From the UHGV virus genome UHGV-0172014: a stretch of DNA of 12,663 nucleotides; one strand, 5' to 3'. Source of the DNA: a virus. The notes under the pieces were generated by a model. That model was not told where the DNA came from. It worked only from the letters and a program-made list of their open reading frames with translations, and made no database searches. Both the position numbers and the translations under genes were made by a program. Positions 1 through 12,663 of this stretch are shown in pieces. Within the stretch, counting starts at the first letter, position 1. The number at the start of each line of letters is the position of its first letter.

Positions 1-385
1 TCTTGTCAATACACCTTCTATGTAGTTTACACCCATCTTCCCAATTCTGTTGCTTTCAGAAGTCATACATGTCCCTCTAACCTACGAACTCTTAAGTCAT
101 TTTAGATTCAGAATATTACCATTAACAACATCATATGATCTGATTGCAAAAGTTAAAGTTTTTTTGAATGTAAGTAAAAATTTAACAGCCATATCTGGGG
201 CTGGTTCAGAGGAATGTGCCGAAAGCGTTAAAACAAGCTATAGAAGGCAGGATTGACGCAGTGTCTAATGTAGTGAGGGATACGGATAGTTGATATCTAT
301 GTTTTCTACTAGCACAGAGTGGACAATCATATTCGGTTTTGCTCTGTGCCATAGATGTGTCAGCTAACATCGAAACAAATAAACG

Positions 386-580
386 TTATTCGATAATACC
401 CGCAAACCTATAAATCTTGTGTGATGCCCATTTATTGGGACAGGATTTTATATCAGGATCAGGAAAGTCTGGTCTATATTTCTTACCTGTTCTATGGTTT
501 ATGCTGTTCCAGCGAAGCACTGTTGATATTGAAACACCACAGAAGTCGGCGACCTGTTTAGTTGTCATTAAGTTGTTCAT
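386..580 (-). CDS. Excisionase/AlpA-like small helix-turn-helix DNA-binding protein (64 aa)
   Basis: Internal ATG at 578-580 (minus) preceded by a GGAGGGG Shine-Dalgarno; the longer 138-aa track ORF would overlap the HD gene by about 190 nt. MTTKQVADFCGVSISTVLRW... resembles small Xis/AlpA-type HTH proteins, and the position at the distal end of the leftward operon fits an excisionase. Family call is from memory. Confidence 0.55.
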   Translation of the reverse strand: MNNLMTTKQVADFCGVSISTVLRWNSINHRTGKKYRPDFPDPDIKSCPNKWASHKIYRFAGIIE

Positions 581-614
581 TGCTACCCCTCCAATGGTTG
601 TGCAGTTGAAAGAC

Positions 615-1151
615 TCATGCGCATTTGCGTAACTCCGATAACTCGTTAAAGCGTTCCATAAACATCCCGTAGGCATGGCCTGGCGACTGTGGAATAACTT
701 TGAACATCTCTGTTGCCGGGATACCTTCCAGTACAGGCCAGAAAGAGCCATCATCAAGCCCGAGATCGCGGCGTTCGGTTGCCAGCATGATGAGATCGGC
801 ATATTTCACGGGCGTGCTCATAACCGGGGGTAACCCGTATTTCTCACGGATTACGGCGTCTATTTTTTCTTCCATCCGTTTATAGTCAGGAAGAAGGCGT
901 TTCAGTGGCGCGGGGATGTCCTGACAATACGCTTCTGTTGCATCATGCATTAACGCTTCATAAGCAAATTCCTGTGATACCAGCTGGCTGCAAAGCACCG
1001 CATGTTGGGCAACGCTGTAGAAGTGTGAAAGATGACCAGCAAAGCGACAGATATTTGAAAGGGAAACCGCGATATCGTTAATAACGATGTCATTTTTATT
1101 TATCTTGTCATAATAAAAATGCTTCCCGGAAAAAGTTTTAATAAATGACAT
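615..1151 (-). CDS. HD-domain phosphohydrolase (YfbR-like 5'-deoxynucleotidase family)
   Basis: Start moved to the internal ATG at 1149-1151, which has a GGAG SD 6 nt upstream; the track start at 1214 has none. Conserved H...HD signature (RFAGHLSHF...ALMHDATEAY) typical of HD hydrolases found in phage early regions. Confidence 0.7.
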   Translation of the reverse strand: MSFIKTFSGKHFYYDKINKNDIVINDIAVSLSNICRFAGHLSHFYSVAQHAVLCSQLVSQEFAYEALMHDATEAYCQDIPAPLKRLLPDYKRMEEKIDAVIREKYGLPPVMSTPVKYADLIMLATERRDLGLDDGSFWPVLEGIPATEMFKVIPQSPGHAYGMFMERFNELSELRKCA

Positions 1152-1214
1152 TTCGTTCTCCACTTTAAATGCGCTGCACCGCGCTGAATTTTGGTAAAAG
1201 GAAGCCCTCTCCAT

Positions 1215-1560
1215 CCGGCGATTATTGAGTCAATTACATTTCCATGAATGCCCCCGTAGGGGCGGTTAGTTTCTCCACAAAACAGAGAAGAACACCTGCG
1301 GTGGCAGCCGCCCGGATGGATTGGGTTATGAGCCCGTCGTCCGGTGATGCTCTTCTCTGTTTTGTAAAAAGGACGGTACCAGCCGGAAGCAAGGGTACAA
1401 ACTGGTACCTCCAGGACTACACACAGCATAAAGTTGTGGTGCCGGGTGCCTCCCGGTGCCTGGCGAAGGTTGCACACCAGACGGGTGGGTATCCACAGAA
1501 GGTCGACTGTCAGCCTCAACCTTAACCCGCGTGCGCTGAGCCGCATTCACCACAACGCTA
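1215..1560. other. GC-rich, hairpin-dense noncoding segment (possible structured RNA or decayed remnant)
   Basis: No protein-like ORF in any frame; the overlapping track ORFs are Arg/Pro/Cys/His-rich. Contains a perfect 15-bp inverted repeat (ACAAAACAGAGAAGA 1277-1291 / TCTTCTCTGTTTTGT 1351-1365), and hairpins GCCCC-CGTA-GGGGC (1250-1263), GGTACCAG/CTGGTACC (about 1376-1409) and CCGGG/CCCGG (about 1440-1455). Confidence 0.3.
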
Positions 1561-1630
1561 AGGATTCTCTCTGGTTAAAAATACTTAGCTGTTATGTGCC
1601 TGCTTTTAGCCACATCAGGCGAGGTGGACC

Positions 1631-1690
1631 TGGTTATTCCCCAACAACAAGGATTCGGTTAATCTGGTTATCCCCAACAACGCAAAAGGA
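1631..1690 (+). repeat. Two direct repeats (CTGGTTAT(T)CCCCAACAAC) immediately upstream of the 1697 start codon
   Basis: TGGTTATTCCCCAACAAC at 1631-1648 and TGGTTATCCCCAACAAC at 1666-1682, about 35 bp apart; a third CTGGTTA occurs near 1573. Position suggests a regulator-binding site or 5'-UTR element. Confidence 0.5.
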
Positions 1691-1696
1691 AAAGAA

Positions 1697-2131
1697 ATGT
1701 CCGGTAATATCTACACGCTGTACAAATCCCACTGTGAAAATGTTGGAAAGTATCGGGGCATTGAAATCAGTGGGGTAGTGTCATCAGTCGAAATAAGCAA
1801 AGTGGAATCAAGGGCAACATTACTTACTCTTCTGGACCTTGTCTTACATGAGCACCGGAAGAAATTCGGCACTCCCTATAATCAGTTGAATGGGAAAAAG
1901 GCTCTGGTTCACCTTATTCTGATGAAGCATCACTGGATGCCAAAACAGATTAATGAGATGAAATTTGATGAACTTCTTCTTTCAATTCAGGATGAACTCA
2001 CACTTGATAAAATAAGCGTAACCGCCCAGAAATTTTTAGATTATCGAGACTGGAGATCACAAATTCATCACTTTGATGATTTTGACGAAAATGAATGGGA
2101 TCCTAATTTGTCTGCACAATATCTAAAGTAA
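1697..2131 (+). CDS. Hypothetical protein (144 aa), AT-rich orphan gene opposite to the leftward operon
   Basis: ATG at 1697 with AAAGGA SD; uninterrupted 144 codons; visibly AT-rich relative to flanking phage genes; no family recognised. Confidence 0.6.
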   Translation: MSGNIYTLYKSHCENVGKYRGIEISGVVSSVEISKVESRATLLTLLDLVLHEHRKKFGTPYNQLNGKKALVHLILMKHHWMPKQINEMKFDELLLSIQDELTLDKISVTAQKFLDYRDWRSQIHHFDDFDENEWDPNLSAQYLK

Positions 2132-2309
2132 CATCCTGTGATAAAACCGTGATTTCCTGATCCAGTTTTTTTAAGGAGTCTATTGTTTCCTGTCGATAAG
2201 ACAGCACTTCACGAAGCTGGTTTATAGCTGCCAGCTTCTTTGCCATCCACTCGTAAATTTCCTCATTTGTGTATCCGGGCGCGACGATTTTGGGTTCTGT
2301 TTTGTGCAT
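2103..2309 (-). CDS. Hypothetical small protein (68 aa), first gene of the putative leftward early operon
   Basis: ATG at 2307-2309 (minus) preceded by a strong GAGGAGGTG SD with a 6-nt spacer (track start at 2324 lacks one). The 3' end overlaps the convergent 1697-2131 gene by 29 nt. Not Arg-rich, so not obviously N-like. Confidence 0.55.
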   Translation of the reverse strand: MHKTEPKIVAPGYTNEEIYEWMAKKLAAINQLREVLSYRQETIDSLKKLDQEITVLSQDVTLDIVQTN

Positions 2310-2368
2310 TTCACACCTCCTCAAGTTATCAGTTACTTGTTGATGGGGACCAAATTGTTAAAGAGCTA

Positions 2369-2396
2369 AGCGTCCTGTAGGGCGCTTTTTTGTTGC
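2369..2396 (+). terminator. Rho-independent terminator (plus strand only)
   Basis: Stem AGCGTCC / GGGCGCT (7 bp, one G-U pair), loop TGTA, followed by TTTTTTGTTG. The reverse complement has no U tract after the hairpin, so it should not stop leftward transcripts. Confidence 0.55.
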
Positions 2397-2564
2397 TAAC
2401 GAATCACCCTAGACTTTATATGCCCCAGGCGGCTACTTCGTGGGCGTCCTGCCTGTTCGTTTTTGACATTTACTGACCGCTTACGACACATGCACTATGC
2501 ACCGTGTTGCAACCAGATTTTGTTGTAATCCTGTAGTTGGTCTGGAACAAAAGATAAAATCAAA

Positions 2565-2602
2565 TTGCGAGATATGCAAGTAGTATTTTGCGAGATATGC
2601 AA
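2565..2602. promoter_or_regulatory. OL-like operator pair: two identical 15-mers TTGCGAGATATGCAA (2565-2579 and 2588-2602)
   Basis: Each 15-mer has dyad ends (TTGC...GCAA) and matches the TTGCG-N5-TGCAA motif found in the cI-cro intergenic region; located on the far side of cI from OR, as lambda OL is. Confidence 0.5.
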
Positions 2603-2610
2603 AATTATGG

Positions 2611-2636
2611 GTGATAAAAAGCCACCTTTCGGTGGC
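2611..2636 (-). terminator. Rho-independent terminator downstream of cI
   Basis: Minus-strand RNA forms GCCACC-GAAA-GGUGGC followed by UUUUUAUCAC (plus strand: AAAAAGCCACCTTTCGGTGGC), about 20 nt after the cI stop. Confidence 0.6.
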
Positions 2637-2656
2637 CGATGGATGGGATATTGAGG

Positions 2657-3349
2657 TTAATTATGTCTCTTAAGGGTTTGCGACTGACTGATTAAGACCT
2701 TTCCAAAGACCATGAATCGGTGTTCGTTTTCGCTAGTAATTCCCCATTCACGGTAAATCTGGTTATCAGAAATCACCAGCAGTTTGTCAGGAATCATTTG
2801 AAGTCTTTTAACGTATATTTTGTCATCAAAACCAAAGACATATATACCATCACCATCAAACTGATTGATGCTGACATCGACGAAGATGAGATCTCCTGGC
2901 TCAATGGTTGGACACATACTGTCCCCACGAACGTTGATAACTTTGATGTGATTGGCTGGTCGTCCGCCGAACATTGATACAGCATTATCAGTTCTGTATT
3001 CGATGGCATGAATCACATCAATGACATCACCGCCCTGGATAAGGCCATTTCCCGCACTGGCACTGATATCCAGCATTTCAATACGGAACACATCCTTCAC
3101 CTGCGCAACATCCTCATTATTACTGTTTTTATATACAGTATTACTTTTGAGGGCAGAGGTAAAGAGATCAGCAATATCAACACCTAAGCTCTTGGCAATA
3201 TTACTCAGTGTTTGTTCGGTAAATTGTTTCTGCTTACCCGTTTCTAAGCGCGAGATGTTCGCCGCATCTACTCCTATTGCTTCAGCGAGATCGGCGATTT
3301 TCATGTTCTTCGCTTGGCGAAGTTGTCTGACTCGGTTTCCTATGTTCAT
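2657..3349 (-). CDS. cI: CI-type prophage repressor (N-terminal HTH_XRE plus C-terminal S24 LexA-like autopeptidase)
   Basis: N-terminal HTH (RQAKNMKIADLAEAIGVDAANISRLETGKQ) and C-terminal S24 catalytic motifs (VRGDSMCPTIEPGD with Ser; YVKRL with Lys); divergent from a cro-like gene. No SD before the ATG at 3347-3349, consistent with a leaderless mRNA as in lambda cI. Confidence 0.9.
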   Translation of the reverse strand: MNIGNRVRQLRQAKNMKIADLAEAIGVDAANISRLETGKQKQFTEQTLSNIAKSLGVDIADLFTSALKSNTVYKNSNNEDVAQVKDVFRIEMLDISASAGNGLIQGGDVIDVIHAIEYRTDNAVSMFGGRPANHIKVINVRGDSMCPTIEPGDLIFVDVSINQFDGDGIYVFGFDDKIYVKRLQMIPDKLLVISDNQIYREWGITSENEHRFMVFGKVLISQSQTLKRHN

Positions 3350-3446
3350 GCGTTTATTACATTTCTTTATTGCGTGATAAGCAAATCAACTTGCGCAAAA
3401 TACTTGCGTGAAATAACATGCATAACGCGCAATATTTGGAGGATAT
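3350..3446. promoter_or_regulatory. OR-like divergent promoter/operator region between cI and cro
   Basis: Repeated operator-like sites: TTGCGTGATAAGCAA (3370-3384), palindrome TTGCGCAA (3391-3398), TTGCGTG (3404-3410), and on the reverse strand TTGCGCGTTATGCA (3419-3432). A possible rightward promoter is TTGCGC (3391-3396), 17-nt spacer, TAACAT (3414-3419); promoter hexamers are tentative. Confidence 0.6.
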
Positions 3447-3707
3447 ATGCAATCACCATTACGAAATGTGCGTAAGGCGCATTGTTTCACTTTGCAGCAT
3501 GTTGCTGCGGGTGTTCAAGTCAATCCAGCGACGTTGAGTCGTATTGAGAGGCTGGAGCAGATTCCATCTATCGAGCTTGCAGAACGTTTAGCCAATTTTT
3601 TTAAGGGTGAAATCAGCGAAATGCAGATTCTTTATCCGGCACGTTTTCAATCTAGCCAAAACCAGAATGGGTTTAAACCACAGGAACAGGAGGTGAACCG
3701 TGGGTAA
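3447..3707 (+). CDS. cro: Cro-like HTH regulator (86 aa)
   Basis: ATG at 3447 with GGAGGA SD; HTH segment (AHCFTLQHVAAGVQVNPATLSRIERLEQ); divergent from cI across the operator cluster. Confidence 0.75.
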   Translation: MQSPLRNVRKAHCFTLQHVAAGVQVNPATLSRIERLEQIPSIELAERLANFFKGEISEMQILYPARFQSSQNQNGFKPQEQEVNRG

Positions 3708-4251
3708 GCATCACTGGAAAGTAGACAAACAGCCTGAGTGGTACGTGAAAGCTGTCAGAAAAACTATCGCAGCGTTGCCGGGGGGTTACGCTGAAGCTGC
3801 TGACTGGCTGGATGTAACAGAGAACGCATTATTTAACCGCCTTCGTGCCGATGGCGATCAGATTTTCCCGCTGGGATGGGCAATGATTTTGCAACGTGCT
3901 GGTGGAACTCACTTCATTGCTGATGCTGTGGCGCAGTCTGCAAATGGCGTCTTTGTGTCTCTTCCTGACGTCGAGGATGTGGACAACGCCGATATTAACC
4001 AGCGTCTGCTGGAAGTCATTGAACAGATCGGCAGTTATTCAAAACAGATTCGTTCAGCAATCGAAGACGGTGTAGTGGAACCGCATGAGAAGACAGCAAT
4101 TAATGACGAGCTCTACCTCTCAATTTCGAAGCTGCAGGAGCATGCAGCACTGGTCTACAAAATCTTTTGCATTTCAGAAAGTAATGACGCCCGCGAGTGT
4201 GCAGCTCCGGGCGCCGTGGCGTGTCGTGACTGTGGAGAAACTAACGCATGA
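3700..4251 (+). CDS. Early regulatory protein in the CII/YdaT position (183 aa); family uncertain
   Basis: GTG start at 3700 with AGGAGG SD (6-nt spacer), overlapping the cro stop; position immediately after cro matches CII/YdaT-like genes of lambdoid prophages. Functional call is positional and from memory. Confidence 0.55.
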
Positions 4252-4586
4252 ACAGTTTAACAACACACTACCGTCGCTCGCAACTGATTGCGCTTCCTGT
4301 ACCGGGTGGAAAAGCGAAGGTGGAGTATTGCTATGCAGTTAATGTACCAGGTGACAGGGAAATTGTAACCCACAGCTTTGCTGAGTGGGCTGTGGGTGAT
4401 TTCAACCGGCAGAAGGAGACAGTCCTTTGCGACAAGTTAACCGCTGGTTCAAAGATCACTACGGAGTGCCCGTCAGAGTCATTCGTTGGGAGCCGGAAAC
4501 ACAACGAGTTATCTACCTCCGCGAAGGCTATGAGCATGAGTGCTTCAGCCCGCTCGAACAGTTTCGTCGTAAATTCAGGGAAATAG
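4248..4586 (+). CDS. Hypothetical protein; possibly frameshifted (protein-like N-terminal ~57 codons, low-complexity tail)
   Basis: ATG at 4248 overlaps the upstream stop (ATGA). The first ~57 residues look protein-like; the remainder (…[22 protein letters not shown]) looks like off-frame translation, while a different frame becomes protein-like from about 4400. Confidence 0.35.
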
Positions 4587-4606
4587 AGGTCGGTCATGAG
4601 CACTAA
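4427..4606 (+). CDS. Small ORF (59 aa) in an alternative frame, TTG start with AAGGAG SD; or the C-terminal part of a frameshifted gene
   Basis: Frame is open from 4400 to the TAA at 4604-4606; TTG at 4427 sits 8 nt after AAGGAG (4413-4418). Translation (…[58 protein letters not shown]) is compositionally protein-like. Not in the ORF track (non-ATG start). Confidence 0.35.
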
Positions 4607-5537
4607 ATTAACCGGCTATGTATGGGATGGTTGCGCTGCATCAGGCATGAAATTATCCAGCGTGGCAATTATGGCCCGCCTGGCTGATTTCAGTAATGAC
4701 GAAGGTGTGTGCTGGCCATCAATTGAAACTATTGCCCGTCAGATTGGCGCGGGGATGAGTACCGTCAGGACGGCTATCGCACGGCTGGAAGCAGAAGGCT
4801 GGTTAACGCGTAAGGCGCGTCGCCAGGGTAACCGCAATGCGTCGAATGTTTATCAGCTTAACGTTGCGAAGCTTCAGGCAGCGGCATTTTCTCAACTGTC
4901 AGATTCTGACCCGTCAAAATCTGACGCATCAAAATCTGACCCGTCAAAATTTGATGCGTCGAAATCTGGCAAAAAAGCGGGTTTTCACCCGTCAGAATCT
5001 GGCGGGGATCCGTCAGTAAAATCAAAACATGATCCGTCAGATAAAAAACCTTCTCGTCCGGACGCTTCGCAACCGGACACGCAGACGGATGAACAGGATT
5101 TTTTAACTCGCCATCCTGATGCGGTTGTATTCAGCCCTAAAAAGCGCCAGTGGGGAACGCAGGATGATTTGACCTGCGCACAGTGGCTCTGGAAAAAAAT
5201 CATCGCCCTGTACGAGCAAGCCGCCGAATGTGACGGCGAGGTGGTTCGTCCCAAAGAACCGAACTGGACAGCCTGGGCAAACGAAATTCGCCTGATGTGT
5301 GTGCAGGATGGTCGTACTCACAAACAAATCTGCGAGATGTACAGCCGCGTCAGCCGCGATCCGTTCTGGTGCCGTAACGTGCTCAGCCCGTCGAAGTTGC
5401 GGGAAAAATGGGATGAGCTTTCCCTGCGCTTATCACCGTCCGTCAGCACGTACACCGAAAAACGCGAAGACCCGTACTTCAAATCCAGTTACGACAACGT
5501 GGACTACAGCCAGATCCCGGCAGGATTCAGGGGGTGA
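4596..5537 (+). CDS. Replication initiator (O-like: N-terminal HTH DNA-binding domain, low-complexity linker, C-terminal domain)
   Basis: ATG at 4596 with GAGG SD; N-terminal winged-helix/HTH-like region (SVAIMARLADFSNDEGVCWPSIETIARQIGAGMSTVRTAIARLEAEGWL); a tandem repeat array inside the linker, as the lambda origin lies inside gene O; position after the cro/CII block. Confidence 0.65.
   Translation: MSTKLTGYVWDGCAASGMKLSSVAIMARLADFSNDEGVCWPSIETIARQIGAGMSTVRTAIARLEAEGWLTRKARRQGNRNASNVYQLNVAKLQAAAFSQLSDSDPSKSDASKSDPSKFDASKSGKKAGFHPSESGGDPSVKSKHDPSDKKPSRPDASQPDTQTDEQDFLTRHPDAVVFSPKKRQWGTQDDLTCAQWLWKKIIALYEQAAECDGEVVRPKEPNWTAWANEIRLMCVQDGRTHKQICEMYSRVSRDPFWCRNVLSPSKLREKWDELSLRLSPSVSTYTEKREDPYFKSSYDNVDYSQIPAGFRG
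4896..5050. repeat. Iteron-like direct repeat array (candidate replication origin) inside the initiator gene
   Basis: Five head-to-tail 15-bp units (CTGTCAGATTCTGAC, CCGTCAAAATCTGAC, GCATCAAAATCTGAC, CCGTCAAAATTTGAT, GCGTCGAAATCTGGC; 4896-4970), then three degenerate copies (CCGTCAGAATCTGGC 4989-5003, CCGTCAGTAAAATC about 5010-5023, CCGTCAGATAAAAAACC 5034-5050) with A-rich tracts (AAAAAAGC, ATAAAAAACC). Confidence 0.6.
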
Positions 5538-5539
5538 TC

Positions 5540-6028
5540 ATGAGTCTTTTGAATGAAGTTCAGAAATTCATTGAAGCCCATCCGGGGTGTACTTCCGGAG
5601 ACATTGCGGATGCTTTTGCAGGTTACTCACGGCAGCGCGTTCTGCAGTCAGCAAGCAAGTTACGTCAGAGTGGGCGTGTGGCTCACCGTTGTGAAGGAGA
5701 TACACGCAGACATTTCCCGCGCCTGACTGAGAGAGCGCAGGAGCCGGAACCACAATCTGTTCGTGAAACCAGACCTGTGCGCAATTTCTATGTCGGCACT
5801 AACGACCCCCGGGTGATTTTGTGCCTGACCCGCCAGGCTGAAGAACTGGAGTCCAGGGGCTTATTCCGTCGAGCTGCAACGGTGTGGATGGAGGCATTCC
5901 GTGAAAGCCACTCCCAGCCAGAACGAAACAATTTTCTGGCGCATCGTGAGCGGTGCTTACGGAAAAGCAGCAAGCGCGCTGCATCGGGTGAAGAGTGGTA
6001 TCTGTCAGGGAATTACGTGGGGGCTTAA
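5540..6028 (+). CDS. Hypothetical regulator; C-terminal region resembles the PerC/Pch family
   Basis: ATG at 5540 with GGGGGTGA SD (track GTG at 5534 overlaps the SD). C-terminal ELESRGLFRRAATVWMEAF...ERNNFLAHRERCL resembles the (E)xxGLWRRAAxRW core I recall for PerC-like prophage regulators; from memory, not searched. Confidence 0.5.
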   Translation: MSLLNEVQKFIEAHPGCTSGDIADAFAGYSRQRVLQSASKLRQSGRVAHRCEGDTRRHFPRLTERAQEPEPQSVRETRPVRNFYVGTNDPRVILCLTRQAEELESRGLFRRAATVWMEAFRESHSQPERNNFLAHRERCLRKSSKRAASGEEWYLSGNYVGA

Positions 6029-6681
6029 TGAGTAATAAATATTGCCAGGCGCTGGTGGAGCTGCGGAACAAACCAGCCCATGAACTGAAGGAAGTGGGCG
6101 ATCAGTGGCGCACGCCGGACAACATTTTCTGGGGAATTAACACCCTGTTTGGCCCGTTTGTTCTGGATCTGTTTACTGATGGTGATAACGCCAAATGTGC
6201 CGCTTATTACACTGCGGAAGACAACGCGCTGGCGCATGACTGGTCAGAACGTCTTGCGGAGCTTAAAGGTGCTGCCTTTGGTAATCCCCCGTACAGCCGC
6301 GCCAGTCAGCATGAGGGGCAATACATCACCGGCATGCGTTACATCATGAAACATGCCAGTGCTATGCGTGATAAAGGCGGGCGCTATGTTTTCCTGATCA
6401 AAGCTGCCACCAGCGAAGTTTGGTGGCCGGAAGATGCAGACCATATTGCTTTTATTCGCGGGCGTATTGGTTTTGAACTGCCAGCCTGGTTTATCCCGAA
6501 GGACGAGAAGCAGGTGCCGACAGGCGCTTTCTTCGCTGGTGCTATTGCTGTTTTCGACAAGACCTGGAAGGGACCGGCAATCAGCTACATCGGGCGCGAT
6601 GAACTTGAGGCATGTGGTGAGGCCTTTCTGGCGCAGGTTCGCCAGCAGGCGGAAAAACTGGTCAGGGAGATGGCGGCATGA
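6028..6681 (+). CDS. Phage DNA N-6-adenine methyltransferase (Dam-like)
   Basis: ATG at 6028 overlapping the upstream stop (TAATG), GTGGGGG SD; catalytic NPPY motif (AAFGNPPYSRAS); size and position typical of lambdoid phage Dam methyltransferases. Confidence 0.8.
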   Translation: MSNKYCQALVELRNKPAHELKEVGDQWRTPDNIFWGINTLFGPFVLDLFTDGDNAKCAAYYTAEDNALAHDWSERLAELKGAAFGNPPYSRASQHEGQYITGMRYIMKHASAMRDKGGRYVFLIKAATSEVWWPEDADHIAFIRGRIGFELPAWFIPKDEKQVPTGAFFAGAIAVFDKTWKGPAISYIGRDELEACGEAFLAQVRQQAEKLVREMAA

Positions 6682-7004
6682 CGACGTTAACTCAATGCCA
6701 GCAGCAGGTGCTGGATATGCTGATTTCTTACCAGAAAGAACGTGGCTTCCCGCCAACCAATCAGGAGGTGGCAACCATGCTGGGATACCGTTCAGTGAAT
6801 GCAGCGGTGGAGCATCTTCGCGCACTGGAGAAAAAAGGTGTCATCACGATAAAGCGTGGCGTGGCCCGGGGGATAACGCTTCATACCGCGGTGAAGGACG
6901 ACGACAGCGAGGCGGTCGGGATTATCCGCTCACTGCTTGCCGGTGAGGAAAACGCAAGGCTGCGTGCAACCCACTGGTTACATGAGAGAGGCCTGAAAGT
7001 ATGA
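6678..7004 (+). CDS. LexA N-terminal DNA-binding-domain-like protein (108 aa) lacking the S24 peptidase domain
   Basis: Clear similarity to the LexA winged-helix domain (ours QQQVLDMLISYQKERGFPPTNQEVATMLGYRSVNAAVEHLRALEKKGVITI versus LexA [52 protein letters not shown], recalled); no Ser/Lys catalytic domain; ATGA overlap with Dam. Confidence 0.8.
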   Translation: MTTLTQCQQQVLDMLISYQKERGFPPTNQEVATMLGYRSVNAAVEHLRALEKKGVITIKRGVARGITLHTAVKDDDSEAVGIIRSLLAGEENARLRATHWLHERGLKV

Positions 7005-7390
7005 AGCTGATCTTGCCTTTCCCGCCCAGCGTGAACACGTACTGGCGACACCCCAACAAAGGGGCGTTTGCTGGTAAGAGCCTGATAAGCGCGGCGGGGC
7101 GAAAATTCCAGAGCGCAGCGTGCGCAGCAATAGTTGAGCAGTTACGTCGTCTGCCGAAACCAACGTCGGCACCTGCTTCAGTGGAGATCGTGTTGTTTCC
7201 TCCGGATTACCGGATCCGCGATCTGGACAACTATAACAAGGCGCTGTTTGACGCCCTGACCCACGTGGGTGTGTGGGAAGACGACAGCCAGGTGAAAAGA
7301 ATGCTGGTGGAGTGGGGACCGGTTATCCCGGAAGGGAAGGTCGAGATCACTATCAGTAAGTACGAGAAACCGGCGGGTGCAGCCGCCTGA
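7001..7390 (+). CDS. rusA: Holliday junction resolvase RusA
   Basis: N-terminal MKLILPFPPSVNTYW and core RDLDNYNKALFDALTHVGVWEDDSQV match the RusA family; ATGA overlap with the upstream gene; typical NinR-region position. Confidence 0.9.
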   Translation: MKLILPFPPSVNTYWRHPNKGAFAGKSLISAAGRKFQSAACAAIVEQLRRLPKPTSAPASVEIVLFPPDYRIRDLDNYNKALFDALTHVGVWEDDSQVKRMLVEWGPVIPEGKVEITISKYEKPAGAAA

Positions 7391-7409
7391 TTAAGAGGAG
7401 AAACGAAGT

Positions 7410-8219
7410 ATGAATAATCTGATGGTCATTGATGGTATTGAAGTTCGTCGTGATGCTTATGGGCGTTACAGCCTGAACGATCTGCATCGCGCAGCAGTAG
7501 CATCTGGTGCAAATGCCAGAACCAAGGAGCCGGGAAAGTTTCTTTCCAGCCAACAAACTGTTGAACTTGTTCATGAATTGACCAACACCCAGAATTTGGG
7601 TGTTGACCCGGTGAGTGTGATTCATGGGGGAAATGAACGGGGAACTTATGTCTGCAAGGAACTGGTGTATGCCTATGCAATGTGGATCAGCCCGTCATTC
7701 CATCTGAAGGTGATCCGTACTTTCGACATGGTAACCAGCGCACCGGAAAAATTATCCGGACAGGCTGCTGACAAGATGCAGGCTGGTGTGATTCTGCTGG
7801 ACTTTATGCGTCGGGAGTTAAACCTGTCTAACTCATCTGTGCTTGGTGCCTGTCAGAAACTCCAGGAGGCTGTTGGCTTACCGAATCTGGCACCGCGCTA
7901 TGCCATTGATGCTCCTGCTGATGCACACGATGGCTCAAGTCGCCCGACACTGTCACTGAGTGCACTGCTGAAACAGTATGGTATACGCCTGACGGCTAAT
8001 CAGGCATATCACCAGATGGTGAAACTGGGGATCGTCGAGCAGCGCGAACGATACAGCCGTACCGCGATTAACAACATCAAAAAATTCTGGTCGCTGACAG
8101 CGAAAGGTTGCATGTTCGGCAAGAACATCACCAGTCCCGCAAATCCGCGCGAGACGCAGCCGCATTTCTTCGAATCCCGATTCCCTGAGCTGTTAAAGCT
8201 GCTCGATACCGTTCATTGA
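7410..8219 (+). CDS. KilA-N domain protein (possible antirepressor-type regulator)
   Basis: ATG at 7410 with AGAGGAGAA SD; N-terminal KilA-N/APSES-like signature (IDGIEVRRDAYGRYSLNDLHRAAVASG...KELVYAYAMWISPSFHLKVI). Confidence 0.75.
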   Translation: MNNLMVIDGIEVRRDAYGRYSLNDLHRAAVASGANARTKEPGKFLSSQQTVELVHELTNTQNLGVDPVSVIHGGNERGTYVCKELVYAYAMWISPSFHLKVIRTFDMVTSAPEKLSGQAADKMQAGVILLDFMRRELNLSNSSVLGACQKLQEAVGLPNLAPRYAIDAPADAHDGSSRPTLSLSALLKQYGIRLTANQAYHQMVKLGIVEQRERYSRTAINNIKKFWSLTAKGCMFGKNITSPANPRETQPHFFESRFPELLKLLDTVH

Positions 8220-8226
8220 GGTGACC

Positions 8227-9216
8227 GTGAGAGCACTACTGACCCCTGAAATTGCCCCGCGTATGGGGATCGTATTGTTCAGGCCAGGTTCAGAGCTGAT
8301 GCCCCTGTTTATGCAGGGGCGTGTCCTGCTGGAGCCTGAGCCGGAGCGTTATTCATCTTTCGCCAGTGGTGCCGTTCCGGCGGCATCACAACCGCTGGCG
8401 GATGATCCTGCCGTTCGGGCCGTGTTCCGCAATGAGGCAGTGATCCGTCGTGCTGGTGGCGTGGAATGTCTTGAAAGCTGGTTACTTCGTGAAAAAGGCT
8501 GTCAGTGGCCTCACTCCGACTGGCACAGCGAAAACATGACCACAACGCGCCATGCGCCGGGCGCAATCCGTCTGTGCTGGCACTGCGATAACCAGTTGCG
8601 TGACCAGTTCACGGAACGGCTGGAATCAATGGCAACGGATAACTGTGCCCGCTGGGTGTTATCTGTTGTGCGCCGTGATCTCGGTTTTGATGATAGTCAC
8701 GTTGTGACAATGCCGGAACTGTGCTGGTGGCTGGTTCGTAATGACCTGGCGGATGCCTTACCGGAAAGTGCAGCCCGTAAGGCACTGAGATTACCGAAGC
8801 CTGTTGTGCCGTCTGTTACCCGGGAAAGTGACCTTGTGCCTTCGGTTCCTGCCACCAGCATCATCCAGGATAAGGCGAAAAAGGTGCTGGCGCTGAAAGT
8901 GGATCCGGAGTCGCCGGAGTCTTTTATGTTACGCCCAAAACGTCGCCGCTGGGTTAATGAAAAGTACACGCGCTGGGTTAAGACACAGCCGTGTGCATGT
9001 TGTGGAAAGCCTGCTGATGATCCCCACCACCTGATAGGCCACGGTCAGGGGGGAATGGGTACAAAAGCGCATGACCTCTTTGTGTTGCCTTTGTGCAGAA
9101 AGCATCACGACGAACTGCATGCGGATACCGTGGCATTTGAAGAGAAGTATGGCTCTCAGCTGGAGCTGATATTTCGTTTTATCGATCGTGCGCTGGCAAC
9201 TGGCGTACTGGGCTGA
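8227..9216 (+). CDS. DUF968-like phage protein with a C-terminal Cys/His (HNH-like) cluster
   Basis: In-frame GTG at 8227 has a GAGG SD 5 nt upstream; the track start GTG 8221 overlaps that SD. C-terminal CACCGKPADDPHHLIGHGQGG...LPLCRKHHDELHAD; position between the KilA-N gene and Q matches DUF968 proteins of lambdoid prophages (family from memory). Confidence 0.65.
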   Translation: MRALLTPEIAPRMGIVLFRPGSELMPLFMQGRVLLEPEPERYSSFASGAVPAASQPLADDPAVRAVFRNEAVIRRAGGVECLESWLLREKGCQWPHSDWHSENMTTTRHAPGAIRLCWHCDNQLRDQFTERLESMATDNCARWVLSVVRRDLGFDDSHVVTMPELCWWLVRNDLADALPESAARKALRLPKPVVPSVTRESDLVPSVPATSIIQDKAKKVLALKVDPESPESFMLRPKRRRWVNEKYTRWVKTQPCACCGKPADDPHHLIGHGQGGMGTKAHDLFVLPLCRKHHDELHADTVAFEEKYGSQLELIFRFIDRALATGVLG

Positions 9217-9233
9217 TGTTGTGGAGAAAGTTG

Positions 9234-9575
9234 ATGCGTGACATGTATGAAGTTTTGGACCGCTGGGGAGCATGGGCTGCAGCAGATAACAGTAGTGTGG
9301 ACTGGCAGCCGATAGCAGCAGGCTTCAAGGGGCTTTTACCTCATGGTAAAAAAACACGTCTCCAGTGTGATGATGATGAAGGGATCATGATAGACGGTTG
9401 TGTCGCACGGTTACGTAAATATAAACAAGAAGAATATGAGCTAATAATTGCTCACTTTGTTATTGGTATTTCATTACGCGCCATTGCGAAGAAGCGTAAG
9501 TGTTCTGATGGGACAATTAGAAAAGATATGCAAACAGCATTAGGTTTTGTTAGTGGTGTGCTATCAATGCTATGA
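9234..9575 (+). CDS. Q: Late-gene antitermination protein Q (short QuuD-like type)
   Basis: ATG at 9234 with GGAG SD (7-nt spacer); alternative in-frame ATG at 9216 overlaps the upstream stop. MRDMYEVLDRWGAWAA...AAGFKGLLP...CSDGTIRK resembles the small Q antiterminators of DLP12-type prophages as I recall them; position just before the lysis region. Confidence 0.7.
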   Translation: MRDMYEVLDRWGAWAAADNSSVDWQPIAAGFKGLLPHGKKTRLQCDDDEGIMIDGCVARLRKYKQEEYELIIAHFVIGISLRAIAKKRKCSDGTIRKDMQTALGFVSGVLSML

Positions 9576-9580
9576 TTATA

Positions 9581-9598
9581 AGAGGCCTTAGGGCCTCT
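9581..9598. terminator. Intergenic hairpin between convergent Q and the cassette (candidate bidirectional terminator)
   Basis: AGAGGCC-TTAG-GGCCTCT stem-loop 5 nt after the Q stop and 3 nt before the minus-strand gene stop; flanking runs are A/T-rich but not clean U tracts in either direction. Confidence 0.45.
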
Positions 9599-9601
9599 TT
9601 A

Positions 9602-10345
9602 CTAAATTACTTGGATGATGAAAGAAACAATCAATGTTGCTAAACCACCAATAGCAGATACTTTAAATTCCGAACCACGAAATACCATCTTCCCATTGAC
9701 CTTTATATTATTTGCAATGAATGGTGATATTCCAACGGCCGCACTCATGAAATATAAAGAAGAAATCATTTTCTTTTGAAACTCATTCAAGTCTGGCATT
9801 AACAGTGTAATTGATAAAAAAATACAAAAACTTAAAAATCCAATAATAGCAGTGACAATTAATTTCCAATTCATTGGGGTACCTATAGTAAATCCATCGA
9901 TTGGCAATTTTCGAGACTCAAATTCCGCAATAATAGCGGTGTAAATATCTTTTGATGAGTACTTTTTAATGATTCTTTGGATGTTTGATAGACCATCTTT
10001 GCTATACAATACAATATTGTCTGGATCAATTTTTAGGTGTTTAATGTTTGCCACCATCATGTCGTAGTATTCTAAATAAGTTTCCAGAACTGCTCGACAG
10101 TCTCCAGCTAACGAAATGGCGAATGTCTTATTGTCATCCAGTTTACATAAATCTACTTTTTGAACTAACTTAACAGCGGTATTAAAATATTTTGAAGCAT
10201 GCTGCTGAACTTCATGTAGGTCAGCAAGGTTTGATATACCGCCATTACGCACGTATGGCTGAATACCACGTAAAAATCTTTCCTTTGCAGAAGTCAGCTC
10301 CGACGTTACTTCGTCGGGGCTGATCTGAAACACATCATTATTCAT
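9602..10345 (-). CDS. Hypothetical membrane-anchored protein (247 aa): soluble N-terminal domain plus 2-3 C-terminal TM helices
   Basis: ATG at 10343-10345 overlapping the upstream stop (ATGA coupling). Hydrophobic segments WKLIVTAIIGFLSFCIFLSITLL, ISSLYFMSAAVGISPFIANNI and VSAIGGLATLIVSFIIQVI; very AT-rich; no family recognised. Confidence 0.7.
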   Translation of the reverse strand: MNNDVFQISPDEVTSELTSAKERFLRGIQPYVRNGGISNLADLHEVQQHASKYFNTAVKLVQKVDLCKLDDNKTFAISLAGDCRAVLETYLEYYDMMVANIKHLKIDPDNIVLYSKDGLSNIQRIIKKYSSKDIYTAIIAEFESRKLPIDGFTIGTPMNWKLIVTAIIGFLSFCIFLSITLLMPDLNEFQKKMISSLYFMSAAVGISPFIANNIKVNGKMVFRGSEFKVSAIGGLATLIVSFIIQVI

Positions 10346-10605
10346 TTTTGTTTTGGTGCCAGCATTCTTAATGCAGTGTTAAGATCAGAGTTGTCCACAC
10401 TTTCAGTGATTAAGAATTGGGTATTGGGAACATGACGGCTGATAATGCCTTGGAGCATGCTACGACTTATAACTTTACCACTTTGAAGCGCGGAGTTAAT
10501 GTCATTTTGTATCAAAGTGATTTCACGCTCGGTACAGGGGAAACCCCACCGAGTAACATTTGCATATTCACCAATTTTTTTCTTAAATTCTAGGTAGTTA
10601 CTCAT
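10342..10605 (-). CDS. Hypothetical small soluble protein (87 aa), first gene of the two-gene cassette
   Basis: ATG at 10603-10605 with AAGGAG SD (7-nt spacer); slightly basic, no TM segment; translationally coupled to the downstream membrane protein; AT-rich. Confidence 0.65.
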   Translation of the reverse strand: MSNYLEFKKKIGEYANVTRWGFPCTEREITLIQNDINSALQSGKVISRSMLQGIISRHVPNTQFLITESVDNSDLNTALRMLAPKQK

Positions 10606-10629
10606 TGCAGTTCTCCTTGTTTGTAACCA

Positions 10630-10645
10630 CGTTAATCATATCAAA
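10630..10645 (-). promoter_or_regulatory. Candidate extended -10 promoter element for the cassette (TGaTATGAT on the minus strand)
   Basis: Reverse complement of 10632-10643 reads TTGATATGATTA, giving TATGAT with an upstream TG, about 25-30 nt before the SD of the 87-aa gene; the -35 is AT-rich and not well defined. Confidence 0.3.
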
Positions 10646-10723
10646 AAGCAAAATAATAAAAAACTAACGCGTACGCAAAAAGTATTGTATCGTGTTAAGA
10701 GTGGTTACTTCGCCACGCAGCTT

Positions 10724-10750
10724 AAACCCGCCGATGAGCGGGTTTTGTCG
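10724..10750 (+). terminator. Stem-loop upstream of the lysis genes (possible tR'-like late terminator/attenuator)
   Basis: AAACCCGC-CGATGA-GCGGGTTT (8-bp stem) followed by TGTCGTCTC; the U tract is weak. Lies about 150 nt upstream of the holin start, where lambdoid phages place the pR'/tR' unit. Confidence 0.35.
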
Positions 10751-10896
10751 TCTCTGGCCCGGCTGTTAGTTGGGCTTGGCCTATCCCGCAGTTATCCATT
10801 TGCTCGGCTTCTTTGACGTTTCCGCTTCTGATTTGCGGTTCCTGATATTCCCTCAATTTGCACCTGCTGTATCAGCAAGGTGAGAGATAACTATAA

Positions 10897-11223
10897 ATGC
10901 CTCATAACCCAAATACCTGGCTGGAGTTGCTCCAGAGCTGGTGGCGTGGAGACACCCCGCTGGGCGCAGTGATTATGTCGATCGTTATGGCTGGTTTGCG
11001 CATCGCCTATTTTGGCGGTGGTGGTGGCTGGAAGCGAAAAACGCTCGAGATTTTGCTATGTGGCGCTCTGACGCTGACCTTTGCATCCGCTCTTGAGTAT
11101 GTCGGATGGCCTAAATCGCTTTCTGTTGCCATTGGTGGTGGCGTGGGGCTGATCGGTGTCGATGCTATTCGTGGGGCTGCAATGCGAGTAATCGGTAACA
11201 AATTTGGTAGCTCGAAGGAGTAA
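10897..11223 (+). CDS. S: Holin (lambda S-like class I)
   Basis: 108 aa with three hydrophobic segments and a charged C-terminus; pattern (GAVIMSIVMAGLRIAYFGGGG...IGGGVGLIGVDAIRG) parallels lambda S; immediately upstream of the endolysin. Confidence 0.8.
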   Translation: MPHNPNTWLELLQSWWRGDTPLGAVIMSIVMAGLRIAYFGGGGGWKRKTLEILLCGALTLTFASALEYVGWPKSLSVAIGGGVGLIGVDAIRGAAMRVIGNKFGSSKE

Positions 11224-11226
11224 TTT

Positions 11227-11703
11227 ATGCAGGCACTAAATTCCCAGCGTAAAGCTTTCCTGGATATGGTGGCATGGTCAGAAGGAACGGATAACGGGCG
11301 ACAGCCGACACGTAACCACGGTTATGATGTTATTGTTGGTGGCGAACTGTTCACTGATTACTCCGATCACCCTCGCAAACTTGTCACGCTAAACCCCAAA
11401 CTCAAATCAACAGCTGCCGGACGTTACCAGCTTCTTTCACGCTGGTGGGATGCTTACCGTAAACAGCTTGGCCTGAAAGATTTTTCTCCAGAAAGCCAGG
11501 ACGCTGTAGCTCTGCAGCAGATTAAAGAGCGTGGTGCTTTACCGATGATTGACCGCGGCAGTATTCGTCAGGCAATCGACCGTTGCAGCAATATCTGGGC
11601 GTCGTTACCTGGTGCAGGTTACGGTCAGTATGAACATAAAATCGGTGACCTGATTGCCCGATTTAAAAAAGCTGGTGGGGTAGTAAATGAAGCTGAGATA
11701 TAA
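11227..11703 (+). CDS. R: Endolysin, lambda R-type lytic transglycosylase
   Basis: Near-identical over most of its length to lambda R as I recall it (NQRKAFLDM.AWSEGTDNGRQ.TRNHGYDVIVGGELFTDYSDHPRKLVTLNPKLKST.AGRYQLLSRWWDAYRKQLGLKDFSP.SQDAVALQQIKERGALPMIDRG); AAGGAG SD. Confidence 0.95.
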   Translation: MQALNSQRKAFLDMVAWSEGTDNGRQPTRNHGYDVIVGGELFTDYSDHPRKLVTLNPKLKSTAAGRYQLLSRWWDAYRKQLGLKDFSPESQDAVALQQIKERGALPMIDRGSIRQAIDRCSNIWASLPGAGYGQYEHKIGDLIARFKKAGGVVNEAEI

Positions 11704-12079
11704 GCTGGTTATTGTTGCCTTCGTTGTTAGCGTCATTGGTTCCTTCATCTGGTCTGCTGGGCATTACTACAGCAAATATCAGCACGAAAAGGAGCGTGCT
11801 GATGAGGCTGTACGAAATGCTGAATCAGCAACTGCCATTACCCGTAACGTTCTTCAATCACTGCAAATCATCAATACAGTTATAGAGGCTAACCAGCATG
11901 CAAAACAGCAGATCGCACTGGAGTCACAGAGAACCCAGGAAGATATCAAAGTGGCTGTTGCGGATGATGATTGTGCTTCACGTCATGTGCCTGCTGCCGC
12001 TGCTGACCGGTTGCGGAAGTACGCGAACAGTTTACGTACCGATTCCGGCGGTACCGTTGCCAGCAAGCCTGACTACTGA
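11687..12079 (+). CDS. Rz: Rz-like inner-membrane spanin (i-spanin)
   Basis: Overlaps the end of R by 17 nt; N-terminal TM helix (LVIVAFVVSVIGSFIW) followed by a charged, coiled-coil-like periplasmic domain; position after R. Confidence 0.8.
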   Translation: MKLRYKLVIVAFVVSVIGSFIWSAGHYYSKYQHEKERADEAVRNAESATAITRNVLQSLQIINTVIEANQHAKQQIALESQRTQEDIKVAVADDDCASRHVPAAAADRLRKYANSLRTDSGGTVASKPDY

Positions 12080-12236
12080 AACTCCCCAGCCAGTCATTCC
12101 CGAGCCGCTGACCTATGGGGCCAGTCTGGATCTGAATGTGAGCCTGCTTTCGGCGTTGGGACAATGCAATATTGACAAAGCGGGGATTCGAAGTATCGAT
12201 ATGCGCCGTAACGCTTTGCTGGCAGCAGGCAAATAG
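11964..12236 (+). CDS. Rz1: Rz1-like outer-membrane lipoprotein spanin (o-spanin), +1 frame, overlapping the Rz 3' end
   Basis: Lipobox LLTGC (MMIVLHVMCLLPLLTGCGS...) followed by a Pro-rich segment (VYVPIPAVPLPASLTTETPQPVIPEP); start assigned to the ATG at 11964 (track ORF begins at 11898); extends 157 nt beyond the Rz stop. Confidence 0.6.
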   Translation: MMIVLHVMCLLPLLTGCGSTRTVYVPIPAVPLPASLTTETPQPVIPEPLTYGASLDLNVSLLSALGQCNIDKAGIRSIDMRRNALLAAGK

Positions 12237-12262
12237 TCCGGACAAAGAACAGGTATATATTT

Positions 12263-12613
12263 ATGCCCCCTCGAACTCCAAAATCCTGCCGCGTTCGCGG
12301 CTGCCGTAATACCACGACAGACCCGTCAGGCTACTGCGAAAGCCACAAAAGCGAAGGCTGGAAGCAATACAAGTCAGGACAATCCCGTCATCAGCGCGGT
12401 TATGGTTCTAAGTGGGATGTTATCCGTGTGCGTGTGCTGCAACGTGACAAAGGCCTGTGTCAGTTATGTCTGCGTGCTGGTGTGGCGCGTGAAGCGAAAA
12501 CCGTTGACCACATCATCCCTAAAGCACATGGCGGCACTGATGCCGACAGTAATCTGCAGAGTCTGTGCTGGCCGTGTCATAAGGCGAAGACGGCCCGTGA
12601 ACGGCTTAAGTGA
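12263..12613 (+). CDS. HNH endonuclease (phage packaging-associated type)
   Basis: N-terminal Cys cluster (CRVRGCRNTT...YCESH) and HNH core (DHIIPKAHGGTDADSNLQSLCWPCHKAKT); located after the lysis cassette where HK97-like phages place an HNH gene ahead of terminase. Confidence 0.85.
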   Translation: MPPRTPKSCRVRGCRNTTTDPSGYCESHKSEGWKQYKSGQSRHQRGYGSKWDVIRVRVLQRDKGLCQLCLRAGVAREAKTVDHIIPKAHGGTDADSNLQSLCWPCHKAKTARERLK

Positions 12614-12663
12614 TAATAACTCTCAACTGTCTGAGGGGAGGGGCGGGTCAAATCTCTGTGACC

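Follow-up and report, generated by a model that had tools for sequence, protein, structure and literature searches.

A Probable RNA Leader of the Early-Left Operon in an SfV/SfII/e14-Type Prophage Carries a Promoter-less STnc100/PasD-Type Domain

RESULTS

A GC-rich Island That Reads as a Structured Leader RNA

The GC-rich island next to the yfdR gene in the window analyzed here (the whole 12,663-nucleotide stretch of virus genome UHGV-0172014) probably serves a lambdoid prophage of the SfV/SfII/e14 type as the untranslated leader RNA of its repressor-controlled early-left (pL) operon; it is encoded on the minus strand and organized as a chain of modules. From 5' to 3' on that strand, these modules are two small hairpins, a domain of the STnc100/PasD superfamily, a single-stranded motif, a predicted terminator, and a 25-bp hairpin, and covariation as well as homology was found for every helix of the leader, including a pseudoknot. 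The preliminary description had left the island unexplained and had offered a structured noncoding RNA, a recombination or regulatory site, or a decayed early gene as options. The first option is the one borne out by minus-strand covariance-model matches, strong covariation, and the absence of codon periodicity.

The leader of this prophage has yfdR as its first downstream ORF, which codes for an HD-domain 5'-deoxynucleotidase (615..1151, minus strand). Because yfdR most likely starts at the ATG at 1151, as judged from a GGAG Shine-Dalgarno sequence and the identical start given by PGAP, the noncoding island spans 1152-1696. Its GC content, 0.53-0.575 over 1201-1600 as compared with 0.35-0.44 in the flanking genes, agrees with the compositional contrast noticed earlier. 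The high density of secondary structure was also confirmed, since the minus strand of 1215-1600 folds at -157.5 kcal/mol and its dinucleotide shuffles at -124.7 ± 5.3 kcal/mol (z -6.2, 0/100); the plus strand gave a z value of -2.95 against dinucleotide shuffles. All of the hairpins and repeats reported before were found again, with deviations of no more than 1-2 nt from the positions given for them. When folded element by element, both strands gave equal energies, and thermodynamics was therefore rejected as a strand discriminator for single elements; for this reason, the strand assignment rests on the models, the U-tract, the U-G pairs, and the direction of the operon.

A Promoter-less STnc100/PasD-Superfamily Domain at the Core of the Leader

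The central module is a pseudoknotted domain of about 125 nt with five helices (1433..1556, minus strand), hereafter type 2. Helix P1 (1548-1556/1433-1441) is followed by an AAU linker, by P2 (1528-1545) and, next in order, P3, by P4 (1475-1482/1458-1465), and by the invariant helix P5, CCGGGAGGCACCCGG (1442-1456). Strand a of the pseudoknot (AAGGUUG, 1517-1523) pairs with strand a' (CAACCUU, 1466-1472) in the P4 loop. The CCGGG/CCCGG repeat placed earlier at about 1440-1455 lies at 1442-1446/1452-1456.

The preliminary description had proposed a covariance-model search and a search for structural covariation among homologues, and both gave positive results. In a 701-nt search, the Rfam STnc100 model (RF02076) matched the minus strand at 1364-1586 over its full length (model positions 1-206) with 38.4 bits (E 9.3e-7), which falls below the gathering cut-off of 47 bits, and a gathering-level Rfam search of the whole window gave no match. 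The type-2 relatives from e14, ST64B, phiES15, P1, Pantoea, and Buttiauxella are likewise under the cut-off, only locus L021 reaching 47.8 bits, and the type-1 loci collected here, which pass it, score 58-131 bits. The invariant columns GGUGAAU and CACCGGGAGGCACCCGGCACCA are nevertheless present in the window sequence, and the helices shared by bona fide STnc100 members and the window are maintained by compensatory change. A covariance model built in this work had a single match in the window and also found homologues outside its seed in P1 (86 bits), JL22 (91 bits), and e14 (71 bits). The earlier statement that the island matches no RNA class has thus to be revised, since the core can be placed in the STnc100/PasD superfamily as a member scoring under the threshold and the hairpin described below contains a copy of the initiator-tRNA anticodon arm; tRNA, tmRNA, and every other Rfam family were tried, and none matches the island.

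Among 121 distinct sequences of the domain, 90.8% of cells pair, as compared with 75.1% in shuffles (0/500), and double changes occur in 23 of the 30 pairs. The covariation score was 0.400, versus 0.125 for shuffled and at most 0.105 for slid controls, and the pairing of P2 survives CG<->GC swaps between subtypes in an alignment that was not fitted to the model. With MAFFT/RNAalifold by itself, P1, P2, and P5 were the only helices of the domain to be recovered, along with part of arm A of the long hairpin; recovery of P3, P4, and the pseudoknot required covariance-model alignment and a partner-permutation test, in which each strand is compared with its own and with other sequences' partners. 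For the pseudoknot (79 distinct pairs), complementarity was 5.68 with the own partner and 3.97 ± 0.10 with permuted partners (0/2000).

The window domain shares with STnc100/PasD the fold and the invariant residues (P1 GUGGUG/CACCAC, AAU, P2, P4, and P5 CCGGG-AGGCA-CCCGG followed by CACCA), a terminator (predicted in the window) on the downstream side, and an Enterobacteriaceae prophage setting. In contrast to STnc100/PasD, its P2 is rewritten by compensatory swaps, its P1 is extended and preceded by helices P0 and H0, and the -10 element is missing: a -10 hexamer 4-9 nt upstream was found in 62 of the 99 type-1 copies but in none of the 27 type-2 copies, the window included. Of the two marks of an independent sRNA gene, the window copy thus has a predicted terminator but not its own promoter. 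The genomic location also differs, STnc100/PasD being found in the late Q-lysis region and the window type in the leader of the early-left or ban operon. The domain is always flanked by the repressor gene and the first leftward ORF, and a type-2 domain is also present in the C1-controlled ban operon of phage P1, adjoining tRNAs and a dicF-like region. In EHEC, copies of STnc100 are transcribed and visible on Northern blots (PMC5331693), and PasD, which is structurally homologous to STnc100, is an sRNA abundant in Hfq RIL-seq data (bioRxiv 10.64898/2026.05.13.724894).

Modules on Both Sides of the Domain

Hairpin H0, CCACCUCGCCUGAUGUGG (1610..1627, minus strand), forms the 5' edge of the conserved leader block, and homology in SfII/SfV/e14 stops at about 1627. 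H0 is kept, with the variant CCACCGAGCCUGAAGUGG, in e14, phiES15, Lelliottia, and Buttiauxella prophages, and the sequence upstream of it differs. It is followed by the conserved GGCACAUAACAG (1589-1600, minus strand; within 1557..1600) and by helix P0 (arms 1580-1589/1557-1566, minus strand), directly 5' of the domain. P0 covaries, being GCUAAG/CUUAGC in the window, GAUAAGAGU/ACUCUUAUC in ST64B, AUGAAGCGCAUU/AAUGCGCUUCAU in phiES15, and AAGAGCAUU/AAUGCUCUU in P1 and Pantoea. The sequence GCUCUUUCC just upstream of the domain was considered as a boxA and rejected, since it is one arm of this covarying helix.

On the 3' side of the domain, the conserved single-stranded motif UGCUGUGUGUAGUCCUGG (1411..1428, minus strand) is a candidate seed or protein site located just 5' of the terminator. 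It is retained in ST64B, phiES15, phiNP, L226, and L101; a partial, weaker form (GCUGUGCUGUUACAUUGG) is found in L139, where the domain is replaced, and mEp460 has only its UUGGCGG end. The window holds no second site complementary to this motif, and a cis target for it was therefore rejected.

The intrinsic-terminator-like hairpin (1366..1409, minus strand; -18.5 kcal/mol) has a stem at 1402-1409/1375-1382, about 13 pairs when extended, and is followed by a U5 tract (1366-1370); its arms, GGTACCAG/CTGGTACC at 1375-1382/1402-1409, are the inverted repeat reported at about 1376-1409. The candidate has a large loop and just five U residues, and it was not listed by a consensus scan because the loop exceeds 8 nt. 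At the corresponding position, ST64B, phiES15, L139, L149, and L226 have a GC-rich hairpin with a U-tract, the sequence of which differs from that in the window. The type-2 copies L020, L021, L027, and L048 lead directly into an ORF, and the terminator is absent.

A Copy of the tRNAfMet Anticodon Arm at the Tip of the Long Hairpin

The perfect 15-bp inverted repeat noticed before (1277-1291/1351-1365) is present, and it extends to 25-nt arms (1277-1301/1341-1365) that are 84% complementary as DNA and fully paired, G-U included, as minus-strand RNA. They form the outer helix, about 20-25 bp, of a long hairpin (1277..1365, minus strand) closing a three-way junction with arm A (1312-1344) and arm B (1298-1311). 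Arm A carries CGGGCUCAUAACCC (1323-1336), which is identical in 14/14 nt to the anticodon stem-loop of E. coli tRNAfMet, with a 7-nt loop containing CAU and three G-C pairs. The same 14 nt occur with 100% identity in 5426/5426 E. coli genomes, with a median of 4 occurrences per genome. All 62 variants of the anticodon-arm copy retain CAU and the three G-C pairs, and the other helices of the junction covary. The exact copy recurs in three phage contexts.

In contrast to a tRNA, the window hairpin has no D arm, T arm, acceptor, or CCA. A second form, in the late region of Klebsiella phages within phage tRNA arrays, has an acceptor-like stem, GGCCUG...CAGGCC(A/G)CCA; such a stem with NCCA is absent from the window copy, which has the helix of about 20-25 bp. 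ARAGORN found no tRNA in the window or at the Klebsiella-phage form, and the Rfam tRNA model gave no match at E ≤ 10. An anticodon-arm look-alike within an mRNA leader is also known from the thrS tRNA-mimic operator, but the thrS element is a mimic of tRNAThr located at the ribosome-binding site.

Before the first ORF come the conserved Shine-Dalgarno-like motif GGAGAAACUAACC (1264-1276, minus strand) and the small hairpin GCCCCUACGGGGGC (1250-1263, minus strand), the latter being the GCCCC-CGTA-GGGGC hairpin of the preliminary description (GCCCCCGTAGGGGC). The motif is constant and the hairpin sequence variable in front of different first ORFs (YfdP-like and others).

The ORFs Annotated on the Island Are Translations of RNA

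The ORFs annotated on the island (K-12 YmfH, phrog_3651, and a PGAP pseudogene) are mis-annotations of a conserved structured RNA. The earlier claim that the island has no credible ORF was correct as to the missing coding signature but not as to the ORFs themselves, since frames of 75-148 aa are open and publicly annotated. A protein-coding gene or pseudogene, either the minus-strand YmfH or a plus-strand phrog_3651 protein, could indeed be argued from these frames, from the annotation of ymfH in K-12 and of a "frameshifted" pseudogene at 1234-1553 by PGAP, and from the match of the plus-strand ORF 1244-1525 to phrog_3651 (E 1e-56), but we regard it as very improbable. Variable sites are spread over the three codon positions of the island ORFs (38/38/41, 43/47/48, and 43/43/40), whereas the third-position bias is clear in three neighboring genes used as positive controls (87/52/159 in yfdR, 3/0/10 and 3/0/9 in two others). 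Indels in the island measure 1, 5, 7, 8, and 20 nt, never a multiple of 3. The YmfH-frame ORF is 24, 47, 75, or 103 aa long, the plus-frame ORF ends early in 5 of 40 near-identical copies, all six frames of phiES15 contain stops, and no Pfam family matches. Moreover, the YmfH start codon coincides with helix P1 and its stop with the anticodon-like loop. The suggestion of a decayed early gene likewise finds no support, the translated homology (YmfH, phrog_3651) stemming from ORFs called on conserved RNA.

Operon Context and the Plus-strand Cassette

The control region upstream of the yfdR transcription unit (2351..2602, minus strand) contains OL operators (2565-2579 and 2588-2602), a hairpin (2368-2387), and an rrn-type boxA, AGCUCUUUAACAAUUUG (2351-2367), in the pL leader. 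pL is about 950 nt upstream of the domain, with an antisense gene in between. A consensus scan gave no promoter for the leader, and visual inspection of the sequence preceding H0 in five contexts revealed none that was convincing. The e14 homologue, ymfH, shows LexA-dependent induction together with intE and xisE (PMC11228462). Known prophage sRNAs were also compared: svsR lies at a different locus, the 3' end of cI on the strand opposite to the cI coding sequence, and e14 co293 and HnrS were rejected because positions and sequences differ.

The tandem direct repeats reported at 1631-1690 exist, with the bounds 1630-1649 and 1664-1682 (plus strand, CTGGTTAT(T)CCCCAACAAC, period 34), but they are part of a plus-strand gene cassette, and the island is thus not the single unit described before. 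They end 14 nt ahead of the ATG of an ECs1072-family gene, the product of which had no Pfam or PADLOC match, they precede a different, unrelated plus-strand gene in phage PhiR49_1, and they are absent at e14/SfII-type loci. A ToxI-like type III antitoxin, expected as a tandem RNA repeat array with a ToxN/AbiEii-type toxin gene behind it, was rejected given that the repeat has two copies only, that the downstream product has no Pfam or PADLOC match, and that the downstream gene in PhiR49_1 is unrelated.

DISCUSSION

The leader most likely gives rise to a terminated structured sRNA and to a processed read-through mRNA. After derepression of the prophage, pL transcripts would take one of two paths. 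Those that stop at the U residues 1366-1370 would release a structured sRNA of about 190-260 nt, which by analogy with STnc100/PasD may be Hfq-associated and trans-acting, with the 1411-1428 motif or a variable loop as the seed. Such release would not be universal, because some type-2 copies enter an ORF without a terminator. The remaining transcripts would read through, aided by antitermination through Nus factors that load at the 2351-2367 boxA. RNase III substrates are helices of more than 20 bp, and the helix at 1277-1365 exceeds this size; it would be a probable RNase III site separating the leader from the yfdR-xis mRNA.

Several known systems resemble parts of this leader. Like HK022 put and lambda nut, the element described here belongs to the leader RNA of an early operon under repressor control, lies before terminators, and is accompanied by a boxA in the same leader, but it has no similarity to them in sequence or structure, the domain being larger, promoter-distant, and related to free-standing sRNAs. 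The P1/P7 C4 and P4 CI immunity RNAs are also structured RNAs of phage operon leaders, presumably processed, with tRNA-like features; however, the Rfam C4 model does not match here, and a search of the window gave no complementary target site in this operon. The lambda N-leader and sib RNase III hairpins share a helix of more than 20 bp between the leader and the first pL-operon ORF, but the window helix, a candidate site, caps a three-way junction rather than a simple loop.

As a cis-acting processive antiterminator of the HK022 put kind, the folded domain would remain bound to RNA polymerase and carry the enzyme through the 1366-1409 terminator and subsequent terminators in phages that have no N. 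This would explain why several N-less phages have the domain in their early-left leader immediately before a terminator of conserved position and why in some genomes it stands right before ORFs, and its invariant 24-nt core is as expected of a site for a conserved host machine. We nevertheless consider this unlikely, since the type-1 relatives, equipped with a -10 element and a terminator, are stand-alone genes and not operon leaders, and a separate rrn-type boxA already exists in the pL leader. The put RNAs, which work through the zinc-binding domain of the RNA polymerase beta' subunit, are two-stem elements of about 70 nt immediately after the promoter (PMC9378689), and the five-helix, 125-nt window element about 950 nt from OL differs in size, fold, and promoter proximity. 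Inspection of the sequences revealed no conserved alternative pairing between the domain and the terminator, a result that, together with the different terminator sequences among phages, also led us to reject a riboswitch-type attenuator. A site acting as DNA, such as a recombination hotspot, an origin, or an operator cluster, is highly improbable in spite of the long perfect inverted repeat and of module boundaries (1252, 1413, and 1627) that are points of phage recombination. Helices are kept by G-U and U-G pairs, which are mismatches on the other strand (in 116 of 121 sequences, for example, P2 is closed at its base by a U-G pair), so that they are functional on one strand only, and this speaks against the recombination site offered earlier; neither the pseudoknot nor the three-way junction has a rationale in DNA. 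An attP or tRNA-integration remnant was rejected as well, attP adjoining int, which lies with attL at the opposite end of the prophage.

It is also conceivable, though improbable, that the anticodon-arm copy, perhaps as part of a whole tRNA-shaped domain, is a decoy or sensor that binds a host factor recognizing tRNAfMet (a VapC/MvpT-type PIN toxin, MetRS, IF3, or the 30S P site), thereby protecting the phage or gating early expression. The identity to tRNAfMet and its retention among the variants, the display of the element at the tip of a junction with covarying helices, and the acceptor-like stem with NCCA of the form found inside phage tRNA arrays argue for such a role. The hosts Shigella, Salmonella, and E. 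coli have VapC toxins that reportedly cleave tRNAfMet (work of Winther and Gerdes, 2011). On the other hand, the anticodon stem is just 3 bp long and followed by an internal loop, no form is recognized by any tRNA model, and the likeness could be the relic of a captured tRNA gene. A broader version, to which we give an equally low probability, would regard the early-operon leaders of SfV/e14-type phages and P1 as arrays of exapted tRNA look-alikes, the tRNAfMet-arm mimic on its three-way junction being joined by a pseudoknotted five-helix STnc100 domain whose helices follow the order seen in a long-variable-arm tRNA. These look-alikes would act as decoys or sensors for tRNAfMet-recognizing host factors (VapC/MvpT toxins, for example, or the 30S P site, IF3, or MetRS) and not as ordinary base-pairing sRNAs. 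If so, RNA would be responsible for phenotypes ascribed to K-12 "YmfH", e.g. the triggering of the retron-Sen2 toxin. In the leader reading that we favor, the recurrent exact copy of the tRNAfMet anticodon arm is still a concrete lead on phage interference with tRNA-directed host functions.

The RNA, whole or partial, is present in 2782 of 5426 complete E. coli genomes, about half. Its recognition removes a "y-gene", because a structured RNA underlies the translated sequences of K-12 ymfH, one PHROG family, and many "hypothetical proteins" of SfV-, Stx-, and P1-type phages. It also extends the STnc100/PasD family, formerly one of late-region sRNA genes, to promoter-less modules in repressor-controlled early operons of two unrelated phage types, and provides this family with a testable higher-order fold, a five-helix junction with a covarying pseudoknot and an invariant core, which, as modeled, resembles an RNA that binds proteins or ribosomes more closely than it does a simple seed-and-terminator sRNA.

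Position of the island in the leftward early operon

At 100% identity the window matched a prophage that sits beside yjjG in E. coli strain E1; it is close kin of the Shigella phages SfIV, SfII and SfV and of the K-12 element e14. The operator TTGCGAGATATGCAA occurs four times and so marks out OL and OR, with two exact copies to the left of cI (2565-2579 and 2588-2602, spanning 2565-2602) and two diverged ones between cI and cro (3370-3384 and 3418-3432). Given these operators and the layout of the genes, i.e. cI (2657-3349, minus strand; cro and others beyond), a 68-aa ORF (2103-2309, minus), an ECs1072-family gene (1697-2131, plus), yfdR (615-1151, minus) and an excisionase-like gene (386-583, minus), the island lies within a leftward early operon under the prophage repressor. 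Since yfdR most likely starts at the ATG at 1151 and not at 1214, the non-coding island would comprise 1152-1696. In mEp460, Stx2a_1447, ST64B, phiES15, phiNP and PhiR49_1, a long non-coding stretch with the same elements runs from the repressor gene to the first leftward ORF. Most relatives have a YfdP-like gene as this ORF; the window prophage and SfII have yfdR, because two genes are missing. Some part of a 601-nt query was matched in 2782 of 5426 complete E. coli genomes.

The pL leader contains the sole rrn-type boxA of the window, AGCUCUUUAACAAUUUG (2351-2367, minus strand), which is near-perfect (core 15/15; chance expectation 0.04) and stands directly after a hairpin (2368-2387) and about 40 nt ahead of the 68-aa first ORF. 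This boxA suggests that the early-left operon might undergo Nus-factor antitermination in a phage without a recognisable N protein. ST64B carries isrK and C4 antisense RNA side by side in its early-right region (L251 5562-5750), both above the Rfam cut-offs; neither was found in the window.

The features listed in the preliminary description were all located where it had placed them: the perfect 15-bp inverted repeat (1277-1291/1351-1365), whose arms extend to 25 nt, GCCCCCGTAGGGGC (1250-1263), GGTACCAG/CTGGTACC (1375-1382/1402-1409), CCGGG/CCCGG (1442-1456) and two direct repeats (1630-1649 and 1664-1682). The contrast in composition was equally evident (GC 0.53-0.575 over 1201-1600 versus 0.35-0.44 in the neighbouring genes), and the proposed potential for secondary structure was borne out on the minus strand of 1215-1600, which folds at -157.5 kcal/mol versus -124.7 +/- 5.3 for shuffles (z -6.2; plus strand, z -2.95). 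The direct repeats (CTGGTTAT(T)CCCCAACAAC, in two copies) stop 14 nt short of the ATG that starts the ECs1072-family gene on the plus strand. PhiR49_1 has them as well, ending there about 13 nt ahead of the start of an unrelated plus-strand gene, and they are absent from e14 and SfII, where homology ends at about 1627. They are part of the 5' cassette of the plus-strand genes and not of the RNA leader. The second repeat (1664-1682) contains TTATCCCCA, one mismatch away from the DnaA box consensus TTATCCACA.

A covarying domain similar to STnc100

Rfam searches of the whole window at gathering thresholds found nothing. The initial remark that the island could not be matched to an RNA class by eye has nevertheless to be revised, since under E-value thresholds STnc100 (RF02076) aligns full-length to 1364-1586 on the minus strand (38.4 bits, E 9e-7, cut-off 47). 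A search for the 20-nt core CCGGGAGGCACCCGGCACCA gave at least 120 contig stretches of species-representative genomes, the matches listed being nearly all from Enterobacteriaceae, and in an alignment of 48 diverse copies GGUGAAU and (U/G)CACCGGGAGGCACCCGGCACCA were invariant within variable surroundings. RNAalifold recovered helices P1, P2 and P5 from a MAFFT alignment fitted to no structure model, in which the window subtype retains P2 through three CG-to-GC swaps. The covariance model built from this alignment gave one match in the window and detected the non-seed homologues of phage P1 (86 bits), the P1-like JL22 (91) and e14 (71), its E-values being rough.

Covariation among homologues was likewise present. 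When 121 distinct sequences were aligned to the model, 90.8% of cells paired versus 75.1% in shuffles (0/500), double-sided changes occurred in 23 of 30 pairs, and the covariation score was 0.400 versus 0.125 in shuffles and at most 0.105 with partners slid; an alignment fitted to the model is biased towards structure, and the controls and the unfitted MAFFT result agree with it. The domain (1433-1556, minus strand) is a closed five-helix junction in which P1 (GUGGUG/CACCAC, lengthened by covarying pairs in the window subtype) is followed by an AAU linker, P2, a short P3, P4 and the invariant P5, which runs straight into the 3' strand of P1. This helix order can be read as resembling that of tRNA (acceptor-D-anticodon-variable-T).

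Nested models miss a pseudoknot formed by the P4 loop and the strand just 3' of P3, as AAGGUUG:CAACCUU in the window, AAGGCUG:CAGCCUU in phiES15, AGCUGGC:GCCAGCU in a Pantoea prophage, AGACUGAC:GUCAGUCU in the homologous locus L101, and ACUGGU:ACCAGU, AUCAGCA:UGCUGAU or UUUGAUCG:CGAUCAAA in STnc100 proper. With a scoring scheme of our own, complementarity to the own partner averaged 5.68 versus 3.97 +/- 0.10 for permuted partners (0/2000), and 5.30 versus 3.77 +/- 0.17 in a non-redundant subset of 39 sequences. For AAGGUUGA of the window, local pairing with UCGACCUU is an alternative. The P4 loop target and UCGACCUU are near-duplicate strings, and in this part of the window (1499-1523 vs 1466-1472) AAGGUUG(A) can take either the former (the covarying pseudoknot) or the latter (the MFE choice), which may represent an alternative fold.

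Elements between the domain and the first ORF

The domain is followed by a single-stranded motif, UGCUGUGUGUAGUC(C/U)UGG (1411-1428), that is conserved in ST64B, phiES15, phiNP and two further loci (L226 and L101), weaker and partial in L139, a locus whose structured domain is replaced, and limited to its 3' end in mEp460. Next come a GC-rich hairpin (1375-1409, -18.5 kcal/mol) and a U-tract (U5 at 1366-1370 in the window). ST64B, phiES15, L139, L149 and L226 have the hairpin at the same position with a different sequence; some type-2 copies (the window subtype) in other genera lack it and run into an ORF. After the long hairpin there is a conserved GGAGAAACUAACC, then a small variable hairpin and the first ORF.

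As minus-strand RNA, the long hairpin (1277-1365) forms a helix of about 20-25 bp that closes a three-way junction. Arm A contains CGGGCUCAUAACCC (1323-1336), which is identical over 14 nt to the anticodon stem-loop of the initiator tRNA. The identity takes in CAU as the anticodon, the loop of 7 nt and three G-C pairs, the hallmark of initiator tRNA; the chance expectation of a given 14-mer in the island is about 4e-6 by our own arithmetic. The E. coli initiator-tRNA sequence used as the query (anticodon stem-loop UCGGGCUCAUAACCCGA) was 100% identical in 5426 of 5426 complete E. coli genomes, at a median of four sites in each. The element occurs in the window form in early-left leaders, in Klebsiella phages between Q and the lysis genes, where it immediately follows tRNA-Arg/Asn genes (outer stem of 6-7 bp, GGCCUG/CAGGCC, then (A/G)CCA), and within helix P0 of phage P1, shortly ahead of the domain. 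The junction fold is common to 59 of 62 distinct sequences; they include 25 different hairpins as arm B, 11 variants of the outer stem and 9 of arm A, with partial covariation, and GGG(C/U)UCAU, which belonged to the search pattern, is constant in all 62. No form was called a tRNA by ARAGORN or the Rfam tRNA model; the element mimics tRNA or derives from it without being one. The early-left leaders of Stx2a_1447, phiNP and Buttiauxella prophages have further tRNA-like pieces ahead of the domain, namely the T-arm-like hairpins GUCCG-UUCGAUU-CGGAC and CUGG-UUCAAUU-CCAG (L010 ~3800-3900, minus; L226 5740-5820; L253 ~3330-3400, minus; L066/L067).

Annotated ORFs in the island

Minus-strand ymfH (103 aa) is annotated over the island homologue of K-12, SfIVp34/35 and SfII_35 over others, and the strain E1 annotation here reads "frameshifted hypothetical protein". 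The claim that the island has no credible ORF therefore stands in part: ORFs of 75-148 aa do open, but codon positions, indels and ORF lengths give no coding signature. For the island, 43 homologues (77-99% identity) gave 38/38/41 variable sites at codon positions 1/2/3 in the YmfH frame, 43/47/48 in a second minus-strand frame and 43/43/40 in the plus-strand ORF frame; the corresponding counts were 87/52/159 in yfdR, 3/0/10 in the ECs1072-family gene and 3/0/9 in the 68-aa ORF. Indels measure 1, 5, 7, 8 and 20 nt, the YmfH-frame ORF is 24, 47, 75 or 103 aa long depending on the copy, the plus frame has an early stop in 5 of 40 near-identical copies, all six frames of phiES15 have stops inside the conserved domain, and island ORFs matched no Pfam family. 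On these grounds a protein gene is very improbable. Translated homology, which had been set beforehand as evidence against an RNA, was found, as the plus-strand ORF 1244-1525 matches phrog_3651 (E 1e-56), yet the RNA stands, there being no codon-position bias; phrog_3651 appears to have been built from spurious ORF calls. That ORF is wholly antisense to the RNA leader, and phrog_3651 is annotated "unknown function".

The annotated GTG start (1551-1553) of YmfH (K-12 locus L003, 2981-3292) is the first GUG of P1, and the UAA stop of its 75-aa version (1326-1328) falls within the anticodon-like loop, so a ymfH ORF clone would express the whole RNA. The reported triggering of the retron-Sen2 toxin RcaT by a ymfH clone (bioRxiv 10.1101/2020.06.22.160242) may thus be an RNA effect.

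Subtypes, expression and possible function

Type 1 (STnc100/PasD proper) scores above the Rfam cut-off (58-131 bits) and occurs also in tandem arrays. In 62 of its 99 distinct copies a TAnnnT hexamer precedes GUGGUG by 4-9 nt, and a good -35 often accompanies it. Canonical STnc100 arrays of 2-3 diverged copies spaced about 220-270 nt were seen in Superficieibacter and Enterobacter genomes (L040 6359-7011; also L036, L039, L051 and L077). Type 2, with the signature GGUGAAUGCGGCUCAGCGC, lacked the upstream hexamer in all 27 copies and remains below the cut-off in e14, ST64B, phiES15, P1, Pantoea, Buttiauxella and Lelliottia, the locus L021 alone reaching 47.8 bits; its domain is preceded by the covarying helix P0. 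Lambdoid phages have it in their early-left leader and P1 has it in the C1-controlled ban operon, co-oriented with ban, with real tRNA genes on one side and tciA on the other. A terminator-like hairpin follows the core within 160 nt in 70 of 161 copies of both subtypes surveyed (~43%), mostly after 20-45 nt. mEp460 and Stx2a_1447 have a third version, which diverges further and differs in P5. There (L009 3664-3817, minus; same region of L010) the otherwise invariant P5 is CCGG-AGAUCAGCA-CCGG, and 6 nt of its loop are complementary to the loop of P2 (GCUGAU), a hint of a loop-loop contact between P5 and P2.

The anatomy, the conservation and the place in a repressor-controlled operon are shown by the analysis. 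DNA damage induces the e14 homologue together with intE and xisE, an effect that depends on LexA cleavage (PMC11228462), STnc100 copies are transcribed in EHEC (PMC5331693), and PasD, a structural relative of STnc100, is an abundant sRNA bound by Hfq (bioRxiv 10.64898/2026.05.13.724894). We tentatively propose, at slightly under even confidence, that upon derepression pL transcripts would cross the boxA at 2351-2367, that polymerases not made termination-resistant would stop at 1366-1370 and release a structured RNA of 190-260 nt, and that modified polymerases would read through, the long helix then being a likely RNase III site that splits the leader from the yfdR-xis message.

A put-like cis antiterminator would fit the position ahead of a conserved putative terminator, but the free-standing type-1 genes, the separate boxA and the different size and fold of put make it unlikely. 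VapC toxins of Shigella and Salmonella cut tRNAfMet, and these hosts, like the exact anticodon-arm copy, would suit a tRNA-mimic decoy or sensor, a reading that we consider unlikely. That the island acts as a DNA site is hardly probable, given pairs possible on one strand only; the U-G pair that 116 of 121 sequences have at the base of P2 is an example.

We consider the identity of the element as an RNA of this kind very probable. STnc100/PasD is the closest known family, whose defining fold the window element shares and like a member of which it would work; it differs in failing the curated score and in not being an autonomous gene, and it is filed as a subfamily of STnc100/PasD. New with respect to the literature searched are the early-operon, promoter-less subtype, including that of P1, the covarying pseudoknot, the recognition of ymfH and phrog_3651 as RNA, and the junction with the initiator-tRNA anticodon arm.

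Follow-up and report, generated by a model that had tools for sequence, protein, structure and literature searches.

An ECs1072-family prophage accessory gene behind a sieB-type control region: a candidate superinfection-exclusion gene

In the virus genome UHGV-0172014, analysed here over its whole stretch of 12,663 nt (the window), a 144-aa open reading frame with an ATG start and the Shine-Dalgarno sequence AAGGA (1686-1690) runs rightward, opposite to its flanking genes: a yfdR-like gene (615-1214, minus strand), a 68-aa gene and the immunity gene cI (2657-3349, minus strand). This layout raises the question of why a rightward gene lies among leftward early genes, under which circumstances it might be expressed, and what its product might do. 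The first-pass annotation had described the reading frame as an AT-rich orphan, inserted in reverse orientation and equipped with direct repeats and a terminator of its own. The reading frame is real, and both its orientation and its AT-richness are borne out, the GC content being 38.6% in the gene and 40.5% in the surrounding cassette versus 48.2% in the window and 53.3% at positions 3700-9200; cI is likewise low in GC (42.1%). The features of the locus are collected in Table 1.

Table 1. Features of the locus, with positions and strands in the window and the basis of each assignment.
Feature	Position	Strand	Basis
STnc100/PasD-like sRNA region, immediately left of the module; context, not part of the gene	1364..1586	-	Rfam RF02076 match
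Predicted antisense RNA of the sas type, a processing product of the PL transcript	1581..1701	-	homology to P22 sas; both ends set by analogy only
Conserved 30-nt element GCCTGCTTTTAGCCACATCAGGCGAGGTGG, at the left edge of the cassette and near the 3' end of the predicted sas-like RNA	1598..1627	.	
Exchangeable cassette (two repeats, ECs1072-family gene, convergent YdfC-family gene, plus-strand terminator)	1628..2397	.	blastn against SfII and SfV
Direct repeat 1 CTGGTTATTCCCCAACAAC, -35-region repeat of P_sieB; GGGG-loop hairpin on the antisense strand	1630..1648	+	alignment A4, P22 promoter annotation, folding
Predicted -10 TAATCT; predicted transcription start ~1670-1672	1660..1665	+	aligned with P22 TAAACT; inferred for the window
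Direct repeat 2 CTGGTTATCCCCAACAAC, predicted mRNA 5' end	1664..1681	+	P22 alignment
ECs1072-family protein gene, 144 aa, all-helical	1697..2131	+	ORF call on the window
YdfC-family small coiled-coil protein gene, 68 aa, first gene after PL	2103..2309	-	phrog_1744, tblastn
boxA-like GCTCTTTAACAA on the PL transcript, nutL position	2355..2366	-	exact match; P22 nutL boxA compared
Intrinsic terminator of the rightward transcript; no U-tract on the minus strand	2368..2392	+	terminator scan

The comparison with related prophages supports the proposed accessory insertion. By blastn the cassette is missing from SfII and SfV, where the match of the left flank ends at 1627 and that of the right flank starts again at 2398, which gives sharp edges at 1627/1628 and 2397/2398. 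The whole 1.5-kb arrangement is present in SfIV and in 319 of 5426 complete E. coli genomes (about 6%), with relatives in Shigella, Salmonella, Klebsiella and Serratia. The segment is an accessory ("moron") cassette that prophages can exchange, and its gene is neither universally conserved in syntenic phages nor associated with a known early function.

The gene is not an orphan, because its product belongs to the named family NF033230, "ECs1072 family phage-associated protein" (157.8 bits, E 1.7e-46, profile positions 2-142 of 142), for which the curated cutoff is a whole-protein HMM score of 70 bits. The identical protein WP_000016389.1 carries the family name in PGAP, and phrog_5286 is matched over its full length (E 1.5e-90, positions 1-144 of 144). 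The family, which comprises 76 clusters at 50% identity, is restricted to lambdoid prophages of Enterobacterales and has R54, H72 and W134 as invariant residues. We conclude that the 144-aa reading frame is a genuine gene, an exchangeable prophage accessory of a named family. Its product is a soluble, helical protein without membrane segments, and the AlphaFold model is all-helical with a pLDDT of 94. No solved structure of related fold was found in the fold searches, BFVD gave no match to the protein, nor did sequence-profile searches of the PDB, and a Pfam scan of 48 family members gave no consistent match. Single distant family proteins searched against IMG/VR gave no matches, and the genome scan with alignment A2 returned three loci only. 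PADLOC-DB v2 returned 0 matches at E <= 1 for the 144-aa and the 68-aa proteins. Among the identities rejected for the gene are a helical HD-domain or HEPN enzyme (a fold match with the catalytic motif H..HD..D or Rx4-6H was not found), SieB itself (no PF14163 match, no Pfam hit, and a soluble helical rather than a membrane protein), and a retron, as suggested by the succession of repeats, gene and terminator (no reverse transcriptase). Because there is neither a PADLOC match nor a fold relative, we take the label "defence" below from position and regulation alone.

In the superinfection-exclusion locus of P22, described by Ranade and Poteete in 1993, the sas RNA reportedly switches sieB. The region upstream of the ECs1072-family gene is, by alignment, homologous to this P_sieB/sas control region and to the sieB upstream regions of lambda, VT1-Sakai and HK620. 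Between the window and the P22 sas region 66 of 100 aligned positions are identical, and the alignment takes in the -10 as well as both repeats. P_sieB of P22 occupies 29690-29720, and the start of the sieB RNA has been mapped to 29727; the first P22 repeat is located at -35 and the second, ACCCCTACAG, starts at the mapped +1. The two repeats of the window, noticed as near-identical in the annotation, agree at 18 of 19 positions with one gap (79% in an ungapped comparison). They are not the gene's own: they are part of a promoter/sas-like module shared by many cargos, in which the pair of repeats changes in concert from one leader type to another (two copies of CCCCAACAAC, of CCCCTACAG or of TCCACAGTCA). 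The likeness to the sieB-esc-sas locus of P22 and lambda further extends to the slot in the early-left operon, the opposite orientation and the convergence with the first PL gene, and the leaders have in common the 30/31-nt element, the co-varying repeats at -35 and +1 and the aligned -10.

The 30/31-nt element lies upstream of sieB in both P22 and lambda. Over 120 IMG/VR contigs carry its 31-nt variant, and the cargo downstream of this variant, and behind the module as a whole, comprises at least 30 unrelated families, SieB included. Nearly all of them are without annotation, and PADLOC and Pfam searches with 10 other cargo proteins recognised SieB alone. A reading of the element itself as a promoter (TTTTCA-18-TGnTATNCT) suits the short "type A" leaders only. 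An H-type pseudoknot (S1 GCCUG/CAGGC, S2 CCAC/GUGG) was also considered for the element; both putative stems are unvarying in every copy found. A type III toxin-antitoxin locus (ToxIN, CptIN or TenpIN) was rejected, given just two repeats, 34 nt apart and straddling the promoter homologue, no terminator between them and the gene, no toxin hit in PADLOC or Pfam and no toxin fold.

The antisense strand of the module is homologous to the sas RNA. P22 sas is 127 nt long as sequenced and was seen in infected cells only (PMC13397905). The sequenced RNA is the exact reverse complement of the P22 module, including the 31-nt element, and the corresponding RNA predicted for the window would span the start codon, the Shine-Dalgarno sequence, both repeats and the 30-nt element. 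Across 58 variants with many different stem sequences, the hairpin next to the element persists (mean MFE -8.8 versus -4.2 +/- 2.3 for shuffled sequences). The window's own leader, with z values of +0.7 and +2.4, showed no gain in stability over shuffled sequence. By analogy with P22, we infer that this phage makes such an RNA in lytic growth and that it blocks translation. The two systems differ in their cargo, the soluble, helical protein encoded here being unrelated to SieB, and in the convergent neighbour, which is of the YdfC family here and N or gp24 there. Moreover, no internal, in-frame start preceded by a Shine-Dalgarno sequence was seen on reading the 144-aa reading frame, and because no Esc-like start is evident, the SieB-to-Esc switch logic of P22 is not literally transferable.

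The reading that we favour, with slightly better than even confidence, is a lysogen-expressed accessory gene in the sieB slot, probably for exclusion or abortive infection, which would be silenced by a PL-derived antisense RNA in the phage's own lytic growth. In the lysogen, the ECs1072-family gene would be transcribed rightward from the P_sieB-type promoter, and the transcript would read antisense across the YdfC-family gene and end at the terminator. Firing of PL, upon induction or upon infection by a phage with the same module, would send leftward transcription through the cassette and give rise to the sas-like RNA, whose two GGGG-loop hairpins are complementary to the mRNA's CCCC-containing 5' end, Shine-Dalgarno sequence and start codon; pairing would shut off translation of the mRNA. 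The protein, possibly together with its YdfC-like partner, would then be a lysogen-only factor harmful to lytic growth, and would most likely serve in superinfection exclusion or abortive infection directed at other phages. Because it is an exchangeable accessory gene behind the P22 sieB promoter/antisense switch, and has a convergent partner, it makes a good candidate for a new anti-phage activity. It is improbable, in our judgement, that the gene is instead a moron for host physiology or virulence outside conflict between phages, or an ordinary early gene inverted by chance. Morons in such positions do include non-defence genes, and the signal that ECs1072 gives on Sakai microarrays, which also speaks for the favoured reading, depends on growth phase; against this stand the control module held in common with sieB, the confinement to lambdoid prophages of Enterobacterales and the position of the gene outside the leftward operon.

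The downstream end of the cassette fits a separate rightward transcript. As had been proposed, the terminator acts on the plus strand only, with a T-run behind an 8-bp stem at 2368-2387 that contains five G-C pairs, and the centroid energy of its hairpin is -11.5 kcal/mol. In the region, 10 terminator-like sites were counted where 2.3 would be expected. The terminator is kept beside a diverged gene pair in lineage L028, and such an extra, dedicated plus-strand terminator distinguishes the cassette from the sieB loci of P22 and lambda. The hairpin adjoins a perfect boxA on the minus strand (0.09 matches expected by chance even with one mismatch allowed) and therefore may also belong to a nutL-like site.

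Lysogenic transcription is directly visible for a homologue. In the Salmonella prophage ST64B, STMMW_20121 was described as a candidate accessory gene with its own promoter, transcribed in lysogens at 60-270 TPM in most of 17 conditions versus 0.3-33 TPM for the neighbouring holin (Owen et al. 2020, PMC7067206). We found that STMMW_20121 corresponds to an unannotated 144-aa reading frame of the same family (32% identity over the aligned region, E 7.8e-43 against the family profile), which is likewise antisense to lytic genes and faces a YdfC-like convergent partner (sb50/STMMW_20131) with an overlap of 71 nt. This promoter and the homology to P_sieB of P22 both support the earlier proposal of an independently transcribed accessory gene in the early-left region. 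ST64B differs in that the gene lies between a Q-like antiterminator and the holin, not beside cI. Because the pair has no P_sieB/sas module upstream in ST64B and in lineage L139, the module is not obligatory for the ECs1072 family. The ST64B partner is also expressed in lysogens, and for this reason a two-gene system fits better than an antidote confined to the lytic cycle.

The 68-aa gene is a conserved partner and not an accident. Its product matches phrog_1744 (E 4.8e-34) and shares 38-39% identity over 97% of the query with annotated ydfC and YdfC-family genes (tblastn, E 1e-8 to 2e-8). The 29-nt overlap of the two 3' ends, noted before, is confirmed at 2103-2131. Across the family, 16 of 17 lineages, with identities as low as about 22%, keep both the orientation opposite to the operon and a convergent, 3'-overlapping partner; the partner is usually of the YdfC family, and the conserved pair co-occurs in 13-16 of the 17 diverged lineages, with overlaps of 29-323 nt. 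These long overlaps are, partly from reading the sequences, mostly an antisense shadow of the EWDP motif.

By another reading, the two genes would form a toxin-antitoxin-like or other two-component pair, in which the ECs1072 or the YdfC-like product would be harmful and the other protein or the overlapping RNAs would neutralise it. The convergent overlap would then work as in type I toxin-antitoxin loci of Bacillus prophages, e.g., txpA/RatA and bsrG/SR4, whose convergent transcripts overlap by tens to hundreds of nucleotides at their 3' ends. The co-occurrence just described would suit such a pair, as would its movement as a unit between early-left and late positions and its expression in ST64B lysogens, where both genes reach about 100 TPM while the flanking lytic genes are silent. 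We nevertheless regard it as quite unlikely, since YdfC-family genes occur without ECs1072 (in the Qin-like lineages L016 and L109, and in L086 with another cargo), one ECs1072 lineage (L008) lacks the partner, neither protein is similar to any known toxin or antitoxin, and the long overlaps largely reflect the shadow of the EWDP motif. Unlike the type I loci, both partners here are conserved proteins and there is no small hydrophobic toxin.

The position of the pair also bears on a role in the timing of lysogeny and lysis, by which the transcript and/or the protein would counter the YdfC-like early gene or a leaky lytic promoter (PL, or PR' after Q in ST64B), working like the lambda aQ or OOP antisense RNAs and stabilising the prophage. 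The pair always lies just downstream of an antitermination-controlled lytic promoter, adjoining cI/PL in the window and in lineages L006, L136, L149, L150 and L152 and, in ST64B and L139, directly following a Q-like gene. The mRNA covers the entire partner gene in antisense, and the 3' overlap is conserved. An antisense role, however, needs no conserved 145-aa protein with three invariant residues and a confident fold, and the related phages SfII and SfV do without both genes, so that we consider such a regulator unlikely.

To return to exclusion or abortive infection as the favoured role, BstA with its aba element, described by Owen and colleagues in 2021, reportedly combines an abortive-infection gene, expressed in lysogens and located near the immunity region, with an inbuilt means of sparing the prophage's own lytic cycle. 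The likeness is one of concept only, with no relation in sequence or fold, and self-immunity resides in a DNA element there versus the proposed antisense RNA here. It is conceivable, if on balance doubtful, that ECs1072 and its YdfC-like partner form a new two-gene anti-phage system of unseen fold, with the P_sieB/sas region as a general plug-in adaptor for dozens of cargos. We nominate the pair as an anti-phage candidate, which, if true, would give YdfC, a K-12 y-gene, its first functional context. The P22 sas/sieB case of 1993 would then become a general design rule for lambdoid prophages, with lysogen-only genes placed behind a portable promoter-plus-antisense module and switched off in the phage's own lytic growth, and the 30/31-nt element would serve as a sequence handle for collecting candidate exclusion and defence genes.

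Beside the module, the minus strand carries an STnc100/PasD-like region that matches the full RF02076 (STnc100) model with 38.4 bits (E 2e-6), below its gathering score of 47; at gathering thresholds, Rfam gave no match within the window. PasD and STnc100 have been reported as related families. The sub-threshold RF02076 match recurs, at 35-40 bits, in five related loci, those of SfII, SfV, PhiR49, ST64B and Kp4882.

The window corresponds to the early part of an E. coli lambdoid prophage of the SfIV/SfV type. Identity is 99.9% to E. coli E1 over 1200-2700, and 99.6% to Shigella phage SfIV; of 5426 complete E. coli genomes, 319 carry the 1.5-kb arrangement. Blastn comparison with SfII and SfV showed that the left flank is kept exactly to position 1627 and the right flank again from 2398, while other small genes lie between the equivalent flanks. 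These sharp flank ends and the different contents in both phages indicate that the unit 1628-2397 is an exchangeable cassette, in agreement with the first-pass annotation, which had proposed an inserted accessory gene. Relative to SfIV, SfV and PhiR49_1 (loci L002, L004 and L009), this prophage lacks yfdP and yfdQ at 1215-1252, and its yfdR-like gene directly abuts a conserved, putative sRNA block.

Features of the cassette region and of related loci
Feature	Position	Strand	Remark
yfdR-like gene	615-1214	-	opposed to the 144-aa ORF
Conserved "non-coding" block	1364-1586	-	left of the cassette
Equivalent blocks	L003 3164-3379; L004 3104-3319; L009 2613-2836; L144 2692-2810; L012 2355-2492		related loci
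30-nt element GCCTGCTTTTAGCCACATCAGGCGAGGTGG	1598-1627		right-hand end of the conserved left flank
Cassette	1628-2397		repeats, 144-aa gene, 68-aa gene, terminator
Direct repeat 1	1630-1648		18/19 versus repeat 2, one gap
Predicted -10 (TAATCT)	1660-1665	+	from alignment to the P22 sieB region
Direct repeat 2	1664-1681		18/19 versus repeat 1, one gap
144-aa ORF (ECs1072 family)	1697-2131	+	AAGGA six nt 5' of ATG
68-aa gene (YdfC family)	2103-2309	-	opposed to the 144-aa ORF
Second hairpin CAAGUAACUGAUAACUUG	~2322-2339	-	immediately precedes the 68-aa gene's Shine-Dalgarno
boxA GCUCUUUAACAA	2355-2366	-	exact; directly after the 2368-2387 hairpin on the minus strand
Terminator hairpin, then T-run	2368-2387	+	best terminator-like site of the region
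Weaker terminator-like hairpin	2440-2456	+	in the shared right flank (2398-2464 block)
TTGCGAGATATGCAA, two exact copies	2565-2579, 2588-2602		spacing of 23 nt; a little left of cI
S24/HTH repressor (cI)	2657-3349	-	opposed to the 144-aa ORF
144-aa ECs1072-family ORF	L145 2345-2779 (ST64B NC_004313 36,435-36,869 region)	+	not annotated in RefSeq

The earlier description of a real, AT-rich gene running against its leftward neighbours (GC 38.6% versus 48.2% in the window), preceded by two near-identical direct repeats and overlapping the convergent 68-aa gene by 29 nt at its 3' end, was correct in each respect. Its designation as an orphan had to be abandoned, since the product, WP_000016389.1, carries the name "ECs1072 family phage-associated protein" and matches NF033230 with 157.8 bits (cutoff 70) and also phrog_5286. 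Searching 1.84 billion representatives with a profile yielded 76 clusters, nearly all of 145-155 aa, with conserved positions R39, L50, H53-R54, L64, G66, A69, H72, W80 and W134. The gene family is already catalogued, and one homologue has previously been put forward as a possible accessory gene.

The convergent 68-aa product belongs to the YdfC family (phrog_1744 match; 38-39% identity to annotated ydfC, a gene of the dicB early operon of Qin). Gene calls and our own profile searches of 17 diverged ECs1072 lineages revealed a profile-significant, convergent YdfC-like ORF in 13, with 3' overlaps of 29-323 nt, and a convergent overlapping ORF not recognisably YdfC-like in three; the remaining lineage (L008) has a bidirectional terminator in its place. 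The long overlaps look like an antisense shadow cast by the conserved motif EWDP, whose opposite strand gives the partner a DP(T/I)P tail. The two genes lie either beside cI/PL or directly after a Q-like antiterminator (ST64B, L139), both positions being just 3' of a lytic promoter. Such recurrent pairing might suggest a two-gene toxin-antitoxin-like system, which we regard as quite unlikely; YdfC-like genes also occur without ECs1072 (L016, L109), and in L086 beside another cargo.

In P22, lambda, VT1-Sakai, HK140 and HK620, the stretch 5' of sieB consists of exactly the 30/31-nt element and then ACCCCTACAG in two copies. The upstream repeats of the window belong to this sieB promoter/sas antisense module. 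According to the P22 annotation, P_sieB occupies 29690-29720 and the sieB RNA begins at 29727, so that repeat 1 falls in the -35 region and repeat 2 at +1. By alignment to P22 the start in the window is predicted at ~1670-1672, with a leader of ~26 nt. Phages of Hafnia, Klebsiella and E. coli have the element immediately 5' of differing rightward genes, and an IMG/VR pattern scan found its 31-nt variant in >120 contigs. All its stem positions are invariant among copies (the window and >120 IMG/VR loci, L013-L129). One possible structure is an H-type pseudoknot in which GCCUG/CAGGC interleaves with CCAC/GUGG; an alternative, for short "type A" leaders, is that the element contributes a -35 (TTTTCA) together with the TG belonging to an extended -10 (TGnTATNCT).

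According to reviews (PMC12197685; PMC7067206), the antisense RNA sas switches translation from SieB to the in-frame product Esc. As sequenced, P22 sas is a minus-strand RNA of 127 nt with reads in infected cells only; its 5' end lies opposite the sieB ATG, it spans both repeats, and the 31-nt element is near its 3' end (PMC13397905, a 2026 small-RNA study). The minus strand of the window at ~1581-1701 shares 66/100 identity with this region. Among 58 unique variants, a hairpin adjoining the element forms in nearly all despite many different stems (UUCUCG/CGAGAA, UCCUG/CAGGA, UUCUUGG/CCAAGAA, GCUGG/CCAGC, CCUUUUA/UAAAAGG, UUUCCUU/AAGGAAA), with a mean MFE of -8.8 versus -4.2 +/- 2.3 for shuffles; moreover, the two repeats co-change from one leader type to another. 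The preserved hairpin and the co-change argue that the RNA, in addition to the promoter, is under selection. Folding of the window's own leader showed no unusual stability.

Behind the module, at least 30 unrelated small ORF families were found (126 instances, loci L013-L129), almost all lacking annotation. They include two SieB types, ECs1072-family members, zinc-ribbon proteins (among them a 76-aa one, MSKLTTMKVACPDCG…), coiled-coil plus zinc-ribbon proteins of 160-210 aa (PhiR49_1, Kp4882-1), an 81-aa SfV-type protein (MTFDEKELDN…; unannotated in SfV, L004 ~3407) and a 113-aa protein (MNQFYVHVRLFEATAEQT…) that in L086 is likewise convergent with a YdfC-like gene. Of ten further cargo proteins scanned with Pfam and PADLOC, SieB alone was recognised. 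Locus L135 (3001-4321) carries a tandem pair of moron cassettes, the first with an ECs1072-like gene and YdfC-like partner, the second with sieB behind a diverged element copy (GCCTGATTATTTAAACACTTCAGGCGGCAGTGC).

In Sakai, ECs1072 itself gave a growth-phase-dependent microarray signal. In ST64B, an ORF of 144 aa that lacks annotation belongs to the family; it converges on sb50 with a 71-nt overlap and corresponds in coordinates and length to STMMW_20121 of S. Typhimurium D23580. According to Owen et al. (PMC7067206), STMMW_20121 has its own promoter, from which it is transcribed in almost all conditions, antisense to the lytic genes, with TPM of 60-270 in most conditions and 4.9 in one; the same source gives 22-257 for the partner STMMW_20131, ~2-7 for the Q-like gene and 0.3-33 for the holin. 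An alternative, that the gene or its transcript stabilises the prophage by antisense action or regulation, we consider rather unlikely.

On balance, we lean towards a lysogen-expressed accessory gene with P_sieB-type transcription, sas-type antisense silencing from PL and a probable exclusion or abortive-infection role. The gene would be transcribed in the lysogen from a P_sieB-type promoter and silenced by an antisense RNA from PL, both GGGG-loop hairpins of which would nucleate pairing with the CCCC-containing mRNA 5' end. The exclusion role is suggested by the sieB analogy and because such silencing fits only a product unwanted in lytic growth. Position and regulation make it a candidate for a defence function. 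A moron without defence role we deem improbable. The closest known system, sieB-esc-sas of P22 and lambda, has the same slot, and its promoter and antisense RNA match those predicted here, whereas the protein here is unrelated to SieB, the partner differs and an Esc-like product is not evident. What appears to be new is that the ECs1072 family is tied to the sas module, that so broad a range of cargo lies behind this module and that the ECs1072/YdfC pair is conserved; in the literature consulted, which treats P2/P4 hotspots and BstA, neither this slot nor the adaptor was found described.

The terminator behind the gene is unidirectional, as had been suggested, its U-tract being on the plus strand only. 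The boxA (0.09 matches expected, one mismatch allowed) has the OL-like repeats (2565-2602) on one side and the first PL gene on the other, the nutL position in P22, and is also kept with the hairpin beside a diverged gene pair in L028. The PL transcript thereby shows a nutL-like arrangement at 2322-2395 (minus strand) of hairpin, boxA and second hairpin; an N-like arginine-rich protein was not evident within the window. The two TTGCGAGATATGCAA copies are probably OL operators. Just 3' of PL/OL, a ~65-nt block (2398-2464, …GGCGGCTACTTCGTGGGCGTCCTGCCTGTTCG…; also L144 3104-3162, L020, L136) is kept in SfV, SfII, SfIV, ST64B and metagenomic relatives, whichever cassette follows, and could serve the PL transcript as a leader or in antitermination.

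Left of the cassette, the 1364-1586 block yielded no convincing ORF (the PGAP call is a frameshifted hypothetical). This block and its equivalents give whole-model Rfam STnc100 matches of 35-40 bits, under the gathering score of 47, always on the leftward strand and with the 5' end 10-20 nt from the 30-nt element. STnc100 is reportedly related to PasD sRNAs of pathogenic E. coli (2026 preprint), and the STnc100-like RNA may arise by cleavage of the PL transcript that would also yield the sas-like RNA. Strong AT richness (29-33% GC) also marks a second block (9602-10605, minus strand), with the Q-like region on one side and the lysis genes on the other; its sole match was a non-significant one to PADLOC DndH. 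With leftward ORFs of 247 aa (predicted hydrophobic C-terminal segments) and 87 aa, it is probably another accessory insertion.

Follow-up and report, generated by a model that had tools for sequence, protein, structure and literature searches.

A probable lysis-lysogeny switch of the SfII/mEp460 immunity type in a lambdoid Escherichia coli prophage: predicted operators, promoters and leftward leader

The window analysed here, the complete 12,663-nucleotide stretch of virus genome UHGV-0172014, carries a cI-type repressor gene and a cro-like gene, flanked by a short leftward gene and, as the next gene of the rightward operon after cro, the gene of a CII-like regulator (Table 1). The region shares 99.9% nucleotide identity with an E. 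coli chromosome, and the immunity region was found in about 1040 of 5426 complete E. coli genomes. The short leftward gene, listed in a preliminary description made from the sequence, is well founded: it is annotated by PGAP in the 99.9% identical E. coli genome, matches its PHROG family over the full length and is preceded by GAGGAGG.

Table 1 Genes and predicted regulatory features of the immunity region (positions in the window)
Feature	Position	Strand	Characteristics
68-aa gene, phrog_1744	2103..2309	-	First in leftward operon; SD GAGGAGG 2322-2316, ATG 2309
Hairpin and boxA block	2355..2395		Hairpin 2368-2387; boxA GCTCTTTAACAA 2366-2355 on minus strand
Structured element of pL leader	2399..2460	-	P1 2460-2456/2403-2399; P2 2429-2425/2412-2408
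Predicted pL	2551..2579	-	-35 TTGCAT 2579-2574, 17-bp spacer, -10 TATCTT 2556-2551, start ~2544
Putative operator OL1	2565..2579		TTGCGAGATATGCAA; cI-distal; right half is predicted pL -35
Putative operator OL2	2588..2602		Same sequence as OL1; centre-to-centre 23 bp
cI intrinsic terminator	2610..2637	-	GGCCACCGAAAGGTGGCT, then TTTTTAT; hairpin 2637-2620
cI repressor, 230 aa	2657..3349	-	N-terminal HTH_3, C-terminal S24 peptidase domain
Predicted pRM	3356..3384	-	-35 TTGCTT 3384-3379, 17-bp spacer, -10 TGTAAT 3361-3356
Putative operator ORa	3370..3384		TTGCGTGATAAGCAA; centre -28 from cI ATG; covers pRM -35
Degenerate -42 site	3384..3399		Minus-strand 15-mer TTGCGCAAGTTGATT 3398-3384; overlaps palindrome CTTGCGCAAG 3390-3399
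Predicted pR	3391..3419	+	-35 TTGCGC 3391-3396, 17-bp spacer, -10 TAACAT, start ~3426
Putative operator ORc	3418..3432		ATGCATAACGCGCAA; centre -76 from cI ATG; covers end of pR -10 and start point
cro-like HTH gene, 86 aa	3447..3707	+	SD GGAGG 3438-3442; Pfam HTH_3 1.1e-07; annotated cro in SfII
Candidate operator ORd	3468..3482		GTGCGTAAGGCGCAT; cro codons 8-12; 50 bp from ORc; PWM score 13.2
CII-like regulator (YmfL/Phage_CP76 family)	3700..4251	+	PF06892 1.5e-13; phrog_101 CII-like activator 8.3e-70

The cI product matches Pfam HTH_3 (1.2e-11) and Peptidase_S24 (6.1e-19) as well as PHROG families of CI-like repressors, and is 99.6% identical to the cI protein of SfII. Its GDSM (S144) and VKRL (K181) motifs align with the catalytic motifs of UmuD, and A99-G100 is a candidate cleavage site; these positions and the N-terminal 15 amino acids are invariant among six relatives. 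With a Ser/Lys dyad and an Ala-Gly site, the repressor is predicted to be self-cleaving. In the records of mEp460, WGPS2 and phiNP, the start of cI is annotated at the internal Met16. Since the 15 residues ahead of it are conserved as protein, the ATG at 3349 should be the true start.

No Shine-Dalgarno sequence precedes this ATG in the window, as had been noticed before. The predicted pRM -10 hexamer TGTAAT lies 6 nt ahead of its A, and in 15 of 29 distinct upstream regions, all closer relatives included, the same hexamer occupies positions -12 to -7 (-13 to -8 at one locus); most of the others carry NNTAAT-like hexamers there, as judged by eye. The 6-nt gap between hexamer and ATG varies in sequence, with an SD-like tetramer in only 4/29 cases. 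The fixed distance of TGTAAT from the start codon (6-7 nt) and the missing Shine-Dalgarno sequence support a leaderless cI mRNA transcribed from the predicted pRM, in agreement with the leaderless appearance noted in the preliminary description. The predicted pRM, pR and pL agree with the consensus at 7-8 of 12 positions each (pL at only 7), and none was reported by a consensus scan; we infer the positions of pR and pL.

The 15-mers to the left of cI and the cro-side sites share the dyad motif wTGCG-N5-CGCAw. A search of the whole window for TTGCGAGATATGCAA at up to 3 mismatches returned, besides the two identical left copies that had already been pointed out, only ORa and ORc; these four matches compare with 0.48 expected, and four or more were reached in 0/200 shuffles. 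A position weight matrix built from distant relatives only gave its top scores to the same four sites (15.3-17.2), with the site in cro as the fifth (13.2) and 8.8 as the next best value. Five sites scoring at least 13.2 were thus observed against 0.11 expected, and five were reached in 0/1000 shuffles. The window-wide scan for more sites that had been suggested earlier therefore yielded one, ORd, a full dyad overlooked in the preliminary description, but the rest were at or below the shuffle level; candidates at 8552-8566 (ATGCGCCGGGCGCAA), 9234-9248 and 8108-8122 were rejected on their scores.

The left 15-mers might be a functionless recent local duplication or a chance repeat, as their identity in the window and a population variant (L056) in which a 23-bp deletion has removed one copy could suggest. 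The shuffles argue against this, and both copies are kept down to about 50% cI identity, each with central variants of its own and invariant outer bases. We consider this explanation extremely improbable, the comparative data having in practice refuted it.

The layout of the dyads was compared in 31 prophages from many Enterobacterales genera with cI proteins 46-100% identical. Relative to the cI ATG, the dyad positions -28 and -76 are constant (nearly all relatives have a site at the first, and likewise at the second, as -76 or -77); closer relatives have an additional dyad at -126, others one at -42. At least two dyads follow the cI stop codon in 17/32 loci, spaced 22-24 bp in closer relatives, with the OL2 equivalents about 61 nt and the OL1 equivalents about 83-86 nt past the stop; in 9/32 relatives the search of 260 bp gave no downstream dyad above the threshold applied. 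Both among close phages and in population samples of 80-116, the outer bases TTGCG/GCAA are invariant and the central ones vary; for OL1, this holds in SfII, mEp460, WGPS2 and 1720a-02. The presence of operators on both sides of cI, as previously proposed, is thus supported by comparative sequence evidence.

Which protein binds the dyads is a separate question. Cro likewise is an HTH_3 protein and, since Cro and CI share operators in lambdoid phages, sequence alone cannot assign sites to one protein; the dyads might be bound mainly by Cro, the CII-like regulator or another protein instead of cI. However, the dyads accompany cI also in relatives with other downstream genes, they keep their distances from both the ATG and the stop codon of cI, and the cI recognition helix AANISRLE and the conserved half-site are retained together. 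Binding mainly by a protein other than cI hence appears quite improbable, whereas Cro would be expected to use the same sites, which is compatible with cI as the main ligand.

Between cI and cro, four or more copies of the motif had been described. The pentamer TTGCG indeed occurs four times (3370, 3391 and 3404 on the plus strand, 3432-3428 on the minus strand), but only two of these lie within complete 15-bp dyads, ORa and ORc, which overlap the inferred pRM -35 and pR -10/+1, respectively, and are analogous to OR3 and OR1 of lambda. Since ORa lies over the pRM -35, positive autoregulation of the lambda kind is not evident. The palindrome CTTGCGCAAG is invariant in the relatives compared and contains the TTGCG at 3391. 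The 15-mer at -42, a possible positive-autoregulation site, forms a good dyad in some relatives, e.g. TTGCGCAAGTCGCAT or TTGCGCAAGGCGCTT, and is degenerate in the window, with three mismatches at core positions. Two other candidates were discarded: TTGCGTG at 3404, unconserved outside the SfII/mEp460 group and with five mismatches of its 15-mer to ORa, and a middle site at 3394-3408 (CGCAAAATACTTGCG), equidistant from ORa and ORc, unconserved and with half-sites that face outward. The -10 hexamer of predicted pR reads TAATAT in the mEp460 type. At ORd, TGCG-N5-CGCA persists in mEp460, ST64B, a Klebsiella phage, phiNP and Flotzy although codons and amino acids have changed, and 11 relatives carry an equivalent at -126 or -127; coding constraint on L/V-R-K-A/S-H/Q could contribute to this conservation. 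OR accordingly reads as two strong intergenic dyads (-28 and -76), a degenerate -42 site and one putative dyad within cro (-126), and not as four or more equal sites.

To the left of cI, the minus-strand terminator hairpin with its T-run recurs at this position in every relative inspected and shows a population diversity of 0.004; the left pair lies just beyond it, as the preliminary description stated. Its further proposal that the pair overlaps a pL-like promoter directed towards the 68-aa gene likewise gains support from comparative sequence evidence, with pL itself being predicted: the two dyads at 2565-2602 overlap predicted pL and are conserved in relatives, and an AAGATAA block, resembling a -10 region, is equally far from OL1 in mEp460, phiNP, Flotzy and the Klebsiella phage. 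The left pair might instead bind cI without controlling a promoter there, serving mainly as a looping anchor or as an antivirulence element, with the leftward promoter located elsewhere. Besides the poor consensus match of predicted pL, the distance between predicted start and leader element, about 84 nt in the window versus about 5-12 nt in e14, phiNP and Flotzy, would fit this, and in HK022 a CI operator away from promoters is active in immunity (PMC8053113). Against it stand the fixed distance of the AAGATAA block in several relatives and a near-consensus promoter (TTGACA-16-CATAAT) that overlaps the operators at the equivalent position in e14; moreover, the consensus scan found no alternative leftward promoter in 2320-2560. 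A pair without a promoter of its own is in our view unlikely, and we retain predicted pL.

Shigella phage SfII (KC736978/NC_021857), coliphage mEp460, Stx2a_WGPS2 and 1720a-02, the latter two being Stx2 phages, belong to the same immunity type. Nucleotide identity to SfII is 97.7%, both over the cI/cro region and over OL-cI-OR-cro, and about 90% (90.7%) to the mEp460 group; the cI proteins are 96-99.6% identical (SfII 99.6%, mEp460 group 96-97%). The window, SfII, mEp460, WGPS2 and 1720a-02 have the terminator, the promoter blocks and all four strong dyads in common, and the DNA diverges left of about 2398 (SfII) or about 2475 (mEp460), which is normal mosaicism. Taken together, the region is probably (at roughly 0.8) the lysis-lysogeny switch, or immunity module, of a lambdoid E. 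coli prophage of the SfII/mEp460 immunity type. Public records of SfII/mEp460-type phages annotate cI, cro and, for SfII, the terminator, but not the operators. No description of the operators of SfII, SfV, ST64B or mEp460 was found in the literature, nor were binding, footprinting or transcript data for this immunity type in the searchable literature.

In lambda, dyad operators accompany the divergent promoters pRM and pR, and another operator cluster lies over pL; each cluster has three 17-bp sites, with neighbours about 23-24 bp apart, and OR2 at -42 activates pRM. The cI mRNA from pRM is leaderless, and self-cleavage of the repressor is stimulated by RecA; rexAB lie between cI and OL, and the clusters are 2.3 kb apart. 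The window resembles lambda in its divergent predicted pRM and pR, the pL-side cluster, neighbours about 23 bp apart, the leaderless-looking cI and the S24 repressor. It differs in its 15-bp dyads, a -42 site that is degenerate and a dyad in cro, and tripartite operators of the lambda type are not present, OL having two sites and the strong OR sites being 48 bp apart.

The closest characterised repressor homologue is CI of coliphage HK022 (42% identity). In that phage, OL and OR flank cI about 700 bp apart, CI binds cooperatively at adjacent operators, and OL-OR looping has been demonstrated; its OL comprises three sites, OL2 and OL3 being separated by 53 bp, and a further operator, which acts in immunity away from promoters, lies about 300 bp downstream of OR (PMC8053113). 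The operator sequence of the window differs from that of HK022, and there are two OL sites and an extra dyad 50 bp from ORc. Thus, the resemblance to a lambda-like OR/OL arrangement compressed to about 0.8 kb without rexAB, put forward in the preliminary description, is borne out, but given the arrangement in HK022 such compression is not unusual. As far as can be judged from sequence comparison, the proposed design is correct but ordinary, a compact OL-cI-OR being standard among lambdoid phages. A very common immunity type of E. coli, Shigella and Stx phages thus appears to follow the standard lambdoid design and adds little as a switch. What the analysis supplies, in testable form, is an operator consensus and maps of the sites and promoters; these are missing from the public records and are useful for predicting immunity groups and the inducibility of Stx-converting and serotype-converting prophages.

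The following mode of action is proposed, with the same probability as the assignment of the region. Dimers of cI, with their HTH and S24 domains, would bind the 15-bp dyads. Occupation of ORc would cover the pR -10 and start, shutting off cro and the rightward early operon, while ORa, covering the pRM -35, would allow high repressor levels to limit cI synthesis; the vestigial -42 half-site and the dyad at 3468-3482 probably provide extra cooperative or roadblock repression. On the left, OL1 would cover the pL -35, with OL2 at a spacing that permits pairwise cooperativity in lambda, and OL-OR looping over about 820 bp is plausible by analogy with HK022 and lambda. In the lysogen, pRM would give a leaderless cI mRNA with its 5' end on the A of the ATG or beside it. 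SOS-activated RecA would provoke self-cleavage of cI at A99-G100, freeing pR and pL, and transcription from pL would then proceed leftward through the leader element, boxA and the 68-aa gene and beyond.

The same layout is found in the cryptic prophage e14 of E. coli K-12 (ymfK/cohE, ymfT/croE), where repressor gene and terminator are likewise followed by two direct operator copies over a leftward promoter and then by the conserved leader element, and where a ymfL-type CII-like gene lies downstream. In contrast, the e14 repressor is unrelated outside the S24 core, and its operator is of the GGTACA type. The first leftward genes were also considered as homologues of e14 ymfJ and ymfI, and no homology was detected.

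The structured element of the pL leader contains a near-invariant strand of 27 nt between P1 and P2. In 98 distinct copies, 97.1% of cells are paired and compensatory changes occur in 9/10 pairs, giving a covariation score of 0.70 versus 0.17 in shuffles (0/500). Structure is confined to this local element, the fold of the whole 236-nt pL leader being no more stable than shuffles (z = -0.09). An attempt to assign the strand from G.U and A.C counts gave near-equal figures (about 12 and 10). There was no Rfam match over 2398-2462 (E ≤1 for the whole window, E ≤10 for 2300-2560), and an Rfam mir-5880 match at 4897-4971 was an artefact of iteron repeats. The element adjoins many different OL/pL types and is absent from mEp460-type, Klebsiella, ENT47670 and HK022 loci. 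HK022 uses put RNAs, whereas the window shows no similarity to putL; a put-type RNA was discarded as an identity for the element, blastn having revealed no similarity to the HK022 pL region or putL and the enclosure of P2 by P1 representing another architecture. A covariance model found one copy per phage, with none in HK022, and no second copy is present downstream of pR.

Next to this element, the hairpin at 2368-2387 is followed on the plus strand by T6, forming a strong terminator, and on the minus strand by boxA; the hairpin-plus-boxA block occurs in 76 of 211 loci with the leader element. On the transcribed strand, this candidate Nus-factor boxA fits the gammaproteobacterial consensus GYTCTTTAANA (PMC5725501). 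SfII-type phages have no known N gene (PMC3851460), and an sRNA, sRNA-17, has been reported from the mEp460-like prophage of E. coli RS218 (PMC7719688). The widespread RNA structure of the leader element, supported by covariation, and the rrn-type boxA behind it lie in the pL leader of lambdoid phages reported to be without N and are a candidate for a new cis-acting control of early-left transcription.

Among prophages with identical cI protein, variation at the non-contact positions of OL exceeds that at linked synonymous sites of cI about 15-40 times. These positions comprise the centres of both operators, the DNA that separates OL1 from OL2 and the adjacent 15 bp, with the presumed repressor-contact bases TTGCG/GCAA remaining fixed. 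This operator cluster thus evolves much faster than its repressor and offers natural data on non-contacted bases or on mutation of protein-bound DNA. Tentatively, OL may be a hot spot of recurrent change, due either to selection on repressor affinity or pL strength or to hypermutability of repressor-occupied DNA; if selection were the cause, the induction threshold or the leakage of early-left genes would be tuned. No reverse transcriptase indicative of a diversity-generating retroelement was found in the ORF list of the window or the annotations of the SfII parts examined. In one clade, the three bases between the Shine-Dalgarno sequence and the ATG of cro are similarly variable.

The window (12.7 kb) represents the early region of a lambdoid prophage of E. 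coli. Its segment 2300–3720 matches an integrated prophage of E. coli strain E1 at 99.9% identity and the cI/cro region of Shigella phage SfII at 97.7%; for coliphage mEp460 and the Stx2 phages Stx2a_WGPS2 and 1720a-02, the value is about 90%. At least 80% of the segment is found in roughly 1040 of 5426 complete E. coli genomes. The 68-aa gene and the ECs1072-family gene are convergent and overlap by 29 bp, which implies antisense transcription across the former. A like convergent pair, ymfI/ymfJ, occurs in e14, but its proteins are not homologous to those of the window. A published comparison described SfII as lacking a cII gene (PMC3851460), whereas the product of the homologous gene at 3700–4251 gives a CII-like PF06892/phrog_101 match.

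Features of the immunity region and its surroundings
Feature	Position	Strand	Remarks
ECs1072-family gene	1697–2131	plus	moron-like
68-aa gene	2309–2103	minus	phrog_1744; first pL gene
Hairpin and rrn-type boxA GCTCTTTAACAA	2355–2395	minus	boxA directly after hairpin
Structured element	2460–2399	minus	about 62 nt; between pL and 68-aa gene
Helix P1	2460–2456 with 2403–2399	minus	
Helix P2	2429–2425 with 2412–2408	minus	
Predicted pL	TTGCAT 2579–2574, TATCTT 2556–2551	minus	17-bp spacer
OL1	2565–2579		15-bp dyad
OL2	2588–2602		15-bp dyad
cI	2657–3349	minus	HTH_3 and Peptidase_S24 domains
Predicted pRM	TTGCTT 3384–3379, TGTAAT 3361–3356	minus	17-bp spacer; 6 nt to ATG at 3349
ORa	3370–3384		15-bp dyad
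Predicted pR	TTGCGC 3391–3396, TAACAT 3414–3419	plus	17-bp spacer
ORc	3418–3432		15-bp dyad
cro	3447–3707	plus	HTH_3 domain
Dyad inside cro	3468–3482		
CII-like YmfL/CP76 protein	3700–4251	plus	PF06892, phrog_101; labelled cII in SfII record
Tandem repeat TCTGACCCGTCAAAA	4905–4968		15 bp, 4 copies; inside O-like replication gene

The identical 15-mers that the preliminary description had noted to the left of cI, beyond a terminator that is indeed present, exist as described: when up to three mismatches are allowed, only two more copies turn up in the window, ORa and ORc, so that four matches stand against 0.48 expected, a number reached in none of 200 shuffles. A weight matrix built solely from sites of distant relatives (ST64B, a Klebsiella phage, phiNP, Flotzy and ENT47670) ranked exactly OL1, OL2, ORa and ORc highest in the window, with scores of 15.3–17.2, followed by the dyad inside cro (13.2), the next best score being 8.8. 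Five sites scoring at least 13.2 compare with 0.11 expected (0 of 1000 shuffles). Four or more motifs between cI and cro, as claimed, are present if the pentamer TTGCG is counted, but full dyads number only two there. TTGCGTG at 3404 was rejected as a site, as it is not conserved beyond close kin.

Of 77 loci fetched from one-genome-per-species contigs, the 32 with a full-length cI (46–100% identity) were analysed; they derive from Shigella, Citrobacter, Kluyvera, Klebsiella, Pantoea, Erwinia, Proteus, Serratia, Yersinia and other genera. Dyads lie at near-constant distances from the cI ATG, those at −28 and −76/−77 being present in almost all loci and that at −126/−127, inside cro, in 11 closer relatives. 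Many other loci have a good dyad at −42/−43, e.g. TTGCGCAAGTCGCAT; the corresponding 15-mer of the window, TTGCGCAAGTTGATT (minus strand), retains the left half alone, its remnant being the invariant palindrome CTTGCGCAAG at 3390–3399. Past the cI stop, two or more dyads were found in 17 loci, one in six, and none in nine at the threshold used. In closer relatives they are located at about +61 and +84 from the stop, 22–24 bp apart; in a distant clade the spacing is 15 bp. Overall, the sites conform to the palindromic consensus wTGCG-N5-CGCAw; in close phages, every site has invariant outer bases, TTGCG and GCAA, while the central bases differ. Inside cro, TGCG-N5-CGCA persists despite amino-acid and codon changes (V/L, A/S, H/Q), which points to selection on the DNA itself, with a possible contribution of coding constraint.

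Three promoters were read from the sequence; none passes a stringent consensus scan, and their support comes from positional conservation. TGTAAT occupies −12 to −7 (−13 to −8 in one locus) in 15 of 29 distinct regions upstream of cI, including those of all closer relatives, and most of the remaining regions, read by eye, have related NNTAAT hexamers in the equivalent position. The six bases between hexamer and ATG vary freely. The −10 block of pL, AAGATAA, is found at a constant distance from OL1 in several relatives. The earlier observation that no SD precedes the cI ATG was confirmed, and an SD-like tetramer occurs in just four of the 29 regions; we infer that the cI mRNA is leaderless. The N-terminal 15 residues of cI, which helix 1 of the HTH requires, show protein-level conservation, so that the true start is the ATG at 3349; for the same reason, the shorter cI genes (648–651 nt) annotated from an internal Met in the records of mEp460, Stx2a_WGPS2 and phiNP (L003, L004 and L009) are probably start-codon errors.

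With the sites placed relative to these predicted promoters, ORc would block pR, ORa, situated over the −35 hexamer of pRM, would mediate negative autoregulation, and OL1 would sit over the −35 hexamer of pL. OL2 would follow at a 23-bp spacing, which in lambda supports pairwise cooperativity. SOS induction through self-cleavage of cI is to be expected from its candidate Ala99-Gly100 cleavage site and Ser144/Lys181 dyad.

The closest characterised homologue of the repressor is HK022 CI (42% identity). The lambda-like placement of OL and OR on either side of cI was correctly recognised, but its compactness is nothing special, because OL and OR of HK022 are separated by about 700 bp; in that phage, OL-OR looping has been demonstrated and a further CI operator is situated downstream of OR (PMC8053113). 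In contrast to lambda, the window phage has dyads of 15 bp, an OL of two sites, strong OR sites that are widely spaced and accompanied by a degenerate −42 site, and one further dyad within cro. The architecture of e14 is the same, but its operator sequence is unrelated. A literature search found no account of operators in SfII, SfV, ST64B or mEp460, and GenBank records of the SfII/mEp460 immunity type have no operators annotated. The preliminary description is right in substance and ordinary in kind: the module is now defined in sequence and follows a well-known design. The interest lies mainly in two by-products, the hypervariability of OL and an element in the pL leader.

Among 80 IMG/VR prophages with an identical cI protein (within loci L013–L212) plus the window, nucleotide diversity was 0.006 at third codon positions of cI, taken as the synonymous reference, and 0.008 in cro. 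In the hypervariable stretch (2566–2617), it reached 0.10–0.22 for the operator centres, 0.15 for the spacer between OL1 and OL2, and 0.13 for the 15 bp adjoining OL2. It was far lower at the outer operator bases (TTGCG/GCAA; about 0 to 0.05) and in the terminator (0.004). This pattern confirms which operator bases are constrained. The 80 loci represent 49 OL haplotypes. In a second set, 116 distinct 1.33-kb segments divided into an SfII and an mEp460 clade, the 50-bp window with OL showed 42 and 24 haplotypes, respectively, as compared to 2–11 across cI/cro windows; a single identical 1190-bp backbone carries nine OL haplotypes, single changes apart, and 79 of 210 site pairs in the 53 bp of the OL region fail the four-gamete test. 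The approximately 1040 complete E. coli genomes independently agree: 1016 of them match the window at 95% identity or more over a 120-bp cI piece, but only 27 over a 120-bp OL piece (2530–2649), and an OR piece is intermediate. The excess may reflect recurrent selection on affinity or promoter strength, or else local hypermutation of repressor-bound DNA. In one natural variant (L056, contig 2529293213_000044), a 23-bp deletion has reduced OL to one operator, as recombination between the two direct repeats would do. The three bases at 3443–3445, between the SD (GGAGG) and ATG of cro, are hypervariable as well in the SfII clade (diversity 0.47, at least eight triplets), but not in the mEp460 clade (0.05).

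The pL leader, i.e. the DNA between pL and the 68-aa gene, contains a conserved, structured element present as a single copy per phage. Its core 23-mer has matches in at least 120 viral contigs, and it adjoins many different OL/pL (immunity) types, including those of e14, ST64B, phiNP and the SfIV and SfV group. In 98 distinct copies, 97.1% of the cells in helices P1 and P2 are paired, and compensatory changes occur at nine of ten pairs; the covariation score of 0.70 contrasts with 0.17 in shuffles (0 of 500) and at most 0.155 in register-shift controls. An Rfam search with the element gave no match, and HK022 putL was dismissed as a relative for lack of similarity.

Downstream of the element, in the RNA sense, 76 of 211 element-bearing loci, the window included, have a hairpin and, directly behind it, GCUCUUUAACAA, which fits the boxA consensus GYTCTTTAANA (PMC5725501) perfectly; ENT47670 has CGCTCTTTAAC on the leftward strand. 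Given the reported lack of N in SfII-type phages (PMC3851460), it is an attractive hypothesis that the element and boxA act in cis, in a Nus-dependent or put-like manner, on early-left transcription. Read on the plus strand, this hairpin and its T6 run form a strong intrinsic terminator, which would halt the convergent ECs1072-family transcript ahead of OL.

The tandem repeats in the O-like gene are probably origin iterons; they also produced a spurious Rfam match to mir-5880. For E. coli RS218, a 193-nt sRNA (sRNA-17) has been reported, located in a long intergenic stretch of an mEp460-like prophage (PMC7719688). The gammaproteobacterial sRNA STnc100 of Rfam gave a full-length match at 1364–1586 (minus strand; E = 1.7e-05), its 38.4 bits being below the gathering score of 47; at this position, the near-identical prophage of E. 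coli E1 carries a frameshifted pseudogene annotated by PGAP.

Follow-up and report, generated by a model that had tools for sequence, protein, structure and literature searches.

ymfM and a DUF4222 gene as a probable out-of-frame overlapping pair upstream of the replication gene of an e14-like prophage

Two reading frames between ymfL and the replication gene

The window analysed here is the whole 12,663-nucleotide stretch of UHGV virus genome UHGV-0172014, and the element that carries ymfM in it is an e14-like prophage. Downstream of ymfL, two reading frames on the same strand lead up to the gene that phage records call 'DNA replication protein O' or 'primosomal protein' (Table 1). The first runs from an ATG at 4248 to a TAG at 4584-4586, its start codon forming an ATGA overlap with the ymfL TGA (4249-4251). 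The second lies in the -1 frame relative to the first; this -1 frame is closed by a TGA at 4397-4399, is open from 4400 and ends in a TAA at 4604-4606 that overlaps the replication-gene start; TTG 4427-4429 is the first start codon of the frame once it has opened. The segment AGGTCGGTC, which follows the ymfM stop, includes the GAGG Shine-Dalgarno sequence of the replication gene. A preliminary description, made from the letters alone, had reported a 112-aa ORF that turns low-complexity and, in another frame, a 59-codon ORF from 4400 to 4606 with an AAGGAG 8 nt upstream of a TTG at 4427. All of these lie where it placed them. A minus-strand ORF of 90 aa (4331-4603), annotated in some phage records, was rejected as an in-phase antisense shadow; it is open in 24 of 39 homologues.

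Table 1. Coordinates of the features at the locus and what each assignment is based on
Feature	Position	Strand	Basis
ymfL, CII-like regulator gene	3700..4251	+	Pfam Phage_CP76 E 1.5e-13; NCBIfam phage_reg_YmfL 168 bits (cut-off 90); PGAP
ymfM, 112 codons plus TAG	4248..4586	+	ORF list; K-12 b1148 annotation, 97% DNA identity; phrog_1170 1-112, E 4e-70
ymfM outside the overlap, conserved N-terminal domain of ~55 aa	4248..4426	+	dN/dS 0.31-0.47; short stand-alone homologues
Shine-Dalgarno AAGGAG of the DUF4222 gene, 8 nt before the TTG	4413..4418	+	sequence; pattern count
DUF4222 gene, 59 codons, TTG start, -1 frame relative to ymfM	4427..4606	+	Pfam PF13973; PGAP CDS WP_001250269.1
Dual-coding stretch of 160 nt, shared by the ymfM tail (frame 0) and the first 53 DUF4222 codons (frame -1)	4427..4586	+	
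ymfM TAG, then AGGTCGGTC, then the same-frame replication-gene ATG	4584..4598	+	geometry common to homologues
Replication initiator-like gene, HTH_36 domain	4596..5537	+	Pfam HTH_36 E 4e-11

The 112-aa ymfM ORF has no match in Pfam. It matches phrog_1170 from end to end, and its place, with ymfL before it and the replication gene after it, is conserved. Residues 1-58 also match another family, phrog_20047, which is 63 aa long. In other phage lineages, the N-terminal domain is found as a free-standing protein of 59-68 aa. AF2 gave no confident model of YmfM (pLDDT 38), so that it is conservation that suggests this domain to be a folded protein. The last ~52 residues of the product are rich in Ser, Thr and Ala.

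The 59-aa product of the second frame scores 67.3 bits on Pfam PF13973 (DUF4222), for which 27 bits is the gathering threshold (E 8.6e-19; positions 3-52 of the 53 in the profile are covered), and the PGAP CDS in RefSeq E. coli genomes, a DUF4222 protein, corresponds exactly to 4427-4606 (WP_001250269.1). Its AF2 model has a pLDDT of 83, and the product is predicted to be a small beta-barrel protein like RgdR (see below). A search of NCBIfam profiles gave no match for either ymfM or the DUF4222 product. Free-standing members of the Pfam family exist in other contexts and in distant taxa.

The DUF4222 gene would initiate independently of ymfM, from its own Shine-Dalgarno sequence and a TTG that is replaced by ATG or GTG in relatives. 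The arrangement AAGGAG-N8-TTG occurs once in the window, for 0.07 occurrences expected. An ATG, GTG or TTG, usually ATG, stands at the same aligned position in 45 of 45 diverged loci, with a purine-rich run resembling a Shine-Dalgarno sequence before it (of the GGAG/GGGC type in relatives). In the predicted fold of RNA 4385-4470, the Shine-Dalgarno sequence pairs with a UCCUUU beside the start (z -1.35), in a hairpin that is not evidently conserved.

Two genes, the second starting at the TTG, was one of the two possibilities raised in the preliminary description, and the Pfam match, the PGAP annotation and the start codon aligned across 45 loci bear it out. The suspicion that gene callers had overlooked the TTG-initiated gene proved half right: DUF4222 is missing from the K-12 reference, in which ymfM is annotated, and from many phage records, but PGAP annotates it precisely. 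About 1,900 of 5,426 complete E. coli genomes carry the locus, and PGAP lists DUF4222 alone in every record inspected. Each annotation misses one conserved gene, K-12 the DUF4222 gene and PGAP ymfM. On sequence evidence, we consider it probable that both are real and overlap out of frame, ymfM at 4248-4586 and the independently started DUF4222 gene at 4427-4606.

Arrangement of the two genes in relatives and constraint on each frame

The same two-frame layout recurs, at 62-76% DNA identity, in Klebsiella, Enterobacter, Citrobacter, Kosakonia and Pantoea, among other lineages, and wherever the genes overlap, DUF4222 is offset by -1 from ymfM; these lineages are not fully independent, since prophage sequences recombine. 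Elsewhere the genes are arranged differently. DUF4222 follows the N-domain gene in the same frame and without overlap in one group (L258-L283), it follows it in the +1 frame in three loci (L222, L224, L247), and in the phiNP group (L172, L223-L256) a rha gene separates the two, which lie ~700 nt apart. Within E. coli and Shigella, 152 prophage copies (56 haplotypes), which are near-identical copies from viral-contig scans and uninformative on divergence, show this layout with an invariant TTG and not a single indel. Counting against two genes, the DUF4222 frame is interrupted and the ymfM frame intact in two draft genomes (L191, L205).

The other possibility raised in the preliminary description was a single gene of about 117 aa carrying a frameshift, as a pseudogene, an assembly error or a programmed shift. 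Taken as one ancestral gene of ~118 aa, broken near 4400-4426 by a frameshift mutation, an assembly error or a pseudogenising indel, this has next to no probability. An artificially fused query did match a few proteins, 100-119 aa long, that are encoded in a single frame (P0001-P0006, P0008, P0033). However, these switch frame at inconsistent positions, each is known from a single contig (Logan, ENA or JGI), and they have the appearance of errors in sequencing or assembly; in two of them (P0008, P0033), an internal Met still marks the precise DUF4222 start. Alignment with homologous prophages revealed no single-frame fusion of the N-domain to DUF4222 in any of the well-assembled genomes examined. 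Moreover, the layout is identical, without indels, in the 152 E. coli/Shigella copies and in diverged genera, purifying selection persists on both parts, and the two genes are separable in other lineages. The comparative data refute the single-gene reading.

A programmed -1 frameshift within 4400-4426 could also produce an N-domain-DUF4222 fusion, in addition to or in place of the separate products. The constant -1 relation of DUF4222 to ymfM in overlapped lineages is in keeping with such a shift, as is the nearby AAGGAG, Shine-Dalgarno-like sequences being known to stimulate frameshifting in dnaX and prfB. However, an in-phase slippery heptamer of the form X XXY YYZ is absent throughout 4398-4430, and the TGA at 4397 that closes the -1 frame is itself variable within E. 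coli. In seven loci (L171, L186, L192, L194, L199, L203, L205), the point at which this frame is closed lies just 0-6 nt before the DUF4222 start, which leaves no room for a shift in those lineages. What is conserved is the start codon with its Shine-Dalgarno sequence and not a shift site, and elsewhere the two genes share a frame, are offset by +1 or flank another gene. We regard a programmed shift as very improbable.

Substitution patterns distinguish the two frames. In the ymfM N-domain (4248-4426), dN/dS is 0.31-0.47 (NG86, with homologues 20-28% diverged at non-synonymous sites), and E. coli prophage variants comprise 20 synonymous and 7 non-synonymous changes. In the DUF4222 frame, dN/dS falls to 0.04-0.06 (pN 0.04-0.08, pS 0.61-0.78), whereas the same overlap bases read in the ymfM frame give values of 3-11. 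Synonymous sites are no less saturated in DUF4222 than in the neighbouring gene, whose pS is 0.70-0.73. The window differs from K-12 by three substitutions in 4248-4426, all silent in the ymfM frame, and by three in 4427-4606, all silent in DUF4222 and all changing the ymfM frame. Likewise, among the overlap variants of the 152 E. coli/Shigella copies, 14 are silent in DUF4222 and 3 in ymfM. Within the overlap, the frame whose amino-acid sequence is constrained is DUF4222, and strongly; constraint on the ymfM N-domain is moderate.

This pattern bears on the opposite reading, in which the 112-aa YmfM is the one real product and the DUF4222 frame a spurious shadow ORF. In its favour, the K-12 reference annotates ymfM alone, and the phenotype was published under that name (bioRxiv 10.1101/2020.11.19.390815). 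Against it stand the dN/dS of ~0.05 in the DUF4222 frame, compared with 3-11 for the ymfM frame on the same bases, the free-standing Pfam members, the genetic characterisation of RgdR (PMC3378721) and the confident fold model. The preliminary description had named conservation of the 112-aa frame from end to end, with none of the other frame, as the finding that would speak against it; this was not observed, DUF4222 being the more constrained of the two. A shadow ORF has practically no probability, and it is the substitution pattern that refutes it.

Stop avoidance and the fixed end of the ymfM tail

The tail of ymfM presents a different signature: its peptide sequence appears to be without constraint, but its frame is kept free of stops and its end point fixed. 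Both members of the overlapping pair carry marks of selection. No stop-making codon occurs in the ymfM frame at the 245 at-risk sites of 51 overlapped sequences, compared with 92 at 333 such sites (28%) in 46 non-overlapped DUF4222 genes, a comparison between classes set by explicit sequence lists that ignores phylogeny and overstates significance. Counted by gene, 42 of the 46 non-overlapped genes have stops in the ymfM-equivalent frame and none of the 51 overlapped ones does. Under a null with the codon usage of the flanking genes, the frame would be open with a chance of 0.02-0.17 per sequence. When changes are placed on the tree by parsimony, third positions changed to A or G in 0 of 16 cases at at-risk sites and in 16 of 22 at comparable safe sites (p 4.6e-6); all 16 independent changes at at-risk sites remained T or C. 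Codon choice also covaries with the codon that follows. Valine is encoded by GTC in 13 of 13 cases before AGR, as against GTA or GTG in 7 of 26 before CGN; isoleucine by ATC in 9 of 9 before AGR, as against ATA in 6 of 30 before CGN. The leucine codon CTG is found in 0 of 21 cases at the at-risk column and in 27 of 39 at the safe one.

The end of the frame is equally regular. Among 39 unique homologues, the gap between the ymfM stop and the replication-gene ATG is 9 nt in 36, 6 nt in two and 3 nt in one. The geometry of a stop followed by an ATG in the same frame holds in all 39, ahead of at least five types of replication gene. In 37 of the 39, a rare codon (ATA, TTA, CTA or GTA) creates the stop, which has been re-formed at one position despite replacements among I, L and V.

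Conservation of the TA at the ymfM stop could be due in part to the A/U-rich surroundings of the ribosome-binding site of the replication gene.

It could be argued that only the N-domain and DUF4222 matter, and that the tail is a functionless run-on that stays open because DUF4222 is conserved or because ancestry is shared. The tail peptide is indeed unconstrained, DUF4222 pS is as saturated as that of the neighbouring gene, and short proteins consisting of the N-domain only exist. Synonymous shuffling within the gene, a null too conservative to decide the matter, leaves the frame open in 7-68% of trials per sequence. An open +1 frame is also present in five distant DUF4222 genes whose overlap status is ambiguous. 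However, the 16 independent third-position changes at at-risk sites all stayed T or C, codon choice follows the first base of the next codon, similar non-overlapped DUF4222 genes use stop-making codons at 28% of such sites, and a single stop position has been re-formed with rare codons across I/L/V replacements. We think the run-on explanation unlikely, though less so than the alternatives discussed above. The Ser-rich tail of the preliminary description is unconstrained in its amino-acid sequence; it is not a meaningless run-on, being free of stops across the clade and ending at a set distance, 9 nt, from the replication gene.

For two genes overlapping out of frame, the following scheme can be proposed. 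The tail would have arisen because ymfM does not stop but continues into the downstream gene, read there in the +1 frame, overprinting having joined ~53 aa to the N-domain of ~55 aa. Translation of ymfM would be linked to that of ymfL through the ATGA overlap. Selection in the tail may preserve the transit of ribosomes and not the peptide: ribosomes translating ymfM would be delivered to a stop lying on the Shine-Dalgarno sequence of the replication gene, 9 nt before an ATG in the same frame, and translation of the replication gene would in this way be coupled to ymfL-ymfM. The spacing expected of a translationally coupled operon, an overlap or a distance within ~10 nt, is found at both the ymfL/ymfM and the ymfM/replication-gene junctions. 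The ymfM stop would also block a YmfM-Rep fusion. The locus appears to be an unusual and well-supported case of bacterial or phage overlap, in which selection keeps a frame open and its end in place without preserving its peptide sequence.

The SfiC phenotype and comparison with known systems

A cell-division inhibitor phenotype has been published for ymfM/SfiC (bioRxiv 10.1101/2020.11.19.390815), the activity ascribed to YmfM being inhibition of FtsZ-ring formation. The published ymfM clone carries both reading frames, and the filamentation phenotype is not yet assignable to either protein, since the cloned DNA encodes both. The terms 'western', 'tagged', 'kDa' and 'start codon' are absent from that preprint. 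Our search of the literature, outside the e14 analysis paper (PMC331406) and Ribo-RET supplements, found no paper that separates the two frames, and no ribosome profiling or proteomics for the locus. We tentatively raise the possibility that SOS-inducible filamentation (SfiC) stems wholly or partly from the RgdR-like DUF4222 protein, or needs both products, the ymfM tail being only a stop-free 'ribosome conveyor' that couples translation of the replication gene to the ymfL-ymfM message. If this were true, an overprinted extension would have been selected for transit rather than for its peptide.

The closest characterised relative of the DUF4222 product is RgdR (ECs1581), encoded by prophage Sp7/OI-51 of EHEC O157:H7 Sakai. 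BLASTP aligns the window protein with it at 41% identity over 49 aa (E 3e-11), and RgdR itself matches PF13973 (E 2e-23). Both are small, prophage-encoded DUF4222 proteins; like the gene described here, rgdR lies directly upstream of the replication gene of its element, with stop and start overlapping, and has been repeatedly overlooked by annotators (PMC3378721). RgdR differs in its length of 99 aa, with N- and C-terminal extensions, and in its setting, a P4-like element in which it precedes a primase and is overlapped by no ymfM-like ORF. The RGD motif (residues 20-22), reported to be important for the activation of type III secretion by RgdR (PMC3378721, PMC10877973), is absent from the window protein, in which V4-N5-R6 align with R20-G21-D22; [VL]NR is the conserved form at this site in its clade. 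The phenotypes described for RgdR are activation of LEE/type III secretion and repression of motility, not filamentation (PMC3378721, PMC10877973). By analogy with RgdR, the DUF4222 product may be a small prophage regulatory cofactor encoded just upstream of the replication gene. This likeness ties the locus to a family of prophage-encoded regulators by which virulence and motility of the host are rewired.

YmfM of the K-12 e14 element (b1148, 'cell division inhibitor YmfM'/SfiC) is the same gene, with ~97% DNA identity over the aligned region, 112 codons and ymfL and the replication gene as neighbours; there is no real difference in sequence. The difference is one of interpretation only: the K-12 record and the papers take the 339-bp ORF as one product, whereas the first 53 codons of DUF4222 also lie within it, together with a Shine-Dalgarno sequence and a TTG of their own.

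The frameshifted genes dnaX (-1) and prfB (+1) and the phage tail-assembly G/GT pair resemble the locus in that two frames are used, at a constant -1 offset and with a Shine-Dalgarno-like element close by. Unlike them, the genes described here lack a slippery site, have a conserved independent start and are separable.

Phages are known to carry nested or overlapping genes read out of frame, such as lambda Rz/Rz1 and genes of phiX174. As in these, two proteins would be made from one stretch of DNA, the overprinted, younger frame is compositionally biased, and the internal gene has its own ribosome-binding site. In contrast to them, the overprinted part is here a C-terminal extension of the upstream gene and not a new nested gene, and its peptide is apparently unconstrained, only openness and end point being conserved. 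This points to a translational role for the ymfM tail and not to a second functional domain.

Two reading frames between ymfL and the replication gene

The window belongs to the e14/SfII-like lambdoid prophages of E. coli and has the gene order cI-like repressor, cro-like gene, ymfL, ymfM/DUF4222 region and replication gene. Positions 4100-4750 match a region of E. coli strain E1 with 100% identity. Coverage of this stretch reaches at least 80% in about 1,900 of the 5,426 complete E. coli genomes, and phages SfII, SfIV and others have it too. The preliminary description of the two frames lying here was exact base for base, as the ORF list and the sequence show. The AAGGAG-N8-TTG arrangement occurs once in the window (0.07 expected). 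Inside the replication gene, at 4905-4968, the 15-nt unit TCTGACCCGTCAAAA is repeated in tandem (4.3 copies); the array encodes a DPSKSDASKS... repeat and resembles the origin iterons located within O-like genes.

Features of the ymfM/DUF4222 region (window coordinates, plus strand)
Feature	Position	Remarks
ymfL	3700-4251	CII/CP76-like
ymfM ORF	ATG 4248 to TAG 4586	112 aa
Upstream closure of the -1 frame	TGA 4397-4399	
Shine-Dalgarno AAGGAG of the DUF4222 gene	4413-4418	
DUF4222 ORF	TTG 4427, TAA 4604-4606	59 aa; -1 frame
Out-of-frame overlap ymfM/DUF4222	4427-4586	160 nt
Replication gene	4596-5537	next after the ymfM/DUF4222 region

Both ORFs have already been named, but never within one annotation. 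The 112-aa ORF is K-12 ymfM (b1148), currently labelled "cell division inhibitor YmfM", and the K-12 annotation has no DUF4222 CDS. The 59-aa ORF has a Pfam match to DUF4222 (E 8.6e-19) and is in itself no new ORF, since PGAP annotates it with the same coordinates, TTG start included (WP_001250269.1), while leaving 4252-4426 empty. Phage records disagree, calling one ORF, the other, both, or an antisense ORF, and PHROGs distinguishes three families: phrog_1170 (112 aa), phrog_20047 (63 aa, the N-terminal part only) and phrog_1343 (DUF4222). On the minus strand, a 90-aa GTG-start ORF (4331-4603) lies antisense to the DUF4222 gene in the same codon phase, and some records of Klebsiella/Escherichia phages list its equivalent as a hypothetical protein. 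It was rejected as a gene: its frame is open in just 24 of the 39 homologues, and it has the look of an antisense shadow.

Separate initiation of the DUF4222 gene

Two alternatives had been proposed for this frame switch: two genes, the second with a TTG start, or a single gene of about 117 aa frameshifted near 4400-4426. They were weighed on a diverged set of loci spanning 62-100% DNA identity: L163-L173 are from Klebsiella, Pantoea and Escherichia phages, and L174-L206 are 33 loci taken from species-representative genomes of Enterobacter, Citrobacter, Kosakonia, Atlantibacter, Kluyvera and others. In all of them DUF4222 is in the -1 frame relative to the upstream ORF (MNSL/MTSL...), and it starts at one aligned codon, mostly ATG, GTG in two, and TTG solely in the E. 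coli/Shigella lineage, preceded across the diverged loci by a purine-rich Shine-Dalgarno-like run. The -1 frame of several lineages closes just 0-6 nt upstream of this start, which leaves no room there for a ribosomal shift, and 4398-4430 contains no in-phase slippery heptamer. Among 152 E. coli/Shigella copies (56 haplotypes), the TTG is invariant and there are neither indels nor premature stops in either frame. The first base of the closing TGA, 4397, is replaced by C, A or G among E. coli prophage copies, always silently in ymfM; thus, this upstream TGA is not itself conserved, unlike the TTG start.

The N-terminal domain of YmfM (about 55 aa) and DUF4222 are also encoded by separable genes. 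A wider search found the N-domain as a stand-alone protein of 59-68 aa in many phages. DUF4222 follows the N-domain gene in the same frame with no overlap in one group of loci (L258-L283), in the +1 frame in three others (L222, L224, L247), and after a short gap at L280 and L282; in the phiNP group a rha gene stands between the two. The long overlapping form is limited to the clade whose DUF4222 is like that of the window. With its own aligned start, its Shine-Dalgarno-like run and a separable neighbour, DUF4222 is a gene in its own right, as the first alternative held; the frameshift fails on the lack of a slippery heptamer, the 152 copies free of indels and the constant two-frame layout. The few single-frame "fusion" proteins retrieved with an artificial fused query changed frame at differing positions, each in one contig, and were regarded as errors. 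The DUF4222 frame is interrupted only in Phytobacter sp. V91 (stop at codon 7, L205:1501-1521) and Kosakonia quasisacchari (truncated after 45 codons, L191), the ymfM frame being open in both; these could be draft-assembly errors or real pseudogenes.

An open ymfM tail with a fixed end

When the window was compared with homologues of Klebsiella phages, Atlantibacter, Citrobacter and Phytobacter, the DUF4222 frame gave pN 0.04-0.08, pS 0.61-0.78 and dN/dS of about 0.05, and the non-overlapped ymfM N-domain gave 0.31-0.47; the values of 3-11 obtained for the ymfM frame over the DUF4222 bases are artefactual. Synonymous sites show the same degree of saturation in DUF4222 as in the neighbouring replication gene (0.70-0.73), so the amino acid sequence of the ymfM tail is not constrained. 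The population sample agreed: read in the ymfM frame, 4248-4426 had 20 synonymous and 7 non-synonymous variants. Of those in the overlap, 14 were silent in DUF4222 but changed ymfM, 3 did the reverse and 2 changed both.

Four tests support the conclusion that the tail frame is nevertheless under selection to stay open. The sole route to a stop in the ymfM frame is a TA or TG ending of a DUF4222 codon for Val, Leu or Ile when the next codon begins with A or G. In a codon alignment of 39 unique sequences, stop-making codons are never used at sites at risk. Column 4 has GTT, CTT, CTC, ATC and ATT exclusively (CTG for none of 21 Leu codons, versus 27 of 39 at the safe column 31), and columns 18 and 28 have only GTC and GTT. 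Column 16 is GTC in 13/13 cases before AGR and GTA/GTG in 7/26 before CGN; column 19 is ATC in 9/9 before AGR and ATA in 6/30 before CGN. By parsimony on a neighbour-joining tree, all 16 third-position changes at always-at-risk columns were T/C, against 16 of 22 involving A or G at comparable columns (Fisher p 4.6e-6). Under a null model of flanking-gene codon usage, each sequence has a probability of 0.02-0.17 (mean 0.07) of keeping the frame open as far as is observed. Among the other frames, +2 contains stops in 38/39 sequences and two antisense frames do so in 39/39. Stops also occur in the equivalent frame of 42 of 46 unique non-overlapped DUF4222 genes, where stop-making codons fill 92/333 at-risk sites versus 0/245 in 51 overlapped genes, phylogeny being ignored in this count.

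The end of the tail is equally fixed. The ymfM stop is one alignment column, made in 37 of 39 sequences by a rare ATA, TTA, CTA or GTA followed by A or G, and it persists across Ile/Leu/Val replacements in DUF4222. It adjoins an AGG/AAGGA Shine-Dalgarno sequence and is in frame with the ATG of the next gene, which lies 9 nt away in 36 sequences, 6 nt in two and 3 nt in one. This geometry is constant ahead of at least five replication-gene types, with DUF4222 extending 8-89 nt past the stop. SfV and ST64B lack the stop, and their ymfM-like frame continues into an Ash-domain gene (Pfam Phage_ASH), giving orf37 (278 aa, L207:1152-1988) and sb41 (385 aa, L208:1158-2315); a GTG-started DUF4222 is nested wholly within each, in a different frame. 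At the loci examined, a replication or Ash/Rha-type gene usually comes right after the DUF4222 gene, which overlaps its start.

The region thus holds two independently initiated genes, and the ymfM tail was acquired by overprinting, the upstream gene continuing into what is the +1 frame of DUF4222. Conservation is confined to the tail's openness and end point, and the target of selection is therefore probably the passage of ribosomes. These would move from ymfL to ymfM via the ATGA overlap and then reach a stop located on the ribosome-binding site of the replication gene, whose translation would thereby be coupled to the early operon; the stop would also block an in-frame YmfM-Rep fusion. Alternatively, the tail may be disordered, with a function that tolerates any Ser/Thr-rich sequence. 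A predicted RNA fold at 4411-4428 pairs the Shine-Dalgarno GAAGGA with UCCUUU, a stretch that takes in the UU of the UUG start. Such a small hairpin could make DUF4222 initiation dependent on translation of ymfM. Its z of -1.35 falls short of significance, and its conservation is not evident in ATG-start lineages.

An open yet unconstrained tail with a fixed end is unusual. In the literature we found no prior report of such a tail, of selection shown on both frames at ymfM/DUF4222, of the complementary K-12/PGAP annotation gaps, or of the resulting YmfM/SfiC ambiguity.

The products: YmfM, SfiC and RgdR

Structure prediction gave no usable model of YmfM (pLDDT 38), and the N-domain belongs to a small family, with 56 of 1.84 billion cluster representatives. 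Residues 19-50 (4302-4397) repeatedly gave weak matches (13 stretches, 37% identity) to P0122, a 1,654-aa protein built of Listeria-Bacteroides (Flg_new) repeats, a hint from sequence that the N-domain may share this small beta-rich repeat fold.

Filamentation was obtained from a library clone that runs from the 3' end of ymfL through ymfM to codon 92 of ymfN (PMC3614548), and also from the 339-bp ymfM ORF in pBAD24 (bioRxiv 10.1101/2020.11.19.390815), a report in whose text the terms "western", "tagged", "kDa" and "start codon" do not occur. Both clones include the DUF4222 Shine-Dalgarno sequence, TTG and codons 1-53, that is, the entire Pfam domain, and a ymfM deletion takes out the DUF4222 gene too. 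Since the clones carry, and such a deletion removes, both frames, the SfiC effector could be YmfM or the DUF4222 protein.

One relative of the DUF4222 protein has been characterised: RgdR (ECs1581), 41% identical to it and itself a DUF4222 match (E 2e-23), a prophage-encoded regulator acting on LEE type III secretion and motility, which was itself left unannotated in EDL933 (PMC3378721, PMC10877973). The RGD motif of RgdR is not conserved in the window protein, where the aligned residues are VNR. The RgdR gene likewise lies directly upstream of its element's replication gene, ECs_1581 of E. coli O157:H7 Sakai (L292:23305-23604) overlapping the primase gene by 4 nt.

Follow-up and report, generated by a model that had tools for sequence, protein, structure and literature searches.

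A probable iteron origin within the initiator gene of SfIV/SfII-type lambdoid prophages

The DNA stretch analyzed here (12,663 nucleotides; "the window") covers the early-right part of a lambdoid prophage of the SfIV/SfII/SfV type. Its genes are arranged as follows.

2657-3349, minus strand: cI-like repressor
3447-3707: cro-like gene
3700-4251: cII-like gene
4248-4586: DUF4222 gene
4596-5537, plus strand: O-like replication-initiator gene, 313 amino acids (from the ORF list and its translation)
5534-6028: PerC-like gene yfdN
5995-6681: Dam gene
after Dam, in order: LexA-DBD-like, RusA, KilA-N, and DUF968/HNH genes
9216-9575: Q, followed by holin and lysis genes

The initiator gene carries the RefSeq name "helix-turn-helix domain-containing protein," and its product matches PHROG 391, "replication initiation O-like" (E value, 1e-135). 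At the DNA level, the gene is 97 to 100% identical to genes of Shigella phages SfIV (98.7%) and SfII and of several Escherichia coli phages; the label there is either "replication protein O" or "primosomal protein." Of 5,426 complete E. coli genomes, 1,576 contain at least 80% of the gene. The allele is also present in Shigella serotype-converting phages, and the CPS-53 remnant of E. coli K-12 holds a 5'-truncated copy in which the repeats described below (iterons) are kept. The following elements were distinguished within the gene.

4596-4892, plus strand: N-terminal winged-helix DNA-binding domain, amino acids 1 to 99 (Pfam HTH_36 and AlphaFold2 model)
4890-5078: block under DNA-level constraint, codons 99 to 161; the proposed origin
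4898-4910: iteron 1 core, GTCAGATTCTGAC, a perfect 6+1+6 palindrome
4913-4925: iteron 2 core, GTCAAAATCTGAC
4928-4940: iteron 3 core, ATCAAAATCTGAC
4943-4955: iteron 4 core, GTCAAAATTTGAT
4958-4970: iteron 5 core, GTCGAAATCTGGC
4991-5003: iteron 6, isolated, GTCAGAATCTGGC, with GGTTTTCACCC directly before it
5007-5054: common origin element, with a pair of GATCCGTCAG half-sites at a distance of 24 bp (GATC at 5007 and 5031)
5094-5438, plus strand: C-terminal domain, homologue of the lambda O C-terminal domain, amino acids 167 to 281
5508-5534, plus strand: C-terminal tail SQIPAGFRG, a candidate host-recruitment motif

Amino acids 23 to 70 of the initiator match Pfam family HTH_36 (PF13730; E value, 4e-11; score, 42.9 bits; curated threshold, 25). 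When modeled with AlphaFold2 from 44 homologues, the N-terminal domain consists of helices at residues 3 to 16, 20 to 32, 43 to 50, and 54 to 66, a wing at residues 70 to 88, and a helix at residues 90 to 99. Foldseek searches with this model showed a weak resemblance of the N-terminal domain to MarR-type winged helix-turn-helix proteins, several of which have been solved on DNA (best E value, 3.7e-3, with no match at or below 1e-3), and returned nothing for the C-terminal domain. Sequence searches of the PDB with the whole protein, the C-terminal domain, and the tail gave weak MarR-type matches to the N-terminal domain and nothing else. MarR-type winged-helix proteins typically bind palindromic sites as dimers, and the N-terminal domain is presumed to be the part of the protein that reads the iterons. 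Pfam identified no Rep_3 domain in the protein.

The C-terminal domain is helical and well predicted in the model (amino acids 163 to 278; pLDDT, about 90), whereas the tail is poorly predicted. This domain is related to that of lambda O by BLASTP (E value, 7e-26), by tblastn (39% identity), and by hhalign against lambda O residues 172 to 274 (probability, 99.65%; 41% identity). In the hhalign comparison, the C-terminal domains alone matched and the N-terminal domains did not align; the N-terminal domain of lambda O belongs to Pfam Phage_rep_O (PF04492). Between the two domains of the window protein lies a linker (amino acids 103 to 160) that is disordered in the model (pLDDT below 50). It is exactly this disordered segment for which the repeats and the AT-rich element code, and the five tandem iteron cores and the isolated one code for amino acids 101 to 136 within it. 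As the linker peptide is predicted to be disordered, it can tolerate a sequence imposed by the DNA.

The iterons are copies of a 13-bp near-palindrome, GTCARAWTCTGAC, five of which follow one another at an exact 15-bp pitch at positions 4898 to 4970. A repeat search identified six in-register copies with spacings of 15, 15, 15, 15, and 33 bp, and Tandem Repeats Finder reported the region 4905 to 4968 (period, 15; 4.3 copies; 81% matches; score, 86) as well as a period-30 reading of the array (score, 100). Across the family, the consensus approximates GTCA(A/G)A(A/T)TCTGAC, and the 2-bp spacer varies; the corresponding logo is circular in part, as a pattern was used to choose the units. A sequence-only reading of this DNA had described five perfect-phase 15-bp repeats followed by three degenerate copies and A-rich tracts. 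The spacing of the five is indeed exact, but their cores are not identical, and the further units exist but are one good iteron and two half-sites. Both the ORF and its translation agree with the placement of the repeats inside the 4596-5537 gene, where they encode a Ser/Asp/Pro/Lys linker (SDSDPSKSDASKSDPSKFDASKSG...).

When one mismatch was allowed, the motif TCARAWTCTG was found 14 times in the window, compared with 3.8 expected occurrences (none of 200 shuffles reached 14), and 11 of the 14 matches fall within positions 4899 to 5002. Neither the window nor the remainder of 68 related loci contains a second cluster of the iteron motif. Matches to DnaA boxes occur in the window at chance level, and there are none in the region 4314 to 5187. 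Near-identical alleles contain from four to seven tandem units, resulting in proteins of 308, 313, 318, and 323 amino acids; this polymorphism was assessed with a C-terminal-domain profile scan of viral contigs, which returned 98 to 100% identical alleles only. Iteron copy number also varies among Klebsiella and E. coli phages of greater divergence. At the 15-bp pitch, adjacent sites lie almost edge to edge and are rotated by about 150 degrees relative to each other around the helix, so that the occupancy of neighboring 13-bp sites by dimers at the same time is not assured.

The element that follows iteron 6 contains the half-sites GTCAG(T/A) at positions 5012 and 5036, with GATCC in front of both. 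The pair is located within an AT-rich stretch that also extends beyond it. The segment 5020 to 5059 has the lowest GC content of the gene (37.5%), and positions 5015 to 5054 form the least stable 40-mer duplex of the gene, which on the scale of the window ranks in the top ~5% and is moderately unstable. The A-rich tracts noted earlier are thus present but modest. Codons within the element are conserved among 73 relatives (GAT, 73/73; CCG, 70/73; GTA, 72/73; and TCA or TTA with an invariant third base). The region 5007 to 5054 is a candidate unwinding or helicase-entry region. A reading of the same element, by eye, as oriC-like 13-mers was dropped because there were too many mismatches.

The relatives used for comparison were about 70 Enterobacterales prophages (72 to 100% identity in the N-terminal domain), several phages, and a few distant sequences; the codon alignment comprised 73 distinct sequences, with the codons of the window allele as positions. 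In the N-terminal domain, third-position entropy at conserved residues is about 1.0 for 2-fold codons and 1.5 to 1.95 for 4-fold codons, and it collapses in codons 99 to 161. For 4-fold boxes, the mean entropy is 1.59 in the N-terminal domain versus 0.53 in the linker (Mann-Whitney test, p = 6e-12), although such p values overstate the evidence because sequences linked by descent are not independent observations. At codons for identical residues, synonymous differences from the reference allele were seen in 54.8% of cases in the N-terminal domain and 15.6% in the linker, whereas amino acid differences ran in the opposite direction (16.9% and 34.2%, respectively). Several linker codons are nearly fixed (TCA, 73/73; TCA at another position, 69/69; GAT, 73/73; GTA, 72/73; TTT, 71/73), and several others switch residue (S/P/A, S/L, S/T, or S/Q) but keep the third base invariant. 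The sixth iteron is likewise conserved in the 73 relatives, with TTT for F130 in 71/73, xCA at codon 133, GAA in 64/73, and TCT in 68/73. Over the 68 related loci, the density of the core motif is 11.2 per kb in the linkers versus 0.04 per kb elsewhere (about 280-fold). An alignment across related prophages had been proposed as a check on whether the repeats are conserved at the DNA level more than their coding role demands. The alignment of the 73 relatives shows that they are, since synonymous sites are constrained where residues vary more. This is the opposite of conservation at the amino acid level only.

The repeats are also not confined to one reading frame or to pitches that preserve it. 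The initiator of phage phiP27, which is 60% identical in the N-terminal domain, has array spacings of 15, 15, 33, and 32 bp, and its fifth copy, TGACCCTTCAGAATCTGGAC, is shifted by one base and is consequently read in another frame, encoding LTLQNLD instead of PSESG. Distant HTH_36 initiators (34 to 41% identity) each have an array of their own directly after the winged helix, and three does not divide their pitches: 17/22 bp in Thorsellia, 22/23 bp in Phlomobacter, and 33/23 bp in a metagenomic contig, where the palindrome is ACCGGCAGAATCTGCCGGT.

The type of iteron follows the type of N-terminal domain. Locus L094 encodes a protein (P0037) with an almost identical C-terminal half and a different N-terminal domain variant; the iterons of this locus read TTGACCCGTCAA and recur every 15 bp. 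In L096 (P0093), the iterons are GTCCAGAWTCTGGAC, again at a 15-bp pitch, and SfV orf39 has yet another N-terminal domain and the repeats GTGCAnnnnTTCAC. In all three, the iterons occupy the same place in the gene, and each of the three other N-terminal domain types tested is paired with iterons of its own. The GATC element, in contrast, is kept where the iterons differ: both L094 and L096 retain the downstream sequence GATCCGTCAGTA...GATCCGTYAG followed by an A-run. Conversely, the N-terminal domain and iterons of the window type occur together with at least four classes of C-terminal domain (lambda-O-like, two Phg_2220_C subtypes, and phiP27-type), with the recombination joint just 3' of the conserved block, and they travel as a unit across varied neighboring genes. 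These comparisons support a modular organization in which the N-terminal domain and the iterons would form the specificity unit, the AT-rich element would be common, and the C-terminal domain would be exchangeable. Classical work on lambdoid hybrids revealed the same modular pattern for ori-lambda. A covariation of the recognition helix with the Providencia/Proteus iterons (TCTGTY for TCTGAC) is not claimed, as the helix-turn-helix residues are unchanged there.

Searches with Pfam and PHROG identified no P-, DnaC-, or DnaB-like helicase or loader gene in the window. The genes downstream of the initiator (PerC-like, Dam, LexA-DBD-like, RusA, KilA-N, DUF968, and Q) do not include a partner P. 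The same is true after the initiator in SfIV, SfV, mEp460, phiNP, KpF5, Flotzy, and YeP1, where no P, DnaC, or DnaB homologue was found, and tblastn with lambda P, DnaC, and DnaB yielded nothing in most related loci. The complete SfIV genome lacks genes for a helicase, a loader, a primase, and a polymerase, leaving the initiator as its sole recognizable replication gene, and SfIV is a UV-inducible plaque former (PMC3851460). The earlier observations that no P/DnaC-like gene follows and that the replication module differs from the O-P pair of lambda consequently hold for the window and, as to the missing gene, for the whole SfIV genome. Since the phage has neither helicase nor loader, host DnaB may have to be brought in by the initiator.

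The C-terminal tail is of interest in this respect. SQIPAGFRG matches the C terminus of E. coli DnaT, SQIPPGFRG, in 8 of 9 positions and lies at the extreme C terminus of both proteins. No likeness to DnaT was seen beyond these last nine residues, and there was no Pfam or NCBIfam DnaT match; judged by its sequence, the label "primosomal protein" is not justified for the window protein as a statement of DnaT family membership. A GFRx tail is present in 47 of 74 relatives, across at least four classes of C-terminal domain, and an alternative tail of about 60 amino acids with W-N-x-I-W is present in about 23 of the 74. Within about 1.9 kb downstream of the genes for GFRx- or WNxIW-tailed relatives, a P, DnaC, or DnaB gene was found in none of 70 cases, whereas four of the five relatives with neither tail have a loader: L050 (P), L056 (DnaC-like), phiP27 (DnaC-like and DnaB), and P0042. 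The last of these combines the N- and C-terminal domains of the window type with a lambda-type tail, DFDNTDWIYG (lambda O, DLTNTDWIYGVDL); a P gene was predicted for it from the tail and was then found there. SfV orf39 and phiP27 share a C-terminal domain type, and SfV has a GFRG tail and no loader, whereas phiP27 has no such tail and encodes DnaC and DnaB. The association of tail type with loader presence gave p = 4e-6 in Fisher's exact test on loci that are not independent.

One tentative explanation, which we consider possible rather than probable, is that the C-terminal tail is a portable module that decides how the helicase is recruited and that mimics the DnaT C terminus to bring in the host DnaB-DnaC/primosome. 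Under this reading, a lambda-type tail (DNTDWIYG...) may go with a P gene, and a D-Y-S-x-I-P-x-G-F-R-G tail or the ~60-amino-acid W-N-x-I-W tail may go without a loader. DnaT mimicry is a lead and not a result.

Several explanations of the repeats other than an origin were weighed. The array could be a low-complexity Ser/Asp/Pro/Lys linker that grew by slippage and is functionless as DNA; in its favor, the peptide has a repetitive sequence and a predicted disordered state, and close alleles differ by whole 15-bp units, as slippage would give. However, synonymous sites in the linker are far more conserved than those of the structured N-terminal domain while its residues are more variable, codon choice is fixed for Ser, Lys, Asp, and Val (for example, TCA, GAT, and GTA, with the counts given above), the phiP27 motif is read in another frame, and the distant pitches are not divisible by three, all of which makes this account highly improbable. 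Still less credit is due to a second gene overlapping the first, whether in a different frame or on the opposite strand. The mechanical ORFs 4837-5019 (plus strand) and 4858-5025 (minus strand) would fit such a gene, but four of the five alternative frames are fully open in none of the 73 relatives and the fifth is open in only 11, the ATG of the plus-strand ORF is present in only 36 of the 73, and conservation tracks the 15-bp motif and not a three-base period. An overlapping ORF was therefore rejected. A constraint on a hairpin in mRNA or single-stranded DNA or on a cruciform, for instance one regulating the translation or processing of the initiator message, is very unlikely, even though the RNA fold of 4890 to 5060 is strong (-53.2 kcal/mol; z = -5.63; reached by none of 200 shuffles) and the symmetric half-site changes of L096 are also expected of a hairpin. 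The arms within each iteron are one base apart, and this leaves no room for a hairpin loop; pairs over longer range join different iterons and would be reshuffled by the observed changes in copy number (4 to 7 or more); the iteron type follows the DNA-binding domain variant; and no Rfam family was matched in the window.

The main surviving alternative is that the repeats are protein-binding sites for autoregulation or copy control, or for a different protein of phage or host, and that replication starts at some other place. Plasmid iterons also serve in control, and the persistence of the GATC half-site element when the iterons change is compatible with a regulatory role, since half-sites kept in this way may be read by a factor other than the N-terminal domain. 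On the other side, the array lies at the position of the lambda origin in a gene whose product has a homologous C-terminal domain, and the least stable duplex of the gene comes right after it. In addition, the iterons covary with the N-terminal domain and not with the neighboring genes, which differ among relatives, and initiation elsewhere is not matched by any second motif cluster in the window or the rest of the 68 loci. We regard a purely regulatory role as unlikely, if less so than the other alternatives.

The origin reading is the one that we favor. On the basis of these comparisons, the region ~4890 to 5078 is very probably the replication origin of the SfIV/SfII-type prophages, located inside their own initiator gene. 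A lambda-like origin is supported in silico by the synonymous constraint, the covariation of N-terminal domain and iterons, and the non-triplet pitches. In the mechanism that we propose, the N-terminal winged-helix domain would bind the five tandem iterons and the sixth one, probably as a dimer on each near-palindrome, and the resulting nucleoprotein array would destabilize the adjacent GATC-containing AT-rich stretch (5015 to 5054). The region would be transcribed within the early rightward operon, as in lambda. Host DnaB would then be brought in by the C-terminal part of the initiator, i.e., its lambda-O-like domain and DnaT-like tail; this helicase-recruitment step is put forward with considerably more reserve than the position of the origin.

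The proposal that the locus mirrors the origin in lambda gene O is strengthened by the C-terminal domain homology, the collinear order of iterons and AT-rich stretch, and the pairing of iterons with N-terminal domains. In both phages, the origin would lie inside the initiator gene, between a DNA-binding N-terminal domain and the C-terminal domain, and would consist of dyad-symmetric direct repeats followed by an AT-rich stretch, those of the window being collinear with the annotated lambda iterons; the window initiator gene also sits within a cro-cII early operon. Origins within the initiator gene are likewise known for phi80 (gene 15) and P22 (gene 18). However, the N-terminal domain of the window protein is of the HTH_36 family and that of lambda O is Phage_rep_O, and the window has five tandem 13-bp cores and one isolated core at a 15-bp pitch, whereas the four annotated sites of lambda are 18-bp features with a 20- to 24-bp pitch. 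Furthermore, the window has no P gene, its DnaT-like tail replaces the lambda-type tail, and its AT-rich element holds two conserved GATC sites.

Comparable elements are found outside the lambdoid phages. The plasmid initiators pSC101 RepA, R6K pi, and RK2 TrfA are winged-helix proteins that act on tandem iterons beside an AT-rich region, and these plasmids have no loader of their own but use host DnaB/DnaC. The window resembles them in its winged-helix initiator, in its tandem iterons next to an AT-rich region, and in the missing loader, but it differs in having no Rep_3 match and no DnaA boxes near the iterons, in that the iterons are inside and not beside the rep coding sequence, and in its lambda-O-type C-terminal domain. 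In the same initiator family, C-terminal domains of the Phg_2220_C type align with DnaT residues 101 to 179 (30% identity; E value, 4e-5), which explains the "primosomal protein I" annotations; the window protein, by contrast, matches DnaT by its tail alone. [quoted passage not shown] Replisome organizers of the SPP1 G38P type bind the origin, and their repeats are in their own gene. SPP1 nevertheless encodes its own loader and helicase, and its host and N-terminal domain differ from those of the window.

We found no described origin for SfV, SfIV, phiP27, or HTH_36 phage initiators in the literature, and a paper on non-lambdoid Stx phages does not mention iterons. According to the available text of a 2025 paper, "O-only" modules, with an O homologue and no helicase or loader, occur in 34 of 314 Enterobacteriales lambdoid phages, including LLS, and these phages are unstudied and their replication is not understood; that part of the text describes no origin, iterons, or C-terminal tails for them (PMC12315714). 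The DNA of LLS shares the N-terminal domain and iteron region with the window gene (76.8% identity over query positions 1 to 483). The origin proposed here is a variation on a textbook arrangement, from which it differs in the DNA-binding family, the iteron geometry, the GATC pair, and the missing P gene, and the pattern of tail versus loader is the part that a specialist might find new.

Locating the origin would give a handle on the induction and replication of these common prophages, and the origin region would define a compact one-gene replicon that is a possible tool. If the reading of the tail is true, it would explain the "O-only" lambdoid replicons and assign a function to the C-terminal tail of DnaT, and the tail pattern may bear on how DnaT hands DnaB-DnaC to the fork, a point left open by structural work (PMC13377028). 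Together, the origin map and the tail/loader pattern turn the question of "O-only" replication into a few direct experiments.

The iterons vary in copy number by whole 15-bp units, even between alleles that are 98% to 100% identical, and the copy-number variants encode initiator proteins of 308, 313, 318, and 323 amino acids. Altered copies of the initiator gene were also identified. In K-12-lineage genomes, a 5'-truncated initiator pseudogene (query nucleotides 234 to 942) lies beside yfdN; it has kept the whole iteron array, but residues 1 to 78 of the DNA-binding domain are missing. In two E. coli loci, L062 and L082, initiator codons 1 to 79 are joined in frame with a long unrelated ORF (455 amino acids in total), presumably reflecting a prophage rearrangement that took out the origin.

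Related loci L100, L102, L144, L152, L155, and L157 (IMG/VR) and L005, L006, L008, and L009: iteron copy-number polymorphism
L180, 2502 to 3209: truncated initiator pseudogene, E. coli O16:H48, yfdP-yfdN region

The two ends of the initiator also vary among relatives. The C-terminal domain and tail of the window type were found fused to yet another N-terminal half, a third kind that is unrelated to the others (MSLLMTSQPIVINRDL...; 330 amino acids). The tail itself, SQIPAGFRG (amino acids 305 to 313; window positions 5508 to 5534), is identical at eight of nine positions to the extreme C terminus of the host DnaT protein, and a GFRx tail is borne by at least four unrelated C-terminal domain classes among these initiators. 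Mutually exclusive with this tail is a second C-terminal module of ~60 amino acids (ERDAAYRRF...PS.LE...FA..RWN.IWKE..QR), which, like the GFRx tail, was seen only at loci lacking a downstream helicase-loader gene and which is not spanned by any Pfam family.

L159, L175, and L179 (IMG/VR) and mEp460_4F5 (search match H15): third N-terminal half (MSLLMTSQPIVINRDL...)
L092, 2979 to 3518: E. coli dnaT (C terminus of the product matched by the initiator tail)
L010 (YeP1), 3300 to 3493, and L020, L021, L030, L047, L049, L061, L065, and others: ~60-amino-acid C-terminal module

Other tails were found where a loader gene follows. Protein P0042 of Pantoea agglomerans (L098, 3501 to 5170) has the same N-terminal domain, iteron region, and C-terminal domain as the window initiator and ends in a lambda O-type tail (DFDNTDWIYG), with a Phage_lambda_P gene directly 3' of it; this locus is a natural tail swap. 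The initiator relative in L056 ends in ...GGTDDDFI (gene end at ~3380 to 3403), an acidic-aromatic tip that we take to be similar to the C-terminal tip of SSB, and the next gene is DnaC-like.

Some related sequences are recorded under unexpected taxon names. Enterobacterial-type prophage sequences with 82% to 89% identity to the N-terminal domain of the window initiator occur in L019 (Vagococcus), L043 (Chryseobacterium), and L048 (Martelella), and a distant bacterial-type initiator (37% identity) occurs in L090, titled as an archaeal MAG ("Nitrososphaerota"). All four are likely to represent contamination in assembly or binning.

Elsewhere in the window, two ORFs between Q and the holin gene had no Pfam match; this interval is a frequent site of cargo genes in lambdoid phages.

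9602 to 10605, minus strand: two ORFs of 247 and 87 amino acids, between Q and holin
5995 to 6681: Dam gene

The RNA of window positions 4890 to 5060 has an unusually strong predicted fold (-53.2 kcal/mol; z = -5.6) because the iterons are palindromic. The AT-rich element contains GATC sites at 5007 to 5010 and 5031 to 5034, which are nearly invariant across 73 relatives. In most relatives, a Dam-type methylase gene is located one or two genes 3' of the initiator gene; SfIV has no Dam gene. The near-invariant GATC pair, together with the nearby Dam-type gene in most relatives, suggests a possible input of methylation into initiation at the proposed origin.

Follow-up and report, generated by a model that had tools for sequence, protein, structure and literature searches.

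Organization of the interval downstream of Q

The window, that is, the whole 12,663-nucleotide stretch of the virus genome UHGV-0172014 analysed here, carries between Q and the holin gene two minus-strand genes, the first encoding an 87-aa and the second a 247-aa protein. They are translationally coupled, with the stop codon of the 87-aa gene and the start codon of the 247-aa gene sharing an ATGA at 10342-10345. The features of this region are:

9216-9575, plus strand: Q (Pfam Phage_antitermQ, 2.6e-45), with its stop codon at 9573-9575
9576-10663, no strand assigned: content of the exchangeable slot, from the Q stop to the conserved right-hand element
9580-9599, no strand assigned: hairpin AAGAGGCC-TTAG-GGCCTCTT, with an 8 bp stem and a 4-nt loop, between the convergent stops of Q (9573-9575) and the 247-aa gene (9602-9604)
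9602-10345, minus strand: 247-aa gene (ORF call), proposed effector
10342-10605, minus strand: 87-aa gene (ORF call), proposed regulator or sensor
10613-10618, minus strand: Shine-Dalgarno AAGGAG, 7 nt 5' of the ATG at 10605-10603, read from the sequence
10635-10643, minus strand: extended -10-like TGaTATGAT, a consensus match inside cassette-specific DNA
10664-10760, plus strand: conserved right-hand element of ~100 nt; it includes the palindrome GCGTACGC and, at about 10721-10748, a hairpin followed by a T run that resembles a terminator
10897-11223, plus strand: holin (Phage_holin_3_1, 3.2e-25)

The initial annotation of this DNA had described an AT-rich cassette of two coupled minus-strand genes, antisense to the late genes and located downstream of Q. 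Our analysis bore out the coordinates and the ATGA overlap, as well as the base composition: the G+C content by windows is 0.30-0.43 in the cassette versus 0.50-0.59 in the flanks, and 0.36 for the whole 1082 bp insert. Both cassette genes are real and subject to purifying selection, with a dN/dS of 0.24 for the 247-aa gene and of 0.18-0.45 for the 87-aa gene. Neither Rfam families nor tRNAs were found in the region.

The control signals that had been assigned to the cassette fared unevenly. Its own AAGGAG Shine-Dalgarno sequence is present and is kept in the 94% E. coli variants. The extended -10 is also there, and two variants have a TGnTAnnnT sequence at the corresponding position: TGATACTAT in the 94% E. 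coli variant and TGTTATAGT in a Klebsiella variant whose proteins are ~50-57% identical. No -35 is recognisable, however, which is why our consensus promoter scan holds no entry for TGaTATGAT; the cassette promoter is thus a candidate given by a consensus match only. The hairpin that the cassette was said to share with Q is a strong stem, folding with a dG of -14.0 kcal/mol on the plus strand and -13.4 kcal/mol on the minus strand (z-scores of -3.5 and -3.6; 0 of 200 shuffles folded equally well), but it lacks a strong U tract and is absent from the output of the terminator scan. It is probably a bidirectional insulator or terminator.

The proteins of the cassette

The 247-aa product is predicted to be an inner-membrane protein with two to three C-terminal transmembrane (TM) helices. 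An AlphaFold2 (AF2) model and the hydropathy profile agree on a soluble region of ~155 N-terminal residues; the model makes it an all-alpha domain at about residues 10-155 (pLDDT 80-90), predicted to be cytoplasmic. TM1 (160-182) and TM3 (230-247) are strongly hydrophobic, whereas the hydrophobicity of TM2 (192-212) is weaker, so the topology of the protein is uncertain. In the alignment of 79 family representatives, residues K21, F54-N55, C83, Q123-R124 and L147-P148..G151-F152 are conserved, and no enzymatic motif was apparent in the structure model, the family conservation or the sequence features.

The 87-aa protein is soluble and slightly basic (K+R 11 versus D+E 8), and its AF2 model has a pLDDT of 75.7. 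Its C-terminal motif SVDNSDLNTAL is invariant, and the ~85-aa paralogs share a C-terminal G-[VAI]-D-N-S-D-L motif. In 12 of 12 contexts, one or two homologous ~85-aa genes stand immediately upstream of the large gene and abut or overlap it; control ORFs from the neighbourhood gave no match to this partner family, and in none of the 79 family representatives were the partner and the membrane protein fused. A likeness of the 87-aa protein to lambda Cro (E 0.5) was dropped after the fold search.

Both proteins therefore have the general make-up first proposed for them, and the claim that neither belongs to a named family also held in profile and structure searches. Pfam and NCBIfam returned no match for either protein, and no known toxin family for the 247-aa protein; searches of the PDB by sequence and by profile returned nothing; and no likeness in fold or sequence to characterised defence proteins was found for either of them. 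Among the 5027 models of PADLOC-DB v2.0.0 there was no meaningful match for the 247-aa protein and none at all for the 87-aa protein. A DndH match of the 247-aa protein (E 0.007), covering 56 residues of a 1686-position model, was discarded as a meaningless fragment. The 247-aa protein matches PHROG 5814 (4.4e-15) and the 87-aa protein PHROG 31842 (1.8e-7); both are annotated 'unknown function', so membership in them is functionally uninformative.

The accessions of the cassette proteins were not found in the main texts of the literature searched. In Table S10 of DefensePredictor (2026), the cluster WP_053886465.1 is listed as 'Predicted novel defense gene', and WP_053886465.1 is the 247-aa protein of the window, as annotated for E. 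coli E1, whose locus is identical. WP_126677159.1, a member of the same 90% cluster, has its own row in that table, with a mean log-odds of 7.88 (the cut-off being 4) and predicted_defensive TRUE. The same study reports no HHblits or Foldseek match of the cluster WP_053886465.1 to known defence proteins, and a validation rate of 45% of cloned units; in the available portions of its Tables S5-S8, which cover cloned and validated TUs (the validated systems being DS-1 to DS-42), we did not find the accessions of either protein or of their variants. The features used by DefensePredictor are not independent of mobile-element context. As for the novelty initially claimed for the module, it stands insofar as no named family holds these proteins, but the label is weakened by the earlier appearance of the large protein in a published list of predictions.

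An exchangeable slot and the spread of the module

The interval that begins at the Q stop holds different cargo in related prophages. Across 82 Q-related loci, we found at least 14 unrelated insert classes of 621-2987 bp; every cassette is AT-rich (G+C 0.31-0.39), and their genes run antisense with a single exception. Homology among all insert classes ends abruptly after ...GCGTACGCGTTAG, at about position 10664 of the window. The 87/247-aa cassette occurs in 10 of the 82 loci and in 21 of 5426 complete E. coli genomes and is therefore not conserved core. These results make it hotspot cargo of the slot downstream of Q and support the horizontal acquisition suggested in the initial annotation. 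The position given there needs amending: the cargo slot is real, but 'between Q and the holin' is not general, and the right border is instead the conserved element at ~10664-10760, which travels with the Q family.

This element lies downstream of Q in 80 of the 82 loci irrespective of what comes next, be it an SfII-type holin, essD lysis genes or methylase-tRNA-stx2. It has no Rfam match, and neither a consensus scan nor inspection gave convincing late promoter -35/-10 hexamers in it. We infer that it is probably the late promoter, Q-utilisation site and tR' leader (pR'/qut/tR').

The recognisable alternative occupants of the slot are of defence type, with no evident virulence or metabolic gene among them. 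In class 1, the identical slot holds WP_000355468.1 and WP_000150292.1, a YejK/NA37 pair with the RefSeq names 'nucleoid-associated anti-phage protein' and 'anti-phage protein' that is found in 106 of the 5426 E. coli genomes; WP_000355468.1 is among the domains of validated TUs (DefensePredictor, Table S8). Class 2 (SfII_49/50) matches PADLOC PDC-M53A/B (2.1e-32 and 2.8e-54), and class 9 contains NsnA/PD-T4-2_A-like and methyltransferase genes. Our literature search found no description of a defence hotspot downstream of Q.

The 87/247-aa cassette is thus mobile cargo in a slot that elsewhere holds a proven anti-phage system, and is therefore a good candidate for a novel type of membrane-based phage defence. 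We consider it fairly likely that it constitutes a self-contained, horizontally mobile two-gene module that is expressed in lysogeny and would protect the host from other phages. The defence or exclusion role put forward in the initial annotation consequently gained support from context (the validated system in the slot, a relative in the P2 Z/fun locus, another in an integron, and the DefensePredictor call), but not from any match to known defence proteins.

Outside the slot, the family of the 247-aa protein is sparse and centred on gammaproteobacteria. A distant, antisense pair (85 aa + 233 aa) lies between G and FI, which are tail genes, in a P2-like phage, where the encoded proteins are 22% and 35% identical, and also in E. 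coli TOK-001; this position is the P2 Z/fun locus, which has been named as a defence locus (PMC13586616). In V. parahaemolyticus (locus L094), the pair makes up exactly one integron cassette between attC-like repeats, with the repeats at 6549-6670 and from 7804, the genes at 6744-7807 and the cassettes of the array on the same strand; no integrase was seen within this locus. A tyrosine recombinase is adjacent to the family member of V. kyushuensis (locus L090). The module also forms 2- or 3-gene chromosomal islets in Aeromonas, Acinetobacter, Marinomonas, Pseudomonas and Mariprofundaceae.

Cargo without a defence role, such as toxin-antitoxin modules, virulence genes and partition systems, is likewise found in hotspots and integron arrays (PMC9122126). 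A patchy, mobile distribution and the occurrence as a single integron cassette would suit a toxin-antitoxin-like addiction module as well, in which a 247-aa toxin and a labile 87-aa antidote would mainly serve to stabilise their carrier, whether prophage, integron array or islet, with no direct anti-phage role. A stabilising effect of toxin-antitoxin cassettes on sedentary integrons is known (bioRxiv 10.1101/2024.07.02.601686), a small gene upstream of and translationally coupled to a larger one fits the pattern, and in two contexts HigB/HTH and HipA/DUF433 modules are found in the vicinity. We nevertheless judge this explanation unlikely, as Pfam and NCBIfam detected no toxin or antitoxin domain in the proteins, a membrane toxin of 247 aa with a conserved cytoplasmic domain of 155 residues would be atypical of type II systems, and duplication of the partner gene is unusual for them. 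It is also compatible with defence, because many toxin-antitoxin-like modules act as abortive-infection systems.

Some members of the family have a C-terminal extension, for example DUF3298 or an alpha/beta hydrolase, which is probably periplasmic; for most of the extended members no Pfam domain was found. These extensions, together with the predicted membrane location of the 247-aa protein, could speak for a lysogenic-conversion function unrelated to phages, such as stress tolerance, envelope modification or an immunity-like pair against a bacteriocin or contact-dependent toxin. The cassette is indeed moron-like in being AT-rich, having its own promoter-like element and lying antisense to the late genes, and virulence and fitness cargo is also found in hotspots (PMC9122126). 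A role of this kind is nonetheless quite improbable given the defence-type character of the recognisable slot alternatives, the defensive score of the 247-aa protein in DefensePredictor and the absence of a signal peptide, lipobox or enzyme domain from both cassette proteins.

Finally, a part in the prophage's own cycle or in counter-defence (lysis timing or holin modulation, control of Q or of the late promoter by antisense or divergent transcription, inhibition of host defences) is highly improbable. The cassette does adjoin Q, the holin and what is probably the late leader, and its promoter-like element lies within ~30-60 bp of the conserved element, the probable site of the late promoter. 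However, the module also occurs in surroundings free of phage genes, namely integron cassettes and chromosomal islets, and at an unrelated position in P2-like phages, and most related prophages are without it. The 247-aa protein, encoded on the strand opposite to the holin gene at 10897, has no match to a holin family in Pfam and exceeds holins and antiholins by far in size.

Proposed mode of action and comparison with known systems

The structure and coupling of the genes, the purifying selection on them, the predicted topology, the strict synteny of the partners, the mobility of the module and its presence in defence hotspots are established computationally. If the cassette acts in phage defence, its own extended -10 would drive it antisense to the late operon and insulated from it, and the ATGA coupling would let the 87-aa soluble and the 247-aa inner-membrane protein be made together. 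The conserved acidic C-terminal helix of the small protein (VDNSDL) may bind the cytoplasmic helical domain of the membrane protein, and this binding could keep the membrane protein inactive or report infection. Infection would then alter the state of the partner, through its loss, its titration or its binding of a phage component, upon which the three-helix membrane part might oligomerise or open. The outcome would be either a collapse of membrane integrity or potential (abortive infection) or a blocked entry of the genome (exclusion). In systems of this kind the suicide effector is usually a membrane protein (PMC9122126).

More tentatively, we put forward as a real possibility a wider reading in two parts. 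In it, the pair founds a new two-component, membrane-anchored anti-phage family with a trigger/effector mechanism unlike that of RexAB or any catalogued system, and the interval from Q to the late leader is a sharply bounded, previously undescribed defence hotspot. The family would consist of a ~85-aa partner, sometimes duplicated, with G-[VAI]-D-N-S-D-L in its C-terminal helix, and a ~250-aa protein that joins a novel helical domain in the cytoplasm to three TM helices. It would be spread over prophages with a Q slot, the Z/fun locus of P2, integrons of Vibrio and islets in chromosomes. The hotspot would be hosted by SfV/SfII-like, lambdoid and some Stx2 prophages, and at least 8 of its 14 classes would be yet-uncharacterised systems.

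Should the module prove protective, it would be a compact system of ~1 kb with no recognisable domains, in which a tiny partner controls a membrane effector with an unfamiliar cytoplasmic domain, and elucidating its mechanism would have to start from zero; the four kinds of exchangeable locus that host the family offer a ready comparative framework. The slot itself, found in Shigella serotype-converting and some Stx2 phages, has borders set within a few bases by conserved flanks. With such sharp borders and one validated occupant, it could be mined systematically, as has been done with the P2/P4 hotspots. Moreover, since the cargo sits between Q and the element on which Q probably acts, swaps could also influence the expression of late genes, including that of Stx.

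Among known systems, the best functional analogy is lambda RexA/RexB, likewise a prophage two-gene module of a soluble and an inner-membrane protein that lies outside the late operon. The two differ in several respects: profile homology between Rex and the cassette families is absent (hhalign probability 0.1-0.2%), the sizes are inverted (RexA has 279 aa versus 87 aa for the soluble partner, and RexB 144 aa versus 247 aa), and Rex is located in the immunity region while the 87/247-aa cassette is downstream of Q. RexA serves as a soluble sensor and RexB as a membrane channel. RexB has four TM helices, and the cassette membrane protein two to three plus a 155-residue cytoplasmic domain. Lysogens express RexAB, which depolarises the membrane and thereby aborts infection (bioRxiv 10.1101/2024.07.02.601686).

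Sucellos (SclA/SclB) of Vibrio cholerae is an integron-cassette defence with its own promoter in which both genes are required, and is hosted by Vibrio sedentary integrons and enterobacterial prophages (bioRxiv 10.1101/2024.07.02.601686). By description it resembles our module in having two genes, one for a soluble and one for a pore-forming membrane protein, and differs in being reported as structurally RexAB-like, which the 87/247-aa module is not.

The occupants of the same slot are alike in arrangement and different in content. The YejK/NA37 pair (WP_000355468.1 + WP_000150292.1) is also an antisense, AT-rich set of two genes, but its proteins are unrelated to ours (a 391-aa zinc-ribbon + NA37 nucleoid-associated protein and a 404-aa partner), and it is experimentally validated whereas the 87/247-aa cassette is a predicted system only. 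PADLOC PDC-M53 (Shigella phage SfII 49/50) is again an antisense pair of a soluble and a multi-TM protein, but it belongs to different families with no cross-match and is itself only a candidate. P2's own Z/fun gene encodes a different protein; the 85 aa + 233 aa cargo of the Z/fun position, by contrast, is a distant member of the same family as the cassette, at a variable and defence locus.

Layout and predicted products of the cassette

The initial annotation placed two minus-strand genes between Q and the holin, overlapping as ATGA, preceded by their own AAGGAG Shine-Dalgarno sequence, ending at a hairpin shared with Q and richer in A+T than the flanks. The ORF list and the sequence bear out this layout:

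9216–9575, plus strand: Q (Phage_antitermQ, 2.6e-45)
9580–9599, both strands: 8-bp hairpin parting the convergent stop codons of Q and the 247-aa gene
9602–10345, minus strand: large gene, 247 aa
10342–10605, minus strand: small gene, 87 aa, with AAGGAG read 7 nt upstream of its ATG
10635–10643, minus strand: TGaTATGAT, extended −10-like, a consensus match only
10664–10760, late strand: conserved ~100-nt element, also in the compared loci L001–L084
10669–10676: palindrome GCGTACGC within this element
about 10721–10748, late strand: terminator-like hairpin and T run within this element
10897–11223, plus strand: lambda-type holin (family match 3.2e-25)

The hairpin at 9580–9599 is much more stable than shuffled sequences on either strand (z ~ −3.5), and the G+C content of the cassette is 0.30–0.43 versus 0.50–0.59 in the flanks. 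The proposed extended −10 stood in part: a 94% E. coli variant and a far more divergent Klebsiella variant both retain TGnTAnnnT, its location unchanged, but a promoter consensus scan found no −35 partner. Since the layout is confirmed and purifying selection acts on both genes (dN/dS: 247-aa gene, 0.24; 87-aa gene, 0.18–0.45), the description is correct and both genes are real.

Neither protein had been recognised as a member of a named family, and Pfam, NCBIfam and PADLOC indeed gave no match for either; their sole family matches were two PHROGs of unknown function. For the 247-aa protein, AlphaFold2 predicted an all-alpha N-terminal domain of ~150 residues (pLDDT 80–90) and C-terminal helices at 160–182, 188–210 and 232–246, with TM1 and TM3 strongly backed by hydropathy and TM2 weakly; a topology with the N-terminus in and the C-terminus out is consistent with the charge distribution. 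These predictions agree with the soluble N-terminal region and C-terminal TM helices proposed earlier, and the 87-aa protein is, as claimed, small and slightly basic, and is predicted to be soluble with an alpha/beta fold. With the cassette proteins, a BFVD fold search returned nothing and PDB profile searches were empty. Likeness of the 87-aa protein to lambda Cro amounted to a weak sequence match that the fold search did not support, and was rejected.

Elsewhere in the window, a 313-aa gene (4596–5537) for an HTH replication-type protein contains a 15/30-nt tandem repeat (4.3 copies, 4905–4968) encoding a repeated DPSKSDASKS-type low-complexity stretch. In the identical locus of E. coli E1, RefSeq treats the Rz-like gene (DUF2570) as a pseudogene, incomplete and 'missing C-terminus'; the window itself has an intact 130-aa Rz-like ORF (11687–12079) with an embedded Rz1-like ORF (11898–12236). 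The region 1234–1553, a frameshifted hypothetical gene per RefSeq in the identical locus, holds several overlapping ORFs of 75–148 aa, none clearly intact.

An exchangeable slot downstream of Q

Our main new result is that the cassette occupies a slot with exchangeable contents. We surveyed 82 loci with an identifiable Q, drawn from 80 viral contigs that carry related Q genes and from four annotated loci. Downstream of Q in 80 of the 82 lies a ~100-nt element that matches 10658–10760 of the window exactly or almost exactly. At least 14 unrelated classes of DNA (classes 0–13; 621–2987 bp) fill the interval from the Q stop codon to this element, all AT-rich (G+C 0.31–0.39) and, with one exception, with genes on the strand opposite to Q. 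In a multiple alignment, homology of all 14 classes at the right-hand junction extends to ...TTTTTGCGTACGCGTTAG and ends abruptly there. The initial annotation had regarded the Q-to-lysis junction as a classic cargo site of lambdoid phages, and this variety substantiates it. The window's cassette is one class, found in 10 of the 82 loci and in 21 of 5426 complete E. coli genomes, always immediately downstream of Q and with SfII-like or essD-like lysis genes beyond; Shigella phage SfII and an Stx2a phage carry other two-gene cassettes in the identical slot. We found no description of this slot as a hotspot in the literature searched, coverage of which was incomplete.

The conserved element stays with the window's Q family regardless of the downstream genes, and is probably the late promoter/Q-utilisation (qut)/tR' leader. 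A consensus scan and inspection of 10664–10760 yielded no convincing late-promoter hexamers.

At least one occupant of the slot is a proven defence system: class 1 contains WP_000355468.1, which is listed in the annotation of 42 experimentally validated units (Table S8; DeWeirdt et al., DefensePredictor, PMC13092281). The main text of that study names the YejK domain among newly validated defence domains. In E. coli TUM1226 this protein (RefSeq 'nucleoid-associated anti-phage protein') and WP_000150292.1 ('anti-phage protein') lie in the identical slot; in classes 1 and 11 alike, an NA37 (YejK-type) protein has a partner of ~405 aa. Class 9 encodes an NsnA/PD-T4-2_A-like DUF262 protein and a cytosine methyltransferase, and class 8 an MBL-fold protein with weak likeness to LmuA. 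Class 4 encodes a single 294-aa protein (L014:5404–6285), in which a TM segment at the N-terminus is followed by a long coiled region and, at the C-terminus, an Ion_trans_2 potassium-channel pore (2.4e-5); it matched no defence model. Eight classes were without any match.

Five unrelated cassettes (classes 0, 2, 5, 7 and 13; in L015, L003, L062, L004 and L039) share one layout, a soluble 270–345-aa protein followed by a 160–194-aa multi-TM protein. Their gene order and sizes recall rexA-rexB, and these may be systems of a RexAB-like or Sucellos-like kind; among them only class 2 (SfII_49/50) matches a PADLOC candidate, PDC-M53A/B. Classes 6 (427 aa, L048:4752–6032), 10 (187 aa, L063:5374–5934) and 12 (249, 114 and 205 aa, L060:5392–7116) matched nothing in Pfam or PADLOC and are further unknown cargo of the hotspot. 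In the Stx2-converting phage Stx2a_1447 (L004, 1390–2953), an antisense cassette for a 179-aa TM protein and a 343-aa protein parts Q from the conserved element, a methylase, tRNAs and stx2AB; swapped cargo here falls between Q and its presumed action site upstream of the toxin genes.

The protein family beyond the prophage

Close homologues are limited to Enterobacteriaceae. An exhaustive profile search gave 79 representatives of the 247-aa family, most of ~250 aa, 20–25% identical and unchanged in architecture, with conserved K21, F54-N55, C83, Q123-R124 and L147-P148..G151-F152. Named members come from Vibrio, Shewanella, Marinomonas, Acinetobacter, Aeromonas, Pseudomonas, Salinivibrio, Marinobacter, Noviherbaspirillum and Mariprofundaceae, and all are annotated as 'hypothetical'. 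Directly upstream of the large gene, abutting or overlapping it, are one or two ~85-aa genes (12/12 genomic contexts), paralogs where there are two; their products are homologous to the 87-aa protein and share the C-terminal motif G-[VAI]-D-N-S-D-L...L.

A Klebsiella prophage carries the pair in the same Q slot. In a P2-like phage and an E. coli P2-like prophage it lies between tail genes G and FI, the Z/fun position, cited as a defence locus (PMC13586616) and also as one of two variable anti-phage loci. In V. parahaemolyticus, an array holds the pair as a single cassette flanked by attC-type repeats; in V. kyushuensis, the pair lies beside acetyltransferase cassettes and a tyrosine recombinase. 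The family also forms islets of two or three genes flanked by housekeeping genes, and one context is an accessory island with Mrr-type nuclease (Mrr_cat), HipA, DUF433 and GMT-wHTH genes. The member in that island (L099:5474–7278) has 425 aa, two partner paralogs and a C-terminal extension that is probably periplasmic; other long members end in a DUF3298 or alpha/beta-hydrolase domain.

Candidate function and related systems

Several lines of evidence together favour a candidate anti-phage module, putatively lysogen-expressed: its exchangeable slot also houses a validated system, the family occupies three other kinds of variable locus, the two genes are strictly paired, the large protein has a high machine-learning score for defence, and the membrane protein lacks enzymatic motifs. 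The 247-aa protein has already been flagged by one prediction study: Table S10 of DefensePredictor, with 1041 uncharacterised predicted clusters from 3000 E. coli and Shigella genomes, contains WP_126677159.1 (cluster_id WP_053886465.1; mean log-odds 7.88, cut-off 4; predicted_defensive TRUE), with no HHblits or Foldseek match to known defence proteins (PMC13092281). WP_126677159.1 shares a 90% cluster with the window's protein, and the identical locus in E. coli E1 encodes WP_053886465.1. The 247-aa protein and its partner were not found among those tested units of that study that the search covered (PMC13092281). The defence hypothesis of the initial annotation is strengthened but unproven.

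The proposed module would have the membrane protein as effector and the small protein as its regulator or sensor; the conserved C-terminal helix of the small protein probably contacts the cytoplasmic domain of its partner. The main rival, a toxin-antitoxin addiction role, seems unlikely to us, and it is compatible with defence rather than an exclusive alternative. Less likely, though possible, are a membrane function unrelated to phages and a part in the life cycle of the prophage itself, the latter because the module also occurs outside phages.

The family can be tested directly, and so can the slot with its sharp bounds. The closest functional analogues of the candidate anti-phage module are RexAB and Sucellos, a RexAB-like cassette of Vibrio integrons (bioRxiv 10.1101/2024.07.02.601686). 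Profile comparison ruled out homology with RexA/RexB, and the size relation of soluble to membrane protein is inverted with respect to RexAB. The cassette belongs with the two-gene membrane-effector modules of prophages and mobile elements, here built from uncharacterised protein families.
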